Positions 1 through 64,000 of a stretch of DNA of 64,000 bases are shown here, piece after piece. The stretch lies in assembly GCA_016284035.1 (NCBI GenBank), contig JAEEOC010000057.1, forward strand, positions 4,903 through 68,902. Direction: 5' to 3'. The DNA comes from Dehalococcoidales bacterium. GTDB taxonomy: Bacteria; Chloroflexota; Dehalococcoidia; Dehalococcoidales; UBA1222. Each line of letters begins with the position of its first letter. Position 1 is the first letter of the stretch. The notes beneath the pieces were generated by a model. That model saw nothing but the letters and a program-made list of their open reading frames with translations, was not told the origin of the DNA and ran no database searches. The position numbers and the translations under genes were made by a program.

Positions 1-183
1 AGCAGCACCGGCAGCAACTTCGACGGCACATTTTTCATTGGCTGACCACTCGACATAAACATCTTCAGGAGCTTCTTTAGCCAGGGTCTCCAGGACTTCC
101 GTGGAAGGAGTTCCGGGATAACCGGCCGCAACCTGAACGCCGGCCTTCAAAGCGCCGTACGCCAATGCCTGATTACCCATCAT
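1..183 (-). CDS. Indolepyruvate/2-oxoacid:ferredoxin oxidoreductase alpha subunit, N-terminal fragment (gene runs off the left edge)
   Basis: My own minus-strand translation from the ATG at 183 reads [51 protein letters not shown]... I associate the GYPGTPS(T/S)E motif with IorA-type TPP enzymes. It is absent from the ORF track because it has no stop in the window. Confidence 0.6.
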
Positions 184-216
184 GAGTTTATTTGACATAA
201 TATACCCCTCGGTTTA

Positions 217-1938
217 TTACGATTTCTTTTCTTTATGTAATGCAGATTTGATCGTCTGGATCAAGCCATTGACATATCGAAGCTTAACAAAACTGTATGC
301 GATATCCATCTGTGACTGCTGGACGGATCTGAAACTGTTGATCTCGTCCATTTCCGGTTTGAGAGCCAGCAGCTTTTCCTGATCTCCGGACTTCATGACA
401 TCAGCGATCTTTACTTCGAGCTCCTGCGTCATCCGGATGCGCTGGATCTGAGCCCTGGACAGCTCTTCTGTCAACTGTCCATGCTTTACTTGTACCTGCA
501 TGAGCCGAATGATGGCCTCATATGTCACATCTATGATGTCATCCCTTGTCATGAGGTCTGTCTCATAATTCAAGGCATAACGCCAGGACGGACCGGTCAA
601 TGCATTCCTGTAATCTTCAAGTGTTTTACGCAATAATCGGTATCCGTGTTTTTCCGGTTCTTCATATCCCATGGATCCTGGGTCAAGGAAAGGAGACAGC
701 GGCCCGATATAAGCAAATATACGCTTGTCACTGTTGAACTTTGTCCATAGCTCATCACAGTAATCAATAGTATCCAGGACGGACTGTTTCGATTGTTTAG
801 GAAGACCGATCATAAAGAAGACTTCGATTCGGCGGACGCCCATGTTCAAAGCATCTTCAAATGTCTTTTCCATGTCTTCATTCGAATAATTGATACCGGT
901 GGCAAGCCGGACCTTGGGATCATGCGAGTTCGGAGAGATATCTAAAGAATAATTCGGGATCGACTGCGCCATCTTCTTTACATAATCTGTCGGCATCGGT
1001 TTGAAGATCTCAAACATTATCTGGTTCTTGATCTTTTCTTTGCCGAGGCGGTCAAGGAGCTCCCAGGCAAAATCTTCGCCGGCCTGGCGGATATCGCTCT
1101 CGAGTGCGATCTGTCCGCGGGATATCTTACTGGTACGGACGATATCGTTCACGATGTCATCGACAGTACGGTAGGCTGTCTCTTTTCTCGACGAATGTTT
1201 CTGCATGGCATACTTGCTACCGCCGCAGAACACACAATACTGATCACATCCTCGACATGAGAAAACACACGTTTCCGGCTGTTTCAGCCAGCCATTGAAA
1301 GGGATGATGCTCTTAAAATCTTTAAACCTCAACACCTGCTTGATCATGCCTTCATAATGTTCGTGCATGACATTACTGATATCGGTAGGCGTATTCGACA
1401 TGGGATTATGAACTACTGTACCATCCGCCTTCTTCCAGGAAAGGTTTGGGATATCAGACACATCTCCTGACTGGTACTTTGAGACTAAAAGACGCATTGG
1501 TTCCTCGGTGGAGTCTCCGCTCAGTACATAATCTACAGTCGGGAGTCTGATAAGCTCATCTTTGAAATAAGATGCGCTGAAACCGCCCATGACGACTTTT
1601 GCATCAGGATGGTACTTCTTTATGATCTCGGTAAATGCGATCGAGCCGTTGGCATGGACAAGCCAGTGAAGATCAACACCAAAGAGCGGTGCATCTAATT
1701 TGCTGATGTACTTTTCAACATCAAAAGTCTTGCTCTCAACCATGCGGAGCGCCAGATTAATGATCCTGACTTTATACCCGGATCGTCCCAGATACTCCGC
1801 AAAGCTGGTGAAACCCATGGGATACATCTCAAAGGCAGGAGTCGATGGGACCAGGTCACTGACCGGCCCGTAAAGCTGCGGGAGTTTACGGAAATCGTAA
1901 ACATGAGGAGCATGGAGGAGTATCAAATCACAGCGCAT
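217..1938 (-). CDS. B12-binding-domain radical SAM enzyme (class B rSAM), substrate unknown
   Basis: 573-aa ORF. The N-terminus resembles a cobalamin-binding domain (LILLHAPHVYDF...VVMGGFSASY). A CxxxCxxC cluster motif is present (CDQYCVFCGG). It lies 34 nt upstream of the iorA-like gene on the same strand. Confidence 0.8.
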   Translation of the reverse strand: MRCDLILLHAPHVYDFRKLPQLYGPVSDLVPSTPAFEMYPMGFTSFAEYLGRSGYKVRIINLALRMVESKTFDVEKYISKLDAPLFGVDLHWLVHANGSIAFTEIIKKYHPDAKVVMGGFSASYFKDELIRLPTVDYVLSGDSTEEPMRLLVSKYQSGDVSDIPNLSWKKADGTVVHNPMSNTPTDISNVMHEHYEGMIKQVLRFKDFKSIIPFNGWLKQPETCVFSCRGCDQYCVFCGGSKYAMQKHSSRKETAYRTVDDIVNDIVRTSKISRGQIALESDIRQAGEDFAWELLDRLGKEKIKNQIMFEIFKPMPTDYVKKMAQSIPNYSLDISPNSHDPKVRLATGINYSNEDMEKTFEDALNMGVRRIEVFFMIGLPKQSKQSVLDTIDYCDELWTKFNSDKRIFAYIGPLSPFLDPGSMGYEEPEKHGYRLLRKTLEDYRNALTGPSWRYALNYETDLMTRDDIIDVTYEAIIRLMQVQVKHGQLTEELSRAQIQRIRMTQELEVKIADVMKSGDQEKLLALKPEMDEINSFRSVQQSQMDIAYSFVKLRYVNGLIQTIKSALHKEKKS

Positions 1939-1950
1939 AGTTTAATTATA

Positions 1951-1985
1951 CAAAAAGACCCGCAGAAAGGCTTTTCTGCAGGTCT
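1951..1985 (-). terminator. Intrinsic terminator after secG
   Basis: On the minus strand, a 13-bp stem (AGACCTGCAGAAA / TTTCTGCGGGTCT, one G-U pair) is followed by TTTTT. Confidence 0.6.
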
Positions 1986-2011
1986 TATCAGTTCAAAGTA
2001 ATTAAGAAGAA

Positions 2012-2233
2012 CTAGCTGATCTTGAGCATGACGATGGAAAGGATGATCAAGATGACGATCAGAATGATGGTCAGGTTGAACAAAAGCTTTTCAGTGCCGC
2101 GCTTGGTTCGATAAACACCGTCGCTCTGTCCGAAGATGCCGCCCAAACCGCCAGAGCCTTTGGCCTGGAAGATAAGGATCGCAATCACGGCAATAGAGAC
2201 AACGATCTGTGCAATCGCAAAGAATGTTACCAT
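2012..2233 (-). CDS. secG: Preprotein translocase subunit SecG
   Basis: 73 aa with two TM helices flanking a Gly-rich loop (KGSGGLGGIFGQS), which is the typical SecG layout. Confidence 0.85.
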   Translation of the reverse strand: MVTFFAIAQIVVSIAVIAILIFQAKGSGGLGGIFGQSDGVYRTKRGTEKLLFNLTIILIVILIILSIVMLKIS

Positions 2234-2235
2234 GT

Positions 2236-3708
2236 CTACAGTTCTCCTAATTTCTTTGTAATCATATCCATGACGAGATTTGCGTTAGCTCGTCCTTTAG
2301 TCAGTTTCATGACCTGTCCGACCAGGAATCTGGCGGACTGAGTCTTACCGGCCTTGTAGTCTGCTACGGCCTGAGGATTGGCGGCGATAGCATCGGCTAC
2401 GGCCTGATCGAGAGCACCTTCATCACTGATCTGGGCAAGGCCTTTCTCAGCAACGATATCCTTGGCGCTCTTGCCGGTCTTGTACATCTCATCTAAGACC
2501 TCTTTACCGGTATTAGCAGTGATGGTCTTGTTTGCAACAAGAGTGATGAGTCCGGACAGGCCTTTGACATCGACCTTCTCGGCGAAAGCTGCGATGTCAA
2601 TGGTCTCATTGTTCAGGATAGTGCTGACAGAGCCGATTACCCAGTTGGCCGCATCCTTCGATGTGGCAGGGGCCTCAAGGACTGATACCAGTTTCTCATA
2701 ATAATCTGCCATCTCACGAGTAGAGGTGAGCAGGGATGAATCATAGCTGGAAAGTGCATACTGTTCCATGAATCGGTCGCGTCGGGCGTCAGGAAGCTCA
2801 GGAAGCTTTGCTCTGACTTCTTCGACCCATTCGCGGGAAGGAGTAATAGGAGGGATATCCGGTTCAGGGAAGTATCGGTAATCGTTAGCTTCTTCTTTGC
2901 TTCGCTGGGAGACAGTCTTTCCTTCACCGTCCATCCAGCCGCGGGTCTCCTGGATGATTCGTTCGCCGGCAGCAAACATCTCGCGCTGTCGGATCTCTTC
3001 ATATGCCAGTGCCCTGAAAACACCTCGGAAACTGTTGATGTTCTTGACCTCGACCTTAGTGAGGAGCTTATCAGTTCCCTTGGGTCGGATCGAGATATTG
3101 GCATCACATCGGAAGCTTCCTTCCTCCATGGATGCATTGGAAACACCGGTGTACCAAAGGATGGATCGGAGTTTAACCAGATACTGGCGAGCCTCTTCGG
3201 GGCTGCGCATATCAGGTTCGCTCACGATCTCAAGGAGCGGCATGCCGGCTCGGTTGAAATCGATAACGGTATAAGCGGAAGAACCATGTCCATGGTGCGT
3301 CAGTTTACCTACATCCTCTTCCATGTGACATCTGTTGATACCAATCTTTCGGGTACCCTCTTCTGTATCAACAGTCAACCATCCGTGAGATCCGATAGGA
3401 AGATCATACTGGGAGATCTGATAACCCTTAACAAGGTCAGGATAGTTATAGTTCTTTCGATCAAACTTGGTGAACTCTGCTACATGACAATTGAGAGCGA
3501 GAGCCGTCATCATTGCATATTCGACAGCCTGTTTATTGACGGTCGGCAAAGACCCCGGCATACCAAGACATACTGGGCATACATGGGTATTAGGTGCGGC
3601 GTTGACATAGTCAGCATCGCATCGGCAGTACATCTTGCTCTTGGTTTTCAGCTGAGCGTGGACTTCTAAGCCAATAATAGTTTCGTAATCATCAAAATTG
3701 TATGACAT
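2236..3708 (-). CDS. gatB: Asp-tRNA(Asn)/Glu-tRNA(Gln) amidotransferase subunit B
   Basis: 490 aa with the N-terminus YETIIGLEVHAQLKTKSKMYC.C, a PVCLGMPGSLP motif and a C-terminal YqeY-like tail (GQVMKLTKGRANA). Confidence 0.95.
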   Translation of the reverse strand: MSYNFDDYETIIGLEVHAQLKTKSKMYCRCDADYVNAAPNTHVCPVCLGMPGSLPTVNKQAVEYAMMTALALNCHVAEFTKFDRKNYNYPDLVKGYQISQYDLPIGSHGWLTVDTEEGTRKIGINRCHMEEDVGKLTHHGHGSSAYTVIDFNRAGMPLLEIVSEPDMRSPEEARQYLVKLRSILWYTGVSNASMEEGSFRCDANISIRPKGTDKLLTKVEVKNINSFRGVFRALAYEEIRQREMFAAGERIIQETRGWMDGEGKTVSQRSKEEANDYRYFPEPDIPPITPSREWVEEVRAKLPELPDARRDRFMEQYALSSYDSSLLTSTREMADYYEKLVSVLEAPATSKDAANWVIGSVSTILNNETIDIAAFAEKVDVKGLSGLITLVANKTITANTGKEVLDEMYKTGKSAKDIVAEKGLAQISDEGALDQAVADAIAANPQAVADYKAGKTQSARFLVGQVMKLTKGRANANLVMDMITKKLGEL

Positions 3709-3789
3709 AACCTAGTAAGTATAGCAAGCAAGCGTGTGAGTAGCAAGAATAATATCTGAAATCAGGCTAAAGTTATTCACAGAATCGCG

Positions 3790-3819
3790 TTGACACCGTA
3801 TTTACGCTATAGCTAGAAT
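3790..3819 (+). promoter_or_regulatory. Candidate sigma70-type promoter for the 3847 gene
   Basis: TTGACA (3790-3795), an 18-nt spacer, then TAGAAT (3814-3819). Confidence 0.35.
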
Positions 3820-3846
3820 AATCGCTATATCTCTAAATACTAATGA

Positions 3847-6453
3847 ATGGTGAATAAAATGAAACTATCGTTTTCTACTCTGGGATGCCCAGATTTCAGC
3901 TGGGACAACATATTTGCGATGACGAAGGACCTTGGATTCGACGGAATCGAAGTCCGCGGTCTTGGCAACGACATCTTCTCCGTCAAAGCTCAGCCTTTCA
4001 CCAAAGCAGAGCTTAGCAACACCATTCGCAACCTTAGAGATGCCAATATCGAGATCTGCTGCCTTTCCAGCGGCACGAGCCTTAAATATCCCGAAAAGAC
4101 CCAACAGGCTATCGACGAGCTTACTCAGTATATCGAGCTGGCGGCAAAATTAGGCACGCCATATATTCGAGTGCTCGGCGACGAAAATGGTGTCGTCGAA
4201 GGGGAAGTCGACGACGAGCTGGTCCTTTCGACTTTGAAGAAACTGGCTCCTATCGCAGAAAAGAACAATGTCGTGCTGCTCGTTGAAACAAACGGCGTAT
4301 ATTCAGATACGAAACGTCTGTTTAATCTGCTGACCCGCGCCAGCAGCGATAATATCGCCGCACTTTGGGATATCCAGCATCCATATCGAAACTTCAACGA
4401 ATCCGTCGATACCACCATCCAAAATCTGGGCGGTTTCATCAAACACGTCCACATCAAGGATTCGGTCGTGATCGACGGCAAACTGGAATACCGCTTCATG
4501 GGCGAAGGCGACATGCCGATCGCTGAGATAATCGAAGCTCTCCGCTGCATCGATTACGACGGATATCTGTCCTTAGAATGGCTGAAACGTTGGATGCCCG
4601 AACTAGACAATGCCGGCGTGGTCTTCCCTGCATATATCAACTACATGTCTCAGTTCTTCCAGAAGGATGCTTCCGGCACTGAGGATGCCGCCGCATCCCG
4701 TCATCTCGACGTGGACCCCTCTCTCATGGCCAAAGAAGTCGGGGTCCTCTACGACAACAACGCCAAGACAGGTAAATACGTTTGGGAAAAGGAAAAACTG
4801 GTCGACTATACGTTCCCTCAGGTCCTCGACCGCATGGTCAAAGAATTCCCTGATCAAATCGCTTTCAAATATACCGAAATGGATTACACCAGGACCTACA
4901 AAGAATTCCGCGACGATGTCGACGAGTTCGCACGCACCCTCATCGCTTTAGGCGTGAGACCCGGTTCCCATGTCGCCATCTGGGCAACCAATGTCCCGGC
5001 CTGGTACATCTCTTTCTGGGCTACAACCAAGATCGGGGCCGTACTCGTTACCGTCAACACTCTATACAGGAACCATGAGATCGAATACCTTCTGAAACAA
5101 TCAGATACCCATACTTTGATCGCAATCAACGGATTCAAGGATATCGATTATCTGGGCATCATGGACCAGTTGAATCCGGAGCTGGCAACAGCAGAAGATC
5201 CGACAAACCTCCACCTGGCAAGACTTCCGTTCCTAAGGAACATCATCTCCGTCGATGGTCCTCACCCCGGCTGTATCAGCTGGGATGATGCACTGAAGAT
5301 GGGTAAATCCGTTCCCGTCGAGGAAGTCTATAAACGTGCAGCCAACATCAACAAGCATGATGTCTGCAACATGCAGTATACCTCCGGCACAACAGGTTTC
5401 CCCAAGGGCGTCATGCTCACTCATTTCAACGTAGTCAATAACGGCAAATGCATCGGCGACTGCATGGACCTGTCCACCGCGGACAGGATGATGATTCATG
5501 TCCCTATGTTCCACTGTTTCGGCATGGTCCTCGCCATGACAGCATGTGTCACCCACGGCGTCACCATGTGCCCAATCACAGCATTCTCACCAAGAAAGTC
5601 TCTGGCTTGTATCGACTCCGAAAAGATCACCGCTTTCCATGGCGTCCCTACCATGTTCATTGCCATGATGAGCCATGAGAACTTCTCCAAGACCGACTTC
5701 TCTCATATGCGAACCGGCATCATGGCAGGCTCGCCTTGTCCGATCCAGACCATGCAGGAAGTGGTGGACAAGATGCATATGACACAGATCTCCATCGTCT
5801 ATGGACAGACCGAAGCTTCTCCTGGCTGTACCCAGAGCCGCGTTTCCGACTCTCTCGAGAGACGAGTGAATACCGTCGGTACCAACCTGCCGGCCGTAGA
5901 ATGCAAGATCGTAAATCCCGAGACCAATGAGGAAGTACCCGATGGCACCATCGGTGAATTCGTCGCTCGCGGTTATAACATCATGAAAGGCTATTACAAG
6001 ATGCCTCAGGCCACGGCTGCCGCCATCGATAAGAACGGGTGGCTGCATACCGGCGACCTCGCCATGCGTGATAAAGACGGCTATTACAAGATCACCGGCC
6101 GAATCAAAGACATGGTCATCCGCGGCGGTGAAAATATCTATCCCAAAGAGATCGAAGACTTCATCTATACTTACCCCAAAGTCTCCGACGTCCAGATCGT
6201 CGGCGTTCCCGACGAACAATACGGCGAAGAATTACTTGCCTGTGTGATCCTTAAGGAAGGCGTCGAAGCAACTGAAGACGAGATCAAAGACTATGTCCGC
6301 GCCAACATGGCCAAACACAAAGTCCCTCGTTATGTCAGATTCGTCGATAGCTTCCCCATGAATGCCGCCGGCAAGATTCTTAAATTCAAGATGCGTGAAC
6401 AGGCTATCGATATGCTGGGCCTGCGTCACGCCAGCAATATCAAAACAGCATAA
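3847..6453 (+). CDS. Fusion protein: xylose-isomerase-like TIM barrel (sugar-phosphate isomerase/epimerase superfamily) + AMP-forming acyl-CoA synthetase/ligase
   Basis: Single 868-aa frame. Residues 5 to about 275 look like an AP-endonuclease-2/xylose-isomerase-like TIM barrel (LSFSTLGC...VLLVETNG...LSLEW). Residues from about 320 to 868 form a complete ANL enzyme (YTSGTTGFPKGVMLTH, GWLHTGD, RGGENIYPKEIE, AGKILKFKMRE). The start could also be the ATG at 3859. Confidence 0.85.
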   Translation: MVNKMKLSFSTLGCPDFSWDNIFAMTKDLGFDGIEVRGLGNDIFSVKAQPFTKAELSNTIRNLRDANIEICCLSSGTSLKYPEKTQQAIDELTQYIELAAKLGTPYIRVLGDENGVVEGEVDDELVLSTLKKLAPIAEKNNVVLLVETNGVYSDTKRLFNLLTRASSDNIAALWDIQHPYRNFNESVDTTIQNLGGFIKHVHIKDSVVIDGKLEYRFMGEGDMPIAEIIEALRCIDYDGYLSLEWLKRWMPELDNAGVVFPAYINYMSQFFQKDASGTEDAAASRHLDVDPSLMAKEVGVLYDNNAKTGKYVWEKEKLVDYTFPQVLDRMVKEFPDQIAFKYTEMDYTRTYKEFRDDVDEFARTLIALGVRPGSHVAIWATNVPAWYISFWATTKIGAVLVTVNTLYRNHEIEYLLKQSDTHTLIAINGFKDIDYLGIMDQLNPELATAEDPTNLHLARLPFLRNIISVDGPHPGCISWDDALKMGKSVPVEEVYKRAANINKHDVCNMQYTSGTTGFPKGVMLTHFNVVNNGKCIGDCMDLSTADRMMIHVPMFHCFGMVLAMTACVTHGVTMCPITAFSPRKSLACIDSEKITAFHGVPTMFIAMMSHENFSKTDFSHMRTGIMAGSPCPIQTMQEVVDKMHMTQISIVYGQTEASPGCTQSRVSDSLERRVNTVGTNLPAVECKIVNPETNEEVPDGTIGEFVARGYNIMKGYYKMPQATAAAIDKNGWLHTGDLAMRDKDGYYKITGRIKDMVIRGGENIYPKEIEDFIYTYPKVSDVQIVGVPDEQYGEELLACVILKEGVEATEDEIKDYVRANMAKHKVPRYVRFVDSFPMNAAGKILKFKMREQAIDMLGLRHASNIKTA

Positions 6454-6458
6454 TCGGG

Positions 6459-7292
6459 GTGAAGAAAATGGATACTAAAAGAATTTTAACGATTCAGGAC
6501 ATCTCCTGCGTCGGCCAGTGCTCATTGACAGTGGCGCTGCCGATCATTTCCGCATGCGGTGTCGAGACCTGCATCCTTCCGTCTGCAGTGCTTTCGACTC
6601 ATACCGCCGGGTTTACCGGTTTTACCGTACGAGACCTGGCAGATGATATGCCGGCCATCGAAAAGCACTGGGTCAAAGAGGGGATTTTCTTTGATGCCGT
6701 GTATACCGGTTACCTTGGCAGTAAAGAGCAGATCGATTACGTCTCCAGCATTATCAAAAACACCTGCAAAGGCCCTGCTATCATCGATCCGGCCATGGCA
6801 GACAACGGCAAACTCTATCCGGCATTTGATATGGCCTACGTCAATGAAATGAAAAAGCTCTGCTTCAGTGCCGATGTAGTGCTTCCCAATATCACAGAAG
6901 CATGCTTCCTGACCGGCGTCGAATACAAAGAAATCTACGATGAGTCTTACATCAAGGGCATCGTCAATGCTTTGCTTGCCAGCGGAGCCAAAGCGGTCGT
7001 TCTGACAGGTGTAGGCTATACTCCGGATACTACAGGTGTCGTCGTTGCAACCAAAGACAGCTACTATTACTACAGACATCATCGCTATGCAAAATCCTGT
7101 CACGGAACAGGCGACGTCTATGCATCCGCATTTGTCGGAGCCTACATGAACGGACGTTCTATGGAAGATGCTGCCAGGATTGCAGCTGACTTCACTGTCA
7201 AATGCATGGAGAACACACTCGATGACGCTTCTCACTGGTATGGTGTCAAATTTGAACCCATCCTTAAGCAGCTGTCACAGATGATCGGTTAA
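6459..7292 (+). CDS. pdxK: Pyridoxal/pyridoxamine kinase (ribokinase superfamily)
   Basis: 277 aa with ILTIQDISCVGQCSLTVALPI, YTGYLGS and the C-terminal GTGDVYASAF anion-hole motif. Starts at GTG 6459 or ATG 6468. Confidence 0.8.
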   Translation: MKKMDTKRILTIQDISCVGQCSLTVALPIISACGVETCILPSAVLSTHTAGFTGFTVRDLADDMPAIEKHWVKEGIFFDAVYTGYLGSKEQIDYVSSIIKNTCKGPAIIDPAMADNGKLYPAFDMAYVNEMKKLCFSADVVLPNITEACFLTGVEYKEIYDESYIKGIVNALLASGAKAVVLTGVGYTPDTTGVVVATKDSYYYYRHHRYAKSCHGTGDVYASAFVGAYMNGRSMEDAARIAADFTVKCMENTLDDASHWYGVKFEPILKQLSQMIG

Positions 7293-7352
7293 TTCTTTAT
7301 TCGGAATCATTTGGTAGATTAAGCCAAATTATGATAGTATAGCTATCTGCGT

Positions 7353-7444
7353 GGGGAGTTCGCATAGTGGTCTAGTGCGGTCGCCTGCTAAGCGATTACC
7401 AATAGAAATATTGGTCGAGGGTTCAAATCCCTCACTCCCCGCCA
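7353..7444 (+). tRNA. tRNA-Ser (anticodon GCU), CCA encoded
   Basis: Hand-folded. The acceptor stem is GGGGAGT/ACTCCCC and the anticodon arm is GTCGC-CTGCTAA-GCGAT. A long variable arm (ACCAATA/TATTGGT) and the T arm GAGGG-TTCAAAT-CCCTC follow, with discriminator G plus CCA. Confidence 0.9.
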
Positions 7445-7507
7445 TTCCGTTTCTTTGTGTCTTTATTTTTTTTATAAGCTATACTTTTAGTATCGCTTAG
7501 TTTCAGT

Positions 7508-10500
7508 TTGCTTATGAAGACTTATCGCGCTGGTATCGATGTAGGATCAACGACGGTTAAGCTCGTCATTCTCGGTGAAGATGACGAGATACTTTTTCAC
7601 GCCTATGACAGGCATCATGCCCATACCCAAAAGACACTGGCCGGGCTCCTCCAGCAGACCAAAGCTGCTTTAGGAGAATGTAGTCTTAAGATTGGCATCA
7701 CCGGTTCAGGTTCCATCAATCTGGCCAAATCTCTCGAGATCCAGTTCGTACAGGAAGTCGTAGCTGTTGCTACGGCATTAAAGAAGTATTATCCCCAGAC
7801 CGATGTGGCAATCGAGCTCGGCGGAGAAGACGCCAAGATCATCTATTTTAAGGGTGGTCTGGACGAGAGAATGAACGGAGTATGCGCCGGCGGAACAGGC
7901 TCGTTCATCGATCAGATGGCAGCACTCCTGCAGACCGATGCGGCAGGACTAAATGAAGCCGCCAAGGATTACAAAGAACACTATACCATCGCGGCCCGCT
8001 GCGGTGTCTTCGCTAAATCAGATATTCAACCTCTCATTAATGAAGGTGCAACACGTCCCGATCTGGCAGCATCCATCTTCCAATCAGTGGTCAACCAGAC
8101 CATCTCCGGTCTTGCCTGCGGTAAACCTATCAGGGGTTGTGTCGCTTTCCTGGGAGGACCCTTACACTTCCTGACTGAACTGAAGGCGGCTTTTATCAGG
8201 ACACTTAAACTTGGACCGGACGCTATCGTCGATCCCGAAAACTCCCATCTCTTTGCAGCCCTGGGAGCCGCTCTTGAAAATCCTTCTGAAAAAAGCTGCA
8301 ATATCGACGACCTCATCTCGACTCTCGAAAAAGGCGTTACGCTCGAATTTGAGATCAAAAGGCTTGCTCCGTTATTCGACAATGAAGCCGATTATGAAGC
8401 TTTCAAGCTTCGACATCAGCAGCACAAAGTGAAAAAGGCCGATATCTCCACTTACTCCGGTCCTTGCTTTCTGGGCATCGACGCCGGTTCCACCACGACC
8501 AAACTGGCCCTCATCGATCAGGACGGCAGTCTCTTATGGTCTTATTACGACAATAACCATGGCAGCCCTATAAAGACTACGATGGCGGCACTGGCTGACC
8601 TGAAAGCAGTCCTTCCTTCCGATTCCCAGATTGTCAGATCATGTTCTACAGGCTATGGCGAAGCACTCCTCAAAGCCGCGTTCCGTCTGGATGAAGGTGA
8701 AGTCGAAACAGTGGCACACTGCGTGGCAGCTGAATTCTTCGATCCCAATGTCGACTGTGTACTCGATATCGGCGGGCAGGACATGAAATGCATACGCTTG
8801 AAAAACCATACCGTCGACAGTGTGATGCTGAACGAGGCATGTTCTTCAGGATGCGGATCCTTCATCGAGAATTTTGCCAATTCCCTCAATTATTCCGCAG
8901 CCGGATTTGCTAAGGAAGCGTTGTATGCAAAGCACCCCGTCGATCTAGGGACCCGCTGCACCGTATTTATGAACTCAAACGTCAAACAGGCGCAAAAAGA
9001 AGGTGCGACCATTTCCGATATCTCGGCAGGTCTTGCATACTCTGTTATCAAGAACGCCCTGTTCAAAGTGATCAAACTGTCCAGTGCTAAAGACCTTGGT
9101 TCACACATCGTTGTCCAGGGTGGAACATTCTATAACCACGCCGTTCTGAGAGCCTTTGAAAAGATCTCTGATGTAGAAGTGATCTGTCCGGACATCTCCG
9201 GCATCATGGGTGCTTTTGGCGCCGCTCTTATCGCACGCCGTCATTACACTGGACAATGCACCACCATGATGACTTTCGACCAGGTCCAGGAACTGACCTA
9301 TGACACCAAAACTACCCGCTGCGGAGGATGTGAGAACAACTGTATCCTGACCATCAATATCTTCTCGGGCGACCGCCGCTACATTTCCGGCAACCGCTGC
9401 GAAAAGGTCGTCAAGAACAGCTCCATCGTAGAACCGGGCCCCAACCTCGTTGAATTCAAGAAGAACCGCATCTTCGATTATGAATCACTTTCCGAGGAGG
9501 AGGCCCCCCGCGGAATCATCGGCATCCCCAGAGTTCTCAATATCTACGAAAACTATCCGTTCTGGGCCACGTTCTTCAAAGAATTGGGTTTCAGGGTCAT
9601 CCTTTCCCCCTTCTCGACCCGCAATATATATGAACTCGGCATGGAATCAATACCGTCAGAATCCGAATGTTATCCTGCCAAGATCTCCCACGGTCACGTC
9701 CAGTGGCTGATCAACAGCGGTATAAAGACCATCTTCTATCCATGCGTCTTTTACGAGTTCCAGGAGACACCGGATGCCCAAAACCACTATAACTGCCCCA
9801 TGGTCGTAGCTTATCCCGAGAACATCAAAAACAATGTTGAAGATATCTCGGCGGAAAACATCCGTTTCATCCGTCCGTTCATTGCGCTCACCAGCGAAAA
9901 GACTGCCTCTGACAGATTAGAGATGCTGTGTGCAAAGGAATGGGGCATCCCAGCATCCGAGGTACAGAAGGCCGTACACGCAGCATGGATCGAGCAGCGA
10001 AAAGCTAAAGACGACATCCGTGAAGAAGGCACTCGTCTGCTTAAGGAAATGGAAGAGAAGCATAAGAAAGGCATCGTACTGGCGGGCCGCCCGTATCATG
10101 TCGATCCTGAGATCAACCACGGTATTCCCGAACTGATCTCATCTTACGGCTTCTATGTTTTCTCCGAAGACAGTCTCCCTCTGCAGGAAAGGCCGGAACG
10201 TCCCATCAGGGTCGTGGATCAGTGGGTATTCCATTCACGACTGTATGCAGCTGCCGAATTCGTAACTAACAGAGACGATCTTGAGCTCATACAGACATTC
10301 TCTTTCGGGTGCGGTCTTGACGCGGTCACGACTGACCAGGTCAGCGAGATCCTTGAAAAATCCAATAAGCTTTATACCCTCCTGAAGATCGACGAAGTAA
10401 ACAACCTTGGGGCTGCCAGGATCCGCATCAGAAGTCTTTTAGCCGCCATCAAGATGCGCGAAGAGGAAAATATCAAAGCCAAACCGACCTCTATCGCATA

Positions 10501-11743
10501 TAATCGTGCCGAATTCACCAAACAGATGTTCGACGAAGGTTATACGATCATCGCTCCCAACATGAGTCCCATCCATTTCAGCCTGCTGGAAGCCGTTTTC
10601 AGAAAACGAGGATTTAACGCCGTCGTACTGGACAACACCCATCAGGGCGCTATCGACTGCGGCCTGCAGTACGTCAATAACGACGCATGTTATCCTTCGA
10701 TCTTGTCCGTCGGACAGATCATGGAAGCCGTCATGTCCGGCAAATATGATACGAACAAACTGGCTATCCTCATGTCCCAGACAGGCGGATGCTGCCGTGC
10801 CAGCAATTATGTCAGCTTCATCCGCAGAGCCCTGGACAAGGCTGGACTGTCCCATATCCCTGTCATATCCTTCAATACCAACGGGATGGAAAAGAACGAG
10901 GGATTCAAACTGTCTCTGCCCATGTTCGTCGAGGGCCTGAGAGCAGCAGTCTGCGGCGATCTCCTGATGAGATGTCTGTATAAGACTCGTCCGTATGAGG
11001 TCGAACCGGGCTCAGCCAATGCTTTACATAAAAAATGGGAACAGGCATTTTTCGATTTTACCAAGGGAACGCCCGGACACTTAAGCTTTGACAAGATCTG
11101 TCAGGGGATCGTGAAAGACTTTGACGAGCTTCCGATCCACGAAGACCTCAAGAAACCTCGCGTCGGTATCGTCGGAGAGATTCTGGTAAAATACATGCCC
11201 CTTGCCAACAATAATCTCGTAGACCTGCTGGAGAAGGAAGGTGCCGAAGCAGTAGTGCCGGATCTCCTGGACTTCTTCATCGAAGGTTTTTACGGCAAGG
11301 ATTACAAACATAAATATCTGGGAGAATCCTGGAAATCATCGGTCATCGCACGTTTCGGGACAGGTCTCCTAGGCTGGGTTCGCAAGCCTGCTGTCAAAGC
11401 ACTCAAGAAGAGCAAACGCTTCGAGCCTCCCATGCCCATGGAACACATCGCTGAGATGGCAAAACCTTTCCTGTCCATCGGCAACCAGTACGGTGAAGGG
11501 TGGTTCCTGACCGGCGAGATGGCAGAGCTATTGACAGAAAACGTGCCCAATATCGTCTGTGTCCAGCCCTTTGCATGCCTGCCGAACCATGTGGTCGGCA
11601 AGGGTGTGATCAAGGCTTTGAGAAATAAGTATCCACAGGCCAACATCGTCGCTATCGACTATGATCCGGGAGCAAGTGAAGTCAACCAACTCAACAGGTT
11701 ATCACTGATGCTCTCGACCGCAAAAAAGAACTTGGAGAAATAA
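7508..11743 (+). CDS. Two BadF/BadG/BcrA/BcrD-type activase ATPase domains fused to a 2-hydroxyacyl-CoA-dehydratase-like/DUF2229-like module (PlsA/PlsR-like architecture)
   Basis: 1411 aa. There are two acetate/sugar-kinase-fold ATPase repeats (GIDVGSTTVKLVIL... and GIDAGSTTTKLALI..., each followed by an ELGGQD/DIGGQD motif). Cys-rich segments follow (RCGGCENNC, CYPAK, NDACYP, QPFACLPNH). TTG at 7508 or ATG at 7514. Confidence 0.85.
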   Translation: MLMKTYRAGIDVGSTTVKLVILGEDDEILFHAYDRHHAHTQKTLAGLLQQTKAALGECSLKIGITGSGSINLAKSLEIQFVQEVVAVATALKKYYPQTDVAIELGGEDAKIIYFKGGLDERMNGVCAGGTGSFIDQMAALLQTDAAGLNEAAKDYKEHYTIAARCGVFAKSDIQPLINEGATRPDLAASIFQSVVNQTISGLACGKPIRGCVAFLGGPLHFLTELKAAFIRTLKLGPDAIVDPENSHLFAALGAALENPSEKSCNIDDLISTLEKGVTLEFEIKRLAPLFDNEADYEAFKLRHQQHKVKKADISTYSGPCFLGIDAGSTTTKLALIDQDGSLLWSYYDNNHGSPIKTTMAALADLKAVLPSDSQIVRSCSTGYGEALLKAAFRLDEGEVETVAHCVAAEFFDPNVDCVLDIGGQDMKCIRLKNHTVDSVMLNEACSSGCGSFIENFANSLNYSAAGFAKEALYAKHPVDLGTRCTVFMNSNVKQAQKEGATISDISAGLAYSVIKNALFKVIKLSSAKDLGSHIVVQGGTFYNHAVLRAFEKISDVEVICPDISGIMGAFGAALIARRHYTGQCTTMMTFDQVQELTYDTKTTRCGGCENNCILTINIFSGDRRYISGNRCEKVVKNSSIVEPGPNLVEFKKNRIFDYESLSEEEAPRGIIGIPRVLNIYENYPFWATFFKELGFRVILSPFSTRNIYELGMESIPSESECYPAKISHGHVQWLINSGIKTIFYPCVFYEFQETPDAQNHYNCPMVVAYPENIKNNVEDISAENIRFIRPFIALTSEKTASDRLEMLCAKEWGIPASEVQKAVHAAWIEQRKAKDDIREEGTRLLKEMEEKHKKGIVLAGRPYHVDPEINHGIPELISSYGFYVFSEDSLPLQERPERPIRVVDQWVFHSRLYAAAEFVTNRDDLELIQTFSFGCGLDAVTTDQVSEILEKSNKLYTLLKIDEVNNLGAARIRIRSLLAAIKMREEENIKAKPTSIAYNRAEFTKQMFDEGYTIIAPNMSPIHFSLLEAVFRKRGFNAVVLDNTHQGAIDCGLQYVNNDACYPSILSVGQIMEAVMSGKYDTNKLAILMSQTGGCCRASNYVSFIRRALDKAGLSHIPVISFNTNGMEKNEGFKLSLPMFVEGLRAAVCGDLLMRCLYKTRPYEVEPGSANALHKKWEQAFFDFTKGTPGHLSFDKICQGIVKDFDELPIHEDLKKPRVGIVGEILVKYMPLANNNLVDLLEKEGAEAVVPDLLDFFIEGFYGKDYKHKYLGESWKSSVIARFGTGLLGWVRKPAVKALKKSKRFEPPMPMEHIAEMAKPFLSIGNQYGEGWFLTGEMAELLTENVPNIVCVQPFACLPNHVVGKGVIKALRNKYPQANIVAIDYDPGASEVNQLNRLSLMLSTAKKNLEK

Positions 11744-12451
11744 ATGAAAAAGTATGATGCAATCCTCTTCGATCTTGACGGCACAGTGCTGCCTATGGAT
11801 TTAGATTATTTCGTAAAATCCTATTTCAAAGTTTTAGCAGTAAAACTGGCTAAGCATGGATATGATCCCGAAGCAGCGATCCAAGCATTACAGGTAGGGA
11901 CAAAGGCCATGGTCAAAAATGACGGCTCGAAGACCAACGAACAGGCCTTTTGGGACAAATTCTTTGAGCTGATCCCTCCCAAAGATGATACCAAAGCTGT
12001 TTTTGAGTCTTTCTATAAAAATGAATTTGAGACCGTATCGGAGCTCTTTCCGCCCAATCCGCTGGTCCCCGATGTGATCCAGATCTCAAGACGTTATGCA
12101 GACAGGATCATCTTAGCCACCAATCCTCTCTTCCCGTATTTTGCGACAGAAAGCCGTATCCGCTGGGCCGGCCTGGAAGTAAACGATTTTGAAATGTATA
12201 CCTCATACGAGGATTATCATTACTGTAAGCCCAACGTAAATTACTACGCAGAACTCTTTGAGCGAGCCGGTTTGGATGCAAAGAATTGCCTGATGGTAGG
12301 CAATGATGCCAAGGAAGATACCGTGGTTAGCGAATTAGGAACTGACATTTATCTGATAACAGACTATCTTCTCAACAGAGAGAATCGGGATATCAGCGAT
12401 ATACCCCACGGGGACTTCCCTGCCTTTGTAAAATGGCTGCAGGAGGGCTGA
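11744..12451 (+). CDS. HAD-superfamily hydrolase
   Basis: 235 aa with the N-terminal motif I ILFDLDGTV and a C-terminal GNDAKED motif. Its ATG directly abuts the upstream stop codon. Confidence 0.75.
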   Translation: MKKYDAILFDLDGTVLPMDLDYFVKSYFKVLAVKLAKHGYDPEAAIQALQVGTKAMVKNDGSKTNEQAFWDKFFELIPPKDDTKAVFESFYKNEFETVSELFPPNPLVPDVIQISRRYADRIILATNPLFPYFATESRIRWAGLEVNDFEMYTSYEDYHYCKPNVNYYAELFERAGLDAKNCLMVGNDAKEDTVVSELGTDIYLITDYLLNRENRDISDIPHGDFPAFVKWLQEG

Positions 12452-12458
12452 TACAGCG

Positions 12459-13649
12459 TTAGACGCCGGACTGGCTGTTAGGCGGCCCTTCGGTCACGAT
12501 CTTTGAATTGGCAAGCTCCAGTTCATCAGATTTCCTTTTGAGAGCTCTCAGTATGACCGTGTATAAAACAGATACGATGGGGACTGAGATGATCATACCG
12601 ACCACACCAATAAAGTTACCGCCGATGACGACTGCAGACATGACCAAAAGGCTCGGCAGCTTCATCTGATTACCAATGACTCTGGGATAGACCACATAGT
12701 TGTCGACCAACTGCAGACAGACAACGAAAATCACAAAGAACAGCATCTTGGCCGGTGAAACGGTCAAGGCAAGCAATGCACCGATGGCGCCGCCAATCCA
12801 TGCACCGAACATGGGGATCAGGGCAGTGATAGCGATGATAGCTGAAGTAGCCACCACATAAGGGAACCTAAAAATCGTCATACCGATCAGACAGAGTACA
12901 AAGAGGATACAAGCCTCAGTAAGCTGACCGGTCACAAAATTCCTGAATGCATCACTGCAGAGATCAAGGACACCTTTGACATTGCTGACAGTTTTTTCCT
13001 TCATGAAAAGACCGCTGACCTTTTCAAGGAAAGCAAAGATCCGTTTTTTCTGGATCAGGATGTTGATAGCAAAAATGATACCGATAACGATATTGAAGAC
13101 GACACCCACTACAGAAGAAACTGCACCGGAAATGTTGGTCATCCAGTCTGCTTTGAAGAAACTGGAGATGAAGTTAGCGATCTTGGTCCAGTCGACATTG
13201 CTGATAGTTATGGGGTCGATCTCGAAACCTAAACTCAATGCCATATTGTAGATCCAGTCGAGCAGATCCTGGACCATGGGCGGTACTTTATCCTTGAGGA
13301 TATTGAACGCATCTCCTATCTCAGGAACAGCGATGAAGAGAACGCCGGTAATGAAGAGGACTACGGTGACAAGAGCCAGAACCACTGCTACGTTTCTGGC
13401 CACGGTATCTGTGCTATGTGGAGTCCATCTTCTGAATAGTTTGCGCAGACCTTTCTTATAGATGGTAACCAAGGGATTCAAGATAAACGCAATCGCGATA
13501 CCAACAATGACAGGCATGAACTTGCCAATGAAACTGCCGATAAATCCCCAGACCTTATTGAAATTCAAAACGAGCAATACGAGTGCCGCCGCACCTAAGA
13601 TCCAAAGGAGCTTCTGATAAAAATTCGGTTCACTGTTGAACTTTCGCAT
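12459..13649 (-). CDS. AI-2E family transporter (PerM/YhhT-like permease)
   Basis: 396 aa, polytopic, with the typical LIPMFGAWIGGAIGALLAL and YPRVIGNQMKL motifs. Confidence 0.8.
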   Translation of the reverse strand: MRKFNSEPNFYQKLLWILGAAALVLLVLNFNKVWGFIGSFIGKFMPVIVGIAIAFILNPLVTIYKKGLRKLFRRWTPHSTDTVARNVAVVLALVTVVLFITGVLFIAVPEIGDAFNILKDKVPPMVQDLLDWIYNMALSLGFEIDPITISNVDWTKIANFISSFFKADWMTNISGAVSSVVGVVFNIVIGIIFAINILIQKKRIFAFLEKVSGLFMKEKTVSNVKGVLDLCSDAFRNFVTGQLTEACILFVLCLIGMTIFRFPYVVATSAIIAITALIPMFGAWIGGAIGALLALTVSPAKMLFFVIFVVCLQLVDNYVVYPRVIGNQMKLPSLLVMSAVVIGGNFIGVVGMIISVPIVSVLYTVILRALKRKSDELELANSKIVTEGPPNSQSGV

Positions 13650-13713
13650 CTTTTGCTCGTTCTTTAATAATCAACTTATTTTGTATTATATCAAACTTCA
13701 GTAACGATATAAT

Positions 13714-14793
13714 CTATTTTTTTCCGTCATCCAATACCTTGCCTAACTGTTCGAACAACTGCTTCTGTTCTTTGGACAGTTTTTGGGGGATGACGACCTT
13801 TATGTCAACATACTGGTCGCCTTTAACGTTCCTCCTGAGAACAGGCGCGCCTTTTCCGCGAAGAGTCAAGACATCACCGGGCTGTGTACCAGCAGGTATC
13901 TTCAAAACGGTATCACCATAAAGAGTCGGGACTTTGACCTCACATCCCAGAGTTACCTGAGCAATATTCAATTCCAGCGTGTAATAGATATCGCTTTCAT
14001 CACGTCGGAAGAACTTGTGTTCCTTGACATTAATACTGATGATGACGTTCCCAGGCGCGGCTGAAGTATCACCGACGTCGCCCTGGCCGGTCAGCTGTAT
14101 CCTGACTCCGTCGACGACACCAGCAGGAACATTTACTTTGAGCGTCTTCTCTACGCTTGTTTTACCGGTACCGCGGCAGTTGGTGCACGGATCCTTTATG
14201 ACAGTGCCCTTGCCATGGCAGGAAGGACAGACTGATTCGCTGGTAAATCTTCCGAAAAGACTCTGCTGGACTCGTCGGACAACGCCGGTACCATTACATT
14301 CCGAACACTTGGGTGTCTGGCTGCCAGGTTTGGCTCCCGTTCCGGAACATGTCGGACAGTATTCTTTTCTCTTGATCGAGACCTCTTTCTCGCAACCCAG
14401 ACACGCTTCCTCAAAAGAAATGACCAAGCGATACATCAAATCGCTTCCGCGCTGAGGGCCCCTGGACTGTCGGCCGGCGGCGCCGCCGAAGAAGGTCTCG
14501 AAGATGTCCCCGAAACCTCCGAAGTCTCCGAAGCCGCTGAATCCGGCTCCTCCGCCACCGAAACTGCCGTCTACTCCGGCATGTCCGAATTGATCATAGG
14601 CACTTCGTTTTTCGCTGTCACTCAAGACCTGATAGGCCTCGTTGACCTCTTTAAACTTATCGGCAGCATCCGGCTCATGATTACGATCGGGATGGTACTG
14701 CATTGCCAATGTTCGGAATGCTTTTTTGATTTCTTCACTTGAAGCATTGCGGTCCACGCCTAATACTTCGTAATAATCTCTTTTCTCTGCCAT
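13714..14793 (-). CDS. dnaJ: Molecular chaperone DnaJ
   Basis: J domain (DYYEVLGV...HPDRN), a G/F-rich linker and four CxxCxGxG zinc motifs. I prefer the ATG at 14793, preceded by GAAAGG; the track ORF extends to 14811. Confidence 0.97.
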
Positions 14794-14813
14794 AATGTGC
14801 CTTTCAACCATAC

Positions 14814-14844
14814 AAGGGCTAAAGATACAAGATCCTTAGCCCTT
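14814..14844 (-). other. Stem-loop in the dnaK-dnaJ spacer
   Basis: 9-bp perfect stem (AAGGGCTAA / TTAGCCCTT) with a 13-nt loop and no U-tract. It may be a processing or attenuation element. Confidence 0.3.
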
Positions 14845-14881
14845 ATTCGTATCAATTATTTTTTCTAGCCGAAAACACGGT

Positions 14882-16789
<1,908 letters not shown>

Positions 16790-16844
16790 ATTATTAATCC
16801 TCCTATTGTGTTTTCTTATCTAAAATAGAGTCGTTTTCAATTTG

Positions 16845-17381
16845 TTATTTGTCAGGAAGGGGCTCGCCATTACCAACTGCCACTCTGGCCGGTCTGATGA
16901 CCAAGTCAAAGAGCTTGTATCCTTTCTGATATTCAGTAATGACCTTGCCTTCCTCGCCGGGAACCTGCATGAGAGCCTCATGCACTTTGGGATCAAAGTC
17001 TTTGCCAACAGACTCGATGACAGTCACGTTGGACAGCTCCAACAAGTTCTCGAACTTCTTATGGATGCCGGAAAAACCTGCAAACCAAGCTTGTGATTTT
17101 TCATCACCGGGAGTTGCCGAAACAGCTCTCTCAAAATCATCCATGATAGGCAGAAGCTTTTCGATAAACTGCTTTTCAGAGAACTTGGCGAATTCGATCT
17201 TGTCCATCTCCATTCGCTTCTTGGCGTTATCGAATTCAGCAACAGCCCTGAGATATTTATCTTTCATCTCAGCCAGTTCCTGCTTAGCAGCAGCCAATTC
17301 GTCAACTTTCGGGGCTTCCTGTTCGGTCTCGGGTGCTTCTGTGCTGTTTTCTTCGTTATTGGTGATATCTTCTTCAGCCAT
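16845..17381 (-). CDS. grpE: Nucleotide exchange factor GrpE
   Basis: 178 aa with an acidic N-terminus, a coiled coil (KDKYLRAVAEFDNAKKR) and a C-terminal beta domain. Its ATG overlaps the hrcA stop (TAATG). Confidence 0.95.
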   Translation of the reverse strand: MAEEDITNNEENSTEAPETEQEAPKVDELAAAKQELAEMKDKYLRAVAEFDNAKKRMEMDKIEFAKFSEKQFIEKLLPIMDDFERAVSATPGDEKSQAWFAGFSGIHKKFENLLELSNVTVIESVGKDFDPKVHEALMQVPGEEGKVITEYQKGYKLFDLVIRPARVAVGNGEPLPDK

Positions 17382-18430
17382 TAAAACATCCTTCCTTTCA
17401 AATATTTTCCGTCAGTACGCACGCCGTAAAGGTTAGTGACAAGGACACTGATGATCGAGGCCACATAGCCCGTAACTGAAATGTTCTTGTAATAATCCAT
17501 TCTGGTCGGTCCTATGACTGCAATGGTTCCCAACGGCTCATTGGGGAGACCGTACCTGGACATAATCACACTGCAGTTGGGAATCGGTGATGATTTCAGT
17601 TCATCGCCGATGAAGACCTTGACGCCGTAATCATAAGGAATGATCGGTAAAATCGTTTCGAGAATCCTTCTCTGCTGGGCAAGCTCTATCATCTTGGACA
17701 TATAAGAACTGTGGATAAATTCAGGCTGTTCGAAAAGATAACCCAAACCATCAAAATAGGCCTCTCGGCTATCTTTCTTGTTCTCGCTCTCCATCAGATG
17801 GATGGCGACTTTAGCAACCTTATCCTCAAAGCCTTCCAGACGCTCTTCAACTGCGCGGAGCTGATCGAGAGACAAGGAATAGAACTTTTCATTGAGTCTC
17901 GCAGAAATCTCTGTCAGTTCTTTCTGATCCATTTCAGTCTCGCAGTTGATGAGCTGCTGCTTGACCTTAGACCCATGAAGAACCAGGACCAGGAGCACTA
18001 CGTTAGGCTGGATGGACACCAGCTGCAGCTGCTTGATCCTAGCGGAATCGACGTGCGGACTGGTGACGACGACCACACAATGAGTACGCTGCGCCAACAC
18101 TGTTGTCGACAGTTTCAGCCATTCTTCCAATCGGTCTTCCACCTGATAGAACAGATGGTTGATCATGAATTGCTCGTCGGGAGACAATTCCGTGTCCTTC
18201 AGACCCTCAACAAAATAGCGATAGCCTTTATCGGAAGGGATAGAGCCGGCGGCATAATGAGGCCTGACAATGAAACCCTCTTTCTCAAGGCGCATGACAT
18301 CATTACGGATGGTGGCAGAACTGACACCAAGACCGCAATCATCCAAAATGCTGTTCGAAGAGATCGGTACAGCCTTCTGAACATACTGCCTGATAATCGA
18401 TTCCAGTATTATTTCACTACGTTCTTTCAT
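17381..18430 (-). CDS. hrcA: Heat-inducible transcription repressor HrcA
   Basis: The N-terminus from M36 of the track ORF reads MKERSEIILESIIRQYVQ...SSATIRNDVMRLEKEGFI, a winged-helix HrcA signature. The track extension to 18535 would run through the CIRCE element and the promoter. Confidence 0.93.
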   Translation of the reverse strand: MKERSEIILESIIRQYVQKAVPISSNSILDDCGLGVSSATIRNDVMRLEKEGFIVRPHYAAGSIPSDKGYRYFVEGLKDTELSPDEQFMINHLFYQVEDRLEEWLKLSTTVLAQRTHCVVVVTSPHVDSARIKQLQLVSIQPNVVLLVLVLHGSKVKQQLINCETEMDQKELTEISARLNEKFYSLSLDQLRAVEERLEGFEDKVAKVAIHLMESENKKDSREAYFDGLGYLFEQPEFIHSSYMSKMIELAQQRRILETILPIIPYDYGVKVFIGDELKSSPIPNCSVIMSRYGLPNEPLGTIAVIGPTRMDYYKNISVTGYVASIISVLVTNLYGVRTDGKYLKGRMF

Positions 18431-18444
18431 TGTTTTGTGCCTGA

Positions 18445-18471
18445 TTAGCAATCGAAGTTGCCGACTGCTAA
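18445..18471 (-). promoter_or_regulatory. CIRCE-like HrcA operator upstream of hrcA
   Basis: TTAGCAATC-N9-GACTGCTAA, compared with the consensus TTAGCACTC-N9-GAGTGCTAA. It lies between the predicted -10 and the hrcA start. Confidence 0.8.
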
Positions 18472-18473
18472 TA

Positions 18474-18502
18474 AATGTAACACTCCCATAAATGATTGTC
18501 AA
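18474..18502 (-). promoter_or_regulatory. Sigma70-type promoter of the hrcA-grpE-dnaK-dnaJ operon
   Basis: On the minus strand: TTGACA (18502-18497), a 17-nt spacer, then TACATT (18479-18474). CIRCE follows immediately. Confidence 0.55.
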
Positions 18503-18587
18503 CACATCGTTTTTAGTAAAACTTTTGAAGTTCAACTTGCTAACAGTTACAATAGTTCTAACTAGTCCAACATAGGAGGTCGCTACA

Positions 18588-19025
18588 ATGCCTTTCGATC
18601 CTGGTGTTTATTACGATGAGATTCCTTGGGACGAGATCCCTTGGGAAGAATTGATGGGTGTGTGGATCGCCGTCGTCGGCGTCTTTCTCGTGATCCTCAT
18701 CCTCAATATCATCGCCAAATGGAGAATCTATACTAAGGCCAAGAAGCCCGGATGGGCCGCCCTTATTCCCTTCTATACTGACTACATCTACTATGAACTC
18801 TCCTGGGGCGAAGGCTGGAACTTCCTTTATTCATATGTCTCCCTTCCCTTCATTCCTTTCGTCATCGGTATCATCACCTGCATCAAGGTTGCCCGCAGTT
18901 TCGGTAAGGGTGACGGTTTCGCCGTCGGTCTCATTTTCCTGCCGACCATCTTCAGTCTCATCCTGGCTTTCGGAAAGAGCGAATACTGTGGTCCCGTCCG
19001 CAAGCTGAGTGAATCCTACGAATAG
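18588..19025 (+). CDS. Small membrane protein, DUF5684-like
   Basis: 145 aa. The motif KWRIYTKAKKPGWAALIPFY is what I recall for DUF5684. It has three TM segments. Confidence 0.6.
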   Translation: MPFDPGVYYDEIPWDEIPWEELMGVWIAVVGVFLVILILNIIAKWRIYTKAKKPGWAALIPFYTDYIYYELSWGEGWNFLYSYVSLPFIPFVIGIITCIKVARSFGKGDGFAVGLIFLPTIFSLILAFGKSEYCGPVRKLSESYE

Positions 19026-19035
19026 TTAAGGAATA

Positions 19036-19587
19036 TTGATGCGAAGCCTTGCCATCGTACAGAAGATCTTCTTCATTTTGAAGATCCTTGCCACGGTCAT
19101 CATGGTGCTGTGTTTTGTCGGTGCCGGAATATCGTTGCTTGCTTCTTTCTCTGTGAACGCACTGTCTGATTCGGACATAGCAACTATCATTTCTTCTATG
19201 CCGATCTACAGTGAGACGTTTGAGAATTTCACACTTGCTCAATTAAGCGGCGTCATGTTCATTGCCTTTGTGCTGACATTGACAGAAGGTATATTGGCCC
19301 TTTTCACTAAACGCTTCGCCCAGGCTGAACTGCAAGAAGGAACGCCTTTCACCGACAACACCGTCTCGAATCTGCGGATCCTGGGTATCCTGCTCATAGT
19401 TCTTCCGTTTATTTCCGACCTGGTCGTTTCTTTTATCATCAACCGAAACGGCATAACCGATATGGACTTTTCAGGAGGCAGCACGATGCTTATCGGCGTG
19501 GTGCTCCTGATTGCTTCTTTCGTGCTTCAAGTCGGAATTGAAACGATCAAGGAAGCTAAAAAAGAATCTGACTCTTCTAACAAATAA
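19036..19587 (+). CDS. Membrane protein, DUF2975-like
   Basis: 183 aa with four TM segments and a central GTPFTDNTVSNLRILG motif. Starts at TTG 19036 or ATG 19039. Confidence 0.5.
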   Translation: MMRSLAIVQKIFFILKILATVIMVLCFVGAGISLLASFSVNALSDSDIATIISSMPIYSETFENFTLAQLSGVMFIAFVLTLTEGILALFTKRFAQAELQEGTPFTDNTVSNLRILGILLIVLPFISDLVVSFIINRNGITDMDFSGGSTMLIGVVLLIASFVLQVGIETIKEAKKESDSSNK

Positions 19588-19607
19588 CAAAACTTTTGAT
19601 TAATAAT

Positions 19608-19648
19608 GAAAGCCCGCATCTTCTCACTGATGCGGGCTTTCCTGTTTT
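19608..19648 (+). terminator. Intrinsic terminator (possibly bidirectional)
   Basis: GAAAGCCCGCATC / GATGCGGGCTTTC 13-bp stem with an 8-nt loop, followed by CTGTTTT. Confidence 0.7.
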
Positions 19649-19687
19649 CAGAACAAGTAACTGGATTTAACTTTTGCTTTTGGACTA

Positions 19688-21013
19688 TTAGGGACGGAAG
19701 CCGCCCTGACCGAACTGTCCTCCGATGCCTCCCATCTGACCGGGCATGCCGCCCATGCCGTCAGGGCCGGCAACACCACTGGAATTGTTGAGATTGAATG
19801 CTTCAGAGATATACAGTTCACCGTCATAATCGATGCCTGCTTCGCCGCCCATACTTGCACTGCTGATCTTTGCGCTGCCGGCGATAAGATTGACATTGCC
19901 GTTGGAGTCGATACCGTCAGCACTGGTATTGACTATTACTTCACCACCTTGGATATTTACGGAATAGGTTAGCTCATCTACGAACAGAGCATCCTTATTG
20001 GCAGCGTTGATGCCATCATCCGATGCGTTGACAGTCACCTTGCCACCAAGGATATTGACTACAGTGCCCTCAAGACCTTCCGTACAGGCTGTGATCATCA
20101 GGGTGGGGCCGCTTCCTTCTGTACCGATAGTAAGGATATGGTCGGCATGGACTGCATCATCGACAGCATCGATCGTAATTGAACCGCCGGGGATAGCCAG
20201 ATCATAGTTGGCGTTGATACCATCATTAGACGCGTTGATGATGAGTGAAACTTCACCGCCGATGATGAGGCTGCTCTCGTCTCCTGATTTGATACCATTC
20301 TTGGCCGTACCGTTGATCGTAAGAGTTCCGTCACCTGTGATATAGGCAACAGCCCCTGCTTTGACCTTGATCGCTGCTCCGTCGAATGCATCTGCTACTT
20401 CTGCATCCTCCGATTCCTCGTCTTCAGGATTCTCATTATCAGTGAGAATCACATTTCCGGAAATGATGATCTGTGCTTCTGAACCTTTATTGACAGAAAC
20501 GGTAGCACCGGTAGTACTGGTCAGGTCCAGATCCTTCAGGACGAGTACGACGCCCGTAACCCCTTTCTTGACAGTGATATTTCCTTCAGAAGAAGTTCCG
20601 GTCACAATATAGGTACCTGCTTCTGAAATCTTAATATCGCTTTCTTCGGCGACATCATAAGTAGTTGCATTGGCATAGTCCGCTTCCAAGTCCATAGCAC
20701 TGTTTTCGGTAATGCCCTCTACGACTTCTCCAGAAACATCAGTGGATGCAGTGATTTGTGTTTTCTGACCGCCGGGCATCTGTCCGCCCCATTGTGTTCC
20801 AGGAAAGTCTGGACGCTGATTTGCATTGGCACCGCTTGAAGGTACTTCTACTGTTGTTGTGGAAGTCTTTTCGACAGTGACAGTCTGTGTGACTGTGACC
20901 TGCTCCGCAGTGTCGTTTGCATATGTATTGGCTGCATTATTTCCGCAGGCACACATTCCAATTGCCAGACTCACGGAAAGCAGTACCGCAATTAAGTTTC
21001 TTAAGATTTTCAT
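19688..21013 (-). CDS. Lipoprotein with a beta-helix-like repeat domain (carbohydrate-binding/DUF4353-like) and a Gly/Met/Gln-rich tail
   Basis: 441 aa with lipobox LAIGMCAC-G. It shows repeated G-x-I/V-T/I-I-x-G/A-x-D-D-G-I-N/D segments and a tail reading GPDGMGGMPGQMGGIGGQFGQGGFRP. Confidence 0.6.
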   Translation of the reverse strand: MKILRNLIAVLLSVSLAIGMCACGNNAANTYANDTAEQVTVTQTVTVEKTSTTTVEVPSSGANANQRPDFPGTQWGGQMPGGQKTQITASTDVSGEVVEGITENSAMDLEADYANATTYDVAEESDIKISEAGTYIVTGTSSEGNITVKKGVTGVVLVLKDLDLTSTTGATVSVNKGSEAQIIISGNVILTDNENPEDEESEDAEVADAFDGAAIKVKAGAVAYITGDGTLTINGTAKNGIKSGDESSLIIGGEVSLIINASNDGINANYDLAIPGGSITIDAVDDAVHADHILTIGTEGSGPTLMITACTEGLEGTVVNILGGKVTVNASDDGINAANKDALFVDELTYSVNIQGGEVIVNTSADGIDSNGNVNLIAGSAKISSASMGGEAGIDYDGELYISEAFNLNNSSGVAGPDGMGGMPGQMGGIGGQFGQGGFRP

Positions 21014-21084
21014 GATAACCCTCCTTTAGGTTTGATGAGTCCATTGTAAAGGGGGTTTATTGAAGGAAGATTGAAGGTTTTTAA

Positions 21085-22311
21085 TTATTTTTTCAAGGGA
21101 AGGATTACTGTGAAACGAATCTTACCCTCTGCGCAGGAAACTGCGATATTGCCGCCATGTTTCTCAGATACAGCCTTCGCGATCGAAAGCCCCAGACCAT
21201 AATGCTGGTCTTCACTGTTTCGCGCTTCATCGATACGATAGAAACGATCGAATAAATGCTCCTGTTTCTCCAGAGGGATCTCCTCACCGTCATTGATAGT
21301 GCTCAGGACAGCAGTATGACCCTGATGCTTCAATGTCACCTCGATCTTTTCTCCGTCAGAATGCCTTACAGCATTATCCAGCAATATGGAAACCAATTGT
21401 GTGAGTTGGTTTTTATTGCCCATGACAAATAAGTCATCTTCAACATCACACTCAAGAATCTTTCCCTTTTCAAAGGCAAGACTTTCAAACGCCAAGGCCT
21501 CACCTGTTGCAACACGAGAAAAATCCACTGGTTCCATCGGTGTGTCGGAATTCTCTGCACGGGAAAGATCTAGTAGCTGTTTCACTAGTTCGCCCATGCG
21601 GTCATTCTCATACTGTATATTTGAAAGCCATTCATTATTACCCAGTTCTCTTGAGAGCATTTCCGCATTTGCACTTATCACAGAAACCGGAGTCTTCAGT
21701 TCATGACTAGCATCGGAAATGAACCGCTTCTGTTTACGGTCATTTTCTTCCAACGGACGGATGATCCTTTTCGACAGCCCTAAAGAAATGAAAAACAACA
21801 GTACAAGTGCAACACCTCCGACGATGAAGACATAGCGTACAAGAGTATTAAGACTGCCTTCTGCAACAGTATTATCCAAAAAGGCCACTAGGGTGTATTC
21901 AGACCTGTGGTCAACGATATACATCAATTTGTCTTTCTCGCCTTTGGTCTTAGCAAGAAGCTCCCTGGCAAGGCTGACAAGATCTTCTTCGCTGTAAATG
22001 TCCCGTCCGCTGTTATCGATGGCCAGTATTGAGCCATCCTTTGCAAAAGCTACAGAATAAAATGTGGAAAGCTGGTAATCCGGCCTTTCGTCTATCGGGC
22101 GACCATGATCATCGGGTGCAGGGCCAGGTACCGGCCTGTCTGAATCATGCTCCAGGGTATATGTCTCAACATAACGCTCCAGCATGTTCATATTGCGCTG
22201 GCGGACATCATGAAAACTGGCAGCTATGATCACTGTGATCGTAACTGCAAACAGCAGGATGAGAGAACCCATGATAGATACGATGATCTTATTCCTGGAT
22301 CTGTTAAACAT
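21085..22311 (-). CDS. Sensor histidine kinase (two TM, HisKA + HATPase_c)
   Basis: 408 aa with H-box SHELKTPV, N-box LLDNAVRHS and G-boxes DEARNSEDQHYGLGLSIAK. Confidence 0.9.
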   Translation of the reverse strand: MFNRSRNKIIVSIMGSLILLFAVTITVIIAASFHDVRQRNMNMLERYVETYTLEHDSDRPVPGPAPDDHGRPIDERPDYQLSTFYSVAFAKDGSILAIDNSGRDIYSEEDLVSLARELLAKTKGEKDKLMYIVDHRSEYTLVAFLDNTVAEGSLNTLVRYVFIVGGVALVLLFFISLGLSKRIIRPLEENDRKQKRFISDASHELKTPVSVISANAEMLSRELGNNEWLSNIQYENDRMGELVKQLLDLSRAENSDTPMEPVDFSRVATGEALAFESLAFEKGKILECDVEDDLFVMGNKNQLTQLVSILLDNAVRHSDGEKIEVTLKHQGHTAVLSTINDGEEIPLEKQEHLFDRFYRIDEARNSEDQHYGLGLSIAKAVSEKHGGNIAVSCAEGKIRFTVILPLKK

Positions 22312-22990
22312 CTTTTTCTCTCAGTTCGTATCCCAGTCCACGAACTGCCTTTATCTCCACCCTGGAACCGACAAATGCCAATTTCTTACGGGTAAAAGAC
22401 ATATACACTTCGACATTATTGTATTCTGCTTCATTATCAAAACCCCATATCTTCACCGCAAGCTGTTCGCGTGACATGATCTGTCCATGATTGCTGAGCA
22501 TATATTCAAGGATCCTAAGCTCTTTTTCTCCAAGACGGATACTCTGCCCGCTGGATTCACAAGTCAAAGTTGCGATAGATGCATCCAATGAAAGGTCTCC
22601 ATACCGCAATAGGTTTACTTCCTGAAAACTGGCGCTTCTGCGGCCAAGGGCCCTGAGTCTGGCAAGGAGTTCTTTGGTCTGAAACGGTTTTGTCAGATAA
22701 TCATCTGCGCCGCTGTCAAGACCGATAACCATATCATCCAACTGACTTTTAGCCGTCAGCATCAAGATCGGGGTCTTGATTCCTTTGTTCCTTGCATGGC
22801 GGGCGACATCGAATCCATTCATCTCCGGCATCATGACATCAAGGACCGCCAAATCATACACTCCGCTCTCCAGCGCAGAAAGCGCGGATGCGCCGTCTTC
22901 AAAGTGATCGACATCGTACTTTTCCTGTTTGAGCAGAGCCACAAGGGCAGCGGCCATTCTTTTTTCGTCTTCAGCTAAAAGGATCCTCAT
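22304..22990 (-). CDS. OmpR-family response regulator
   Basis: 228 aa with a receiver domain (MRILLAEDE...DLAVLDVMMP...LTAK) and a winged-helix C-terminus (EFNVEVYMSFTRKKL...VRGLGY). It overlaps the kinase gene by 8 nt. Confidence 0.93.
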   Translation of the reverse strand: MRILLAEDEKRMAAALVALLKQEKYDVDHFEDGASALSALESGVYDLAVLDVMMPEMNGFDVARHARNKGIKTPILMLTAKSQLDDMVIGLDSGADDYLTKPFQTKELLARLRALGRRSASFQEVNLLRYGDLSLDASIATLTCESSGQSIRLGEKELRILEYMLSNHGQIMSREQLAVKIWGFDNEAEYNNVEVYMSFTRKKLAFVGSRVEIKAVRGLGYELREKDV

Positions 22991-23058
22991 ATCATTACAT
23001 CCTTATATCTGTAATGATACACCACAAGATTGAAGAAAGATTGAAATGATATCTGATG

Positions 23059-23460
23059 TCATTCGATATCGAAACGGAACTCACCATCATCACAGTTTCC
23101 GCTCGTCTCAACGATCACATACACTGTACCCTTATCGATACGAACCAGTGATGATTTCTCACCGTCCCCGCCTCTGACAGTAAAAAGCTCCTGTTTAGCG
23201 CCATTGCAGTCACAGAAAACGGTGGCGCTGCCTTCGCCGAGTTTGGCTGAATATCTTAATAGTCCATTCTCGGCCCCGTTTTTCATCTTGAAGACCATGG
23301 TACCTTCAAAATGTGAAAAGGTCATGAATGACGAATCTGACGTATTTGAATGAACGAAAGCAATTGCCTTGTAATGGGATGTATATCCCCCACATCCCAC
23401 CAGACAAACAGCTGACATGATCATCATTACTGCAATCAGGGCACCGATTATTTTTTTCAT
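23059..23460 (-). CDS. Small lipoprotein, unknown function
   Basis: 133 aa with a signal peptide and lipobox (AVCLVGC-GG). It is the first gene of the apparent lipoprotein-RR-HK-lipoprotein string. Confidence 0.6.
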   Translation of the reverse strand: MKKIIGALIAVMMIMSAVCLVGCGGYTSHYKAIAFVHSNTSDSSFMTFSHFEGTMVFKMKNGAENGLLRYSAKLGEGSATVFCDCNGAKQELFTVRGGDGEKSSLVRIDKGTVYVIVETSGNCDDGEFRFDIE

Positions 23461-23475
23461 ATCGATAAACCTTTC

Positions 23476-23512
23476 CTAAAAGAAGAGCCGTTCATGTATG
23501 AACGGCTCTTCT
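23476..23512 (-). terminator. Intrinsic terminator after the purine permease gene
   Basis: AGAAGAGCCGTTCAT / ATGAACGGCTCTTCT inverted repeat followed by TTTT on the minus strand. Confidence 0.6.
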
Positions 23513-23536
23513 CTATCAATGTCATGACACTGTTGT

Positions 23537-24946
23537 TTAGTGTGTCAGTAAGAGCATCGCGACAAAGAGTGCTGCGATGATCCAAGTTGCAAGCTTGATC
23601 TCCTTGATTCGGCCGATGAAAGCATTGATGGCGATGAAACCGAAGATACCAAATGCGATACCGTAAGAGATGTTGTAGGTAAAGGGCATGAACGAGATGG
23701 TCAAGAAGGCAGGAACCGCAACTTCGATCTTGTCCCATTCAATCTTGCCGATAGACTGAATCATAAGGACACCGACATAGATCAGAGCAGCCGCAGTGGC
23801 ACAACCAGGAATTAGCTGGGCGACAGGGCTAAGGAACATTGCAACAAGGAAGAACAATGCGGTGAACATTGCTGAAAGACCGGTTCGACCGCCTTCAGCA
23901 ACACCAGAAGCAGATTCAACAAAGGTTGTAACTGTTGATGTACCGCAGATTGCACCAGTGGTAGTGGCTACAGCGTCAGCCAACATAGCCTTGTTGAGGT
24001 TGATAACTTCGCCGTTCTCATCGACGAGACTGCCACGATCACAGGTAGCATGGAGAGTGCCAAGAGTATCGAACATATCGACCAAACAGAAGGCCAATAC
24101 TGAAGTGATGATGACAAGGATCATGTTGGCAGAGCCATGAGCGGCAGAGTAAGCAGAGAAGTCGAAACCTTCAGTGAACACCTTGCCGAATGCCTGGGTA
24201 CCGAAATCAGAGAATGCAGTGAATGGACTTGAAATGGCGACGCCCAGGTTCTCGTAGAAACCAGGAATGGTGAGACCGAGCAGATAATACAAAGCCATAC
24301 CAAAAATGACGCCCAGGAAGACAGCACCTTTTACATTCCTCTTGGACAGGATACCGATGACAAAGAATGCGATAATAGTAACGACCATCGGCATGATGTC
24401 ACCCCATGAAAGATTCAAAAGGTTGAATGAACCTAATGCTACGCCTGTTGATGAATCAGCGACGACGATGCCAGCGTTCTGAAGACCGAGGAATGCGATG
24501 AAGAGACCGATACCGGCGGAGATGGCTTTCTTGACCGCATCCGGGATCGCATAGAAGATCTTCTGTCGGAGACCAGTGACAGTGAGGAGTATGAAGACTA
24601 CACCGTCGATCAATACCAGGACTAATGCGTTTGCGTAAGAGAAACCGAAACCTACGCACATCGTATAGACGAAGAACGCATTGAGACCCATGCCAGAAGC
24701 CATTGCTAACGGCAGGTTAGCAAGAAGACCAACCAGGACAGTGCCGACGATTGCAGAGATAGCAGTCGCGATATAGATAGCACCATATGAAACGCCGAGA
24801 ACGTTGGTTCCATCACCAAAAGGATTCGCAAACATGTTGGAGTTCACGATAAGGATGTAAACCATCGCGAAGAACGTGGTCAGACCAGCGAAGAATTCGG
24901 TCCTGACCGTAGTTCCGTGTTCTTTTAGTTTAAAGAACTTTTCCAC
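23537..24946 (-). CDS. NCS2/AzgA-family purine (adenine/guanine/hypoxanthine) permease
   Basis: 469 aa with the N-terminus EKFFKLKEHGTTVRTEFFAGLTTFFAMVYI, characteristic of the PbuG/AzgA group. It has a GTG start behind a GAGGGAGGG ribosome-binding site. Confidence 0.88.
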   Translation of the reverse strand: MEKFFKLKEHGTTVRTEFFAGLTTFFAMVYILIVNSNMFANPFGDGTNVLGVSYGAIYIATAISAIVGTVLVGLLANLPLAMASGMGLNAFFVYTMCVGFGFSYANALVLVLIDGVVFILLTVTGLRQKIFYAIPDAVKKAISAGIGLFIAFLGLQNAGIVVADSSTGVALGSFNLLNLSWGDIMPMVVTIIAFFVIGILSKRNVKGAVFLGVIFGMALYYLLGLTIPGFYENLGVAISSPFTAFSDFGTQAFGKVFTEGFDFSAYSAAHGSANMILVIITSVLAFCLVDMFDTLGTLHATCDRGSLVDENGEVINLNKAMLADAVATTTGAICGTSTVTTFVESASGVAEGGRTGLSAMFTALFFLVAMFLSPVAQLIPGCATAAALIYVGVLMIQSIGKIEWDKIEVAVPAFLTISFMPFTYNISYGIAFGIFGFIAINAFIGRIKEIKLATWIIAALFVAMLLLTH

Positions 24947-25271
24947 TTTTCCCTCCCTCTATCATTTTGGGTAATAAAGATGTCTTTATATATGCACAAC
25001 AACCCGATCCTTCAGATTTCCGCATCCGGTTTTGCTATCAAAGATTTAGCTCTGCCCAAACACTTCTTTCCTATGCATCAGCTGCTGAAAAGTGTCCCGC
25101 CTGCATGTAGTGCGCTTCTCTATAGTTTTGTTAATGAAAGCTAAGGTTAAGTTGGATGTAAAAATTGTATTGAAATAAGATATGTTTTTCAAGACTCATA
25201 CAAAGCTAAAAAGACCTGCTAAACACTCTTCTTTCTTTATTTATCATGCAAAAAGACTGATAATTATTGAC

Positions 25272-26645
25272 ATGAATTCCGTAAAGAGCGATTTTTCTCA
25301 AGGCGATATCAAGAAGACGATAGTCCGCCTGGCGTTGCCCTTGGTACTTGCCCAGATCGTCAACGGTCTTTATAACATCGTCGACCGCGTATTCATCGGA
25401 CAGCTCGGAGAAATAGGTCGGACTGCTCTCACAGGCGTCGGAGTCGCAGCTCCCGTCATCATGATCACAACCGCTTTTGCTTTGCTATGGGGACTGGGGG
25501 GCACACCATTCTTCTCTATCGAACGCGGTAAAGGCGACACTGAAAAAGCTCGTCAATACATGGGGAATTCATTCGCGATGCTGATAATCACAGCAGTCGT
25601 CATCACGATCATCGGCCTTCTCATCAAAGACAAAGCGCTTTTCTGGTGCGGAGCCAGCGAAGAGACCTTTCCCTACGCCAATACTTACCTGACGATCTGC
25701 CTGCTCGGAAGCATCTTCTCAATGGTCTCTCTGGGAATGAACAGTTTTATTTCCGCCCAGGGTTTTCCGCGAATCAGTATGATGACAATCATCATCGGCG
25801 CAGTCATCAACCTGATACTTGATCCCATCTTCATTTATGTCCTGGGCATGGGCGTGCTCGGCGCAGCTATCGCAACAGTCATCTCACAGCTCGTATCAGC
25901 CGTCTGGGTCGTACGATTCCTGACAGGCCCTAACGCTATCTTGAGGCTGACCCTCAGTTCTATGTCTCTGAAAAAAGCTTTGATCGTTAAGATCCTAGGG
26001 CTGGGAACCAGTGAATTCGTCATGCGTTTCACGACGAGCATCGTCTACATCGCAATCAATGCTTCTCTCCTCTTCTACGGAGGAGACCTCTATGTCACGG
26101 TCGGTACCGTCATCAATTCCCTCAGAGATCTTATGATCCATCCGATTGCAGGTTTTGCCAGCGGAGCACAGCCTTTCCTGAGCTATAACTACGGAGCCAA
26201 CCGCCCGGACCGCGTCCATAAGGGAATCAAATTCATGGGCATCGTCTGTATCTCTCTCAGCATCCTGACTTCGGTCACGCTGGTTGCATTCCCGATACCA
26301 TTCATCAGACTGTTCAATTCCGACCCGGCACTTATCGAAGCAGCCGTACCGGCACTCAGGATATTCTTCGTCCTGTTCGGCTTCCTGAGCTTACAGATGG
26401 TTGGTCAGTACACTTTCGTAGGTCTGGGCATGAGCAAACAGGCGATCTTCTTCTCGATCTGGAGAAAAGTCATCATCCTGATCCCGTTGATGCTGATCCT
26501 GCCAAGACACATGGGCGTAATGGGAATCTTCTGGGCCGAGCCGGTATCAGATACGATAGGCGGTCTCTGCTGTTTCCTGACCATGTATTTCATGGTCTAC
26601 CGAAAGCTGAAAAAAGACGCTGCTCCGTTTATTGCTTCGCCTTGA
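25272..26645 (+). CDS. MATE-family efflux transporter
   Basis: 12-TM protein. From the ATG at 25272 it reads MNSVKSDFSQGDIKKTIVRLALPLVLAQIVNGLYNIVDRVFIG, a typical MATE N-terminus. The track ORF starts 90 nt earlier. Confidence 0.88.
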   Translation: MNSVKSDFSQGDIKKTIVRLALPLVLAQIVNGLYNIVDRVFIGQLGEIGRTALTGVGVAAPVIMITTAFALLWGLGGTPFFSIERGKGDTEKARQYMGNSFAMLIITAVVITIIGLLIKDKALFWCGASEETFPYANTYLTICLLGSIFSMVSLGMNSFISAQGFPRISMMTIIIGAVINLILDPIFIYVLGMGVLGAAIATVISQLVSAVWVVRFLTGPNAILRLTLSSMSLKKALIVKILGLGTSEFVMRFTTSIVYIAINASLLFYGGDLYVTVGTVINSLRDLMIHPIAGFASGAQPFLSYNYGANRPDRVHKGIKFMGIVCISLSILTSVTLVAFPIPFIRLFNSDPALIEAAVPALRIFFVLFGFLSLQMVGQYTFVGLGMSKQAIFFSIWRKVIILIPLMLILPRHMGVMGIFWAEPVSDTIGGLCCFLTMYFMVYRKLKKDAAPFIASP

Positions 26646-26958
26646 GCGAAAGAATAAAAAAGATGACACCGCCACCGGCAAAGACACCGCCGGCGATATA
26701 AAGATACATTGAATACTTTTCGATCTGACTTGCTGCCAAGAGCAGAATAGCCCCGATGAACGCAAATGCGATCGCTGCATACCTGAGAGTCTGAACTGCA
26801 TTGCCGGACGGCTTGGCCGGAGCGCTGCTGCTATTAGCAGATGAAGACGCTTTCTTTGCCTTGGCGTTCTTCTTCCTGCCCATAAATATCTTGCCCGCGA
26901 ATACCACGACCACGACAACGGCAACGATGATAAGTATTTCTTGAACGCTCAGTCTCAT
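26629..26958 (-). CDS. Small membrane protein, unknown function
   Basis: 109 aa with an N-terminal TM helix, a Lys/Ser/Ala-rich linker and two C-terminal TM helices. Its 3' end overlaps the MATE gene 3' end by 17 nt (convergent). Confidence 0.45.
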   Translation of the reverse strand: MRLSVQEILIIVAVVVVVVFAGKIFMGRKKNAKAKKASSSANSSSAPAKPSGNAVQTLRYAAIAFAFIGAILLLAASQIEKYSMYLYIAGGVFAGGGVIFFILSLKAKQ

Positions 26959-27050
26959 ATATCTGTACCTAAATCTAAAGTAGTATTAGGATAGCACATC
27001 CAGGAAGATTTTTATTGACTATTTGACGGACATGTGGGTAGACTTTTTTT

Positions 27051-27641
27051 GTGAAAATAATCGGTGTTACAGGTTTAATGGGAAGCGGAAAGAGCACTGT
27101 CTGTAACATGCTCGTCGACCTTGGTGCAAAAAAGATCGATGCCGATGAGGTAGGTCACAGCGTATATCTTCCCGGAACCCCCGGCTATAAAGCCGTCATA
27201 GATGCATTCGGAAACGGCATCACAGATCTTGCTGGAGTCATCGACCGCAAGAAGCTGAGCAATATCGTATTTGAAGATGAGTCCAAACGCCTGCTTTTAA
27301 ACAAGATCACGCATCCCCTCATCGAACAGTCCATCCGTACACAACTCAAAGAATATAAAGACCAGGGTGTAGACGTAGTCGCTCTCGAGGCTGCGTTGCT
27401 GATAGAGGCCGGTTATACCAAAATCGTCAACGAAGTCTGGCTGACAGTAGCTCCTCTGGAAGTGCTCATCGAAAGACTGCATAAATCCCGCGGAATGGAT
27501 AAGAACGATGTTATGCGTAGGATACGAACACAGCTATCCATAAACGAAATGCGCAAAGAAGCTGATAACGTCATAGCAACGACCAATCCCATCCCCTATG
27601 TGGCGGAAAGGGTCCGCTATCTCTATAATCATCTTAAGTAA
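27051..27641 (+). CDS. coaE: Dephospho-CoA kinase
   Basis: 196 aa with a GTG start, P-loop GVTGLMGSGKST and the motif DADEVGH. Confidence 0.92.
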   Translation: MKIIGVTGLMGSGKSTVCNMLVDLGAKKIDADEVGHSVYLPGTPGYKAVIDAFGNGITDLAGVIDRKKLSNIVFEDESKRLLLNKITHPLIEQSIRTQLKEYKDQGVDVVALEAALLIEAGYTKIVNEVWLTVAPLEVLIERLHKSRGMDKNDVMRRIRTQLSINEMRKEADNVIATTNPIPYVAERVRYLYNHLK

Positions 27642-27642
27642 T

Positions 27643-28146
27643 ATGAACAAGTCTCTCATCAAACGACATATCATTTTTTGGGCCATTGCGCTTGCCGGTA
27701 TCGGACTCGACCAGCTTGCAAAATACTTGGTACAGACCCATATAGAGCTCAACTCTGTCATAAAGATATGGTGGATATTCGGCATCTCACACATCCACAA
27801 TACCGGAGCGGCCTGGGGCATCTTCAAGAACAGCACGACGCTTTTGGCGATCTTCTCGACTGTTGCAGCAATAGCCATCGCAATCTTCTTTCTCGTATTC
27901 AGCCACAAGATCAAATTCATGCGACCGACAGCTTTTACGATTGCTTTTTCACTGATCTTCAGCGGAACCGTCGGCAATCTGATCGACAGGGCATTCGTCG
28001 GTTATGTAACTGACTTCATCCAGGTTGGCAGCTTCCCCAATTTCAATATCGCTGACTCCTGCATCGTATGCGGCAGCATCCTCTTGGCGATACTGCTCAT
28101 CTTTTTCTCCAAAGAAGAATCTTCTGATCAAGAAGAAAACGACTGA
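27643..28146 (+). CDS. lspA: Lipoprotein signal peptidase II
   Basis: From the ATG at 27643 it reads MNKSLIKRHIIFWAIALAGIGLDQLAKY, with NTGAAWG and VTDFI...FNIADS motifs. The track ORF starts inside coaE. Confidence 0.92.
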   Translation: MNKSLIKRHIIFWAIALAGIGLDQLAKYLVQTHIELNSVIKIWWIFGISHIHNTGAAWGIFKNSTTLLAIFSTVAAIAIAIFFLVFSHKIKFMRPTAFTIAFSLIFSGTVGNLIDRAFVGYVTDFIQVGSFPNFNIADSCIVCGSILLAILLIFFSKEESSDQEEND

Positions 28147-29045
28147 TGTATTCAGTATCTGTAACATCCGATGATGACGGTCTCCGCATCGATCGTTTTT
28201 TAGCAGACTACTTCGCTGAGTTCTCCCGCAGTTTTATCCAGAAAATGATCGTCAACAACGACATCCTGGTCAATGGCAGCCCAGTCAAAGCCAGTTATAA
28301 GGTCCAGGAAGACGACCTGATCTCAATTACAGAGCCTGCGGCTGAACCATCACCATTGACACCAGAGGACATACCCCTGGACATCGTATATGAAGACGAT
28401 GATGTCCTGGCCGTCAATAAACAGGCGGGTCTCCCGACACATCCAGCGGTAGGGCATCGTACACATACCCTTGTCAATGCTCTGCTTTGGTATCTGCCGA
28501 ATCTGCCTGACGCCGATACTCCGGAGAGACCGGGGATCGTCCATAGACTAGACATGGACACCTCCGGCATCATCCTTGTAGCTAAAAACAGCTTTGCCAT
28601 GGCCAACCTTAATGCCCAGTTCCAGGAAAGGACTATACATAAAAAGTATTGGGCGTTGGTATTCGGCGGGATAAAGGAACCGAAATTCATCATCGACAGA
28701 CCCATCGGCAGGAACCCCAAGAACCGCCAGAAGATGTGTATCGACATGAACGGCAAAGAAGCCAAAACCACATTCGAAGTGCTGGATATCTATGACGGAT
28801 TATCCTTTGTGGAGGCATCTCCACATACTGGAAGAACTCATCAGATCAGGGTCCACCTTGCATCGATAGGGCATCCAATCGTATCCGATGAGACATACGG
28901 GAAACTGCATCCGCTCTTCCCCAGGCAGTTCCTGCATGCGCATGAGATCTCTTTCAAACAGCCGCATACGCAGAAAGAGATCACGTTAAATACGGAATTG
29001 CCCGACGATTTAAACGAGGGTTTCAAAAAGATAAAGGGTGAATAA
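28146..29045 (+). CDS. rluD: RluA/RluD-family 23S rRNA pseudouridine synthase
   Basis: 299 aa with an N-terminal S4 domain, the catalytic HRLDMDTSGIILVAK motif and a HQIRVH motif. Confidence 0.92.
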   Translation: MYSVSVTSDDDGLRIDRFLADYFAEFSRSFIQKMIVNNDILVNGSPVKASYKVQEDDLISITEPAAEPSPLTPEDIPLDIVYEDDDVLAVNKQAGLPTHPAVGHRTHTLVNALLWYLPNLPDADTPERPGIVHRLDMDTSGIILVAKNSFAMANLNAQFQERTIHKKYWALVFGGIKEPKFIIDRPIGRNPKNRQKMCIDMNGKEAKTTFEVLDIYDGLSFVEASPHTGRTHQIRVHLASIGHPIVSDETYGKLHPLFPRQFLHAHEISFKQPHTQKEITLNTELPDDLNEGFKKIKGE

Positions 29046-29055
29046 AAAAGAAAAA

Positions 29056-29127
29056 TGGCAACGGGTAGATTCGAACTACCGACCAAGGGCTTATGAGTCC
29101 CCTGCTCTACCACTGAGCCACGTTGCC
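29056..29127 (-). tRNA. tRNA with CAU anticodon (elongator Met or Ile2/lysidine type), CCA not encoded
   Basis: Hand-folded. The acceptor stem is GGCAACG/CGTTGCC, the anticodon loop is CTCATAA and the T arm is GGTAG-TTCGAAT-CTACC. A G1-C72 pair argues against an initiator. Confidence 0.85.
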
Positions 29128-29220
29128 ATGTTTGTTAATAGTACTTTGGCATGGTTGTTTTGTCAAACATTATGGTTCTCAAAAAAGCCCATGCTCCAAC
29201 ATCTAACATGAGACACAGTA

Positions 29221-29889
29221 TTACTGTTTCCTAAATATGTCTATCGACTCACCATTTATTGTCTTCCAAACTTTCCACCCATTCTCGGCATGCCCCGTAA
29301 CCCAAGCAGCAGTAGATGGTGCATTGCATACAACATCCTCTAATAGTTTATTATTTTTCTTAGGAGCAAGCTTCAAATCAGCAGGATATTTTAGCTTATC
29401 ACAAGGACAACAATCAGAGTTTTTCTTTAGTATGAATTTACCATCCCTGACAACCATAGTCGCTTTTACGATTCCGATTCCCGATACTTTTTTCTCCAAG
29501 TAATACTCACCTTCTGGAATCTTCGCTCGGTCTTCGGCATCTTTACGATTTGCAAAAGCGTCCCTAAACACTTCTTCTTTGGTCTCATCTTTAGGGAACA
29601 CTTGGCGTCCTTCAAACGATGTTAACAACTGAATAACTAGATTTACATCAACAGCAAATAATTCGGAATTTTGCAATCTGCTTTTCTCAAACAAGCTGTG
29701 GAGAAGGTTTTCTTTTTCATCAAAGTCTTCAACTTCAATTGCAAATTTTCGTTTTAAACCTACAACGTTGTTATATCCATTACGTTCGAGATTATACATT
29801 CTCGATTCGAACTGGTCTGTTCCCGTTTTACCTATCTTAATCAAACCTGGGACAACTGATTCCATTATGTAGATAACACCTTTAGACAT
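29221..29889 (-). CDS. GIY-YIG-like T5orf172/MUG113-domain protein with a DUF4357-like C-terminal domain
   Basis: 222 aa. The N-terminus GVIYIMESVVPGLIKIGKTGTDQFESRMYNL...ELFAV matches my recollection of the T5orf172 domain. The C-terminus (...SPSTAAWVTGHAENGWKVWK) resembles DUF4357. It is markedly AT-rich relative to its neighbours. Confidence 0.65.
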   Translation of the reverse strand: MSKGVIYIMESVVPGLIKIGKTGTDQFESRMYNLERNGYNNVVGLKRKFAIEVEDFDEKENLLHSLFEKSRLQNSELFAVDVNLVIQLLTSFEGRQVFPKDETKEEVFRDAFANRKDAEDRAKIPEGEYYLEKKVSGIGIVKATMVVRDGKFILKKNSDCCPCDKLKYPADLKLAPKKNNKLLEDVVCNAPSTAAWVTGHAENGWKVWKTINGESIDIFRKQ

Positions 29890-30011
29890 TGGGGGCCTCC
29901 TCCCACGTCAAGCACTATGCATATTATTACAGAAAACATTATCACAAGTCGTTTTGTCTCTTGAAAGGTAATGTTGATTAACCTTCTTGATTATAGTGTT
30001 ATACTTCTTTC

Positions 30012-30479
30012 ATGGATATTTCTATTTTATTTGATGAAGGTTTTGAAGGTGTCGTCTCTGAGGACCTACTTTATGACATTGCAAGCACAGCACTAAAACA
30101 TGAGGGTGCTGAAAACGCTGAAATGAGCATCTTTATTACCGGTCAGGAACATATCCTGGAACTCAACGAACAGTATCTCCAAGCAGATCACGACACCGAT
30201 GTGCTTTCCTTTGCCATGCAGGAAAATATCGACGATGACGACATGTTCTTTGTCGCTCCTGATGACGGAGTCAGACATCTGGGCGAGGTTATAATCTCTT
30301 ATCCACAGGCAGAGATTCAGGCTAAGGAACATGGTCATTCTACGATCCATGAAGTGGCCATCCTTCTGACGCACGGTACGCTCCATCTATTGGGATATGA
30401 CCACGATGTTGAAGAGCGTAAAGCTGTCATGTGGAAACACACAGATGACATAATCGCAGAGTTGGGAGACAAAGTCTGA
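30012..30479 (+). CDS. ybeY: rRNA maturation endoribonuclease YbeY
   Basis: 155 aa with the zinc motif HGTLHLLGYDH. Confidence 0.93.
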   Translation: MDISILFDEGFEGVVSEDLLYDIASTALKHEGAENAEMSIFITGQEHILELNEQYLQADHDTDVLSFAMQENIDDDDMFFVAPDDGVRHLGEVIISYPQAEIQAKEHGHSTIHEVAILLTHGTLHLLGYDHDVEERKAVMWKHTDDIIAELGDKV

Positions 30480-31051
30480 TGTATGTACTCGGCGTAGCAG
30501 GAAGCCCTAGGAAAAACGGCAACAGCACAGCGCTCCTTGAAGAAGCACTCAATGGAGCCAAGTCCAACGGGGCTGAGACCAAACTAATCCACGCCTGCGA
30601 TCTTGACATAACGCATTGCAACCATTGTGATATCTGCCTGAAAACGGGAACATGCTGTCTTGAAGACGACATGTCCATGATCATCGATGAAATAGACAAA
30701 TGCGACGTTTTGATGATTGCATCGCCGATCCATTTCACCAACGTATCATCCCAGCTAAAACTGCTTATCGACCGAGCCCAGCCTCTTTGGGCAAAAAAAT
30801 ACATTCAGAAAGTGCCGGCATTATCGGTTAAAGATCGCAAAGCCGCTTTCTTTTCATCTGCCGCTATGTACGGTGACAAACTCTTCGACGGCGCAATAGA
30901 GACTGTCAAGAGTTTCTTATTATGTATGGACATACCCCTTGTCAGCACCCTTGCCATCCCTAACATTGAGAAGGCTGGGGAAGTCAAAGCATACCGAATC
31001 ATCATGGAAAACAGCTTTGACATCGGCAAAAAGCTGACGACCCCCTATTAA
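30479..31051 (+). CDS. Iron-sulfur flavoprotein / NADPH-dependent FMN reductase family
   Basis: 190 aa with a flavodoxin-like N-terminus GSPRKNGNS and a compact Cys motif CNHCDICLKTGTC (CX2CX2CX5C). Its ATG overlaps the ybeY stop (TGATG). Confidence 0.8.
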   Translation: MYVLGVAGSPRKNGNSTALLEEALNGAKSNGAETKLIHACDLDITHCNHCDICLKTGTCCLEDDMSMIIDEIDKCDVLMIASPIHFTNVSSQLKLLIDRAQPLWAKKYIQKVPALSVKDRKAAFFSSAAMYGDKLFDGAIETVKSFLLCMDIPLVSTLAIPNIEKAGEVKAYRIIMENSFDIGKKLTTPY

Positions 31052-31110
31052 CGGGGTTTGCCATCCCGTATAATAACGCTCAAACGCTTGTGAGATTGGA
31101 GCTGAGCCTT

Positions 31111-32022
31111 ATGAAACCACTCATAATCATCAACCCCGTAGCAGGAAATTCTCAGACAGAATTTAACTGGCTTAAGATCAAAGAGATCCTTGATCTCAAT
31201 AAGTTTGAATATGATCATATCTTTACTGAATACCCCAAACATGCATCCGAGATAGCAAAGAAAGAAGTGGAAGCAGGCAGAGATGCCCTGATCGCTATCG
31301 GCGGCGACGGCACCTACAGTGAAGTCGTAAACGGTATGATGTCCGCCAAACAAGATGGTGCAACTCTGAAATTCGGGGTGATAGCCTCCGGCACCGGAAA
31401 CGATTTCATTAGGTCAGCCAAGATCCCCAATGACTTCGAAGAAAACTGCCGTCGCATCATCAATCCGCACTTCGTTCCTATCGATGTGGGAATGGTCGAA
31501 TACAAAGAGAAAAGTGAAAACAAAAAGTATTATTTTGTTAATTCAGTCGGGATGGGTTTCGATGCTGAAGTAATAGCACGTGTCCAAAGCGGGCCGAAGA
31601 ATGGCTCTGGTACCGCACCTTTCGTAAAAGCACTTTTGAAAGTTTTGCCTAAGTACAAACCGATAAACGTCGGCATCTCTATCGATGACGAAAAGTTCGT
31701 CCCTTACAAAATCATGACTGCTGTCGTCGCTAACGGATCATACTTTGGGGGCGGAATGATGATTGCGCCCGATGCCGACATCCGAGATTCTCTCTTTAAT
31801 GTCGAGATCATCACAGAAATGCCTAAAACGAAGTTGCTTCGCGTCTTCCCGTCTATCTATAAGGGAACCCACATCAAACAGAAGGAAGTCACTCAAAAGG
31901 TCGCTAAAAAAGTGGTCCTGAATGGTCCTGACTTTGCGACGATCCAGGCAGACGGTGAAGTGATCTGTCACGGACCCATCACAGTCACCGTAGTTCCCGG
32001 TGCCTTACAGATGATGTTCTAG
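31111..32022 (+). CDS. Diacylglycerol/lipid kinase family protein (YegS/BmrU type)
   Basis: From the ATG at 31111 it reads MKPLIIINPVAGN...IAIGGDGTYSEVVNG. The track ORF starts 21 nt earlier. Confidence 0.85.
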   Translation: MKPLIIINPVAGNSQTEFNWLKIKEILDLNKFEYDHIFTEYPKHASEIAKKEVEAGRDALIAIGGDGTYSEVVNGMMSAKQDGATLKFGVIASGTGNDFIRSAKIPNDFEENCRRIINPHFVPIDVGMVEYKEKSENKKYYFVNSVGMGFDAEVIARVQSGPKNGSGTAPFVKALLKVLPKYKPINVGISIDDEKFVPYKIMTAVVANGSYFGGGMMIAPDADIRDSLFNVEIITEMPKTKLLRVFPSIYKGTHIKQKEVTQKVAKKVVLNGPDFATIQADGEVICHGPITVTVVPGALQMMF

Positions 32023-32534
32023 ACGTTCTCGTTCTGATAGATACCTGAATAAAGCTTTTCTCCTTCGCTCTCCAAGCGGAAGAAGATCAGCTGCATTATT
32101 CTGGCATTCTTCTTCAAATCGATCCCTAAGGGATTAGTAACTATAAGCATGCTTTCAGATCTTCCTGAATAACCGGCATCCCATACTGCAGTCTGAAGAC
32201 AGGCTCCGCATCTAAGCAGGCTCGACCTTGTCTTTCCCAATGCTGCAATATCTTTCGGCATGTGGACGACTTCATTGAATTTTACGGAATAAGTGCCTGG
32301 GCCCAAATGGATATAGCCGCCGTCATCAAAAGCCATCTCCGAATGCTCCGAGATCCTTCTCTCACGGTTATCGAAGTCGATCCTGCCTGCACCCTCAATG
32401 GTCATGACAGCATTCAATGTCATGTCTACACCATTTGGTTGAAGCTGGGTATCAAAATCGATGCAGTCTGTGATCAGAGGGGCATCGCCCTTCATAAGAT
32501 CACGAATATTCTTTTCAGACAACATTCCGCTCAT
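32019..32534 (-). CDS. dCTP deaminase/dUTPase-superfamily protein
   Basis: 171 aa with QPNGVDMTL and VWDAGYSGRSE motifs, typical of Dcd-like trimeric dUTPase-fold enzymes. Confidence 0.75.
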   Translation of the reverse strand: MSGMLSEKNIRDLMKGDAPLITDCIDFDTQLQPNGVDMTLNAVMTIEGAGRIDFDNRERRISEHSEMAFDDGGYIHLGPGTYSVKFNEVVHMPKDIAALGKTRSSLLRCGACLQTAVWDAGYSGRSESMLIVTNPLGIDLKKNARIMQLIFFRLESEGEKLYSGIYQNENV

Positions 32535-32692
32535 TTTTCTTTCCCGACCTTTTTCTGTTATTCAGCAGTTAACTATTGGATATTTTACCAAATACATGTT
32601 TGCTCATGCCGTCAAGACAACACTGTCTGCCGATGCTGTGTAGGGGCTTGTAAAAAACGCAATATATCTAATATCATCTGTAAAGAGAACAC

Positions 32693-33049
32693 ATGAAGCA
32701 ATACGTTGGAACAGACATCATAGAGATCGCAAGGATCAATGACGCTATCGAAAAATTCGGGGAAACATTCCTCGAACGTATATACACACACGACGAACTA
32801 ACATATTTCCGCGCCAAACCTCCGTCACTGGCAGCTCGCTTTGCCGGAAAGGAAGCGATATTCAAGGCTCTCGATCTTGATGCAATCAATTTTCAAGAGA
32901 TAGAGATCCTCAGCGATGACAAAGGTCGCCCCGTAATAAACCTATACGGAAAGACCAAAAGCCACGCAGATGCCATCGGCATCCAGGCCCTTGATGTAAG
33001 CTTATCCCATTCCAAAGAGTACGCAGTTGCCTGCGCAATATGTCAATAA
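32693..33049 (+). CDS. acpS: Holo-[acyl-carrier-protein] synthase
   Basis: 118 aa with GTDIIEI...FAGKEAIFKA...SLSHSKEYA. Confidence 0.92.
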   Translation: MKQYVGTDIIEIARINDAIEKFGETFLERIYTHDELTYFRAKPPSLAARFAGKEAIFKALDLDAINFQEIEILSDDKGRPVINLYGKTKSHADAIGIQALDVSLSHSKEYAVACAICQ

Positions 33050-33095
33050 GCACTTTTTGTGTATAATCTAATTAACTAACGGAGGAATAATACTG

Positions 33096-33851
33096 ATGTC
33101 AGGACATAATAAATGGAGCTCTATCAAACATCAGAAAGGTATTGCTGATGCGAAGAGAGGGCAGCTTTTCACAAAACTTTCCCGAGAGATCATTCTCTCA
33201 GTTAAACAGGGCGGCGGAAATCCCGATGGTAACGCCCGTCTCCGACTGGCTATCCAGAAGGCAAAGGATGCCAGTATGCCCAACGATAACATCAAGCGAT
33301 GTATCGAAAAAGGCCTCGGCACTGCCGACGGCGCACAGATGTTCGAAGCTGTATTCGAAGGCTACGGACCTGGCGGCTCCGCTCTCATGATCGAAGTCCT
33401 CGGCGACAACCGAAACCGTGCAGTACAGGAGATCCGAAGCGCTCTGAACAGAGCCGGCGGTAATCTTGGTGCAGACGGCAGCGTTTCCTGGAAATTCGTC
33501 CAGCACGGTATCATCTCTGTTGACGGCACAGGACTCAATGAAGACGATTTCATGATGCAGGCATTGGATGCCGGTGCAGAAGATATCTCTTCTTCCGATG
33601 ACGGCTATTTCGAAGTAGTCACTGCTCCCAGTGACCTCGAAGAAGTTCGAACCAAGTTGGAATCTGCCGGTATCAAGATCGAATCCGCTGAAGTCAGCCT
33701 CGTTCCTACCACCCCTGCAGATATCGATGAAAAGACCGCTCTTCAGTTACTCAAGCTCATCGACAAACTCGAAGAGATGGATGATGTCCAGCATGTATAC
33801 ACGGACGTCGAATTCACTGATGAAATAATGGAGAAATACGAGTCCCAGTAA
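33096..33851 (+). CDS. yebC: YebC/PmpR-family DNA-binding transcriptional regulator
   Basis: 251 aa with MSGHNKWSSIKHQKG...RLAIQKAK. Confidence 0.95.
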   Translation: MSGHNKWSSIKHQKGIADAKRGQLFTKLSREIILSVKQGGGNPDGNARLRLAIQKAKDASMPNDNIKRCIEKGLGTADGAQMFEAVFEGYGPGGSALMIEVLGDNRNRAVQEIRSALNRAGGNLGADGSVSWKFVQHGIISVDGTGLNEDDFMMQALDAGAEDISSSDDGYFEVVTAPSDLEEVRTKLESAGIKIESAEVSLVPTTPADIDEKTALQLLKLIDKLEEMDDVQHVYTDVEFTDEIMEKYESQ

Positions 33852-33852
33852 A

Positions 33853-34347
33853 ATGAGGGTGCTCGGTGTTGATCCCGGAACCATCTCCTGCGGCTATGGA
33901 GTCGTTGATGACTCCTTCAATTTCAAAGCCATCACTTATGGCGCAATAAAATGCAAACAACGCTCTCCCATGGGAGAGCGTTTGTTGCAAATATTCAACA
34001 AACTCAACGAAGTGATCAAGGAATACTCCCCCGATGTCATCGCGGTGGAGTCTCCTTTCGTCAAAGACAACCCTAAAACAGCCATCGCTATCGGCAAAGC
34101 ACAGGCTGTTGTCCTCCTGGTAGCAGCCCAAAACGGTCTTGAATGCTATGAGTATCCGCCTCGTCTCATCAAACAGATCGTCTCGAATTACGGAGATGCT
34201 GACAAGAGTCAGATGCAGAAAGTCGTTAAGATGCTTTTAAATCTGGATGAAATTCCTGAACCCAACGATGCCGCAGATGGTCTCGCAATCGCCATGACTC
34301 ATCTCCAGGAATCCCAGGTCAACCGATTCAAAAACTACACTAAATAA
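33853..34347 (+). CDS. ruvC: Crossover junction endodeoxyribonuclease RuvC
   Basis: 164 aa with RVLGVDPG...YG and a C-terminal DAADGLAIA motif. Confidence 0.92.
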   Translation: MRVLGVDPGTISCGYGVVDDSFNFKAITYGAIKCKQRSPMGERLLQIFNKLNEVIKEYSPDVIAVESPFVKDNPKTAIAIGKAQAVVLLVAAQNGLECYEYPPRLIKQIVSNYGDADKSQMQKVVKMLLNLDEIPEPNDAADGLAIAMTHLQESQVNRFKNYTK

Positions 34348-35362
34348 TGAAACAGGCATCTCCGAAGGAGAAGAACCTGTATCTTTCGTCAACGGCCGTC
34401 TTATAGGCCTCTCTGATCAGATCATATCCTGCAAATGCGCTGACCAGCATCAAAAGCGATGACTTTGGAAGATGGAAATTAGTCTGGAGTTCATCGACGA
34501 TCTTGAACTGATAACCAGGCAGGATAAAAAGGTTGACCCATCCTTCAAACGGGTCTATCACTCTGTTCTTACTTTGGTTAGCGGCATGCTCTACAACACG
34601 TACAGATGTAGTGCCGACACAGATGACCTTTCTTCCGGACTCTTTGGCTGTCGCGATCTTATCCGCTACTTCCGGCGTGACGATACCGTATTCACAATGG
34701 ATATGATGCTGTGTCGGATCATCTACTGTCACCGGCCTGAATGTATCAAGCCCAACATGCAGCGTTGTAAAGACCGTTTCGATACCTTTTTCGCGGATCT
34801 TTTGGAGGAGTTCCGGTGTGTAATGGAGTCCGGCTGTCGGTGCTGCTACGCTTCCATAATCATGAGAATATACAGTCTGGTATCGTTCCTTATCCTGCAG
34901 CGGGGCATGGATATAAGGAGGAAGCGGCATATGTCCGACGTTATAAATCATCTTCTCATCGGACAGTCTTATCTTCCTGCGTCCCTCGTCATATTCGTCG
35001 AGGATCTCGCATGTCACGCCTTGTGCTCCGTCTATATCAATAACGGTTCCGACCTTCAGTCTCTTAGCCGGCCTGACCAACGCCTCCCACTCATTTTCCA
35101 TGAGCCTTTTCAGCAATAACACTTCGACCTTGGCTCCGCCGGATCGTTTTACGCCGTAAAGTCTGGCAGGTATGACACGGGAATCGTTCATGACCATCAG
35201 ATCTCCCGGTTCCAAATAATCCAGGATGTCATAAAAATGCTTATGGGCAAGCTTGCCAGTCTTCCTGTCGATAATCAGCAGCCGAGAATGGTCGCGCGGC
35301 TCCATAGGCGTCTGAGCGATCAATTCTTCGGGAAGAAAATAATCGAAATCGTCTGTTCTCAT
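34340..35362 (-). CDS. queA: S-adenosylmethionine:tRNA ribosyltransferase-isomerase
   Basis: From M36 of the track ORF it reads MRTDDFDYFLPEELIAQTP...SRLL, with a C-terminal RFFSFGDA motif. Its ATG overlaps the upstream gene's stop (TAATG). Confidence 0.93.
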   Translation of the reverse strand: MRTDDFDYFLPEELIAQTPMEPRDHSRLLIIDRKTGKLAHKHFYDILDYLEPGDLMVMNDSRVIPARLYGVKRSGGAKVEVLLLKRLMENEWEALVRPAKRLKVGTVIDIDGAQGVTCEILDEYDEGRRKIRLSDEKMIYNVGHMPLPPYIHAPLQDKERYQTVYSHDYGSVAAPTAGLHYTPELLQKIREKGIETVFTTLHVGLDTFRPVTVDDPTQHHIHCEYGIVTPEVADKIATAKESGRKVICVGTTSVRVVEHAANQSKNRVIDPFEGWVNLFILPGYQFKIVDELQTNFHLPKSSLLMLVSAFAGYDLIREAYKTAVDERYRFFSFGDACFII

Positions 35363-36924
35363 TATTGGTCTTTGTTGTCTTTCAGTGTTTCTTTTGAAAC
35401 GAGACCTGCCATCTGGGATGCGTGGCAGCGTTTGTTGTAATAATTGAGCCAGGAACTGGTCATCCACAACGACCAGTCTCTAGGCGGAGTGATATGTTTG
35501 GCAAGGAACGCAGTATTGCCGGATGCTCGATAATTCTCATACGCCTTGACCCAGACACATTTCTTTTTTCCCGGATATACTTCACACCAGCCATCGATGC
35601 TTCCGCCGCAGATCCCGACACGTTCACCTTTGGGACACTGTGAGACCGGACAGTTGAAACCTACATCGATAAGGGCACAATCACCACATCTGAGGCAGCC
35701 AAACGTGATGTCTTTGCCCCAGAATTCCAGATGAGAGAATATCCCCTTCAAGACTTTGTGCTTATCAATGAACTTCATAAGACCACTGGTCGGTTTAAAG
35801 AGAAAACCAGTGGGGGCAAACATAGTTTTGTCGACAGCCCTTGAAAAAGCAGTCCGGAGACTCCTGTGACCGCCCTTTTTAGGCTTGACGAGAGTCTCTG
35901 AATTCAAGATCCCGTCCCTTTCATATAGGTAATAACCATTACCCAGCGGCAGGTCGTACTGGGGCAGGAGTTCCCTCCAGGACGGGGAAAGCTCTTCGCC
36001 TCGTTCGACGATATACTTGATATCTTCAAAACCCAATTTGAAACCGCCGATGTGGGCGCCGCTGTAGCCAAGACCCTTGACAACGGCATACCAACCGGCC
36101 GCTCTTTCGAGTCTTGCGCGTTTGCCACGGTCCGGGGACTGTCGTTCTTCTTCAAGTTTCTTCAACAGGACAGGGCTTATCTGAATACCAGGAAGACCTT
36201 TTTCGCTGATCTTCTTGGCAACAGGGTATGACAGGGCATAGATATTGGCAACGGCTGGAATGTCGTAACCATTCTGTTTGAGCCAGATAAGAAGCTCCTG
36301 AGCTTTTCTGGCATCATAACCGATCTGTGTCACGACATAATCGGCTCCGGCCCGGATCTTTTTATCGAGCTTATAGTATTGACACATGACTTCTGACTCT
36401 AGACGTTTGTACTGTGAAAAGACCACTCCAGCGAATAATTCGGGCTTGACAGAGGGTGTCAACCCATTGACATCGGACACTTTTCCACGGTTGATGACTT
36501 CGATGATCTGCATCACATGTACAGGGTCCAGATCGAAGACGGGATGGGCTTTTCCTTCAAAACCTCCATCAGAGGGGAAGTCTCCGCTCATCGCAAGGAT
36601 GTTCCTAATATCGTTATATGCCAGACCGTAAAGCTGGCTCTCGATCTCATTTCGGTTCCTGTCACGGGTAGCCAGATGTACGATGGGGTCGATGCCGACT
36701 TTCTTGATCTCAATTCCAAGGAACGTTCCGGCAAAAGCAGGGTTGCCATTAGGGTTATCCGTGATGCTGATGGCGTCAATGATCTCGGATTGTGCAGCCA
36801 GTTCGGAATCCCGAAGTATGGACACGCACTGGTCTTTGGTGTCAACCCTTCCGGGAACCTGTTCCCAGATGACACTGAAATCGTTCTTGTCAGTTAATGA
36901 TTTTTTGAAGTTATTTACTATCAT
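35362..36924 (-). CDS. Methylenetetrahydrofolate reductase (MetF-like) fused to a Cys-rich MTHFR_C/MetV-like domain
   Basis: 520 aa. The N-terminal ~300 aa form a MetF-like TIM barrel (ISITDNP...HLATRDRN...MSGD). The C-terminal ~120 aa carry CLRCGDCALIDVGFNCPVSQCPKG...CGG...WCE. Confidence 0.8.
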   Translation of the reverse strand: MIVNNFKKSLTDKNDFSVIWEQVPGRVDTKDQCVSILRDSELAAQSEIIDAISITDNPNGNPAFAGTFLGIEIKKVGIDPIVHLATRDRNRNEIESQLYGLAYNDIRNILAMSGDFPSDGGFEGKAHPVFDLDPVHVMQIIEVINRGKVSDVNGLTPSVKPELFAGVVFSQYKRLESEVMCQYYKLDKKIRAGADYVVTQIGYDARKAQELLIWLKQNGYDIPAVANIYALSYPVAKKISEKGLPGIQISPVLLKKLEEERQSPDRGKRARLERAAGWYAVVKGLGYSGAHIGGFKLGFEDIKYIVERGEELSPSWRELLPQYDLPLGNGYYLYERDGILNSETLVKPKKGGHRSLRTAFSRAVDKTMFAPTGFLFKPTSGLMKFIDKHKVLKGIFSHLEFWGKDITFGCLRCGDCALIDVGFNCPVSQCPKGERVGICGGSIDGWCEVYPGKKKCVWVKAYENYRASGNTAFLAKHITPPRDWSLWMTSSWLNYYNKRCHASQMAGLVSKETLKDNKDQ

Positions 36925-37025
36925 TTTTTACGTAAAAGAATGATAACATGCACACCATTGCTGAGCAAAAATTTTTCTCAAATATAATATTAGAAAAAAT
37001 TGGATATCTTGTGTGACTTTTGTTA

Positions 37026-37055
37026 TTGACTCACTAGATATTGTGATTTTAGAAT
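37026..37055 (+). promoter_or_regulatory. Candidate nrdDG promoter
   Basis: TTGACT (37026-37031), an 18-nt spacer, then TAGAAT (37050-37055). Confidence 0.4.
37031..37046 (+). promoter_or_regulatory. NrdR box 1
   Basis: TCACTAGATATTGTGA compared with the NrdR-box consensus acaCwAtATaTwGtgt. It sits in the promoter spacer. Confidence 0.65.
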
Positions 37056-37073
37056 TATCGGCAGACAAAAATT

Positions 37074-37089
37074 ACACCATATTTTGGGA
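37074..37089 (+). promoter_or_regulatory. NrdR box 2
   Basis: ACACCATATTTTGGGA, a weaker match to the same consensus. It lies 43 bp centre-to-centre from box 1 and overlaps the ribosome-binding site. Confidence 0.5.
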
Positions 37090-37098
37090 GTTAGCTAT

Positions 37099-39444
37099 AT
37101 GTTTACAGACGTTGAACCGCAAGCAAAAACCATTACGATCACCAGCATCATCAAGCGAGACGGACGTCATGTCGACTACGATATCACCAAAATCCAAGGT
37201 GCCATCCACAAGGCATTGTCTGCTTCCGGCCGACAGGATGATGGTGAAAGCATGCGAATGGCGAAGATCGTCGAGCAGAGAATCATCGATAAGTTCGGCA
37301 CTCAGGCTCCCGGTGTAGAAGATATCCAAGATCTGGTAGAAGTCGTCCTGATGGACAACGGCTATGCCATGGTCTCCAAGCGGTACATCCTTTATCGTGC
37401 AGAACGCAACCGCGTCCGCGAAATGAATACTTCCCTCATGAAGACCTTCAATGAGATCACTTTCTCTGATGCAGAAGACAGCGATCTCAAACGTGAGAAC
37501 GCGAATATCGATGGTGACACCGCCATGGGCACCATGCTCAAATACGGTTCAGAAGCTGCCAAAGACTATAACTCCAAATATGTCCTTACCGAAGAACAGA
37601 GACGGGCATACTGCGATGGTGATATCCATATCCACGACTTCGATTTCTATACCCTGACCGCAACCTGCTGCCAGATCGACCTTTCCAAACTCTTCGAAAA
37701 TGGCGGTTTTTCCACGGGTCATGGTTTCCTCCGTACACCTAATGACATTTCAAGCTATTCTGCTCTGGCATGTATCGCCATTCAGTCCAACCAGAACGAC
37801 CAGCACGGCGGTCAGAGCGTCCCCAGTTTCGATTACTTCCTGGCACCCGGCGTTGCCAAGACTTTCAAACATTCATACGTTGATAACTTCAAGAAGGCTG
37901 TCAGCATCTTGAAACCGGACTATGAGTTTGAGTCTGGTGTTTTTGAAGATATCGCAGAAATTTCGAAGAATGAACCTAAAATCGACATGCCGCAGGCTTA
38001 TATGGATGTCCTCAGAAAGACTTTCGTTCCTGCCGTCATGGATTCTGCAGACTTCGATAAAGCTGCCAAATTTGCTTACGAGACCAGTCTTAAGGAGACT
38101 GATAAGAAGACCTTCCAGGCAATGGAAGCTCTTGTCCACAACCTCAACACCATGCACAGCCGAGCCGGTGCTCAGACTCCGTTCTCTTCCATTAACTACG
38201 GCACCGACACCTCTCCTGAAGGCCGCATGGTCATCAAAAACATCCTTTTGGCCGAAGAAAAAGGTCTGGGACATGGCGAGACACCCATCTTCCCGATCCA
38301 TATCTTCAAACTCAAAGAAGGCATCAACTACAATACTGACGATCCCAACTATGATCTCTTCAAGTTGGCCTGCCGCGTCAGCGCAAAACGACTCTTCCCC
38401 AACTTCTCTTTTATCGATGCCCCTTACAACCTGAAATATTACAAACCCAATCATCCTGAGACGGAAGTATCCTACATGGGATGCAGGACCCGAGTACTCG
38501 GAAACGTCTATGATCCCACTCAGGAGATCTCATACAGCCGTGGCAATCTTTCCTTCACTTCCATCAACCTTCCGCGTATCGCTATCCGTGCCCACGGCAG
38601 TGTCGAATGGTTCTTTGAGGAACTCGAACGCAAGATGGAACTCGTTGCCAAACAGCTCTATGACCGATACACCATCATCGCCAAGAAGAAGGTCAAGAAT
38701 TTCCCGTTCCTGATGGGACAGGGCGTATGGCTCGGTTCTGAAAATCTGGGTCCTAATGACACTGTCGGTGAAGTGTTGAAGCACGGCACATTATCCATCG
38801 GTTTCATCGGCCTTGCAGAAGCACTGGTCGCCTTGACCGGCAAGCATCACGGCGAATCGATCGAGAGCCGCAACCTTGGTCTCGAGATCGTTTCCTTCAT
38901 GCGACAGTTCTGTGATAACCGCAGTGCCAAAGAACATCTCAACTACACTCTCCTTGCCACTCCTGCCGAGGGTCTTTCAGGCCGATTCATCAGGATAGAC
39001 AAGAAGAAATACGGCATCATCCCTGGTGTAACTGACAGAGAGTACTACACCAATTCCTTCCACGTTCCCGTTTACTATCCGATCTCTGCCTATGACAAGA
39101 TCAAGATCGAAGCTCCTTATCACGCCCTTACCAATGCCGGACATATCTCTTATGTCGAGATGGACGGTGATCCTTCCCAGAACCTGGAAGCTTTCGAAAA
39201 GGTCGTCCGCTGCATGCATGACGCAGGAATCGGCTACGGTTCCATCAACCATCCCGTCGACAGAGACCCTGTCTGCGGATATAACGGCATCATCGGCGAC
39301 ACCTGTCCCAAATGCGGACGTACCGAAGGCGACGTTAAGTTCGAAAGGATCCGACGAATCACCGGTTATCTGGTAGGTACTCTCGACCGCTTCAACGAAG
39401 CTAAGCGAGCAGAGGAACGCGAACGAGTCAAACACAATGTCTAG
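37099..39444 (+). CDS. nrdD: Anaerobic ribonucleoside-triphosphate reductase (class III)
   Basis: N-terminal ATP-cone (IIKRDGRHVDYD), a C-terminal Zn ribbon (CGYNG...CPKCG) and the glycyl-radical motif RIRRITGYL. I prefer the ATG at 37099, behind GGGAG. Confidence 0.96.
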   Translation: MFTDVEPQAKTITITSIIKRDGRHVDYDITKIQGAIHKALSASGRQDDGESMRMAKIVEQRIIDKFGTQAPGVEDIQDLVEVVLMDNGYAMVSKRYILYRAERNRVREMNTSLMKTFNEITFSDAEDSDLKRENANIDGDTAMGTMLKYGSEAAKDYNSKYVLTEEQRRAYCDGDIHIHDFDFYTLTATCCQIDLSKLFENGGFSTGHGFLRTPNDISSYSALACIAIQSNQNDQHGGQSVPSFDYFLAPGVAKTFKHSYVDNFKKAVSILKPDYEFESGVFEDIAEISKNEPKIDMPQAYMDVLRKTFVPAVMDSADFDKAAKFAYETSLKETDKKTFQAMEALVHNLNTMHSRAGAQTPFSSINYGTDTSPEGRMVIKNILLAEEKGLGHGETPIFPIHIFKLKEGINYNTDDPNYDLFKLACRVSAKRLFPNFSFIDAPYNLKYYKPNHPETEVSYMGCRTRVLGNVYDPTQEISYSRGNLSFTSINLPRIAIRAHGSVEWFFEELERKMELVAKQLYDRYTIIAKKKVKNFPFLMGQGVWLGSENLGPNDTVGEVLKHGTLSIGFIGLAEALVALTGKHHGESIESRNLGLEIVSFMRQFCDNRSAKEHLNYTLLATPAEGLSGRFIRIDKKKYGIIPGVTDREYYTNSFHVPVYYPISAYDKIKIEAPYHALTNAGHISYVEMDGDPSQNLEAFEKVVRCMHDAGIGYGSINHPVDRDPVCGYNGIIGDTCPKCGRTEGDVKFERIRRITGYLVGTLDRFNEAKRAEERERVKHNV

Positions 39445-39949
39445 CGTCCTGCGAATTGCCGGAATAGTCAACGATTCGATTGTTGACGGCCCTGGCATGA
39501 GGATTGCTGTCTTCACGCAAGGCTGCCACAGACATTGTCCAGGGTGTCATAACCAGCACACATGGGATCCCAACGGCGGAAAAGACTGTTCCATCGATGA
39601 GATACTTCAACGTGTGGACAGTAATCCTTTGCTTTCCGGCGTCACCATCACCGGAGGCGAACCTTTTGAGCAACCGGAACCACTGATCGAACTCGTCAAA
39701 GAGATCAAAAAGCGCCAGCTGGAGGTCGCAATCTTCAGCGGCGGCACCTGGGACGAACTTACCAAAGACCGTTCATCCAAACAGTTCGAGCTGTTGTCTT
39801 TATGTGACGTTTTGGTCGACGGTGCATTCAGAGAAGATCTGAAATCCTTGGAGCTTAAGTTCAAGGGGTCATCCAATCAGAACACGATCGATATACGGAA
39901 GTCCTTAGCTGCCGGAGAAGTCGTCCTGATGCAGGACGGCCGCTGGTAA
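39437..39949 (+). CDS. nrdG: Anaerobic ribonucleotide reductase activating protein (radical SAM)
   Basis: 170 aa with DGPGMRIAVFTQGCHRHCPGCHN. It overlaps nrdD by 8 nt. Confidence 0.93.
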   Translation: MSSVLRIAGIVNDSIVDGPGMRIAVFTQGCHRHCPGCHNQHTWDPNGGKDCSIDEILQRVDSNPLLSGVTITGGEPFEQPEPLIELVKEIKKRQLEVAIFSGGTWDELTKDRSSKQFELLSLCDVLVDGAFREDLKSLELKFKGSSNQNTIDIRKSLAAGEVVLMQDGRW

Positions 39950-39981
39950 TCCGCATCACTCCGATATGCTACAATAGCTCC

Positions 39982-40767
39982 ATGATCTTACTTTCCAACG
40001 ACGACGGAATCTATAACCAGAACATCTGGGCATTAGCCAAAGAACTCAAATCTATTGCTGAGATCGGCATCGTTGCTCCGACTTCACAGATGAGTGCGGT
40101 GGGAACACATCTGACACTCCGTGCACCGATCCGCATCAACGAATTCCCTGACCAGATCAAACAGTCGATTCCTTGTTACGCCGTAGACGGAACGCCAGGC
40201 GATTGTGTAGTCGTTGCCGACGAACACATCTTCCCGCATAAGATAGCCCTCATAGTGTCCGGTATCAACGACGGGATCAACCTCGGCGATGATATCGTCT
40301 TTTCTGGAACGGTCGCTGCTGCTTTGATGGGCTATTTACGCGATATCCCGTCTGTTGCAATGTCGATGCCCTTTGATTCGCCGCAATTGCTTCCTTTCGC
40401 AACGGGTCTTGTGAGACTCCTTTGTCAGGATATACTTGCAGACAAGCTGCCTTCAAAATCGTTCCTGATCAACATGAACTATCCCGCTGCAGATCCCAAA
40501 GACGTCAAAGGTATAAGACTGGTCAAGCCCGGACATAAGACGCATGTCGAAAGTGCAACGAAAAGCTCTGACGGACGCTATGACTACTACTGGCTGAAGT
40601 ACAAGGAAAAAGAAGCGATCCAGCCGGGAACCGACATCGATTATCTCAATCAGGGATATATAACCATCGTGCTGGTCAACAGGATGCTGTTCGGCCAAGG
40701 TCTGGACACCCTTGACAGCGCATATCTGGACGATCTTTTCGCCCGATTCAAAGCAGAGTTTATCTAA
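39982..40767 (+). CDS. surE: 5'/3'-nucleotidase SurE
   Basis: 261 aa with ILLSNDDGI...GINDGINLG...SGTVAAA. Confidence 0.92.
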   Translation: MILLSNDDGIYNQNIWALAKELKSIAEIGIVAPTSQMSAVGTHLTLRAPIRINEFPDQIKQSIPCYAVDGTPGDCVVVADEHIFPHKIALIVSGINDGINLGDDIVFSGTVAAALMGYLRDIPSVAMSMPFDSPQLLPFATGLVRLLCQDILADKLPSKSFLINMNYPAADPKDVKGIRLVKPGHKTHVESATKSSDGRYDYYWLKYKEKEAIQPGTDIDYLNQGYITIVLVNRMLFGQGLDTLDSAYLDDLFARFKAEFI

Positions 40768-40773
40768 GCACGG

Positions 40774-41190
40774 CTATCGCTTAGCTATCGTGATGCTTCC
40801 CCAAATGATAAGGCCGATCAAAGCGGCATAGAGAAGGACTGCAATGATACCGATGATGATTGCTCGTCTCTTGTGTTTCTTCAAAGAACTCCTGAATGTA
40901 TAGGTATCAGCACCGGTCTTTTCTCTGACAGGCTGGGGGACCAGCTGCCAAGCAACAGAGAAGAGCAGCGGCACGATCACCGCATCATCCAATGGACCGG
41001 GCAAGAAGTCATATGGGAGCAGAAGATAGATTATCGCGACCCCGGCAATGGCTTTGACCCAGATCGGGGTATCTGCATGGAAGATCGACATAACGACAGA
41101 TTTGATGGTGTCAATTAAACTGCCGGCACTGTTGTCGTCCTGTTCGTCGTCGATGACTTCGCCTTCGAATGGTTCTTTATCTTTGCTCAT
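40774..41190 (-). CDS. DUF1232 (YkvA-like) membrane protein
   Basis: 138 aa with the motif YLLLPYDFLPGPLDDAVIVPLL. Confidence 0.7.
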   Translation of the reverse strand: MSKDKEPFEGEVIDDEQDDNSAGSLIDTIKSVVMSIFHADTPIWVKAIAGVAIIYLLLPYDFLPGPLDDAVIVPLLFSVAWQLVPQPVREKTGADTYTFRSSLKKHKRRAIIIGIIAVLLYAALIGLIIWGSITIAKR

Positions 41191-41382
41191 ATTACTTGCC
41201 TCTAACTAGTATGATACAACATTTTTCAAATGATTTGGCGAAAAACGGACGATTATGCACGAAATTACTTTAATTTATACATAGACAATGCTCTGAACGT
41301 ATTGTATATTATTATGCCATTTGTTGAATTTATATCCTGAACACTTGGATTTTGAATACAAAAGATACACGAGGTAGCTGTT

Positions 41383-42207
41383 ATGTCGTCCAAAGAAGAA
41401 GAACTGAACTTTATCCGTCAACACAGCAAAGTTGCAATCGATGCAGCCATGGCCGGACAGTGGCAGGCTGCAATTGCAGAAAATACCCTTATCCTCAATA
41501 ACTACCCCGAAAACATCGATGCATTAAACAGGCTCGGCCGAGCATATATGGAAGTAGGCGATCTTGAATTAGCAAAAGAGACTTACCTTAAGGCCAAGAA
41601 CATTGACCCGTATAACAATATCGCCATCAAGAACCTGGCCAAGCTCGAAACGCTCCAAGAGAATCATTCTGCAAGCCAGAAGACCAAAGGCATCGACCCC
41701 CGTTTCTTCGTCGAAGAAGTCGGCAAGGCCGCCAATGTCAAGGTCGTCAATCTGGCTAAGAAGAAGATCCTGGCCGGTATCGTTGCAGGTGACGAAGTCG
41801 AACTCGTAACGACAGAAAAACATATCTTGGTCCTCAACGAGAACAACGATACCATCGGTTGGGTCGAACCTAAGATCGAACAGCGTCTCCTGAAACTGAT
41901 GAACGGCGGCAACAAGTATCAGGCCACTATCTCCAGTGCATCCCTGACAGAAGTCACTGTCCTCATTCGTGAGACTTACCAACACCCATCTCAAACTGGT
42001 ATAATGTCATTCTTAACAAAGGGTATTGAATTAGACTATTCTGCCGTCGGCGACAAGCTCCAGAGACAGCATCTGGAACAGGAAGATTCTCTTGAAGACG
42101 ACGGTGGGGCGGAGTTTGGCGACTACGACGATGATGCGCCTTTGGAAAACGAAGACGAGTTAGATGAAGTAGACGAAGACAAGCTCGAAGAAAACGAAGA
42201 GGTATAA
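41383..42207 (+). CDS. TPR-repeat protein with a central beta-rich domain and a polyacidic C-terminal tail, unknown function
   Basis: 274 aa. TPR-like helices occupy about residues 20-95. The tail reads EQEDSLEDDGGAEFGDYDDDAPLENEDELDEVDEDKLEENEEV. Its stop lies 3 nt before the gyrA ATG. Confidence 0.6.
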   Translation: MSSKEEELNFIRQHSKVAIDAAMAGQWQAAIAENTLILNNYPENIDALNRLGRAYMEVGDLELAKETYLKAKNIDPYNNIAIKNLAKLETLQENHSASQKTKGIDPRFFVEEVGKAANVKVVNLAKKKILAGIVAGDEVELVTTEKHILVLNENNDTIGWVEPKIEQRLLKLMNGGNKYQATISSASLTEVTVLIRETYQHPSQTGIMSFLTKGIELDYSAVGDKLQRQHLEQEDSLEDDGGAEFGDYDDDAPLENEDELDEVDEDKLEENEEV

Positions 42208-42210
42208 GTT

Positions 42211-44769
42211 ATGGCAGTTGAGGGCAACATCAAACTGACGAAAATCGAAAATGAGATGAAGACATCCTACCTCGATTACGCTATGAGCGTGATCGTGTCC
42301 CGTGCACTTCCGGATGCCCGTGATGGTCTCAAACCGGTACACCGCAGGATATTGTTCTCCATGCAGGATCTCAACGTCGTACACAATCAGCCGTACAGAA
42401 AGAGCGCCCGTATCGTCGGTGACGTACTCGGTAAGTACCACCCCCACGGCGACTCTTCAGTCTACGACGCAATGGTACGTCTGGCACAGAACTTCTCCAT
42501 GCGTCACTGTCTGGTCGACGGCCAGGGCAACTTTGGTTCAGTCGATGGTGATCCTCCTGCCGCTATGCGATACACCGAGGTCAGACTGACCGAATTCGGC
42601 GAGCAGATGCTTTCGGATCTCGACAAAGAGACCGTAGATTTCATGCCCAACTTCGACGACAGTCTCAAAGAGCCTGTAGTCCTTCCGACCAAGGTTCCCA
42701 ACCTCTTGATCAATGGTTCATCGGGTATCGCCGTCGGTATGGCTACCAATATCCCCACACATAACCTGGGAGAGATCTGTAAGGCTATCTCTTATTTGAT
42801 CGACAACCCCGAAGCCACCACTGATGAGCTTCTTGAATATGTACCCGGTCCGGATTTCCCGACCGGAGGTATCATCATCGGCAAGGAAGGTATCCGAACC
42901 GCTTATGCGACCGGTCGTGGCAAGATCGTCATCAGGGCCAAGGCCCACTTTGACGAGACACCCAGCGGACGTCGACAGATCATCGTTACCGAACTTCCTT
43001 ACCAGGTCAATAAAGCTGAACTTATCAAGAAGATTGCTGAACTCGTCAAGGACAAGAAGATCACCGGCATTGCCGAGCTCCGTGACGAATCCGACCGACA
43101 GGGCATGCGCGTCGCCATCGATCTCAAGCGTGATGCACAGCCTCAGCATCTTCTCAACCAATTATACAAACACACTCCTATGCAGACCGGTTTCGGCATC
43201 AATATGCTGGCCCTCGTCAAAGGCCAGCCGCGAGTCCTGACCCTCAAAGAAGCTCTCGAATGCTTCATCGAGTTCCGACACGACGTGATCGTCCGCAGAA
43301 CCAATCATGAACTGAAACTGGCCAAGGACCGCGCTCACATCTTAGAAGGTCTGAAGATTGCTCTCGATCATTTGGATGCCATCATCAAGACTATCCGTGA
43401 ATCGAAGAGCGTCGACGATGCCAGAACCAGTTTGATGGAGAATTATGAACTTACCAAGGTCCAGGCACAGGCTATTTTGGATATGCGACTCCGCGCACTG
43501 TCCAGCCTTGAACGCCAGGCCATCATCGATGAATATGAAGCACTCCTCAAGACCATCGCCGATCTTGAAGATTTGGTCACCAACAACACCAGGATCCTTG
43601 GTCTGGTCAAATCCGAAGCAGATGAGACCGGCGCCAAGTTCGGCAATGCTCGAATGACCGAGATCTCCAACGAAGGCTCTTCCGACCTCAACGAAGAAGA
43701 TCTGATCCCTCACGACTCAATGGTCATCACTCTTTCCGAGCGAGGCTTCATCAAGCGTGTTGCCACTTCCACCTATACTGCACAGCACCGAGGCGGAATG
43801 GGCAAGACCGCAATGACTACCAGAGACGAGGATCATATCCGCATCCTTACTGAAGCGGATACTCATGACAAGATCCTGTTCTTCACGAACCGCGGACGCG
43901 TTTTCAGCGTCAAATGTCACGAGATCAACCAAGACCTCTCTCGAGTAGGAAAAGGCATCTCTATCGTCAACCTGATTCCTCTCAGCGACAATGAAAAAGT
44001 AACCGCCATGGTCGATGTGAAAGACTTCACCGAGACCGAATACCTGGTCATGGCGACCGACGGCGGCGAAGTCAAGAAAGTCAAACTCGCTGATTTCTCC
44101 AAGATCCGCTCGACCGGTGTGATTGCATATGATCTTCCCAAGAGCGACAGCCTCATTTCTGCAACTATCGTCTCCGATGAAGACGAAGTGGTCATGGTCT
44201 CCCAGCACGGACAGTCCATCTGTTTCGATACCAAGGAAATCCGCACCAGCCTTAAGTCTTCCGGCGGCGTCTGTGGTTTCAATCTCAGCGTTGGTGACAG
44301 AGTCATCAGCATGAGCCGTGTCCGACCTGACGGTTTCCTCATGGTCGTCACATCCGAAGGTAACGGCAAGATCACTCCTATGAAGGCTTATCCTAGACAG
44401 CATCGCGCCGGTCTCGGCGTCCGTACCTTCCACATCAAAGACAAGACCGGTCCTCTGGTCGATGCACAGGTCGTTTCCAAAGACAGCGATGTCATGCTCA
44501 TCTCTGCCAACGGCGTAATGACCCGCACTCCTGTTACCGAAGATAATCCTAAACAGGGCATCACCATTCAGGGCAGAAGCACCCAGGGCGTCAGGGTCAT
44601 GACATTGAACCCCGGTGATCAGGTCGCATGCATTACAGTCATCGACGGCGTTATCGAAGAAGAAGCTGCTCAGCAGGCCGATGCCGAACCCGAAGCAGTT
44701 CCCGAAGCGGAGATCGTCGAAGAAAAACCTAAAAAAGCACCCCGAAAACGTAAATCCGAAGATAAATAA
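42211..44769 (+). CDS. gyrA: DNA gyrase subunit A
   Basis: 852 aa with [28 protein letters not shown], the active-site region AAMRYTE, a C-terminal beta-pinwheel and an acidic/Lys tail. Confidence 0.98.
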
Positions 44770-44787
44770 AAAGTTGAGGTTCATAAA

Positions 44788-45012
44788 ATGAAAGAAAAAG
44801 TTGAAGAAGTACTGGAAACTGTCAGACCGTCTTTGATTGCTGACGGCGGCAATGTTGAACTGGTCGATGTAGATGATGAGGGCGTCGTCCGACTGCGACT
44901 TACCGGGCATTGCGCCGGCTGCCCGATGTCCCAGATGACTCTCAAGAACGGTATCGAAAGAGTCCTCAAGGCCGCCATCCCCGAAGTACAGCAGGTCTTG
45001 GCTGTCGACTAA
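44788..45012 (+). CDS. NifU C-terminal-domain (Nfu-type) Fe-S cluster carrier
   Basis: 74 aa with ADGGNVELV...GHCAGCPMSQMTL. Confidence 0.88.
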   Translation: MKEKVEEVLETVRPSLIADGGNVELVDVDDEGVVRLRLTGHCAGCPMSQMTLKNGIERVLKAAIPEVQQVLAVD

Positions 45013-45032
45013 TCGCAATATCACAGATACTA

Positions 45033-45072
45033 AAAAGGGCTTGCAGAATCGTAACTGCAAGCCCTTTTGTTT
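45033..45072. terminator. Bidirectional intrinsic terminator between the nfu-like gene and lysC
   Basis: AAAAGGGCTTGCAG / CTGCAAGCCCTTTT 14-bp stem with A/T runs on both sides. Confidence 0.75.
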
Positions 45073-45086
45073 ATCAAAAAGTTATC

Positions 45087-46304
45087 TTATGCTTCGTTCA
45101 GACGGAAAGCCGAATGGAGGACTCTGACCGCATCCAGAACTTTGTCTTCCTTGACGATAACGGTAATTCGGATCTCTGAAGTACTGATGAGTTCGATGTT
45201 GATGTTGGCATCGGCAAGGCTGTTGAAGAAGGTGCTGGCATAGCCGGGGCCATTGAGCATAGAGCTGCCGATGACACTGACTTTGCCGATATGAGTATCG
45301 GTAAGCACTTCTCGGGCATTAAGCTTGCTGGCGACCTGGTTGACGATAGCAGTTGCTTTTTCAAGGTCGTCTTCGGTGATAGTGAAGGTAAGATCTGCCA
45401 TATTATTGATACTGGCGTTCTGGACGATGGTATCGACACTGATGCCGGCATCAGCCAAAGGTACAAAGACGGCAGCTGCGATACCCGGGGTATCGGGGAT
45501 ACCTAAGATCGTGACCTTGGCAACATTCATATCATGAGAAATAGCAGTGACTTTATTTCTAACTTCCAATTTTTCGCCTCCGTGAATAAGTGTGCCGGGG
45601 TTATTGGTAAAGCTGGATGCTACCCTTAACGGCATGTTGTAATACTCTGCCAGTTCGATAGCCCTGGGATGGACAACTTTCGAACCATATACAGACAGTT
45701 CCAGCATCTCTTCATAGGTCAGTTCCTTGAGCTGAGTCGCATCCGGAACGATCCTGGGATCAGCTGTATAGATACCCTCGGTATCGGTGTAACGGACACA
45801 GCTGTCAGCACCGAGCCTGGCGGCCAGTGCGACTGCGGTGGTATCTGATCCGCCGCGGCCGAGAGTGGTGATATCCATCTGTTCGGTAACTCCCTGGAAA
45901 CCGGCGACGATGACGATCTTGCCAGCCTGGAGCTCCGCGAGGATTCGCTGAGGATCGATATCCAAGATCAAAGCACGGGTGAAATTATTGGTGGTCTTGA
46001 TACCTGCCTGCAGACCTGATAATGAGATTGCTTCATAGCCCATGGTCTTCAGAGCCATAGCCAAAAGGGTGCTCGAGACCATTTCGCCTGTAGACAACAG
46101 CACGTCCAGCTCTCTGGTGCTTGGTTTGGGGGTAATCTGATGTGCAAGCTTCAGAAGATCGTCCGTGGTGTCTCCCATTGCAGATACGACGACTACGACG
46201 TCATTGCCGCTCATCTTGGTACCGACGATTCGTCGGGCCACATTCATGATTCGGCCGGCATCTGCAACAGATGTTCCTCCATATTTCTGTACGATTAAAG
46301 ACAC
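45087..46304 (-). CDS. lysC: Aspartate kinase
   Basis: 405 aa with VQKYGGTSV, two C-terminal ACT domains and a GTG start behind AGGGGC. Confidence 0.95.
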   Translation of the reverse strand: MSLIVQKYGGTSVADAGRIMNVARRIVGTKMSGNDVVVVVSAMGDTTDDLLKLAHQITPKPSTRELDVLLSTGEMVSSTLLAMALKTMGYEAISLSGLQAGIKTTNNFTRALILDIDPQRILAELQAGKIVIVAGFQGVTEQMDITTLGRGGSDTTAVALAARLGADSCVRYTDTEGIYTADPRIVPDATQLKELTYEEMLELSVYGSKVVHPRAIELAEYYNMPLRVASSFTNNPGTLIHGGEKLEVRNKVTAISHDMNVAKVTILGIPDTPGIAAAVFVPLADAGISVDTIVQNASINNMADLTFTITEDDLEKATAIVNQVASKLNAREVLTDTHIGKVSVIGSSMLNGPGYASTFFNSLADANINIELISTSEIRITVIVKEDKVLDAVRVLHSAFRLNEA

Positions 46305-46483
46305 TTTAAGCCCCTGAATTTAAAATTATTTCGTTATTATAGAGCAATTCATATGGATTACTACAAATCGATAGCGTAAATAGTATCTTTATTGGTGATA
46401 AGTGTCTATTCTTTTCAACCTTAGACTTTCATCGTTGAGAAGATTGCTAGTTTTGGAGAGTGTGGCATATAATGAACAAATTA

Positions 46484-46557
46484 CGGGGCGTAGCGCAGTT
46501 GGCCAGCGCGCAGCGTTCGGGTCGCTGAGGCCGGAGGTTCGAATCCTCTCGCCCCGA
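46484..46557 (+). tRNA. tRNA-Pro (anticodon CGG), CCA not encoded
   Basis: Hand-folded. The acceptor stem is CGGGGCG/CGCCCCG, the anticodon arm is CAGCG-TTCGGGT-CGCTG and the T loop is TTCGAAT. TATAAT sits at 46468-46473. Confidence 0.9.
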
Positions 46558-46585
46558 TTTTTCACCCAACTCCACCAGTTACGAT

Positions 46586-47980
46586 GTGATAATGAACGAG
46601 TCCATCCAAAAAAGAATAAGATCTTTTCTTATCGCAGAGGATATCAGACACATCGTCGTCGCAGTATCAGGCGGTTCTGATTCAGTATGTCTCCTTCACA
46701 ATCTGGCCATGCTCAAAAAAGAGCTGTCTTTGGACATCACGGCCGCTCATCTAGACCATATGATCCGCGGTCAGGAATCCTTAGATGACGCTATGGCAGT
46801 GGAATCATTATGTAAAAAACTTGCCGTTCCCTGCGAGACTGAGCATATCGATGTGCCGGCATATAAAAAAGAACACGGGATCTCCTCTATGGAAGACGCC
46901 GCCCGGATCGTCCGATATGATTTCCTGAAGAAAGTCGCCGATCGACACCAAGCCGTCGTTGCCACCGGACACAACGCTGACGATAATATTGAGACGGTAC
47001 TGATGCATATCATCCGCGGCTGCGGACCGACAGGACTGATCGGCCTCAAAATCAAAAGCTGTGTCAAGACAACCTGCGGACAGGTCATTGTGATCAGACC
47101 GCTGCTAAACGTCTCCAAATCCGAAATCAACGCCTACTGTCAGGATAATGATCTTCCGGTGCGTCAGGATTCCACCAATGACGATATCGAATATACGCGC
47201 AACCGCATCCGTAAAGAACTTATCCCTTTGCTCGAATCCTATAATCCCAATTTCAAAGACTCCGTCATCAGACTTGCCGAATCATCTGCTGAACAACAGT
47301 CATTTATCGAGGGACGCTCAAAGCAACTGTCCCTCATGATCGAGGAAGACAACGGTGACATCCTGATGGATCGTGATAGATTCGGACTGCTCCAGGACTA
47401 CGAGAAAAAACTCCTAATCACGAAAGCGATCGATACCATCTTAGGGCATCATCAGGATATCGAGAAGAAACACCTGGATGAGATGGTCGAACTGGAGAAG
47501 GGCGGGAGCGGACGCAAGATCCATCTGCCGAACGGTCTCGAATGGAGCATCGAATACAAAACTGTCCGTCTTTCGTGGCAGAAAAATGAACCGTCTTTCA
47601 GCGTCTTTTCGTCGACCCCATTAGAAACCAGTGGCCGGACAATCTATCCCGCCGGAGTGATCGATGCTGAAATTTGCGGCATCAGAGACGTCGATATCCA
47701 AAACGACAATCGTCATGCCTACATCGACGCTTCTCTGCTTTCGAACCCTTATATCCGATCAAAACTTCCCGGCGATGCATTCATCCCTTTCGGAGCAGAT
47801 GCAGAGATAAAGGTTGCCAGGTTCCTCATGAACCGGCATCTTTCCAAAGCTGAAAGAGAAAAGGTATTCCTGCTTTGCAACGGTGACGATATCGTCTGGG
47901 TGATCGGCAATCGTATCGATGACCGATATAAAATCACAGGCAGGACCAAGACCGTCCTTTGTCTTTCGGCGATATATTAA
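46586..47980 (+). CDS. tilS: tRNA(Ile)-lysidine synthetase
   Basis: 464 aa with PP-loop VAVSGGSDS and AHLDHMIRG. GTG at 46586 or ATG at 46592. Confidence 0.92.
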   Translation: MIMNESIQKRIRSFLIAEDIRHIVVAVSGGSDSVCLLHNLAMLKKELSLDITAAHLDHMIRGQESLDDAMAVESLCKKLAVPCETEHIDVPAYKKEHGISSMEDAARIVRYDFLKKVADRHQAVVATGHNADDNIETVLMHIIRGCGPTGLIGLKIKSCVKTTCGQVIVIRPLLNVSKSEINAYCQDNDLPVRQDSTNDDIEYTRNRIRKELIPLLESYNPNFKDSVIRLAESSAEQQSFIEGRSKQLSLMIEEDNGDILMDRDRFGLLQDYEKKLLITKAIDTILGHHQDIEKKHLDEMVELEKGGSGRKIHLPNGLEWSIEYKTVRLSWQKNEPSFSVFSSTPLETSGRTIYPAGVIDAEICGIRDVDIQNDNRHAYIDASLLSNPYIRSKLPGDAFIPFGADAEIKVARFLMNRHLSKAEREKVFLLCNGDDIVWVIGNRIDDRYKITGRTKTVLCLSAIY

Positions 47981-48046
47981 CTTTTTTTCGAACATGCTAT
48001 AATCACAATTAATGGACATACATAGACGCCGCTCGGAGTTACTTCG

Positions 48047-49165
48047 ATGTATGATGTGATCGTGGTTGGCGGCGGACCTGTTGGATCACGTGTAGCCATC
48101 GACCTGGCTGTCGGTGGTCTTTCTGTGCTTGTGCTCGAAAAGCGTCCCAACTTTGAAAAACACGTTTGCTGCACCGGTCTCATCAGTGCGACCTGTGTCA
48201 ACGATTTCCATATCCCTTCTCTTCTGACCCGTGAAGAATTCAACGGTGTGGAAGTGGTGTCCCCATTGGGACAGACCATCTCGACCTATCGTGAGATGCC
48301 CCAGGCCTATAACGTCAAAAGAAAAGATTTCGATGCCTGGTATGCTAACGAGGCCAAACTCGTCGGCGCTGAATATCTCAATAATTACCACGTGACTGAT
48401 ATCGTGAAGAAAGCCGATTATGTCGAAGTATCCTGCATGGGTACAGACGAGACCTTCCAGGGCAAACTCATAGTACTTGCCACCGGTTTCGGCGGAGACC
48501 TCATGGAAAAGTGCGGACTCAAAAAGAGCCGCAAATGGACCTATGGTATCCAAGGTATCGGCCACGAGAACACCCTTGAACACTTGAGAATGTTCGTCAA
48601 CAGACAGTTCTCAGCCAATTCCTTCGCCTGGGCCCTTCCGATCGATCATGAGAGAGCACTCTGCGGTCTTATGACCAATAAGAAACCAAAAGAATACTTT
48701 GCCGCATTCCAGGCATACCTTAACGAAAAAGGCTATGTGAAAGAGATCGATGATATCCAGATCCGCGGTATCACGATCAAGCCCACCTGGGACATCGTTT
48801 CTGACCGGGCGCTTGCAGTCGGAGATGTTGCCGGACAGGTCAAACCTATAACCGGCGGCGGCATTTATTATGGTCTGCTGTGTGCTGATCTGGCTGCTGA
48901 GACCATTCTGGACGCCTTCCAAGAGCACTCATTGGATAAAGAATCTCTGCTTCCCTACAAAGAAGAAGTTAAAAGCCTTCTGAAGAGAGAACTCAAGATC
49001 TCCGGAAGAGCCGCACGGGTCTTCGGAATGCTCGGCAACAAGACCATTGAAGCAGGTTTTCGATATGCCAAGAAGCACGGAGTCCTCGAGAAGCTGGCCG
49101 CCACAAATCTTCCTTTCGACTGGCATGCCGAAACGATCATTAAGCTCCTAAAGCGTTCTTTCTAG
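48047..49165 (+). CDS. Geranylgeranyl-reductase-family FAD-dependent oxidoreductase
   Basis: 372 aa with the Rossmann motif YDVIVVGGGPVGS and the later motif VGDVAGQVKPITGGGI. Confidence 0.8.
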   Translation: MYDVIVVGGGPVGSRVAIDLAVGGLSVLVLEKRPNFEKHVCCTGLISATCVNDFHIPSLLTREEFNGVEVVSPLGQTISTYREMPQAYNVKRKDFDAWYANEAKLVGAEYLNNYHVTDIVKKADYVEVSCMGTDETFQGKLIVLATGFGGDLMEKCGLKKSRKWTYGIQGIGHENTLEHLRMFVNRQFSANSFAWALPIDHERALCGLMTNKKPKEYFAAFQAYLNEKGYVKEIDDIQIRGITIKPTWDIVSDRALAVGDVAGQVKPITGGGIYYGLLCADLAAETILDAFQEHSLDKESLLPYKEEVKSLLKRELKISGRAARVFGMLGNKTIEAGFRYAKKHGVLEKLAATNLPFDWHAETIIKLLKRSF

Positions 49166-49225
49166 CAGTAAATAAGTGTTATTGATATAATCATCTATTG
49201 TGTCCAATAGATATGAGGTGTTGTT

Positions 49226-49699
49226 ATGGTCGCAAAAAAAGAAACTGTAAACAAGATTACACAAGAAGGTTATGATGCCCTTGTGGCCGAATTGCAGGAG
49301 CTTCAGAAGAAGCGTCCTGAGATCGTGAACGAAATCGAAAAAGCCAGAGCTGACGGTGATCTCAAGGAAAACGGTGCCTATCATGCCGCCCGTGAACAAC
49401 TGAGCTTCAATGACGGACGTATCGAAGAGATCGAAGCCATTTTGAAGAATGCAAAAGTCACCGAAACCAAAAGCAAGACCGTCGTCGGTCTGGGTACTAA
49501 AGTAAAACTTGTCAGCGAAGATAAGGCTACCACACTGCAGGTCACCATCGTCGGTGCCAGCGAAGCTGATTTCGCTGCCGGAAAAATGTCCTGCGAGTCC
49601 CCCATCGGCAAAGCCGTTCTGGGCAAGAAGAGCGGATCAGTCGTTACCGTCCAGACCCCCAAAGGTGCTACCAAATACAAGGTAGACATCGTTAAATAA
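49226..49699 (+). CDS. greA: Transcription elongation factor GreA
   Basis: 157 aa with ARADGDLKENGAYHAAREQ and SCESPIGKAVLGKK. Confidence 0.95.
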   Translation: MVAKKETVNKITQEGYDALVAELQELQKKRPEIVNEIEKARADGDLKENGAYHAAREQLSFNDGRIEEIEAILKNAKVTETKSKTVVGLGTKVKLVSEDKATTLQVTIVGASEADFAAGKMSCESPIGKAVLGKKSGSVVTVQTPKGATKYKVDIVK

Positions 49700-49714
49700 T
49701 CCCGTTGGATTCGG

Positions 49715-49760
49715 AAATAATAAAGGCGTTCACACAGGAAAGTGAACGCCTTTATTATTT
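49715..49760. terminator. Bidirectional intrinsic terminator
   Basis: AAATAATAAAGGCGTTCAC / GTGAACGCCTTTATTATTT 19-bp stem with an 8-nt loop, between convergent genes. Confidence 0.8.
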
Positions 49761-49775
49761 CCCTAAATCTTACTG

Positions 49776-50246
49776 TTATTCGTCGTCAGGTTCTATGAAA
49801 TCGCCTTCGATAGTATCGTCTTCTTCGGCTGCTTTGGCCTCAGCTTCAGCCTGCTTCTTCTGTTCATGCTCGTCCAGTTTCTCGACGAGCTTGTCAGCCC
49901 AATATGAGATGATGGGGATCCTGAAATCTTCGTGCTTGTAGGCCTTGATAATCATGATAACCCACAAACCCACACCGCCAATGGCAACGATCAGAGATAA
50001 AAGCGAGCCTATTACCGGAAAGATATTCAGACCCAAGGCCAGGACGATAATAGCGGTCGTAAAAATCGTGGACTGGGCAGCATTAAAACGGATGTATGCA
50101 TTCTGCTTGCTCAGTTTAAGGACAAGCGTTCCGGCAATGAAAGCACCAAGATAGCAGATGATGGAGACCAGGCTCTCTGCGAGTCCCGTTCTTCCTCTTT
50201 TTGAAGGATTTGCCAGATCCTGATTATCTGTATTTTTATTTGCCAT
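49776..50246 (-). CDS. DUF4870-like membrane protein with an acidic tail
   Basis: Motif AYIRFNAAQS, three TM segments and a C-terminus reading AEEDDTIEGDFIEPDDE. I prefer the ATG at 50246; the track ORF extends to 50267. Confidence 0.6.
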   Translation of the reverse strand: MANKNTDNQDLANPSKRGRTGLAESLVSIICYLGAFIAGTLVLKLSKQNAYIRFNAAQSTIFTTAIIVLALGLNIFPVIGSLLSLIVAIGGVGLWVIMIIKAYKHEDFRIPIISYWADKLVEKLDEHEQKKQAEAEAKAAEEDDTIEGDFIEPDDE

Positions 50247-50317
50247 AATATCAAACAATACAATCACTTACGCTCAAAGTCAATAACTACCGTCTGTAAA
50301 AGGTCCTCTTAAAATGT

Positions 50318-50346
50318 TTGACCGAGCCTGCATTCATAGGTATATT
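50318..50346 (+). promoter_or_regulatory. Sigma70-type promoter of the acyl-CoA synthetase gene
   Basis: TTGACC (50318-50323), a 17-nt spacer, then TATATT (50341-50346). Confidence 0.5.
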
Positions 50347-50347
50347 T

Positions 50348-50362
50348 AGTGTTTATAACACT
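50348..50362 (+). promoter_or_regulatory. Palindromic operator candidate
   Basis: AGTGTT-TAT-AACACT, perfect 6-bp arms, starting 2 nt after the -10 and covering the expected transcription start. Confidence 0.45.
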
Positions 50363-50391
50363 GAGACCCATAGTTATATTGAGGAATAAAG

Positions 50392-51960
50392 ATGACTATT
50401 GTAGATATGCTGATCAATAATGCGCGCAATTATCCTGATAAAGTTGCGTTGGTAGAACTCGCTCCGACAGCAGGGATCCGCAAAGAAGTGACATGGAAGG
50501 AACTTGAGCAGGGTTCCGCAAAACTGGCGTCCGCTCTGATCAGAGCTGGCATCAAAAAGGACGATAAAGTTCTCCATTTCATGACCAACTCCATCACTTG
50601 GCTCGAAGCTTATTTCGGCATCATCAGGACTGGTGCGTGGGCAGTTCCTTTGAATTACCGTTTCAATGCTAAGGACTTCCTCTATTGCGCACAGGTCTCC
50701 GAAGCCCGTATGCTCATCATGGGTCAGGCTTTCGTCGACCGTGTCATGAGCGTCAAGAATCATCTTACCTATCTTGAGAAGATGATCGTCGTGGACGATC
50801 AAGCTACTGATGATCTGATCCTTTATAAGGATTTCATCGCCACCGGCGACCCCAATGATGAACTTTATGTCCCCAAGAGCGACGATGTCTGCGGACTGTA
50901 TTTTACTTCCGGCACCACAGGCGATCCCAAGCCTATTGTACTGCCCCATAAGAACATGGAACATGCTGCAAAGGCTGAACAGATGCATCATATGCAGACC
51001 ATCGATGATAATTTCATGCTCATCCCGCCGCTGTATCACTGCGGCGCCAAGATGCACTGGTTCGGCAGTCTCATGACCGCCTCCAAGGCTGTCCTTCTCA
51101 ACGAAGTCAGCCCCAAGACCATCATCGAGACCATGTCCAAGGAAAAATGCACCATCGCCTGGCTCCTGGTCCCCTGGGCCCAGGACATCCTTGTTGCACT
51201 GGACAAAGGCGAGATAAAACTAGAAGATTATGACTTAAAACAGTGGCGGCTCATGCATATTGGCGCACAGCCTGTCCCCAAGAGCCTTATCATGCACTGG
51301 AAAGATTACTTCCCCGATATGCTCTATGACACCAATTACGGCCTCAGTGAATGCACCGGCCCCGGCTGTGTACATCTGGGAGTAGAGAACATCCACAAGG
51401 TCGGTGCCATCGGCGTCCCCGGTTATGGCTGGGAATGCAAGATCGTCGACAAGGACATGAATCCTGTCAAACAGGGGGAAGTGGGCGAACTCCTACTTCG
51501 CGGTGACGGTGTCATGCGTGAATATTATAAGAATCCTAAGAAGACCGCCGAGACCATCATGCCGGACGGTTTCCTGCGCACTGGCGATGTGGCAAAGATG
51601 GACGAAGACGGATTCATCTATCTGGTAGACAGGATCAAAGACCTCATCATCGTAGGCGGTGAGAACGTCTATCCTGTCGAAGTGGAAGATATGATCCGCA
51701 CCAATCCAGCCGTTCTGGATGTCGCCGTCATCGGTGTCCCAGATGACAGACTGGGAGAGATCGTAGTCGCCATCATCAAGACCAAACCTGGCATGGAGCT
51801 CTCCAATGATGAGATCAAGGCCTTCTGCGATATCCGACTGCCCAGATATAAGCGTCCCAGGATCTTTGTTTTCGGTGAGGTCATGCGTAACCCCACCGGT
51901 AAGATAGAGAAACCTAAGATGCGCGAGAAATATGCTTATCTGGCAAATACCGCTAAATAA
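50392..51960 (+). CDS. AMP-forming acyl-CoA synthetase/ligase (ANL superfamily)
   Basis: 522 aa with FTSGTTGDPKPIVLPH, YGLSECTG, FLRTGD, VGGENVYPVEVE and GKIEKPKMRE. Confidence 0.9.
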   Translation: MTIVDMLINNARNYPDKVALVELAPTAGIRKEVTWKELEQGSAKLASALIRAGIKKDDKVLHFMTNSITWLEAYFGIIRTGAWAVPLNYRFNAKDFLYCAQVSEARMLIMGQAFVDRVMSVKNHLTYLEKMIVVDDQATDDLILYKDFIATGDPNDELYVPKSDDVCGLYFTSGTTGDPKPIVLPHKNMEHAAKAEQMHHMQTIDDNFMLIPPLYHCGAKMHWFGSLMTASKAVLLNEVSPKTIIETMSKEKCTIAWLLVPWAQDILVALDKGEIKLEDYDLKQWRLMHIGAQPVPKSLIMHWKDYFPDMLYDTNYGLSECTGPGCVHLGVENIHKVGAIGVPGYGWECKIVDKDMNPVKQGEVGELLLRGDGVMREYYKNPKKTAETIMPDGFLRTGDVAKMDEDGFIYLVDRIKDLIIVGGENVYPVEVEDMIRTNPAVLDVAVIGVPDDRLGEIVVAIIKTKPGMELSNDEIKAFCDIRLPRYKRPRIFVFGEVMRNPTGKIEKPKMREKYAYLANTAK

Positions 51961-51981
51961 CAGTATCCTTTCCATTTTATC

Positions 51982-52015
51982 AACGCTATCATCCCTCGAT
52001 GGTAGCGTTTTTATT
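51982..52015 (+). terminator. Intrinsic terminator
   Basis: AACGCTATCAT / ATGGTAGCGTT stem (one G-U pair) with a 6-nt loop, followed by TTTATTT. Confidence 0.65.
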
Positions 52016-52052
52016 TAGAAACACGCCTAAAAGCACACTTCTGGCACTTGTT

Positions 52053-52079
52053 TTAGCAATCATCAAAAAATATTGCTAA
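52053..52079 (+). promoter_or_regulatory. CIRCE-like operator 1 upstream of hsp20
   Basis: TTAGCAATC-N9-TATTGCTAA, lying 17 nt upstream of the -35. Confidence 0.7.
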
Positions 52080-52096
52080 TTTTTTTGAAAAAGGTA

Positions 52097-52125
52097 TTGA
52101 CACTATTGTTGTTTAGGTATATAGT
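52097..52125 (+). promoter_or_regulatory. Sigma70-type promoter of hsp20
   Basis: TTGACA (52097-52102), a 17-nt spacer, then TATAGT (52120-52125). Confidence 0.6.
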
Positions 52126-52129
52126 GTTA

Positions 52130-52156
52130 CTAGCAATCGAGAAAAGAGATTGCTAA
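52130..52156 (+). promoter_or_regulatory. CIRCE-like operator 2 upstream of hsp20
   Basis: CTAGCAATC-N9-GATTGCTAA. It starts 5 nt after the -10 and covers the expected transcription start. Confidence 0.7.
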
Positions 52157-52193
52157 AACAAACAGATAACAACAAAACAGGAGGTTTTTTGAA

Positions 52194-52637
52194 ATGACTA
52201 CTAAACTTTGGAATCCCTTACAGGAAATGCGAATGATGGAGAACCTTGCCAACCGATTGTGGCAGTCCAATGATTATTCCAGCTGCGAAGATTGGAACAT
52301 CTCTCTCGATGTAATGAAGAAAGGCGACACTTTTGCTGTTGCAGCTTCTCTCCCCGGTATCGACGCTAAAGATATCGATGTCTCCATCGAAGATAACGTC
52401 CTTACTATCCGAGCAGAACGCAAGGATCCTGCCGCTGATGACAAGGAGATCACTTACTTGGTAAATGAACGACCTGTCGGTTCTTTCTACCGAGCACTCC
52501 GACTCCCCGAGACCATCGATACTTCCAAGGTCCAGTCTTCCTACAAAGATGGTGTCCTGATGATCACTCTTCCCAAAGCAGAAGAACTGAAGAAGAAGCA
52601 GATCAAGATCGATGTAGCCCCTTCAATCGAAGGCTAA
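52194..52637 (+). CDS. Hsp20/alpha-crystallin-family small heat-shock protein
   Basis: 147 aa with an alpha-crystallin domain (DVMKKGDTFAVAASLPGIDAKDIDVSIEDNVLTIRAER...SFYRALRLP...YKDGVLMITLPK) and an AGGAGG ribosome-binding site. Confidence 0.93.
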   Translation: MTTKLWNPLQEMRMMENLANRLWQSNDYSSCEDWNISLDVMKKGDTFAVAASLPGIDAKDIDVSIEDNVLTIRAERKDPAADDKEITYLVNERPVGSFYRALRLPETIDTSKVQSSYKDGVLMITLPKAEELKKKQIKIDVAPSIEG

Positions 52638-52669
52638 CCTTCCTTTCATTTTTATTTCTCTCCCATTTT

Positions 52670-52698
52670 GCCCTGGCCGTCGCAAGCCAGGGCTTTTT
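52670..52698 (+). terminator. Intrinsic terminator after hsp20
   Basis: GCCCTGGC / GCCAGGGC stem with an 8-nt loop, followed by TTTTT. Confidence 0.75.
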
Positions 52699-52839
52699 CG
52701 TTTCCGGGATGCATACACAATCTGGACAATCCATGATAGTTGGGGAAAAATACTGTTGAACAATTAACGCACTTCGCCTGTAGGGATCTGCGGTGCGGCT
52801 AATCAATAACGTGAGAACAAAAACCGGGAGAGACTGATC

Positions 52840-55302
52840 ATGGACGATGATTTTGATTTAAAAAGAAGACTCATGGATGAGACGGCCGAGAAGCTGCATA
52901 TATACGTTCGCAAACTGGTCAAGGAAAAGAAAAGAAAACAATCCCAAGCTTTTTGCGAAGAAATGTTTCCACAGATCGCGCGTACAGGTTTTATTAAAAG
53001 GCTGCTTTCTGCACTGATCGATCGGGACACTGAAAGGATTGCGGACTCATCTGCATCTCCGCAGGATACTTACGCTTTTGTTAACAACAGGCTTTCCGAA
53101 AAGATGAAAGTCGTCGGACCGCAAACCGAAACAAACCCCTCGGACAGTGTCATTATCAGCGTCGGTGAAGGCGTCAAACTAAGACTGCAAAGAAAAACTT
53201 CAGGGGATTATGAATGTGCTGTATGCGTACCTGCTGACGAGAGCTATTCAGAAAGCAGTTTTACAGACCCCGATATGCCGGACGGCAAGGAAGAAGCAGC
53301 ACCATTTGTATTTCCGTCTGATCGTCTCGGTTCTTTTTGTTCTGCCGCAGAATACATATTTGACAATGCCCACGATCTGAAGGATTGGGCCAAGCATGAA
53401 TGCTGGGATCTGTGGGAAAAATATGAATATATCGATTATCCCAAAAAAGACGTATATGACAAGGTCCCAGTATACTGGTGGTGGGCATGGCTCCAAAACG
53501 CCTCAGAAAAGGATCTTTCAGACCTTGAATTCATAAAAAAACTGGTCGCTCGTCGCGGCGAGTGCTTAGCATATGCGTTACCTGCGTCCAAAGCGGACAG
53601 AAAGACCGTCCTTGGTGCCATAAAAGATACCGATTACGCCATAACATACGCATCTGAAGAGCTCCAAAACGACCGCGGTTTCGTCCTTCAGGCACTCGAT
53701 GCCAATAGTTATGCATTCCAGTATGTATTAGACAAGTTCAAAGATGACAAGAAAGTGGCACTTAAAGCAGTGTCCAATGTAGGGTCAAACCTCCAATATG
53801 TTTCCGAACGGCTCAAAGGCGATCAGGACGTGGTAGATATCGCATTGGAGCAGGATATGTCCAATTTCCGCTATGCGTCGGAGGCTTTCCGTTCAAATAA
53901 AGAATACGTAATGAAAGCTGTAGCTGAGCGCGGGAAACTGCTCCAGGTGTTGCCAGAACAGCTTCGCTCCGACAGGCAAGTAGTCTTATCTGCAGTAACA
54001 TCCAACGGCGCAGCACTTCAATACGCGTCTGAAATATTTAAAAACGATCGTGAAATCGTACTGACCGCTGTAAATAATTACGGGGCTGCTCTGGAGTACG
54101 CCTCAGACGAGCTTCGTGATGACAAGGAGATCATCTTCGCGGCTGTCGAAAACAATTGGGCATCACTCGAATATGCCTCGGACAGACTCAAGTCCGACAA
54201 AGAGACTGCTCTGTTTACGATAAGCAAGGACAGTGAGGCCTGGCATAATGTTTCTCCTGAACTGTTTTCTGACATTGATATCATAAAAGCAGCACTGGAA
54301 GCAGACGGGTACGAGATCATCGAATCCCTGCCGGACAGCATGCTAAATAACACTGACACGGTCTTATGCATCCTGGAAGCCCTATCTGCGACTCCCCCTG
54401 ACATGGATAATTACGGGGAATTCGCTGACGGGACGAGCGAATATTACAACATTTTTAGAGATGCGGAAGATGCCTTTTGCGACCTCGTGGAGGGACTGAC
54501 CGAAAAGACTCTCAAGAGCGATCATCATCTCGTGAACAAGATATGCGAGTTAGCAGCTTCGCTGGACAGTTCCTATTACGAAGAAGGAGCAAATCCGTAC
54601 GAGGACTCTCATACTCGCCTCCCAGATAGACTTAAGGAATATTTTGAGGAAAACGGTATCCCTTACAGCAATATCATCACAGACGCCATCGATTCAAGGG
54701 AAGCCAAAAAGTACCATCCCAAAGATTACGGCGAAGATATCTCTCTCGAGGATAGCCTTTTCCTCGAGGCGGGAGATTATTACGAATGGCTGGCAGAGAA
54801 GATCCGTAACGAGGAAGGACATGAGGCCTTCACAGATTATCTTAGCCCCAACGGGAGCTGGGTGTTTAACGTAATGGAAAGATTCGTTAAGTCTCTCATC
54901 GCAAACTGGGAGGATCTTTTCCACGATGACGAGCTCTGGCGAGACGAAGATTATGCAGTCGATCTCGACAAAACTTATGAGGAAATAAACAAAAGACTCT
55001 CATCAAAGATGGAGGTCCAGAGAAACGCATTTGAGTATTATTACTCAGAAAACGTCAAAGTACAGGTAAATGAACATATCCTGTTTAAGCTTGTCCGAGA
55101 GCTTCCGCTCAAGATACTCGAACTTTGGGTAAACGATTACGATACCGATCGTGAACGCGGATTCTGGGTGGCTCCGGATAGACTGGATGTTTTCTGCGAT
55201 TTGGCGGAATACGTACATGACAATTACAAAGACTTTGAAGACCGAGCGAAAGAACGGGCATCAAGGATACTGTGGAGATACTCGGACGCAAAGAATGAGT
55301 AA
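52840..55302 (+). CDS. Large repeat protein: about 11-12 tandem 25-aa DUF4116-like repeats flanked by duplicated terminal modules, unknown function
   Basis: 820 aa with no signal peptide or TM segment. The repeat unit resembles xVLxAVxxNGxALxYASxxLKxDKE. Confidence 0.7.
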   Translation: MDDDFDLKRRLMDETAEKLHIYVRKLVKEKKRKQSQAFCEEMFPQIARTGFIKRLLSALIDRDTERIADSSASPQDTYAFVNNRLSEKMKVVGPQTETNPSDSVIISVGEGVKLRLQRKTSGDYECAVCVPADESYSESSFTDPDMPDGKEEAAPFVFPSDRLGSFCSAAEYIFDNAHDLKDWAKHECWDLWEKYEYIDYPKKDVYDKVPVYWWWAWLQNASEKDLSDLEFIKKLVARRGECLAYALPASKADRKTVLGAIKDTDYAITYASEELQNDRGFVLQALDANSYAFQYVLDKFKDDKKVALKAVSNVGSNLQYVSERLKGDQDVVDIALEQDMSNFRYASEAFRSNKEYVMKAVAERGKLLQVLPEQLRSDRQVVLSAVTSNGAALQYASEIFKNDREIVLTAVNNYGAALEYASDELRDDKEIIFAAVENNWASLEYASDRLKSDKETALFTISKDSEAWHNVSPELFSDIDIIKAALEADGYEIIESLPDSMLNNTDTVLCILEALSATPPDMDNYGEFADGTSEYYNIFRDAEDAFCDLVEGLTEKTLKSDHHLVNKICELAASLDSSYYEEGANPYEDSHTRLPDRLKEYFEENGIPYSNIITDAIDSREAKKYHPKDYGEDISLEDSLFLEAGDYYEWLAEKIRNEEGHEAFTDYLSPNGSWVFNVMERFVKSLIANWEDLFHDDELWRDEDYAVDLDKTYEEINKRLSSKMEVQRNAFEYYYSENVKVQVNEHILFKLVRELPLKILELWVNDYDTDRERGFWVAPDRLDVFCDLAEYVHDNYKDFEDRAKERASRILWRYSDAKNE
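53527..54390 (+). repeat. Protein-level tandem repeat array (25-aa period) inside the 820-aa ORF
   Basis: Consecutive units include VVLSAVTSNGAALQYASEIFKNDRE, IVLTAVNNYGAALEYASDELRDDKE and IIFAAVENNWASLEYASDRLKSDKE. Confidence 0.8.
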
Positions 55303-55431
55303 GAAAATCCCCCTGATATGATGATGTGAGATTCTCGATACTTTCCTTCCGGATTGAGACTTATGTCATGTCAGTATCCCGAAAAGTTTTGTATAATAAT
55401 CATTACTTAAAAACTAGACTGGATTTATATT

Positions 55432-55953
55432 ATGGCGATCAGACAGATCTTAGTAGCACCCAATCCTCTCCTTCGAAAGAAGGCTGAGGTAGTTCAGAAT
55501 ATAGATGCATCCATCGTAAAATTGGCCGAAGACATGGTGGAGACGTTGGAAGCTGCCGGCGGGGTAGGTCTCGCCGCGCCGCAGATCGGCGTATCCAAAC
55601 GTGTCATCGTCATCTGGGTTCCCGATGAAGATCCTATCGTCCTGGTCAATCCTAAAGTTGCCAAGCATTTCGGCGAAAGATATGTCACCGAAGGCTGTCT
55701 CAGCGTCCCCCAGATGCAAGGCAAAGTAAAACGTTCCCGCGAAGTGATCGTCAAAGCAGTCGACCCCGCCGGCAGCCCGGTCAGGATCGACGCAACCGGC
55801 CTTAAGGCACAGGCACTGGAACATGAGATCAACCATCTCGACGGCATCCTTTATACTGATCTGATCGTTCCCGGTTCGTTGACGAAGACTCAGATCACCG
55901 AATCCTTTGAAGACGTCATCGACGATGTCTGGCAGAGCAAGCATGTCTCATAA
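55432..55953 (+). CDS. def: Peptide deformylase
   Basis: 173 aa with GVGLAAPQIG, EGCLSVP and HEINHLDG. Confidence 0.96.
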   Translation: MAIRQILVAPNPLLRKKAEVVQNIDASIVKLAEDMVETLEAAGGVGLAAPQIGVSKRVIVIWVPDEDPIVLVNPKVAKHFGERYVTEGCLSVPQMQGKVKRSREVIVKAVDPAGSPVRIDATGLKAQALEHEINHLDGILYTDLIVPGSLTKTQITESFEDVIDDVWQSKHVS

Positions 55954-56590
55954 ACCTCTCATGATACAGTGCGATTTTGACGGCACTGTGACTGTCGGAG
56001 ACCTCAGTTTTCAGATCCTTGATGACTATACCGATGTTCCATGGCGACAGTGGTTCGATGATTTCAGGCATGGCAAGATCACTGTCAATGACTATAACGC
56101 CAAGGCGTTCGCTTACGTAAAAGCTTCTAAAGAAGAACTGCAGCGCTATGCCGTAAAACATGTACGCCTGCGTCCGGGACTGTCAGAACTCCTGACGTTT
56201 TGCAAAGATCACGACGTGCGTTTTGTCTTCGTCTCCAACGGCATGACTTTTTATATCGAGGCCATACTGGATCTGATAGGTTTCCCCCAGATTGAATACC
56301 ACGCAGCTGACTGCGAGTACCTGCCAAACGGTATCAAAGCTGTCTATCACGATCCGTCAGGAAAAGCTGTAAGAGATCACTTCAAAGAAGCTTATGCCAA
56401 GCATTTCATCAAAGAAGGCTATCGTATCGCATATTTCGGGAACGGCCTTTCTGATTTCAAAGCCGCCAGCATGTGTGATTATGTTTATGGGATAGAGAGT
56501 CTCGCTAAAGAATGCGACAAACAGGGAGTATCCTATAAGCCCTTCGACTGCCTCAGCGACGTCATCAGCGACCTTCTGTCGCTTATCTAA
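55943..56590 (+). CDS. HAD-IB-family phosphatase (MtnX-like)
   Basis: From the ATG at 55943 it reads MSHKPLMIQCDFDGTVT, followed by FVSNGM and a GNGLSDFKAA motif. It overlaps the def 3' end by 11 nt. Confidence 0.7.
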   Translation: MSHKPLMIQCDFDGTVTVGDLSFQILDDYTDVPWRQWFDDFRHGKITVNDYNAKAFAYVKASKEELQRYAVKHVRLRPGLSELLTFCKDHDVRFVFVSNGMTFYIEAILDLIGFPQIEYHAADCEYLPNGIKAVYHDPSGKAVRDHFKEAYAKHFIKEGYRIAYFGNGLSDFKAASMCDYVYGIESLAKECDKQGVSYKPFDCLSDVISDLLSLI

Positions 56591-57246
56591 TGATAGTGGC
56601 GTTCTCCGAACAGGAGCGTGCCGACCCTTACGATATTGGCTCCCTCTTCGATACCTACACGATAAGTGCTCGTCATACCCATGGAAAGGTATTTCATTTC
56701 CACATTGGGCACTGTCTGCTTTTTTATATCTTCGAAGAGTTCTTTCGTAAGTTTGAAATACGGCCTGATCTCTTCTGGGTCATCAAGCAATGGACCCATA
56801 GTCATAAGTCCCTGGACAGACAGGTTCGGCAGTGCTGAAACGCTCTTAATGACCTCCAGCGCATCTTCAGGCAGGATCCCGCTCTTCTGTTCCTCACGGG
56901 CGCTGTTGATCTCCAAAAGAATCGGCATCTTTTTCCCTATCTTGCCGCACTGGGTATCCAACGCCTTAGCAAAATGATAGGAATCCACGCTTTCGACCAT
57001 ATCGAAGAGCTGCGCAATGATCTTGGCTTTGTTGGATTGTGCCGTACCGATCATATGCCACATTGCTTTATTGCCGATCACAGGATGGAGTTCCTGCGCT
57101 TCTTTTACATAATTCTCTCCGACATATCTGATGCCGGCATCGATCGCTCGCAACACTTCCTCTGAAGTTCGGGTCTTGATGGCGGCCACGACCCTCACGT
57201 CTTTTGGCACTTCGGCCAGTATCTTTTTTACTGCATCTTCTATCAT
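56587..57246 (-). CDS. yggS: YggS-family pyridoxal-phosphate homeostasis protein
   Basis: 219 aa with VVAAIKTRT (PLP-binding lysine), WHMIGTAQSNK and LSMGMTSTY. Confidence 0.9.
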   Translation of the reverse strand: MIEDAVKKILAEVPKDVRVVAAIKTRTSEEVLRAIDAGIRYVGENYVKEAQELHPVIGNKAMWHMIGTAQSNKAKIIAQLFDMVESVDSYHFAKALDTQCGKIGKKMPILLEINSAREEQKSGILPEDALEVIKSVSALPNLSVQGLMTMGPLLDDPEEIRPYFKLTKELFEDIKKQTVPNVEMKYLSMGMTSTYRVGIEEGANIVRVGTLLFGERHYH

Positions 57247-57350
57247 TGCCAGACCTTCCTTATCTGCCGGTGATTTACCAGGTTATTCAAGTAAAGCATT
57301 ATTTTGTATTTCTTGCTACAATTCTATGCAGAAGACTACGGAGGCCATGT

Positions 57351-58514
57351 ATGAAAAAACAGAAGTTTTTCAGTATTTTTCTTTCGGCTGTACTCTGCTT
57401 AGCCGTCGCGCTGACTTCAGCTTGCGACCCGCTGAGTTGTAATAATAAAAATGGCGACCTTGATCCGGACGCTACTCCCGATCTTGAGAAGATCATCGCA
57501 AAATATCCTGACTCCGCCTACTGTGAAGTGTATGGCACTGCTTCCAACACTGATATAGACTTCGATATCAAAGCAAAAGTCTATTCTGAGACCAATCATG
57601 CCAGGATCGACACCAACATGATGAAGTTCCCGGTCTCGATCTACATGGATTACGATACAGGTGACGATTATATCTATGTCTCTCTTCTTAAGAAAGCACT
57701 AAAAGTATCCATCGATCTTTCTGATTATGCCCCTCATGTCCTCATCAAGGATCTGGATCTCTCCAAATGCACGATCCTGGGCGAACAGGTCGTCGACGGC
57801 AAAAAATGCGCAGTATTCGTTTATGAAGACGCTCTTCCTTTGAGTTCAGATTACAATTCACGAAGCACCACCATCTGGCTCTGGGAAGACTACGGCTTCC
57901 CTGTCAGGATGGAGACTTCTGACGTTTATATCACTTTCAGCAAGATGTCTTTCAAAGATATCGATGACGAAAAATTCGTCCTGCCCGGAAAAGCCAGTGT
58001 TATCGATGCATCCGGTTTATTTGATCTAAGCGGTCTTTTAGGTGGCATCGATCTCGACAATATCGGGAACGGGGAAGGTAACGGCGATGATCCTGATGAT
58101 ACTGGTGCCATCAACCTTTCTGACATCCTCAGCGGCCTCACCGGTAATGGTGAAGGCGGCAGCATAATAGATATACTGGGAGGTCTTACCGGCAATGGTG
58201 ATTCATCCGAAGGCCTCGGAAACCTTTTCGATCTTTTAGGCAGTCTCAGCGGATCTGGCGATGGTAATTCATCAGGCTCCGGAGACGGATCTATCGATCT
58301 CGGAAACCTTCTTGAAGGACTCAATGATTACGAAGGCGGCTCTGTCAATGAAGACGACCTCGGAAATCTCCTAGACGCACTGAACGGCTCTGAAGGCGGT
58401 TCCGGCGATGGCGACCTGGGCGACCTTTTTGATCTGCTTGAAGGCCTCGGAGGTTCAGGCAGCGGTTCTTCTGGTCTGGGCGGACTTGGCAGCCTCATCA
58501 ACATATTTAATTAG
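57351..58514 (+). CDS. Lipoprotein: LolA-like/DUF4367-like domain plus a Gly/Asp/Ser-rich repeat tail
   Basis: From the ATG at 57351 (behind GGAGG) it reads MKKQKFFSIFLSAVLCLAVALTSAC-D, a lipobox. The track ORF's 5' extension overlaps yggS on the opposite strand. Confidence 0.7.
   Translation: MKKQKFFSIFLSAVLCLAVALTSACDPLSCNNKNGDLDPDATPDLEKIIAKYPDSAYCEVYGTASNTDIDFDIKAKVYSETNHARIDTNMMKFPVSIYMDYDTGDDYIYVSLLKKALKVSIDLSDYAPHVLIKDLDLSKCTILGEQVVDGKKCAVFVYEDALPLSSDYNSRSTTIWLWEDYGFPVRMETSDVYITFSKMSFKDIDDEKFVLPGKASVIDASGLFDLSGLLGGIDLDNIGNGEGNGDDPDDTGAINLSDILSGLTGNGEGGSIIDILGGLTGNGDSSEGLGNLFDLLGSLSGSGDGNSSGSGDGSIDLGNLLEGLNDYEGGSVNEDDLGNLLDALNGSEGGSGDGDLGDLFDLLEGLGGSGSGSSGLGGLGSLINIFN
58000..58511 (+). 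repeat. Degenerate protein-level repeats (D/N)L(F/L)DLLxGLxG(S/N)G(D/E)G
   Basis: About nine copies, for example LSDILSGLTGNGEGG, IIDILGGLTGNGDSS, LGNLFDLLGSLSGSGDGN, LGNLLDALNGSEGGSGDG and LGDLFDLLEGLGGSGSG. Confidence 0.7.
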
Positions 58515-58524
58515 GAAAAGATAA

Positions 58525-59013
58525 ATGGCACCTCTTGACATAATCATCCCTATCGCTAGCGGACTTCTCTTAGTCCTGGGACTTGTCGGTGTTTTCTTGC
58601 CGGCACTGCCCGGTATCCCACTGGCCTTAGCCGGATTTGTTCTGTATTCCTGGGGCACAGGTTTTGAGAAGATATCACTAACGACCACGATCGTCTTTGC
58701 GGCGATTTGCGTATTCATAATGGTATTGGATCTTGTTGCACAACTGCTTGGAGCCAAAAAGATGGATGTTTCCAAGGCAGGCCAGATAGGTGTAGCCCTG
58801 GGCACGATCGCCGGTCTGTTCTTCATGCCCTGGGGCATCCTCGTCGGACCGGCTCTCGGAGGTTTTATAGGAGAGTTCATCCATGAGCAGGATGTAAAAC
58901 ATGCCTTGAAGGCTGCACTGGGTGCCATGATCGGAACTCTTTGTACCGCAGTGATCAAGGTCATCCTTATCATCATTATGATTGGTTTCTTCGTCGTTGC
59001 ATTAGTGCGCTGA
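58525..59013 (+). CDS. DUF456 membrane protein
   Basis: 162 aa with four TM segments and the motif GVFLPALPGIPLALAG. Confidence 0.65.
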   Translation: MAPLDIIIPIASGLLLVLGLVGVFLPALPGIPLALAGFVLYSWGTGFEKISLTTTIVFAAICVFIMVLDLVAQLLGAKKMDVSKAGQIGVALGTIAGLFFMPWGILVGPALGGFIGEFIHEQDVKHALKAALGAMIGTLCTAVIKVILIIIMIGFFVVALVR

Positions 59014-59046
59014 CGACACTTTTAGACTTAAGACTGGAGCATTCAG

Positions 59047-60294
59047 ATGTATCAAGCACCTAGAGGCACTCAAGACAAACTGCCTGAAGATCAGGCTTAC
59101 TGGAAATACGTAGAAGATACCGCAGCAGAAGTTGCCGCGCTATATCATTACTCACGACTGGACACTCCTGTATTTGAAGACTCAGGACTGTTCATACGTG
59201 GTGTTGGAGAAGGTACGGATATCGTTGAGAAAGAGATGTATACATTTAACGATCTGGGCGGAAGCTCTGTGACACTGCGTCCGGAAGGTACTGCGCCTGT
59301 CTGCCGAGCTTATGTCGAACACGGTATGTCCAATCTTCCCCAGCCTGTAAAACTGTATTACATCATGTCGATCTTCCGATACGAAAGGCCTCAGGCCGGC
59401 CGTATGCGCCAGTTCCATCAGTTCGGTTTCGAGGCTTTGGGCGAATCCTCAGCGTTGCTGGATGCCGAAGTCATCGATATGTCCTGCTGTTTCTATAAGA
59501 AGCTGGGGCTCAAGGACCTTACACTCCTTGTTAACAACATCGGCTGCCCTGAATGTCGTCCGGCCTATCTCAAGACGCTCCGCGATTATTACCGCGACCA
59601 TCTGGGTGAAATGTGCGAGGACTGTAAGAACCGTTTTGAAAAGAACGTCCTGAGACTCCTTGATTGCAAGAAACCCAACTGCAAGGTCTTGGCTGATAAT
59701 GCACCCAAATCTATCGAACACCTTTGCGATGAATGCAGCGCTCATTTTGCTGCTCTCACAAAACGCCTGGATCAGTTAAAACTCGACTATGTGATCGACC
59801 ACAGGCTGGTCCGCGGCCTCGATTACTACACCAAGACCGTATTTGAGATCCAGCCTCTCATCGAAGGCGCACAGAGCACCATCGGCGGAGGCGGCAGATA
59901 CGACAAACTCATTGAAGAACTTGGCGGTAAACCCACCGAAGGTGTTGGCTTTGCAACCGGTCTCGAAAGAGTGATCCTGAACCTGAAACGCGCCGGAATC
60001 GAGCCTCCGAAATCCGACAAGCCTGACGTATTCGTCATCTGGTGTGGAGAAAACACCCTGGACATGGCAGGACATATCACATCCGCACTGCGAGAAAACG
60101 GGGTCCCTGTTGCTACCGTGTACTCACCCAGATCTATGAAAGCACAGATGCGACAGGCCAACACTTTTGGCTCACGTTATGTCATCATAATCGGTGAATC
60201 TGAAGCCGAGAACAAGAACTATACGTTCAAAGATATGCAGAACAATACTCAGGAAACTCTGACCGAAGAAGAGCTGCTGAAGCGTTTAAGCTAG
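59047..60294 (+). CDS. hisS: Histidine--tRNA ligase
   Basis: 415 aa with PRGTQD, LRPEGTA, FRYERPQAGRMRQF and GGGRYD. Confidence 0.97.
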   Translation: MYQAPRGTQDKLPEDQAYWKYVEDTAAEVAALYHYSRLDTPVFEDSGLFIRGVGEGTDIVEKEMYTFNDLGGSSVTLRPEGTAPVCRAYVEHGMSNLPQPVKLYYIMSIFRYERPQAGRMRQFHQFGFEALGESSALLDAEVIDMSCCFYKKLGLKDLTLLVNNIGCPECRPAYLKTLRDYYRDHLGEMCEDCKNRFEKNVLRLLDCKKPNCKVLADNAPKSIEHLCDECSAHFAALTKRLDQLKLDYVIDHRLVRGLDYYTKTVFEIQPLIEGAQSTIGGGGRYDKLIEELGGKPTEGVGFATGLERVILNLKRAGIEPPKSDKPDVFVIWCGENTLDMAGHITSALRENGVPVATVYSPRSMKAQMRQANTFGSRYVIIIGESEAENKNYTFKDMQNNTQETLTEEELLKRLS

Positions 60295-61212
60295 GACACA
60301 TCCGGCAGGAAAACCATTGCCTCTGGCGTAATCGCATGCCGGCATGGCTTTTTTTCCTTCAGGCTGTATCGTTCCGAGCCTGAGGAGACCATGTCCTGTC
60401 ACGACATCTACGTCCCGTTTAGACAGGATCACCGTACCGGGTTTTTCATCAGTTTCTGCTAAAACGACCGTACATGTCAGGATCTTCAAAAGTTTTCCGT
60501 CGATATGGGTAAAGGTGCCGGGCCACGGCTGGAGTGCTCTTACCCGATTTCGGATCGCGACAGCATCTAAGGACCAATCGATAAGCCCGTCTTCTTTTTT
60601 CATCATCCTGAAATAAGTCGCTTCGGTTGAGTCCTGTGGCCGAGGAATGACCAGTCCAGCTGTCCAACGGGGAAGGAAATCAGACATCATTGATGCTGAA
60701 ATGAAGGAGAGTTTAGACATCAGGCTGGCAGTAGTATCTTCCGATCTGATCAGGACCTTAGACACGGCAAGGATATCTCCGGTGTCCCAACCGGAATCCA
60801 TTTTCATGATCGTGACACCACCCCAGGTGTCCCCTGACAGGAGCGTTGAAACAACCGGCGCCGCCCCACGATGTCTGGGAAGGATCGAGGGGTGGACATT
60901 GATACAGCCGAAAGCAGGAAGGTTCAGGACAGCATCCGGGAGGAAAAGACCGTATGCCACGACGATGATGATGTCCGGCGCAAGCGCCTTGAGCTCATCC
61001 TGGACAGCAGTGTCTTTCAGTGTCAAAGGTTGTTTGATTATAAAACCCCTGGACAAAGCATAGGATTTGACAGGGGATATATGCAGGGTCTGTCCACGGC
61101 CTGCGGGTTTATCCGGCTGGGTATAGACAGCAGCAATCTGATGTCCGTCCTCGACAAGTCTTGTCAGAACAGGCACAGCAAAATCCGGGCTGCCCATAAA
61201 TACGATCTTCAT
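60286..61212 (-). CDS. fmt: Methionyl-tRNA formyltransferase
   Basis: 308 aa with KIVFMGSPDFAVP, NVHPSILPRHRGAAP and a C-terminal OB-like domain. It overlaps the hisS 3' end by 9 nt (convergent). Confidence 0.95.
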   Translation of the reverse strand: MKIVFMGSPDFAVPVLTRLVEDGHQIAAVYTQPDKPAGRGQTLHISPVKSYALSRGFIIKQPLTLKDTAVQDELKALAPDIIIVVAYGLFLPDAVLNLPAFGCINVHPSILPRHRGAAPVVSTLLSGDTWGGVTIMKMDSGWDTGDILAVSKVLIRSEDTTASLMSKLSFISASMMSDFLPRWTAGLVIPRPQDSTEATYFRMMKKEDGLIDWSLDAVAIRNRVRALQPWPGTFTHIDGKLLKILTCTVVLAETDEKPGTVILSKRDVDVVTGHGLLRLGTIQPEGKKAMPACDYARGNGFPAGCVLA

Positions 61213-61569
61213 GTCGTCATTCTATCACTTAGGGTCTTTTTATAGCTATTTTTGACGATTTTATGTCAACAAATCGATGTCAAATAATTATGTTTTGTGG
61301 CATAAATATTTGACATAAAAGACAATGGTAAAAAGCAATATTTTTCTTTTTGTCAAATCATCTTAAAATTGAGAAAGATGACGAAAAATCGGGAAAATTG
61401 ACGAAAATTGAAGTAAAATTTGTTTATTCCCTTTTAGATTCCAAGGGATATGCCATAGTTTCCTGTTGAAGCGCTTATTCACGGACCATGTTATCATATT
61501 GGTGTAAAGAAAAGAACTGATTTTTCAGTTTCTTTTTTTTACGATAGAGAGAGGTAATTTAACAAACTT
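61213..61569. other. AT-rich dnaA-upstream region; candidate oriC and/or dnaA control region
   Basis: It lies immediately 5' of dnaA. It contains multiple TTGAC(A/G)/TGTCAA motifs, a 40-bp palindrome (61277-61316) and phased A-tracts (61381-61420). Canonical TTATCCACA boxes are not evident. Confidence 0.4.
61381..61420 (+). repeat. Four phased A-tracts with 10-bp periodicity
   Basis: ACGAAAAATC / GGGAAAATTG / ACGAAAATTG / AAGTAAAATT fall in consecutive 10-nt blocks. Confidence 0.7.
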
Positions 61570-62880
61570 ATGGAGCCTGCCGAGAGTATTTGGAAAGCGG
61601 TGCTAGGTGTTATACAGCTAGCCGTCACCAAATCTAACTATAAAACTTGGTTTGCTGACACAAAAGGCCTGTCGATGACAGACAAGACTTTTGTGGTCGG
61701 TGTGAAAGATGATTTTACTGCTGCCTGTTTGAAGCAAAACCACCTTCCTTTGGTGGAGAGACATCTTTTCAAACAGATCGGCAGGAAAGTATCAGTTGAA
61801 TTCACCGTGGATTGGGATCCGTCCCGACCTGCCACCCAGGAAGACAAGAACATCTGTGCGCTTTACCATCTGCGCCCGGAGCTTTCTTTTGAGAACTTTG
61901 TGGTCGGTCCTTCCAACCAGCTTGCTCATGCCGCCGCACTCAGCATCGCTGACGGAAATGCTGATAACCAATTCAATCCGCTCTTTATCTGTGCATCTCC
62001 CGGCTTAGGCAAGACACATCTGCTTCAGGCTATCGGGCAGAGATCGGTCGAGCATAATCTCAGGCCGCTTTATACTTCCTGCTCATCTTTGATATCGGAA
62101 TGCATCCGCTCCTTCTCCAACGGCACGACCGATATGGTCAAGGAAAAATATGCATCTGCCGATGTGCTCATGGTGGATGATATCCACGACCTTGCCGGCA
62201 AAGAAGCAACACAGGATATTTTCTTCAGCATCTTCAACTCCGCCAGAGAAGCCGGACATCAGATCGTAGTGACATCCGACAGAACTCCGGCCGATATGGA
62301 CCGCATTGCAGACCGACTCAAGAGCCGCTTCGAATGGGGTCTGATCACCGATATCCAGGCGCCGGAATATGAGACCAGATTGGCAATCATCAAGACCCGT
62401 GTCCATGGAAGGCAGGTCGATCTCTCTGACGAGATGATTTCTGCCATTGCCGAGGCACCGTGCACCAGCATCCGCGAACTGGAAGGCAGACTCAACAAAG
62501 TTATTGCTTATGCGACATTGCTGAAAGAACCGATCACGATGGACATCATAAAGAAAGCTTTACGCGGACAGAATCATGTTCCATCCTGTGACAGCAGTTC
62601 TGACATCGATGGTCTCATCAAAGATATTGCTTCTTCGTTTGGGGTGACCCCCGAAAAGATACTTGGTTCCGACAGAGACCAGAAGACTGCTCTTGCCAGA
62701 CAGGTCGCGATGTATGTTCTGAAACAGCGAGGCCTGTCTCTTGCTGCAGCAGGGCAGGCTGTCGGCAACCGCAATGCTTCGACCGTTTCCCACGCTGTAA
62801 ATAAGGTTGAACAGCTCATTGTGACCGACAGCGAGTTGCTCGATATCGTATCGAAACTCTGTCCCGGTCTTTCAAAGTAG
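61570..62880 (+). CDS. dnaA: Chromosomal replication initiator protein DnaA
   Basis: 436 aa with an N-terminal W..VL......S...Y.TW motif, Walker A GLGKTHL, box VII and a C-terminal HTH (DQKTALARQVAMY...GNRNASTVSHA). Confidence 0.97.
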   Translation: MEPAESIWKAVLGVIQLAVTKSNYKTWFADTKGLSMTDKTFVVGVKDDFTAACLKQNHLPLVERHLFKQIGRKVSVEFTVDWDPSRPATQEDKNICALYHLRPELSFENFVVGPSNQLAHAAALSIADGNADNQFNPLFICASPGLGKTHLLQAIGQRSVEHNLRPLYTSCSSLISECIRSFSNGTTDMVKEKYASADVLMVDDIHDLAGKEATQDIFFSIFNSAREAGHQIVVTSDRTPADMDRIADRLKSRFEWGLITDIQAPEYETRLAIIKTRVHGRQVDLSDEMISAIAEAPCTSIRELEGRLNKVIAYATLLKEPITMDIIKKALRGQNHVPSCDSSSDIDGLIKDIASSFGVTPEKILGSDRDQKTALARQVAMYVLKQRGLSLAAAGQAVGNRNASTVSHAVNKVEQLIVTDSELLDIVSKLCPGLSK

Positions 62881-62999
62881 ACCTTTTTGGTCGACCATAT
62901 GCCTACTCAAGTGTAATTTACGCCTGTCTTTATGCTATAATTCTATAGTTGATTAATTAGCTTTATTGCAATCGTTTTATTCGTGAGGAGTTGTGCGTT

Positions 63000-64000
63000 A
63001 TGGATGAAGAAACCTCGAAAGTGAATCAGCCAGAAGAATATTCTGCATCTGATATCCAAGTCTTAGAGGGTCTGGAAGCTGTCCGAAAACGACCGGGCAT
63101 GTATATCGGTTCTACAGACCGACGCGGCCTCCATCATTTGGTATATGAGATCGTCTATAACAGTGTAGACGAGGCCATGAGCGGTTCCTGCGACAAGATC
63201 ATCGTCACGATCCATAAAGATGAATCTATTTCTGTGGAAGATAATGGCCGAGGTATCCCTGTCGATATCCATCCGACGACTCACAAATCTGCTCTCGAGA
63301 CCATCATGACAGTTCTGCATGCCGGCGGTAAGTTCGGCGGCAAAGCATATCAGGTCTCCGGCGGTCTCCACGGTGTCGGCGCCTCTGTCGTAAATGCACT
63401 TTCCGCCCACACTGAAGTCGAAGTCAAACGAAACGGCCACATCTATAAACAGACCTACAGCCGAGGCCACGTGACAAGCGATTTGCAGATCATCGGCGAC
63501 TGTGAAGGAACCGGCACGACCGTTACATTCCTTCCTGATAATCAGATCTTCACCGAGACCGTCTTCGAACTCGACACCCTTACCGAAAGGATCCGTGAGA
63601 TCGCTTATCTTAACCGCGGACTCGAGATCGAGCTCAACGATGAACGTGTAGATTCATATATGTCCTATTTCTTCGAGGGTGGTATCGCCGGGTTCGTCCG
63701 CCGTCTCAACCGCAACAGGACTGCGATACACCCGCATCCCATCTCGCTGATGCGTCAGACCGATAAGTATTCCGTGGAAGTTGCTTTCCAATATACGGAG
63801 AATTACACCGATAATACTTTTTCCTTCGCCAACTGCGTCAACACCCAGGACGGCGGTACTCATCTGACCGGTTTCCGAACCGCTCTCACCCGCTGTCTCA
63901 ACGATTATGCCCGTCGCAACGGCATCCTCAAGGACAATGATAACAACCTTACCGGTGATGACGTCCGCGAAGGCATCACCGCCATCGTTTCAGTAAAACT
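63000..64000 (+). CDS. gyrB: DNA gyrase subunit B, N-terminal part (runs off the right edge)
   Basis: My own translation from the ATG at 63000 reads MDEETSKVNQPEEYSASDIQVLEGLEAVRKRPGMYIGST...HHLVYEIVYNSVDEA...GGLHGVG. A GAGGAG ribosome-binding site lies upstream. It is absent from the ORF track because it has no stop in the window. Confidence 0.96.
   Translation, partial: MDEETSKVNQPEEYSASDIQVLEGLEAVRKRPGMYIGSTDRRGLHHLVYEIVYNSVDEAMSGSCDKIIVTIHKDESISVEDNGRGIPVDIHPTTHKSALETIMTVLHAGGKFGGKAYQVSGGLHGVGASVVNALSAHTEVEVKRNGHIYKQTYSRGHVTSDLQIIGDCEGTGTTVTFLPDNQIFTETVFELDTLTERIREIAYLNRGLEIELNDERVDSYMSYFFEGGIAGFVRRLNRNRTAIHPHPISLMRQTDKYSVEVAFQYTENYTDNTFSFANCVNTQDGGTHLTGFRTALTRCLNDYARRNGILKDNDNNLTGDDVREGITAIVSVK

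Follow-up and report, generated by a model that had tools for sequence, protein, structure and literature searches.

A TIM-Barrel–Acyl-CoA Ligase Fusion Family of Anaerobic Clostridia Linked to Leucine T-Boxes Is a Candidate for Salvage of Leucine-Skeleton Acids

The window, a 64,000-nucleotide stretch of DNA from a Dehalococcoidales bacterium, carries a gene whose product joins a TIM barrel to a complete acyl-CoA ligase. Comparison with other genomes confirmed that the fusion is a genuine single gene in a widespread, uncharacterised family of anaerobes. Our overall reading, to which we give about even chances, is that the protein is bifunctional and that its ligase works on an acid with the carbon skeleton of leucine, isovalerate being the likeliest, and activates it on the way to leucine.

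The Fusion Gene and Its Product

An uninterrupted 868-codon frame at positions 3847..6453 of the forward strand had been predicted from the sequence. The open reading frame list and the translation agree with this extent, and no stop occurs in frame from ATG 3847 onward. The start itself has to be moved. Inspection of the sequence revealed GGTGA 6 nt upstream of an ATG at 3859, every homologue aligned begins with the MKLSF encoded there, and the NCBI protein that is 100% identical to the window fusion is 864 amino acids long and also starts with MKLSF. On these grounds, ATG 3859 is more likely to be the start than ATG 3847, and the probable coding sequence (3859..6453, forward strand) comprises 864 codons plus stop.

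The N-terminal half (3859..4662, forward strand) is a xylose-isomerase-like (beta/alpha)8 barrel. It matches the Pfam family PF01261 (AP_endonuc_2) at residues 24–249 with an E-value of 3.8e-32 (112.4 bits, cutoff 31.1). Strand and helix elements alternate in the AF2 model of this half (pLDDT 85, pTM 0.85), for which Foldseek lists over 40 matches at probability 1.0 in the xylose-isomerase-like superfamily (TM 0.65–0.78). Alignment of homologues identified C14, E35, R108, E147, N149, D175, H178, H202, K204, D205, E244 and R248 as invariant (868-aa numbering). Alignment to AsbF and MJ1311 places the Glu-Asp-His-Glu metal tetrad at E147, D175, H202 and E244, which correspond to E142, D172, H198 and E253 of AsbF. 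The original prediction had raised the question of whether the N-terminal half keeps its metal-binding residues; all four are there, invariant among the fusions and nearly so among stand-alone barrel relatives. The two acid/base glutamates are likewise invariant across the fusions. The barrel half, then, retains its predicted metal site.

Among solved structures, a profile search placed AsbF (E-value 3.3e-20), MJ1311 (7e-16) and Art22 (2e-15) nearest to the barrel. The best curated NCBIfam matches were FrlC (52.3 bits, cutoff 305), IolO (46 bits) and UlaE, and the PsicseEpim model scored 26 bits against a cutoff of 300. The barrel did not reach the NCBIfam equivalog cutoffs of the ketose 3-epimerases (FrlC, DTE/DPE, UlaE). 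No curated dehydratase model of NCBIfam was matched; epimerases and isomerases came top, far under their cutoffs.

The second half (4795..6450, forward strand) is a complete ANL acyl-CoA ligase with both subdomains. PF00501 (AMP-binding) covers residues 328–717 (E-value 1.7e-92, 310.7 bits, cutoff 29.9) and PF13193 (AMP-binding_C) residues 768–843 (70 bits, cutoff 24.5). The claim that the full set of ligase core motifs is present was borne out, since each motif quoted could be located on the forward strand: YTSGTTGFPKG (A3) at 5377-5409, YGQTE (A5) at 5800-5814, GWLHTGD (A7) at 6037-6057, GRIKDMVIRGGENIYPKEIE (A8 hinge) at 6097-6156 and PMNAAGKILKF (A10) at 6355-6387. The patterns used were T/S-S-G-T-T-G-x-P-K-G for A3, Y-G-x-T-E for A5, x-T-G-D for A7, G-R-x-x-D-x(6)-G-x-x-I-x-x-x-E-I-E for A8 and P-x(4)-G-K for the A10 lysine. 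All five motifs, including the catalytic lysine of A10, are invariant across 38 homologues, and two-step adenylation and thioesterification is the chemistry expected from them. In NCBIfam, fatty-acid ligase families lead the list of matches, the best model being generic, and the best PDB matches are acyl-, feruloyl- and malonyl-CoA synthetases (E-value 5e-77 and weaker). The sequence of an ANL enzyme is no predictor of its acid substrate. A ligase gene at 50392-51960, initially taken for an unfused paralogue, was rejected as an unfused version of the fusion ligase: the two are only 30% identical and belong to different ANL subfamilies.

According to the homologue alignment, the halves are connected by a linker at 4663..4794 (forward strand). 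As had been noted, the joint contains no stop, and its sole Met (4727) follows CCCCTCTCTC. An insertion of ~21 amino acids, GTEDAAASRHLDVDPSLMAKE (4675-4737), occurs in the joint only in the window lineage and at the locus of its 80%-identical relative (L171), where this region is in frame too; in the common 843-aa form the barrel passes almost straight into the ligase. The segment LYDNNAKTGKYVWEK after the insertion is conserved in fusions and missing from stand-alone ligases, which align with the fusion only from KLVDYTF onward. The linker has a pLDDT below 50 both in the barrel-half model and in the full-length AF2 model, the latter (pLDDT 65, pTM 0.50) being too poor for the domain interface to be read.

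The PdxK-like kinase gene predicted 6 nt downstream of the fusion is indeed found there (6459..7292, forward strand). It is matched by PRK07105 (‘pyridoxamine kinase’) with 273.9 bits against an NCBIfam cutoff of 231 and is probably co-transcribed with the fusion. The same pairing occurs at L171, with a kinase 80% identical. No kinase adjoins the 843-aa fusions in the neighbourhood comparison, and kinase adjacency is conserved only inside the window’s own lineage.

Spread of the Fused Architecture

The original prediction of one true fusion of a TIM barrel and a full ANL enzyme holds, with PF01261, PF00501 and PF13193 in one frame, and the architecture is far from unique. It is present in 120/120 of the best 120 database matches (842–864 aa), and it is intact, spanning residues ~5–868, at 80/80 of the kept species-genome loci, with 63–80% identity across these matches and loci; four of the loci were missed by ORF calling and were confirmed on re-check as single HSPs. 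Hosts include Ruminococcus, Oscillospiraceae, Lachnospiraceae, Acetivibrio and bacteria of anaerobic digesters; most members of the family come from anaerobic Clostridia and other Bacillota. Automatic annotation has named its members ‘AMP-binding protein’, ‘fatty-acyl-CoA synthase’ and ‘long-chain-fatty-acid--CoA ligase’. Of the concern that the architecture might prove common and already characterised, the first part is thus correct but the second found no support: a literature search that used the architecture, accession numbers and the content of the T-box regulon located no study of the family.

An assembly or sequencing artefact, in which a lost stop or an indel joined two neighbouring genes, is a general possibility for a MAG contig, and the low-complexity insertion at the joint is lineage-specific, but its probability is practically negligible, because the in-frame architecture recurs in hundreds of independent assemblies, complete genomes included (examples are R. 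herbifermentans CP061336, Dehalobacter, Acetivibrio cellulolyticus and Pseudobacteroides cellulosolvens), and the relative at L171 shares the insertion in frame.

The Two Halves as Separate Genes

In other Clostridia, unfused orthologues of both halves are adjacent in the reversed order, ligase followed by TIM barrel. At 16 loci (14 from metagenomes plus L085 and L086), a co-oriented stand-alone barrel gene lies 36–187 nt downstream of a stand-alone ligase gene; the ligases are 54–61% identical to the fusion over their full length and the barrels 41–46%. At five further loci, the ligase lies ~1.8–2 kb upstream of the barrel. The metagenome scan for barrels was run with a narrower barrel alignment (A4). 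The halves of the fusion therefore occur elsewhere as separate, adjacent and co-oriented genes, which is the Rosetta-stone pattern. Since the gene order of the split genomes is opposite to that of the domains, read-through could not yield the fusion protein, and the split pairs provide independent evidence that both halves work together, as the original prediction had supposed.

The barrel gene is also found beside a second ANL subfamily (a 580-aa ANL protein, 24–26% identical) and, at ~20 loci, without any nearby ligase. It is followed by a gene for an Amidohydro_2 hydrolase in five split operons. Clustering of neighbours revealed no recurrent family, the largest being present at 4 of 79 fusion loci, and neither an oxidoreductase nor a transaminase gene is a conserved neighbour at these 79 loci. 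No shikimate, quinate or siderophore genes were found among neighbours in the window or at the fusion and split loci, and no conserved sugar-utilisation context near fusion or split barrels.

Leucine T-Boxes

A T-box core is present upstream of the gene at 74 of 127 fusion loci, in 10 of ~17 split operons and at all three (3/3) lone ligases. All T-boxes that reach the Rfam gathering level (18/18) lie directly upstream of the gene for a fusion, a split ligase or a lone ligase; the Rfam scan, which covered ~370 kb, detected no T-box elsewhere. The specifier column was read by aligning the leaders to Rfam-confirmed leaders. Of 86 leaders, 78 carry a leucine codon there (CUC in 72, CUG in 5 and CUU in 1), and the reading frame of the specifier is supported by synonymous variation at the third base. 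Judging from these leaders, most hosts turn the gene on through the T-box when leucine runs short. The leaders of the homologues are of the canonical type known from the leucine T-box regulon (leuS, the ilv-leu operon, leuA), with which they share CUC/CUG/CUU specifiers and the UGGU bulge; a leuA T-box responding to tRNA-Leu(GAG) has been described (PMC2700814). Neither an acyl-CoA ligase nor a TIM barrel is mentioned among T-box targets in the T-box regulon surveys consulted.

Barrel genes unlinked to a ligase have a T-box in 0 of 22 cases, and in one genome the barrel lies ~75 kb from a T-box-controlled ligase. The leucine signal thus goes with the ligase.

About 40% of the fusion loci lack a T-box, Dehalobacter and the window among them, and in this the window copy differs from the leucine regulon. 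Rfam model RF00230 detected no T-box anywhere in the window, and a core regular expression found none 5′ of the fusion. A σ70-type promoter-like site, TTGACA-18-TAGAAT (3790..3819, forward strand), with 11 of 12 consensus matches, precedes the gene; the leader that follows it is only ~35–40 nt long, too short for a T-box. CodY boxes are not enriched at the T-box-less loci (6 of 49 against ~3.4 expected from shuffles).

A Proposed Role in Salvage of Leucine-Skeleton Acids

The control by leucine T-boxes in most hosts suggests that the family salvages a leucine-related acid, isovalerate for example. We propose that the ligase adenylates a short leucine-skeleton carboxylic acid, most likely isovalerate (3-methylbutanoate), and then passes the acyl moiety on to CoA. 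A 2-oxoacid:ferredoxin oxidoreductase would turn this thioester into 2-oxoisocaproate by reductive carboxylation, and transamination would yield leucine; the acyl-CoA could also serve as a primer for iso-branched fatty acids, which would save leucine. Uncharged tRNA-Leu would be sensed by the T-box leader, which would switch the gene on in most hosts; the window copy has a plain promoter ahead of it instead of a T-box leader and is paired with the PdxK-like kinase. By analogy with its relatives, the barrel (AsbF/MJ1311-like and predicted to be metal-dependent) probably abstracts a proton beside a carbonyl of a compound that has the same carbon skeleton as the ligase substrate. Its chemistry would be of the epimerase, isomerase or dehydratase type, and its target may be either an oxygenated precursor, ahead of activation, or the thioester that activation yields. 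The fusion, its conservation, the linkage of the split genes and the leucine T-box are observed; the substrate, the downstream pathway and the reaction of the barrel are inferred.

Cellulolytic and gut Clostridia, ruminococci for example, need or use branched-chain volatile fatty acids, and the host range of the family matches isovalerate-rich habitats. A route from isovalerate to leucine in rumen anaerobes is described in PMC7356843, which cites Allison 1962 and 1966, and the route has been reported for methanogens (PMC10658910). Salvage of branched short acids by an ATP-dependent ligase has a precedent in Bacillota (PMC10026030), the methylbutyryl-CoA synthetase MbcS of S. aureus. MbcS, too, is an ANL enzyme, and it salvages branched short-chain acids from outside the cell as acyl-CoA for anabolism (PMC10026030, PMC11167679); in function, no other precedent comes closer to the role proposed here. 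In contrast to the fusion, it is single-domain and acetyl-CoA-synthetase-like, and it prefers 2-methylbutyrate and isobutyrate, isovalerate being a poor substrate (PMC10026030, PMC11167679). It also feeds fatty-acid synthesis rather than leucine, and neither a TIM barrel nor a T-box is reported for it.

In sequence, the ligase half comes close to the PRK12583/NF009233 ligases, with all core motifs and an end-to-end model match (712.1 bits, model positions 12–556 of 558). It differs from them in a score under the cutoff of 832, the N-terminal TIM barrel, the linker segment and the leucine T-box in most hosts, and the literature yielded no characterised member of this type with a TIM-barrel architecture. 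The group presumably includes B. subtilis YngI and human ACSF2.

Alternative Functions

With isovalerate, the simplest substrate, the barrel would go unexplained, since this acid offers nothing on which a metal-dependent enolising enzyme could act. One alternative, which we consider unlikely, has the ligase act first and the barrel second: 2-hydroxyisocaproyl-CoA, for instance, would be made and then epimerised, isomerised or dehydrated at C2. Ketose 3-epimerases use C2=O and C3-OH as a metal-chelating pair, and the thioester carbonyl and adjacent hydroxyl might chelate the metal in the same way. The intact Glu-Asp-His-Glu site and the two invariant acid/base glutamates are consistent with this. 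So are the top curated resemblances of the barrel, to ketose and keto-acid 3-epimerases, and the association of the barrel with two ANL subfamilies (PRK12583-like and 580-aa), which suggests that its substrates are activated acyl groups as a class; the Amidohydro_2 hydrolase of the five split operons could release the product. The argument as a whole is one of chemical analogy, however, and the barrel is frequent at loci without a nearby ligase. The epimerases and isomerases concerned (FrlC, IolO, UlaE/SgbU, D-tagatose/psicose 3-epimerase, hydroxypyruvate isomerase) share the fold, the metal site and the two catalytic glutamates with the barrel and account for many of its Foldseek matches, but the barrel scores far under their cutoffs (FrlC 52 against 305), and we know of none that forms a fusion or a pair with an adenylating enzyme. 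A thioester-dependent reaction would be new to the superfamily; no barrel of such a kind is known to us.

The original prediction drew a parallel, as an analogy only, to AsbF, in which the barrel would make or isomerise an acid (in the manner of 3-dehydroshikimate to protocatechuate) and the ligase would activate the product. On such a reading, the fusion would channel two steps that have nothing to do with leucine. The relatedness proved better founded than claimed. AsbF is the best solved relative by profile, over its full length, and ranks fourth in Foldseek with the highest identity there (22%). AsbF (PDB 3DX5), MJ1311 (3WQO; no function known to us) and Art22 (8Z1I) are found with Foldseek probability 1.0 and share with the fusion barrel the metal ligands, the equivalents of R108, H178 and K204 and a SLEW motif, at an identity of only ~18–22%. 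The active centre of AsbF comprises Y70, R102, E142, H144, D172, H175, H198, K200, F211, Y217 and E253 (PMC9324987). Of the nine residues that can be aligned, the fusion barrel keeps seven (R102, E142, D172, H175, H198, K200 and E253); F211 and Y217 are not reliably alignable. The logic of an aromatic acid passed from barrel to ligase fared worse and is very unlikely to apply. His144 is replaced by an invariant Asn (Asn149) and Tyr70 by a near-invariant Gly (Gly76) in the fusions, tRNA-Leu control does not suit an aromatic acid, the neighbourhoods are devoid of shikimate, quinate and siderophore genes, and the curated dehydratase models went unmatched, the best matches being epimerases and isomerases far under their cutoffs. 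AsbF itself is a stand-alone 3-dehydroshikimate dehydratase of the petrobactin siderophore cluster, where AsbC is a separate protein.

A generic function in lipid uptake, as a CoA ligase for medium- or long-chain fatty acids, with the barrel a passenger or the fusion inconsequential, is also quite improbable. The database names ‘fatty-acyl-CoA synthase’ and ‘long-chain-fatty-acid--CoA ligase’ and the fatty-acid ligase families heading the NCBIfam list favour such a function, but the names are automatic annotations. A leucine-specific T-box would be unexpected for a general lipid ligase, the catalytic residues of the barrel are invariant though the fusions diverge to 63% identity, and the adjacency of the halves recurs in split form with the gene order reversed.

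Implications

For salvage of a leucine-skeleton acid, the preferred reading, a more far-reaching version can be formulated, which we put forward tentatively and with low confidence. The family would be the missing entry enzyme of the 60-year-old isovalerate-carboxylation route of rumen and gut anaerobes, and the barrel, with the help of its metal, would enolise an acyl thioester or else an oxo- or hydroxy-acid with the leucine skeleton. This reaction, an epimerisation, isomerisation or dehydration, would be new to its superfamily and physically coupled to the ligase. Such coupling, if it exists, would explain why the barrel occurs beside two unrelated ANL subfamilies.

To our knowledge, the genes for the activation step of isovalerate have not been pinned down in these bacteria. 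A gene that is conserved in hundreds of anaerobe species and preceded by a leucine-sensing riboregulator is a concrete, testable candidate for this step. Its barrel partner is an unexplained enzyme whose chemistry may be new, and the names ‘AMP-binding protein’ and ‘long-chain-fatty-acid--CoA ligase’ probably mislead genome annotation. If the proposed role is true, the gene would serve as a marker for the cross-feeding of branched-chain acids among microbes of the rumen, the gut and digesters.

A Widespread Fusion of a TIM Barrel with an Acyl-CoA Ligase

The fusion gene occupies a stop-free frame of 868 codons on the forward strand (3847–6453), whose Pfam matches are a xylose-isomerase-like TIM barrel (PF01261, residues 24–249, E 3.8e-32) followed by an adenylate-forming module composed of PF00501 (residues 328–717, E 1.7e-92) and, completing it, PF13193 (residues 768–843). 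The original prediction of a single open frame that joins a barrel to a complete ligase is thus borne out by both the ORF list and the domain matches. Every ligase motif quoted in it was found in the translation, and the joint is free of stops, its sole Met being preceded by CCCCTCTCTC. Translation probably starts at ATG 3859 (MKLSF) rather than at ATG 3847, from which residues are numbered here, since GGTGA lies 6 nt before the former, all homologues start at MKLSF and the identical NCBI protein is 864 amino acids long. As alignment shows, an insertion of ~21 amino acids at the joint (4675–4737) is present only in the window protein and its 80%-identical relative (locus L171); in the common 843-aa form of the fusion, the barrel passes almost directly into the ligase. 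The ORF at 50392–51960, which had been taken for an unfused paralogue of the ligase half, is only 30% identical to it and belongs to another ANL subfamily.

A search covering ~5.8 billion proteins was performed, and the best 120 matches were examined. All have the same three Pfam domains, 842–864 amino acids and 67–100% identity, and the only names they bear are “AMP-binding protein” and “fatty-acyl-CoA synthase”. When one genome per species was scanned, at least 598 matching stretches were retrieved, out of which 80 loci were kept for study; each of the 80 encodes the full fusion (residues ~5–868, 63–68% identity). Four loci without an ORF call on the first pass turned out to be intact fusions when re-checked. 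Hosts of the kept loci include Oscillospiraceae, Lachnospiraceae, Ruminococcus, Christensenellaceae, Acetivibrio, Anaerobacterium, Dehalobacter, Pelotomaculum and Alkaliphilus; among cultured carriers are Acetivibrio cellulolyticus, Pseudobacteroides cellulosolvens, Dehalobacter restrictus, Formimonas warabiya, Hydrogenispora ethanolica and Ruminiclostridium herbifermentans. The fusion is neither an artefact nor rare, and its origin through misassembly is scarcely credible.

Across 38 aligned fusions, the catalytic barrel residues C14, E35, R108, E147, N149, D175, H178, H202, K204, D205, E244 and R248 are kept, as are all ANL core motifs of the ligase half. Identity among the fusions is ~57–60% in the barrel half versus ~73–75% in the ligase half; thus, the barrel evolves faster.

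A Leucine T-Box Accompanies the Ligase

The large gaps seen upstream in R. herbifermentans and at other loci prompted an RNA-family scan. Rfam T-boxes above the gathering score were found directly upstream of the fusion gene at the homologous loci L001, L061, L029, L004, L016, L021, L058, L103, L147 and L166. Such T-boxes also directly precede ligase genes of split operons, in which ligase and barrel are encoded separately (L098, L107, L108, L115 and L118), and lone ligase orthologues (L168, L169 and L170). All 18 matches are located at fusion, split-ligase or lone-ligase genes, and no T-box was detected elsewhere in the ~370 kb scanned with Rfam. Counts that go past these 18 Rfam-confirmed leaders are based on a core-motif regular expression and MAFFT alignment. 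The core, AGUGGUACC(A/G)CG, is present upstream in 74 of 127 fusion loci, 10 of ~17 split loci and none of 22 barrel-only loci.

In order to read the specifier column, 86 leaders were aligned to the Rfam-confirmed ones. The specifier is CUC in 72 leaders, CUG in five, CUU in one and UUC in one; two more leaders are apparently misaligned, and five are incomplete extracts, four of which read CUC by eye. Both the synonymous variation in the third position and a UGGU bulge pairing with discriminator A73 fit tRNA-Leu. Genes led by such a T-box are, judging from the leader sequences, predicted to be induced by uncharged tRNA-Leu. The UUC (Phe) specifier, which belongs to the fusion leader of L112 (about 5680), may reflect a switch of specificity or a decaying leader.

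It is the ligase that the leucine signal goes with: the T-box precedes lone ligases and is missing from lone barrels. In GCA_026414765.1, where ligase and barrel genes are ~75 kb apart, the leader is found upstream of the ligase only. Lone ligases with the leucine T-box are followed by a gene for a 437–440-aa protein of the homocysteine S-methyltransferase family (PF02574) at L169 (8225–9547) and L170 (7713–9026), and an 88-aa ORF without a Pfam match directly follows the ligase in L168 and L169. Other Rfam elements near homologous loci (TwoAYGGAY RNA, ZMP/ZTP riboswitch, glmS ribozyme and M-box riboswitches; L001 16334–16492, L012 3877–3988, L029 1004–1246, L085 12153–12320 and L169 62–230) do not adjoin the fusion gene.

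The Two Halves Are Also Linked as Separate Genes

At E ≤ 1e-3, a library clustered at 50% contains 3226 relatives of the barrel half, among them many stand-alone proteins of 265–280 amino acids with 33–52% identity. Two of the four stand-alone barrels looked up are encoded directly downstream of a stand-alone ligase of 553–554 amino acids, which is 54–58% identical to the window ligase half over its full length and shares the unusual C terminus, ...IETA. With stand-alone barrels as seeds, a metagenome scan yielded 80 loci: ~46 with fusions, 14 with an orthologous ligase 36–187 nt upstream of the barrel, 5 with the ligase ~1.8–2 kb upstream and ~20 with barrels that have no such ligase nearby. 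In split loci the ligase gene comes first and the barrel gene second, opposite to the arrangement of the domains in the fusion. Simple read-through therefore does not account for the fusion, and the two halves became or stayed linked in two arrangements. This linkage is evidence for cooperation between the halves. No conserved neighbour of the fusion was found, the largest neighbour family occurring in 4 of 79 loci.

In five split operons under the leucine T-box (L098, L108, L115, L122 and L133), the barrel is followed, sometimes after just 3 nt, by an Amidohydro_2 (PF04909) gene, whose ~265-aa product possibly acts as a third pathway enzyme. A different conserved cluster, from human-gut and other metagenome contigs (L094, L095, L120 and L100), consists of genes for a class-IV aminotransferase, a stand-alone barrel, a 580-aa ANL enzyme of another subfamily (24–26% identity) and a 6PGDH-like dehydrogenase, in this order. 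Barrels of this family are thus found paired with ANL enzymes of two subfamilies. No T-box was detected in this cluster.

The Barrel Half Resembles AsbF but Differs at the Active Centre

The barrel has no close curated family: all NCBIfam matches are far under their cutoffs, the top one being fructoselysine 3-epimerase (52 bits versus a cutoff of 305), with 5-keto-L-gluconate epimerase, UlaE-type epimerases and hydroxypyruvate isomerase among the others. The AF2 model of the barrel half has a pLDDT of 85, and a Foldseek search with the barrel against the PDB returned the whole superfamily at 14–22% identity. In a barrel-family profile search, the best solved relative is AsbF, the 3-dehydroshikimate dehydratase of the petrobactin pathway (E 3.3e-20, full length); MJ1311 and Art22 come next. 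The parallel with AsbF, originally offered as an analogy only, therefore has a real basis. When the AsbF active-centre residues listed in PMC9324987 were mapped onto the barrel through alignments, the metal ligands and R102, H175 and K200 of AsbF were found to be retained, whereas AsbF His144 is replaced by the invariant Asn149 and AsbF Tyr70 by Gly. Because of these two replacements, we do not assign the barrel to the dehydroshikimate dehydratase family.

A Proposed Role in Leucine Supply

A gene that is switched on when leucine runs short would be expected to provide leucine or to reduce the need for it. Carboxylation of isovalerate is the classical leucine route that requires activation of a carboxylic acid; it proceeds through isovaleryl-CoA and its reductive carboxylation to 2-oxoisocaproate, which is then transaminated. 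Ruminococci need isovalerate, and the taxa and habitats of the family are those rich in it. A passage in PMC7356843 (citing Allison 1962, 1966) describes rumen anaerobes that carboxylate isovalerate directly and then aminate the product to leucine, and methanogens use isovalerate likewise (PMC10658910). A precedent for the activating enzyme is the S. aureus ligase MbcS, which depends on ATP and serves in the salvage of branched short acids (PMC10026030). Given the leucine control, the carboxylation route, the host habitats and this precedent, we propose, giving the idea about equal weight for and against, that the ligase half may attach CoA to isovalerate or to another acid with the leucine skeleton. 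The acid would be activated as a CoA thioester, isovaleryl-CoA would be reductively carboxylated to 2-oxoisocaproate and the latter would be transaminated to leucine. Regulation is the established part of this scheme; the substrate and downstream steps are those that we infer.

The barrel is the weak point of the isovalerate model, as isovalerate offers a metal-dependent enolising enzyme no site. This leaves two possibilities: the substrate could carry oxygen, as a 2-hydroxy, 2-oxo or dihydroxy acid does, or a thioester could be what the barrel works on. The second possibility, with the ligase acting first, appears unlikely to us, even though the thioester carbonyl and adjacent hydroxyl of a 2-hydroxyacyl-CoA would together resemble the chelating C2=O/C3-OH pair of ketose 3-epimerases. 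The reverse order suggested by the original prediction, in which the barrel makes an acid that the ligase then activates, is quite improbable. We also have little faith in a generic fatty-acid ligase, as the annotation would have it. The ligase half matches the “fatty acid CoA ligase family” model NF009233 (PRK12583) end to end with 712 bits, the cutoff being 832. Among solved structures, it is closest to CoA synthetases of the feruloyl-/fatty-acyl-, malonyl- and FadD13 types (E 5e-77 and weaker), which align mainly across the C-terminal two-thirds. Such family and structure matches cannot reveal the acid.

The Locus in the Window

No T-box was detected in the window by Rfam or, upstream of the fusion, by the core motif. 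The fusion is separated from the divergent gatB gene (2236–3708, reverse strand) by only 138 bp, and a near-consensus promoter lies upstream of it at 3790–3819. The gene 6 nt downstream (6459–7292, forward strand), expected to encode a PdxK-like kinase, indeed passes the curated NCBIfam PRK07105 (“pyridoxamine kinase”) cutoff. L171, the closest relative, likewise has a short leader and, besides the linker insertion, the same downstream kinase (4052–4489), whose start overlaps the stop of the fusion and which is 80% identical to the window kinase. This pairing is absent from the 843-aa Bacillota fusion forms; PfkB kinases adjoin the stand-alone barrel in L085 and L096.

Further downstream, a 92-nt tRNA-Ser(GCU) gene (7353–7444, forward strand) separates the kinase gene from a 1411-aa ORF (7508–11743, forward strand), which is therefore probably a transcription unit apart from the fusion and kinase genes. 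The ORF has two BcrAD/BadFG-type ATPase domains, DUF2229 and a weak HGD-D match, and is presumably similar to the fused plasmalogen synthase (PlsA/PlsR type) known from anaerobes. Also divergent from the fusion is a gene for a TIGR04190 B12-binding radical SAM protein (217–1938, reverse strand; 607 bits versus a cutoff of 500).

The cluster of proteins at least 90% identical to the window protein includes MBR6331582.1, labelled as from a “Dehalococcoidales bacterium” MAG; relatives at 70% identity or less to the window fusion are all from Bacillota. A Dehalococcoidales label amid Bacillota relatives, together with the lack of a T-box and the linker insertion, could be due to horizontal transfer or a mislabelled bin.

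Known and New Features

Each of the two domains is a member of a familiar superfamily, and public databases already contain the fusion under generic labels. It had been considered at the outset that the architecture might be common and already characterised; it is common, and in a limited literature search no publication dealt with the architecture or with representative accessions, and none listed such a gene among T-box targets. What distinguishes the family is the pairing of an ANL ligase with a conserved AsbF/MJ1311-like barrel, either fused to it or adjacent, under control by leucine. It is a large family tied to a step in the physiology of anaerobes that has long been unsolved, and the reaction of the barrel may be new.

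Follow-up and report, generated by a model that had tools for sequence, protein, structure and literature searches.

The 820-residue protein encoded in the 64,000-nucleotide stretch of Dehalococcoidales DNA that we analysed (the window) is, judged from comparison with its relatives, an in-frame fusion of a two-gene operon and not an internal duplication. It is built of four parts in order: an N-terminal module, a DUF4116 alpha-solenoid of 12–13 units, a helical middle region specific to its family, and a C-terminal module (Table 1). The terminal modules are old paralogues of a previously undescribed alpha/beta domain of ~190 residues, and the family is rare, found only in genomes from ruminant-gut metagenomes, across several bacterial phyla.

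Gene and genomic setting

The reading frame is complete and, as the earlier note had described it, lies alone between hsp20 (52194-52637; PF00011, E 1e-24) and the peptide deformylase gene def (55432-55953; PF01327, E 2e-43), in housekeeping surroundings near dnaA (hsp20, def, hisS, fmt) and with no partner gene. The terminator that had been placed upstream of it is also present, as a terminator-like hairpin with a T run that closes the hsp20 unit. An orthologue with 96% identity and the same synteny (P0001) is labelled 'DUF4116 domain-containing protein' at NCBI. The 820-residue protein is cytoplasmic: its N-terminus is acidic, and we recognized in it neither a signal peptide or other secretion signal nor a catalytic domain, in agreement with the first description.

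A lower GC content had been read as a hint of foreign origin, which does not survive comparison with the rest of the window. The GC of the gene is 0.462 against 0.481 ± 0.025, its GC3 is 0.493 against 0.540 ± 0.050, and its codon-usage log-likelihood has a z of -0.83, all three inside the range of the 49 window genes; with the 48 other window genes as reference, GC, GC3 and synonymous-codon likelihood all lie within 1 SD. The flanking sequences hold no insertion repeats beyond chance-length matches and no adjoining tRNA, and we do not accept the compositional hint as a sign of recent transfer.

Table 1. Features of the 820-residue gene and its upstream region (window coordinates)
Feature	Position	Strand	Residues	Description
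Intrinsic-terminator-like hairpin	52670..52693	+		8-bp stem with 7 GC pairs, then T run TTTTTCGTTT
Shine-Dalgarno-like GGGAGAG	52826..52832	+		7 nt ahead of the ATG; read from sequence
Open reading frame	52840..55302	+	1-820	ATG start; 820 aa plus stop
N module	52840..53430	+	1-197	alpha/beta domain; orthologous to S, a separate ~209-aa gene; matches module HMM
Predicted fusion junction	53416..53469	+	193-210	WEKYEY-IDYPKKDVYDKV
DUF4116 array	53449..54423	+	204-528	12-13 repeats of exactly 25 aa; predicted alpha-solenoid
Middle region	54424..54735	+	529-632	acidic, helical, conserved; particular to the family
C module	54736..55299	+	633-820	old paralogue of the N/S module; matches module HMM at aa 631-815

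A DUF4116 array and a family-specific middle region

DUF4116 (PF13475) is the sole Pfam match of the protein at E<=1, and a decisive one (E 2.1e-84; 277.3 bits against a gathering threshold of 24.9), confirming the identity first proposed for the central repeats; at the same cut-off the Sel1, TPR, HEAT, ARM and ankyrin models found no match. The Pfam model, 49 residues long and spanning two repeats, was matched in nine stretches, and the units keep a strict 25-residue register with the consensus ..VL.AV...G..L.YASE.L..D. The 11–12 repeats previously delimited at 53527-54390 correspond to the well-conserved core, and their count is supported; the full array extends beyond the core on both sides. 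An AF2 model of the array consists of recurring helix triplets, mostly at pLDDT 90-98, and both the period and the predicted solenoid fit the one model published for DUF4116, itself an alpha-solenoid (PMC8078820). Tandem Repeats Finder detected no 75-nt period at the DNA level; the array is therefore old and diverged, and we reject a recent repeat expansion. In the middle region, where no known domain was found, Y535, Y536, F546, Y579 and Y580 are among the nearly invariant residues.

No function is on record for DUF4116, a repeat widespread among phages, giant viruses, bacteria and protists, and especially abundant in the last of these and in amoeba-associated bacteria. Generic DUF4116 proteins share with the window protein only the repeat (25-38% query coverage), to which its central 325 residues belong, and lack the middle region and terminal modules that define the subfamily. 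The DUF4116 matches include proteins of Naegleria, Symbiodinium and Rhabdochlamydia, a pattern that, with the confinement of the family to a protozoa-rich habitat, could be taken to indicate a eukaryote-like effector aimed at rumen protozoa or fungi. We consider this highly improbable: the eukaryotic similarity is limited to the generic repeat, at 25-35% query coverage, no secretion signal is recognizable, and the family is carried by free-living anaerobes from several phyla and by one archaeon-like contig.

The terminal modules

The homology of the two ends, which had been claimed from inspection, stands on formal alignment: the N and C modules are 31% identical over 114 residues (pairwise E 1e-9), and their Smith-Waterman score of 106, against 33 ± 6 for shuffled sequences, was reached by 0 of 2000 shuffles (z=12). 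The limits originally drawn (53083-53460 and 54976-55299, 126 and 108 residues) proved too short. Full-length alignment to the standalone family, with identical predicted topology, shows that the helical N-terminal half belongs to the module, which runs for ~190 residues at each end. The topology comprises helices, a five-stranded sheet and then a long C-terminal helix (40 residues in the C module). The family, which we defined by our own alignments and a module HMM, is marked by the motifs F.K.L, RLS, [YF]SE..V, L.R and PD...FC..AEY..DN, and both window modules fall within it by HMM match, alignment and topology; the C module conserves YYSE..V, LVR and PD...FC..AEY..DN.

The module matches no known domain. 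Pfam, NCBIfam and PDB-sequence profiles returned no relative; searches of the module, the middle region and the partner proteins c1, c2, c3 and c10 against Pfam, NCBIfam, PADLOC, PHROGs and PDB profiles gave no consistent match, nor did 48 module sequences when each was scanned singly with Pfam. A weak resemblance to Lumazine_bd_2, in 4 of the 48 members (best E 0.0065), we judged to be noise. The module is confidently modelled (pLDDT 92, pTM 0.88), with the predicted topology of an alpha-beta-alpha sandwich. Elsewhere it stands by itself, follows Sel1 repeats (P0232, P0236) or bears other C-terminal extensions, and is therefore an independent domain; the Sel1-module combination sits on an archaeal-looking contig.

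This range of contexts, two unrelated repeat types and a standalone form, might point to a functional head, an enzyme or a binder of small molecules or nucleic acids, that DUF4116 or Sel1 arrays target or regulate. The few polar residues that hardly vary, one Cys among them, and the PD...FC..AEY..DN motif would suit such a head, as would faint Foldseek matches of the module model to frataxin/CyaY-like and integron-cassette-protein-like structures. These fold matches are non-significant (E > 0.3, TM <= 0.43), however, the sequence profiles yield no relative, the module lacks the conserved His/Asp/Ser arrangement usual in hydrolases, and the presence of two copies per system fits an interaction role better, leaving us doubtful of a head of this kind.

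Fusion of two adjacent genes

In most relatives the N module is a separate gene, S, of ~209 residues, located 23 nt upstream of, and on the same strand as, a gene of ~627 residues whose product comprises the DUF4116 repeats, the middle region and a C module. At least 12 loci have S directly upstream of this gene, and the 23-nt spacer is conserved; at one locus (L029) the stop of S overlaps the start of the downstream gene. The ~627-residue proteins, carried with S by rumen Clostridia, Spirochaetales and Bacteroidales MAGs, are colinear with residues 196-815 of the window protein at 38-49% identity and have the same number of repeats. Full-length relatives of the fused form number about seven, and a natural S-C fusion from which the entire DUF4116 array is missing occurs at locus L017. 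A 212-residue gene downstream of P0009 (L008), considered as a displaced S, proved to encode an unrelated, lipoprotein-like protein.

A symmetric design, as originally described, implies that a single gene gained its N-terminal module as a copy of its C-terminal one, and the 27-31% identity between the two modules of one protein could be read that way. The relationships of each module point elsewhere. The N module aligns full-length and colinearly to S, scores higher to it than to C (median bit score 46 against 30), and shares with it an N-terminal helix, ATEKLxxYV, that is absent from C; the loop before the last strand is shorter in N modules than in S, and different. In a neighbour-joining tree the N modules group with S, and the window C module nests among the C modules of ~627-residue proteins, which have no N module. 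S, moreover, occupies the exact place of the N module, 23 nt upstream on the same strand, and we regard internal duplication as very unlikely.

The junction residues line up with the end of S (..ERKKYDL*), the 23-nt spacer, now lost, and the opening ~7 codons of the downstream gene (METIEKYKDCKKEDVIRKVP). Since N groups with S and not with C, and the junction spans the former stop, spacer and start, we infer an operon fusion, in which the N module is orthologous to the separate upstream gene. As in other Rosetta-stone cases, both parts are found elsewhere as separate, adjacent genes on the same strand, and each is closest to its own counterpart.

A rare family of the ruminant gut

An exhaustive search with the module profile yielded 42 matches among 1.84 billion (1.84e9) representative proteins, and a search with the standalone protein was also used; a word-index search seeded by the isolated C module recovered 3 fragments only. 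All 29 of 29 genome loci of the family are ruminant-gut MAGs, belonging to several phyla. Loci other than that of the window have variable neighbourhoods of same-strand uncharacterized genes, and their downstream genes differ. An uncharacterized protein of ~480 residues, c1, adjoins the family in four independent contexts, and single loci have a ResIII/restriction-endonuclease-like gene (L001) or an SLFN/AlbA_2 ATPase (L004) as neighbour. An uncharacterized 473-residue protein in L006, considered as a c1 homologue, is unrelated and has weak sugar-isomerase-like matches.

Such a setting raises the possibility of an inter-microbial or anti-phage conflict component, for instance a binder of the immunity or decoy kind: a toxin or phage protein would be sequestered by the solenoid, with the S and C modules serving as sensor or effector, perhaps in concert with the recurrent partners c1, c2 and c3. 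Patchy spread across phyla within one dense habitat is in keeping with this, as are the variable neighbours just described, the recurrence of c1 and the presence of DUF4116 repeats in a phage protein family (phrog_31839 of PHROGs); some type VI lipase effectors, for their part, are known to have immunity proteins built of helical (Sel1) repeats. In PADLOC-DB 2.0, however, neither the protein, the module nor most partners had a significant defence-system match: the best matches of the window protein and the S module had E 0.026-0.035 over short stretches, and the sole match below 1e-3 was a short, weak one between the 562-residue L001 neighbour and the candidate family PDC-S64 (E 9.5e-05). Toxin, nuclease, NTPase and secretion domains are absent, no phage or plasmid copy of residues 521-820 was matched, and the window gene stands without a partner among housekeeping genes. 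Nor does the family resemble polymorphic toxin/immunity systems, as it has no signal or trafficking domain, its C module is conserved rather than polymorphic, and its downstream genes vary. We thus think a role in conflict unlikely, if somewhat less so than a functional head.

A possible scaffold

The reading we favour, with modest confidence, is that the fused product of S and the DUF4116-module gene acts as a non-enzymatic binding scaffold whose modules pair. Gene fusion of the Rosetta-stone kind is by established usage a predictor of physical or functional interaction, and pairing of S and C appears most likely because they are paralogous, encoded in tight tandem and fused into one chain; they may form a pseudo-symmetric heterodimer that derives from a homodimer. 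Within the fused chain, N-C pairing would join the ends of the solenoid, giving a closed clamp or molecules linked head to tail, and the concave surface of the solenoid could bind a protein partner. The product may then serve as a scaffold or adaptor in an accessory role specific to the habitat; its gene, perhaps spread by horizontal transfer, is now compositionally at home in this genome. 'Scaffold or bivalent binder', the function suggested in the earlier note, remains the most reasonable reading, and is supported indirectly by the fact that most relatives encode the N module in a gene of its own, closely linked to the other.

Among structures, the best but weak Foldseek matches of the full-length model (E >= 4.5e-3, TM <= 0.18) are HEAT/ARM scaffolds such as importin-beta, beta-catenin and the PP2A A subunit, which likewise form an elongated stack of short helices, from repeats of ~40 rather than 25 residues; neither structure nor sequence is significantly similar, so that the likeness is one of kind, not membership, and offers an analogy for a protein-binding surface. 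A close counterpart is the S and ~627-residue pair of rumen MAGs, which differs in being two genes instead of one. In Rosetta-stone pairs, two adjacent genes of many genomes form one colinear polypeptide in another lineage; here the fused partners themselves hold paralogous domains, which gives the pseudo-symmetric end-to-end design. A bolder version, which we offer as speculation with little expectation that it will hold, would make the S/C module a heterodimerizing 'clasp' of new fold that closes or polymerizes DUF4116 or Sel1 solenoids, and would make the pair, with c1, c2 and c3, an accessory system of the ruminant gut exchanged horizontally among bacteria and archaea, possibly for conflict or defence.

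The finding is neither urgent nor paradigm-changing, and the family is small. Its value lies in providing a tractable handle on DUF4116: a two-component system, S plus a DUF4116-module protein, for which a natural fusion predicts interaction, with a new, confidently modelled terminal domain that is also paired with Sel1 repeats and a narrow ruminant-gut range that crosses phyla. The partners of the modules and of the solenoid, if shown, would open a first functional way into DUF4116 and describe the new domain family.

A DUF4116 solenoid between homologous modules

The 820-aa open reading frame, a real gene lying between hsp20 and def as an earlier note had proposed, encodes a cytoplasmic protein with no signal peptide and no recognisable catalytic domain. 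Pfam matches only DUF4116 (E 2.1e-84, nine stretches of the two-repeat model), and an NCBIfam search returned nothing meaningful. Residues 204–528 keep a fixed 25-aa register of 12–13 units (consensus ..VL.AV...G..L.YASE.L..D), and a full-length AlphaFold2 model built on a 40-sequence alignment (mean pLDDT 84) places a helix triplet every 25 residues, with pLDDT 90–98 in the array; by its repeats, the protein is on sequence grounds a bona fide DUF4116 member. No tandem repeat was found in the array at the DNA level, indicating that the units are old and diverged. DUF4116 has no known function, and the papers mentioning the family that a literature search retrieved include no functional study. 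The sole structural analogues of the predicted alpha-solenoid are HEAT/ARM binding scaffolds, to which its likeness is weak. The only PDB sequence match of the whole protein, also weak (E 0.0024), spans two repeat units and is to 4exr_A, a 174-aa 'putative lipoprotein' whose solved structure may show a DUF4116-like repeat.

The homology claimed earlier between segments flanking the array is clear: they are 31% identical over 114 aa (pairwise E 1e-9), with a Smith–Waterman score of 106 against 33 ± 6 in shuffles, none of 2,000 shuffles scoring as high. The limits then drawn were too short. Similarity reaches, weakly, across aa 3–195 and 631–814, and the predicted topology is identical in the N and C modules (three or four helices and a further short one, then a four-strand meander with a fifth strand, and at the C-terminus a long helix), indicating a module of about 190 aa.

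Origin by fusion of two adjacent genes

Although the earlier note had implied an origin by duplication, comparison with its relatives points to gene fusion. Homologues comprise eight full-length proteins of 760–825 aa (57–96% identity) and some 30 clusters of ~627-aa proteins without an N module, which match aa 196–815 at 38–49% identity. Directly upstream of the 627-aa gene, on the same strand, lies an unannotated gene of ~206–209 aa, here called S, whose product aligns over its full length to the window N module (aa 8–195, E 1e-5 to 1e-6) and also to the C module (E 1e-13). Clustering all ORFs across 40 loci gave three arrangements: S then the 627-aa gene in at least 12 loci, usually across a conserved 23-nt spacer (ATCATACGGAAACCGGTGTwTTT), with stop and start overlapping in one case (L029); the 627-aa gene alone in about nine, one (L019) with an S remnant; and a fused ~820-aa gene in the window, L010 and L001-3/L011.

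N and S have in common an ATEKLxxYV helix at the N-terminus and an inserted stretch ahead of the last strand, both missing from C; BLAST scores have a median of 46 bits for N–S versus 30 bits for N–C; and in a neighbour-joining tree N modules fall in the S clade, the window C module nesting among those of proteins lacking an N module. S ends ..ERKKYDL-stop and the 627-aa protein begins METIEKYKDCKKEDVIRKVP; the window junction, ..DLWEKYEY-IDYPKKDVYDKVP, is colinear with the two. The N module is thus an S orthologue and not a recent C copy, making the S/C duplication ancient, and the module–repeat–module symmetry is, as judged from these comparisons, the product of a two-gene operon fusion. We hold this anatomy and origin with high confidence.

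Because S is missing or decayed in about nine loci, it is not obligatory. Its decay is seen as a short remnant (…DPYYIDMAPIHETVKK…YNL-stop) 5' of an intact 627-aa gene in L019, and as a frameshift that splits it into 108-aa and 103-aa ORFs in L030. In L017, a 381-aa gene joins a complete S module straight to a C module (…MAEEKAREER/LFYEKLDLYEK…), the entire DUF4116 array and middle region being deleted; either the paralogous modules recombined or the MAG assembly is at fault.

A small, undescribed domain family

A HMMER profile built from N, C and S sequences found only 42 matches at E <= 1e-3, many of them fragments, among 1.84 billion representative proteins. The module occurs alone (~195–222 aa), after DUF4116 and the middle region, at both ends of that combination, C-terminal to seven Sel1 repeats (P0232, P0236) and before an unrelated ~120-aa C-terminal extension (P0233, P0241, P0235). 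Its AlphaFold2 model is very confident (pLDDT 92, pTM 0.88; 48-sequence alignment), and its best Foldseek matches, at E 0.38 in PDB and at E 0.023 with low TM in BFVD, are not significant. The profile matched no PDB sequence, and no Pfam family matched the 48 members consistently; the terminal module and middle region are undescribed. P0232, found on at least 24 contigs, lies on a ruminant metagenome scaffold among archaeal-looking neighbours (RpoL-like RNA_pol_L_2, TruD, ATP-dependent DNA ligase), so the module probably crosses the bacteria–archaea boundary within the rumen.

Genomic setting and distribution

Features of the window and of related loci
Feature	Locus	Position	Details
820-aa ORF	window	52840-55302 (+)	ribosome-binding site GGGAGAG (+), 7 nt 5' of ATG
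4exr_A match	window	53818-53973	aa 327-378
hsp20	window		flank; PF00011, E 1e-24
def	window		other flank; PF01327, E 2e-43
Terminator-like hairpin	window	52670-52693	strong; closes hsp20 unit
Promoter-like site	window	55368-55397	5' of def
436-aa ORF	window	57204-58514 (+)	no Pfam match
dnaA	window	61570-62880 (+)	Bac_DnaA, DnaA_N, Bac_DnaA_C
381-aa S–C gene	L017	4545-5690	
S remnant	L019	784-902	intergenic
Split S	L030	6017-6645	
P0232	L040	5001-6557	
c1	L001	4532-5974	
c1	L004	3926-5347	
c1	L025	3289-4734	
c1	L039	2070-3527	
c3	L006	7953-8399	also L007, L031, L032, L034, L035
c2	L006	8433-9467	also L007, L031, L032, L034, L035
ResIII/RE_endonuc	L001	1-2195	upstream of family member
SLFN/AlbA_2 + HATPase_c_4	L004	8393-9820	downstream of family member

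No terminator was detected between the 820-aa ORF and def. The orthologue P0001, from a Dehalococcoidales MAG and 96% identical, shares with the window the downstream order def, HAD, YggS-like, hisS, fmt, dnaA, gyrB; in this lineage, then, the gene is stably resident in a core region close to the origin. Since the window holds dnaA, which gyrB follows in the orthologous L010 contig, it spans the chromosomal origin region. The last ~150 aa of the 436-aa ORF are low-complexity sequence, extremely rich in Gly, Ser, Asp and Leu (…GNGEGNGDDPDD…GSGDGNSSGSGDG…); its L010 orthologue is called shorter, at 387 aa, so the true start probably lies 3' of the TTG.

When one genome per GTDB species was scanned with C-module patterns, all 29 loci found came from ruminant-gut MAG sets (RUG, RGIG, Tb.RUG, UBA), some on 100–700 kb contigs, with labels including Clostridia/Ruminococcaceae/Lachnospiraceae, Bacteroidales and Selenomonadales; a separate homologue search added a Spirochaetales MAG. 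Gene neighbourhoods at these loci are not shared with the window. A neighbour cluster, c1 (~473–485 aa, 54–58% identity between loci), adjoins fused and split forms alike in four independent contexts. The window has no copy of c1, which could be either a functional partner or a passenger transferred along with the gene. In a single group of Clostridia MAGs from the rumen, two others, c2 (~344 aa) and c3 (173 aa), repeatedly follow the 627-aa gene directly. None of the three had a significant match in Pfam, PADLOC or PDB, and PHROGs gave weak matches (best E 0.003) to families with no assigned function. The C-terminal 300 aa of the window protein matched nothing in phage or plasmid collections. 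Defence-island-like genes adjoin family members in L001 and L004; none of that kind lies near the window copy.

This patchy, cross-phylum, habitat-bound distribution suggests horizontal acquisition of the 820-aa gene. The hint of foreign origin once taken from local GC is not supported, since in GC, GC3 and codon usage the gene stays within 1 SD of other window genes; no insertion scars were seen around the gene and, if horizontally acquired, it is fully ameliorated.

A possible mechanism

Under the established Rosetta-stone principle, adjacent genes that have become fused are expected to encode interacting products, and domains related by paralogy commonly keep an ancestral self-association. 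The two end modules are paralogous and elsewhere encoded as two tightly linked genes, and by this reasoning the N (S-type) and C modules most likely pair. Pairing would close the solenoid as a clamp or join molecules head to tail, and the solenoid would bind a protein ligand; the module's conserved polar residues could instead mark a ligand or active site. Module pairing with scaffolding is a tentative mechanism, to which we give somewhat less than an even chance. The scaffold or binder role first proposed is plausible, even as the origin, module limits and compositional hint that accompanied it have been revised. The protein is best filed as a repeat scaffold with a novel, duplicated-by-fusion terminal domain, and its family, though small, offers a testable handle on DUF4116 and on a new domain.
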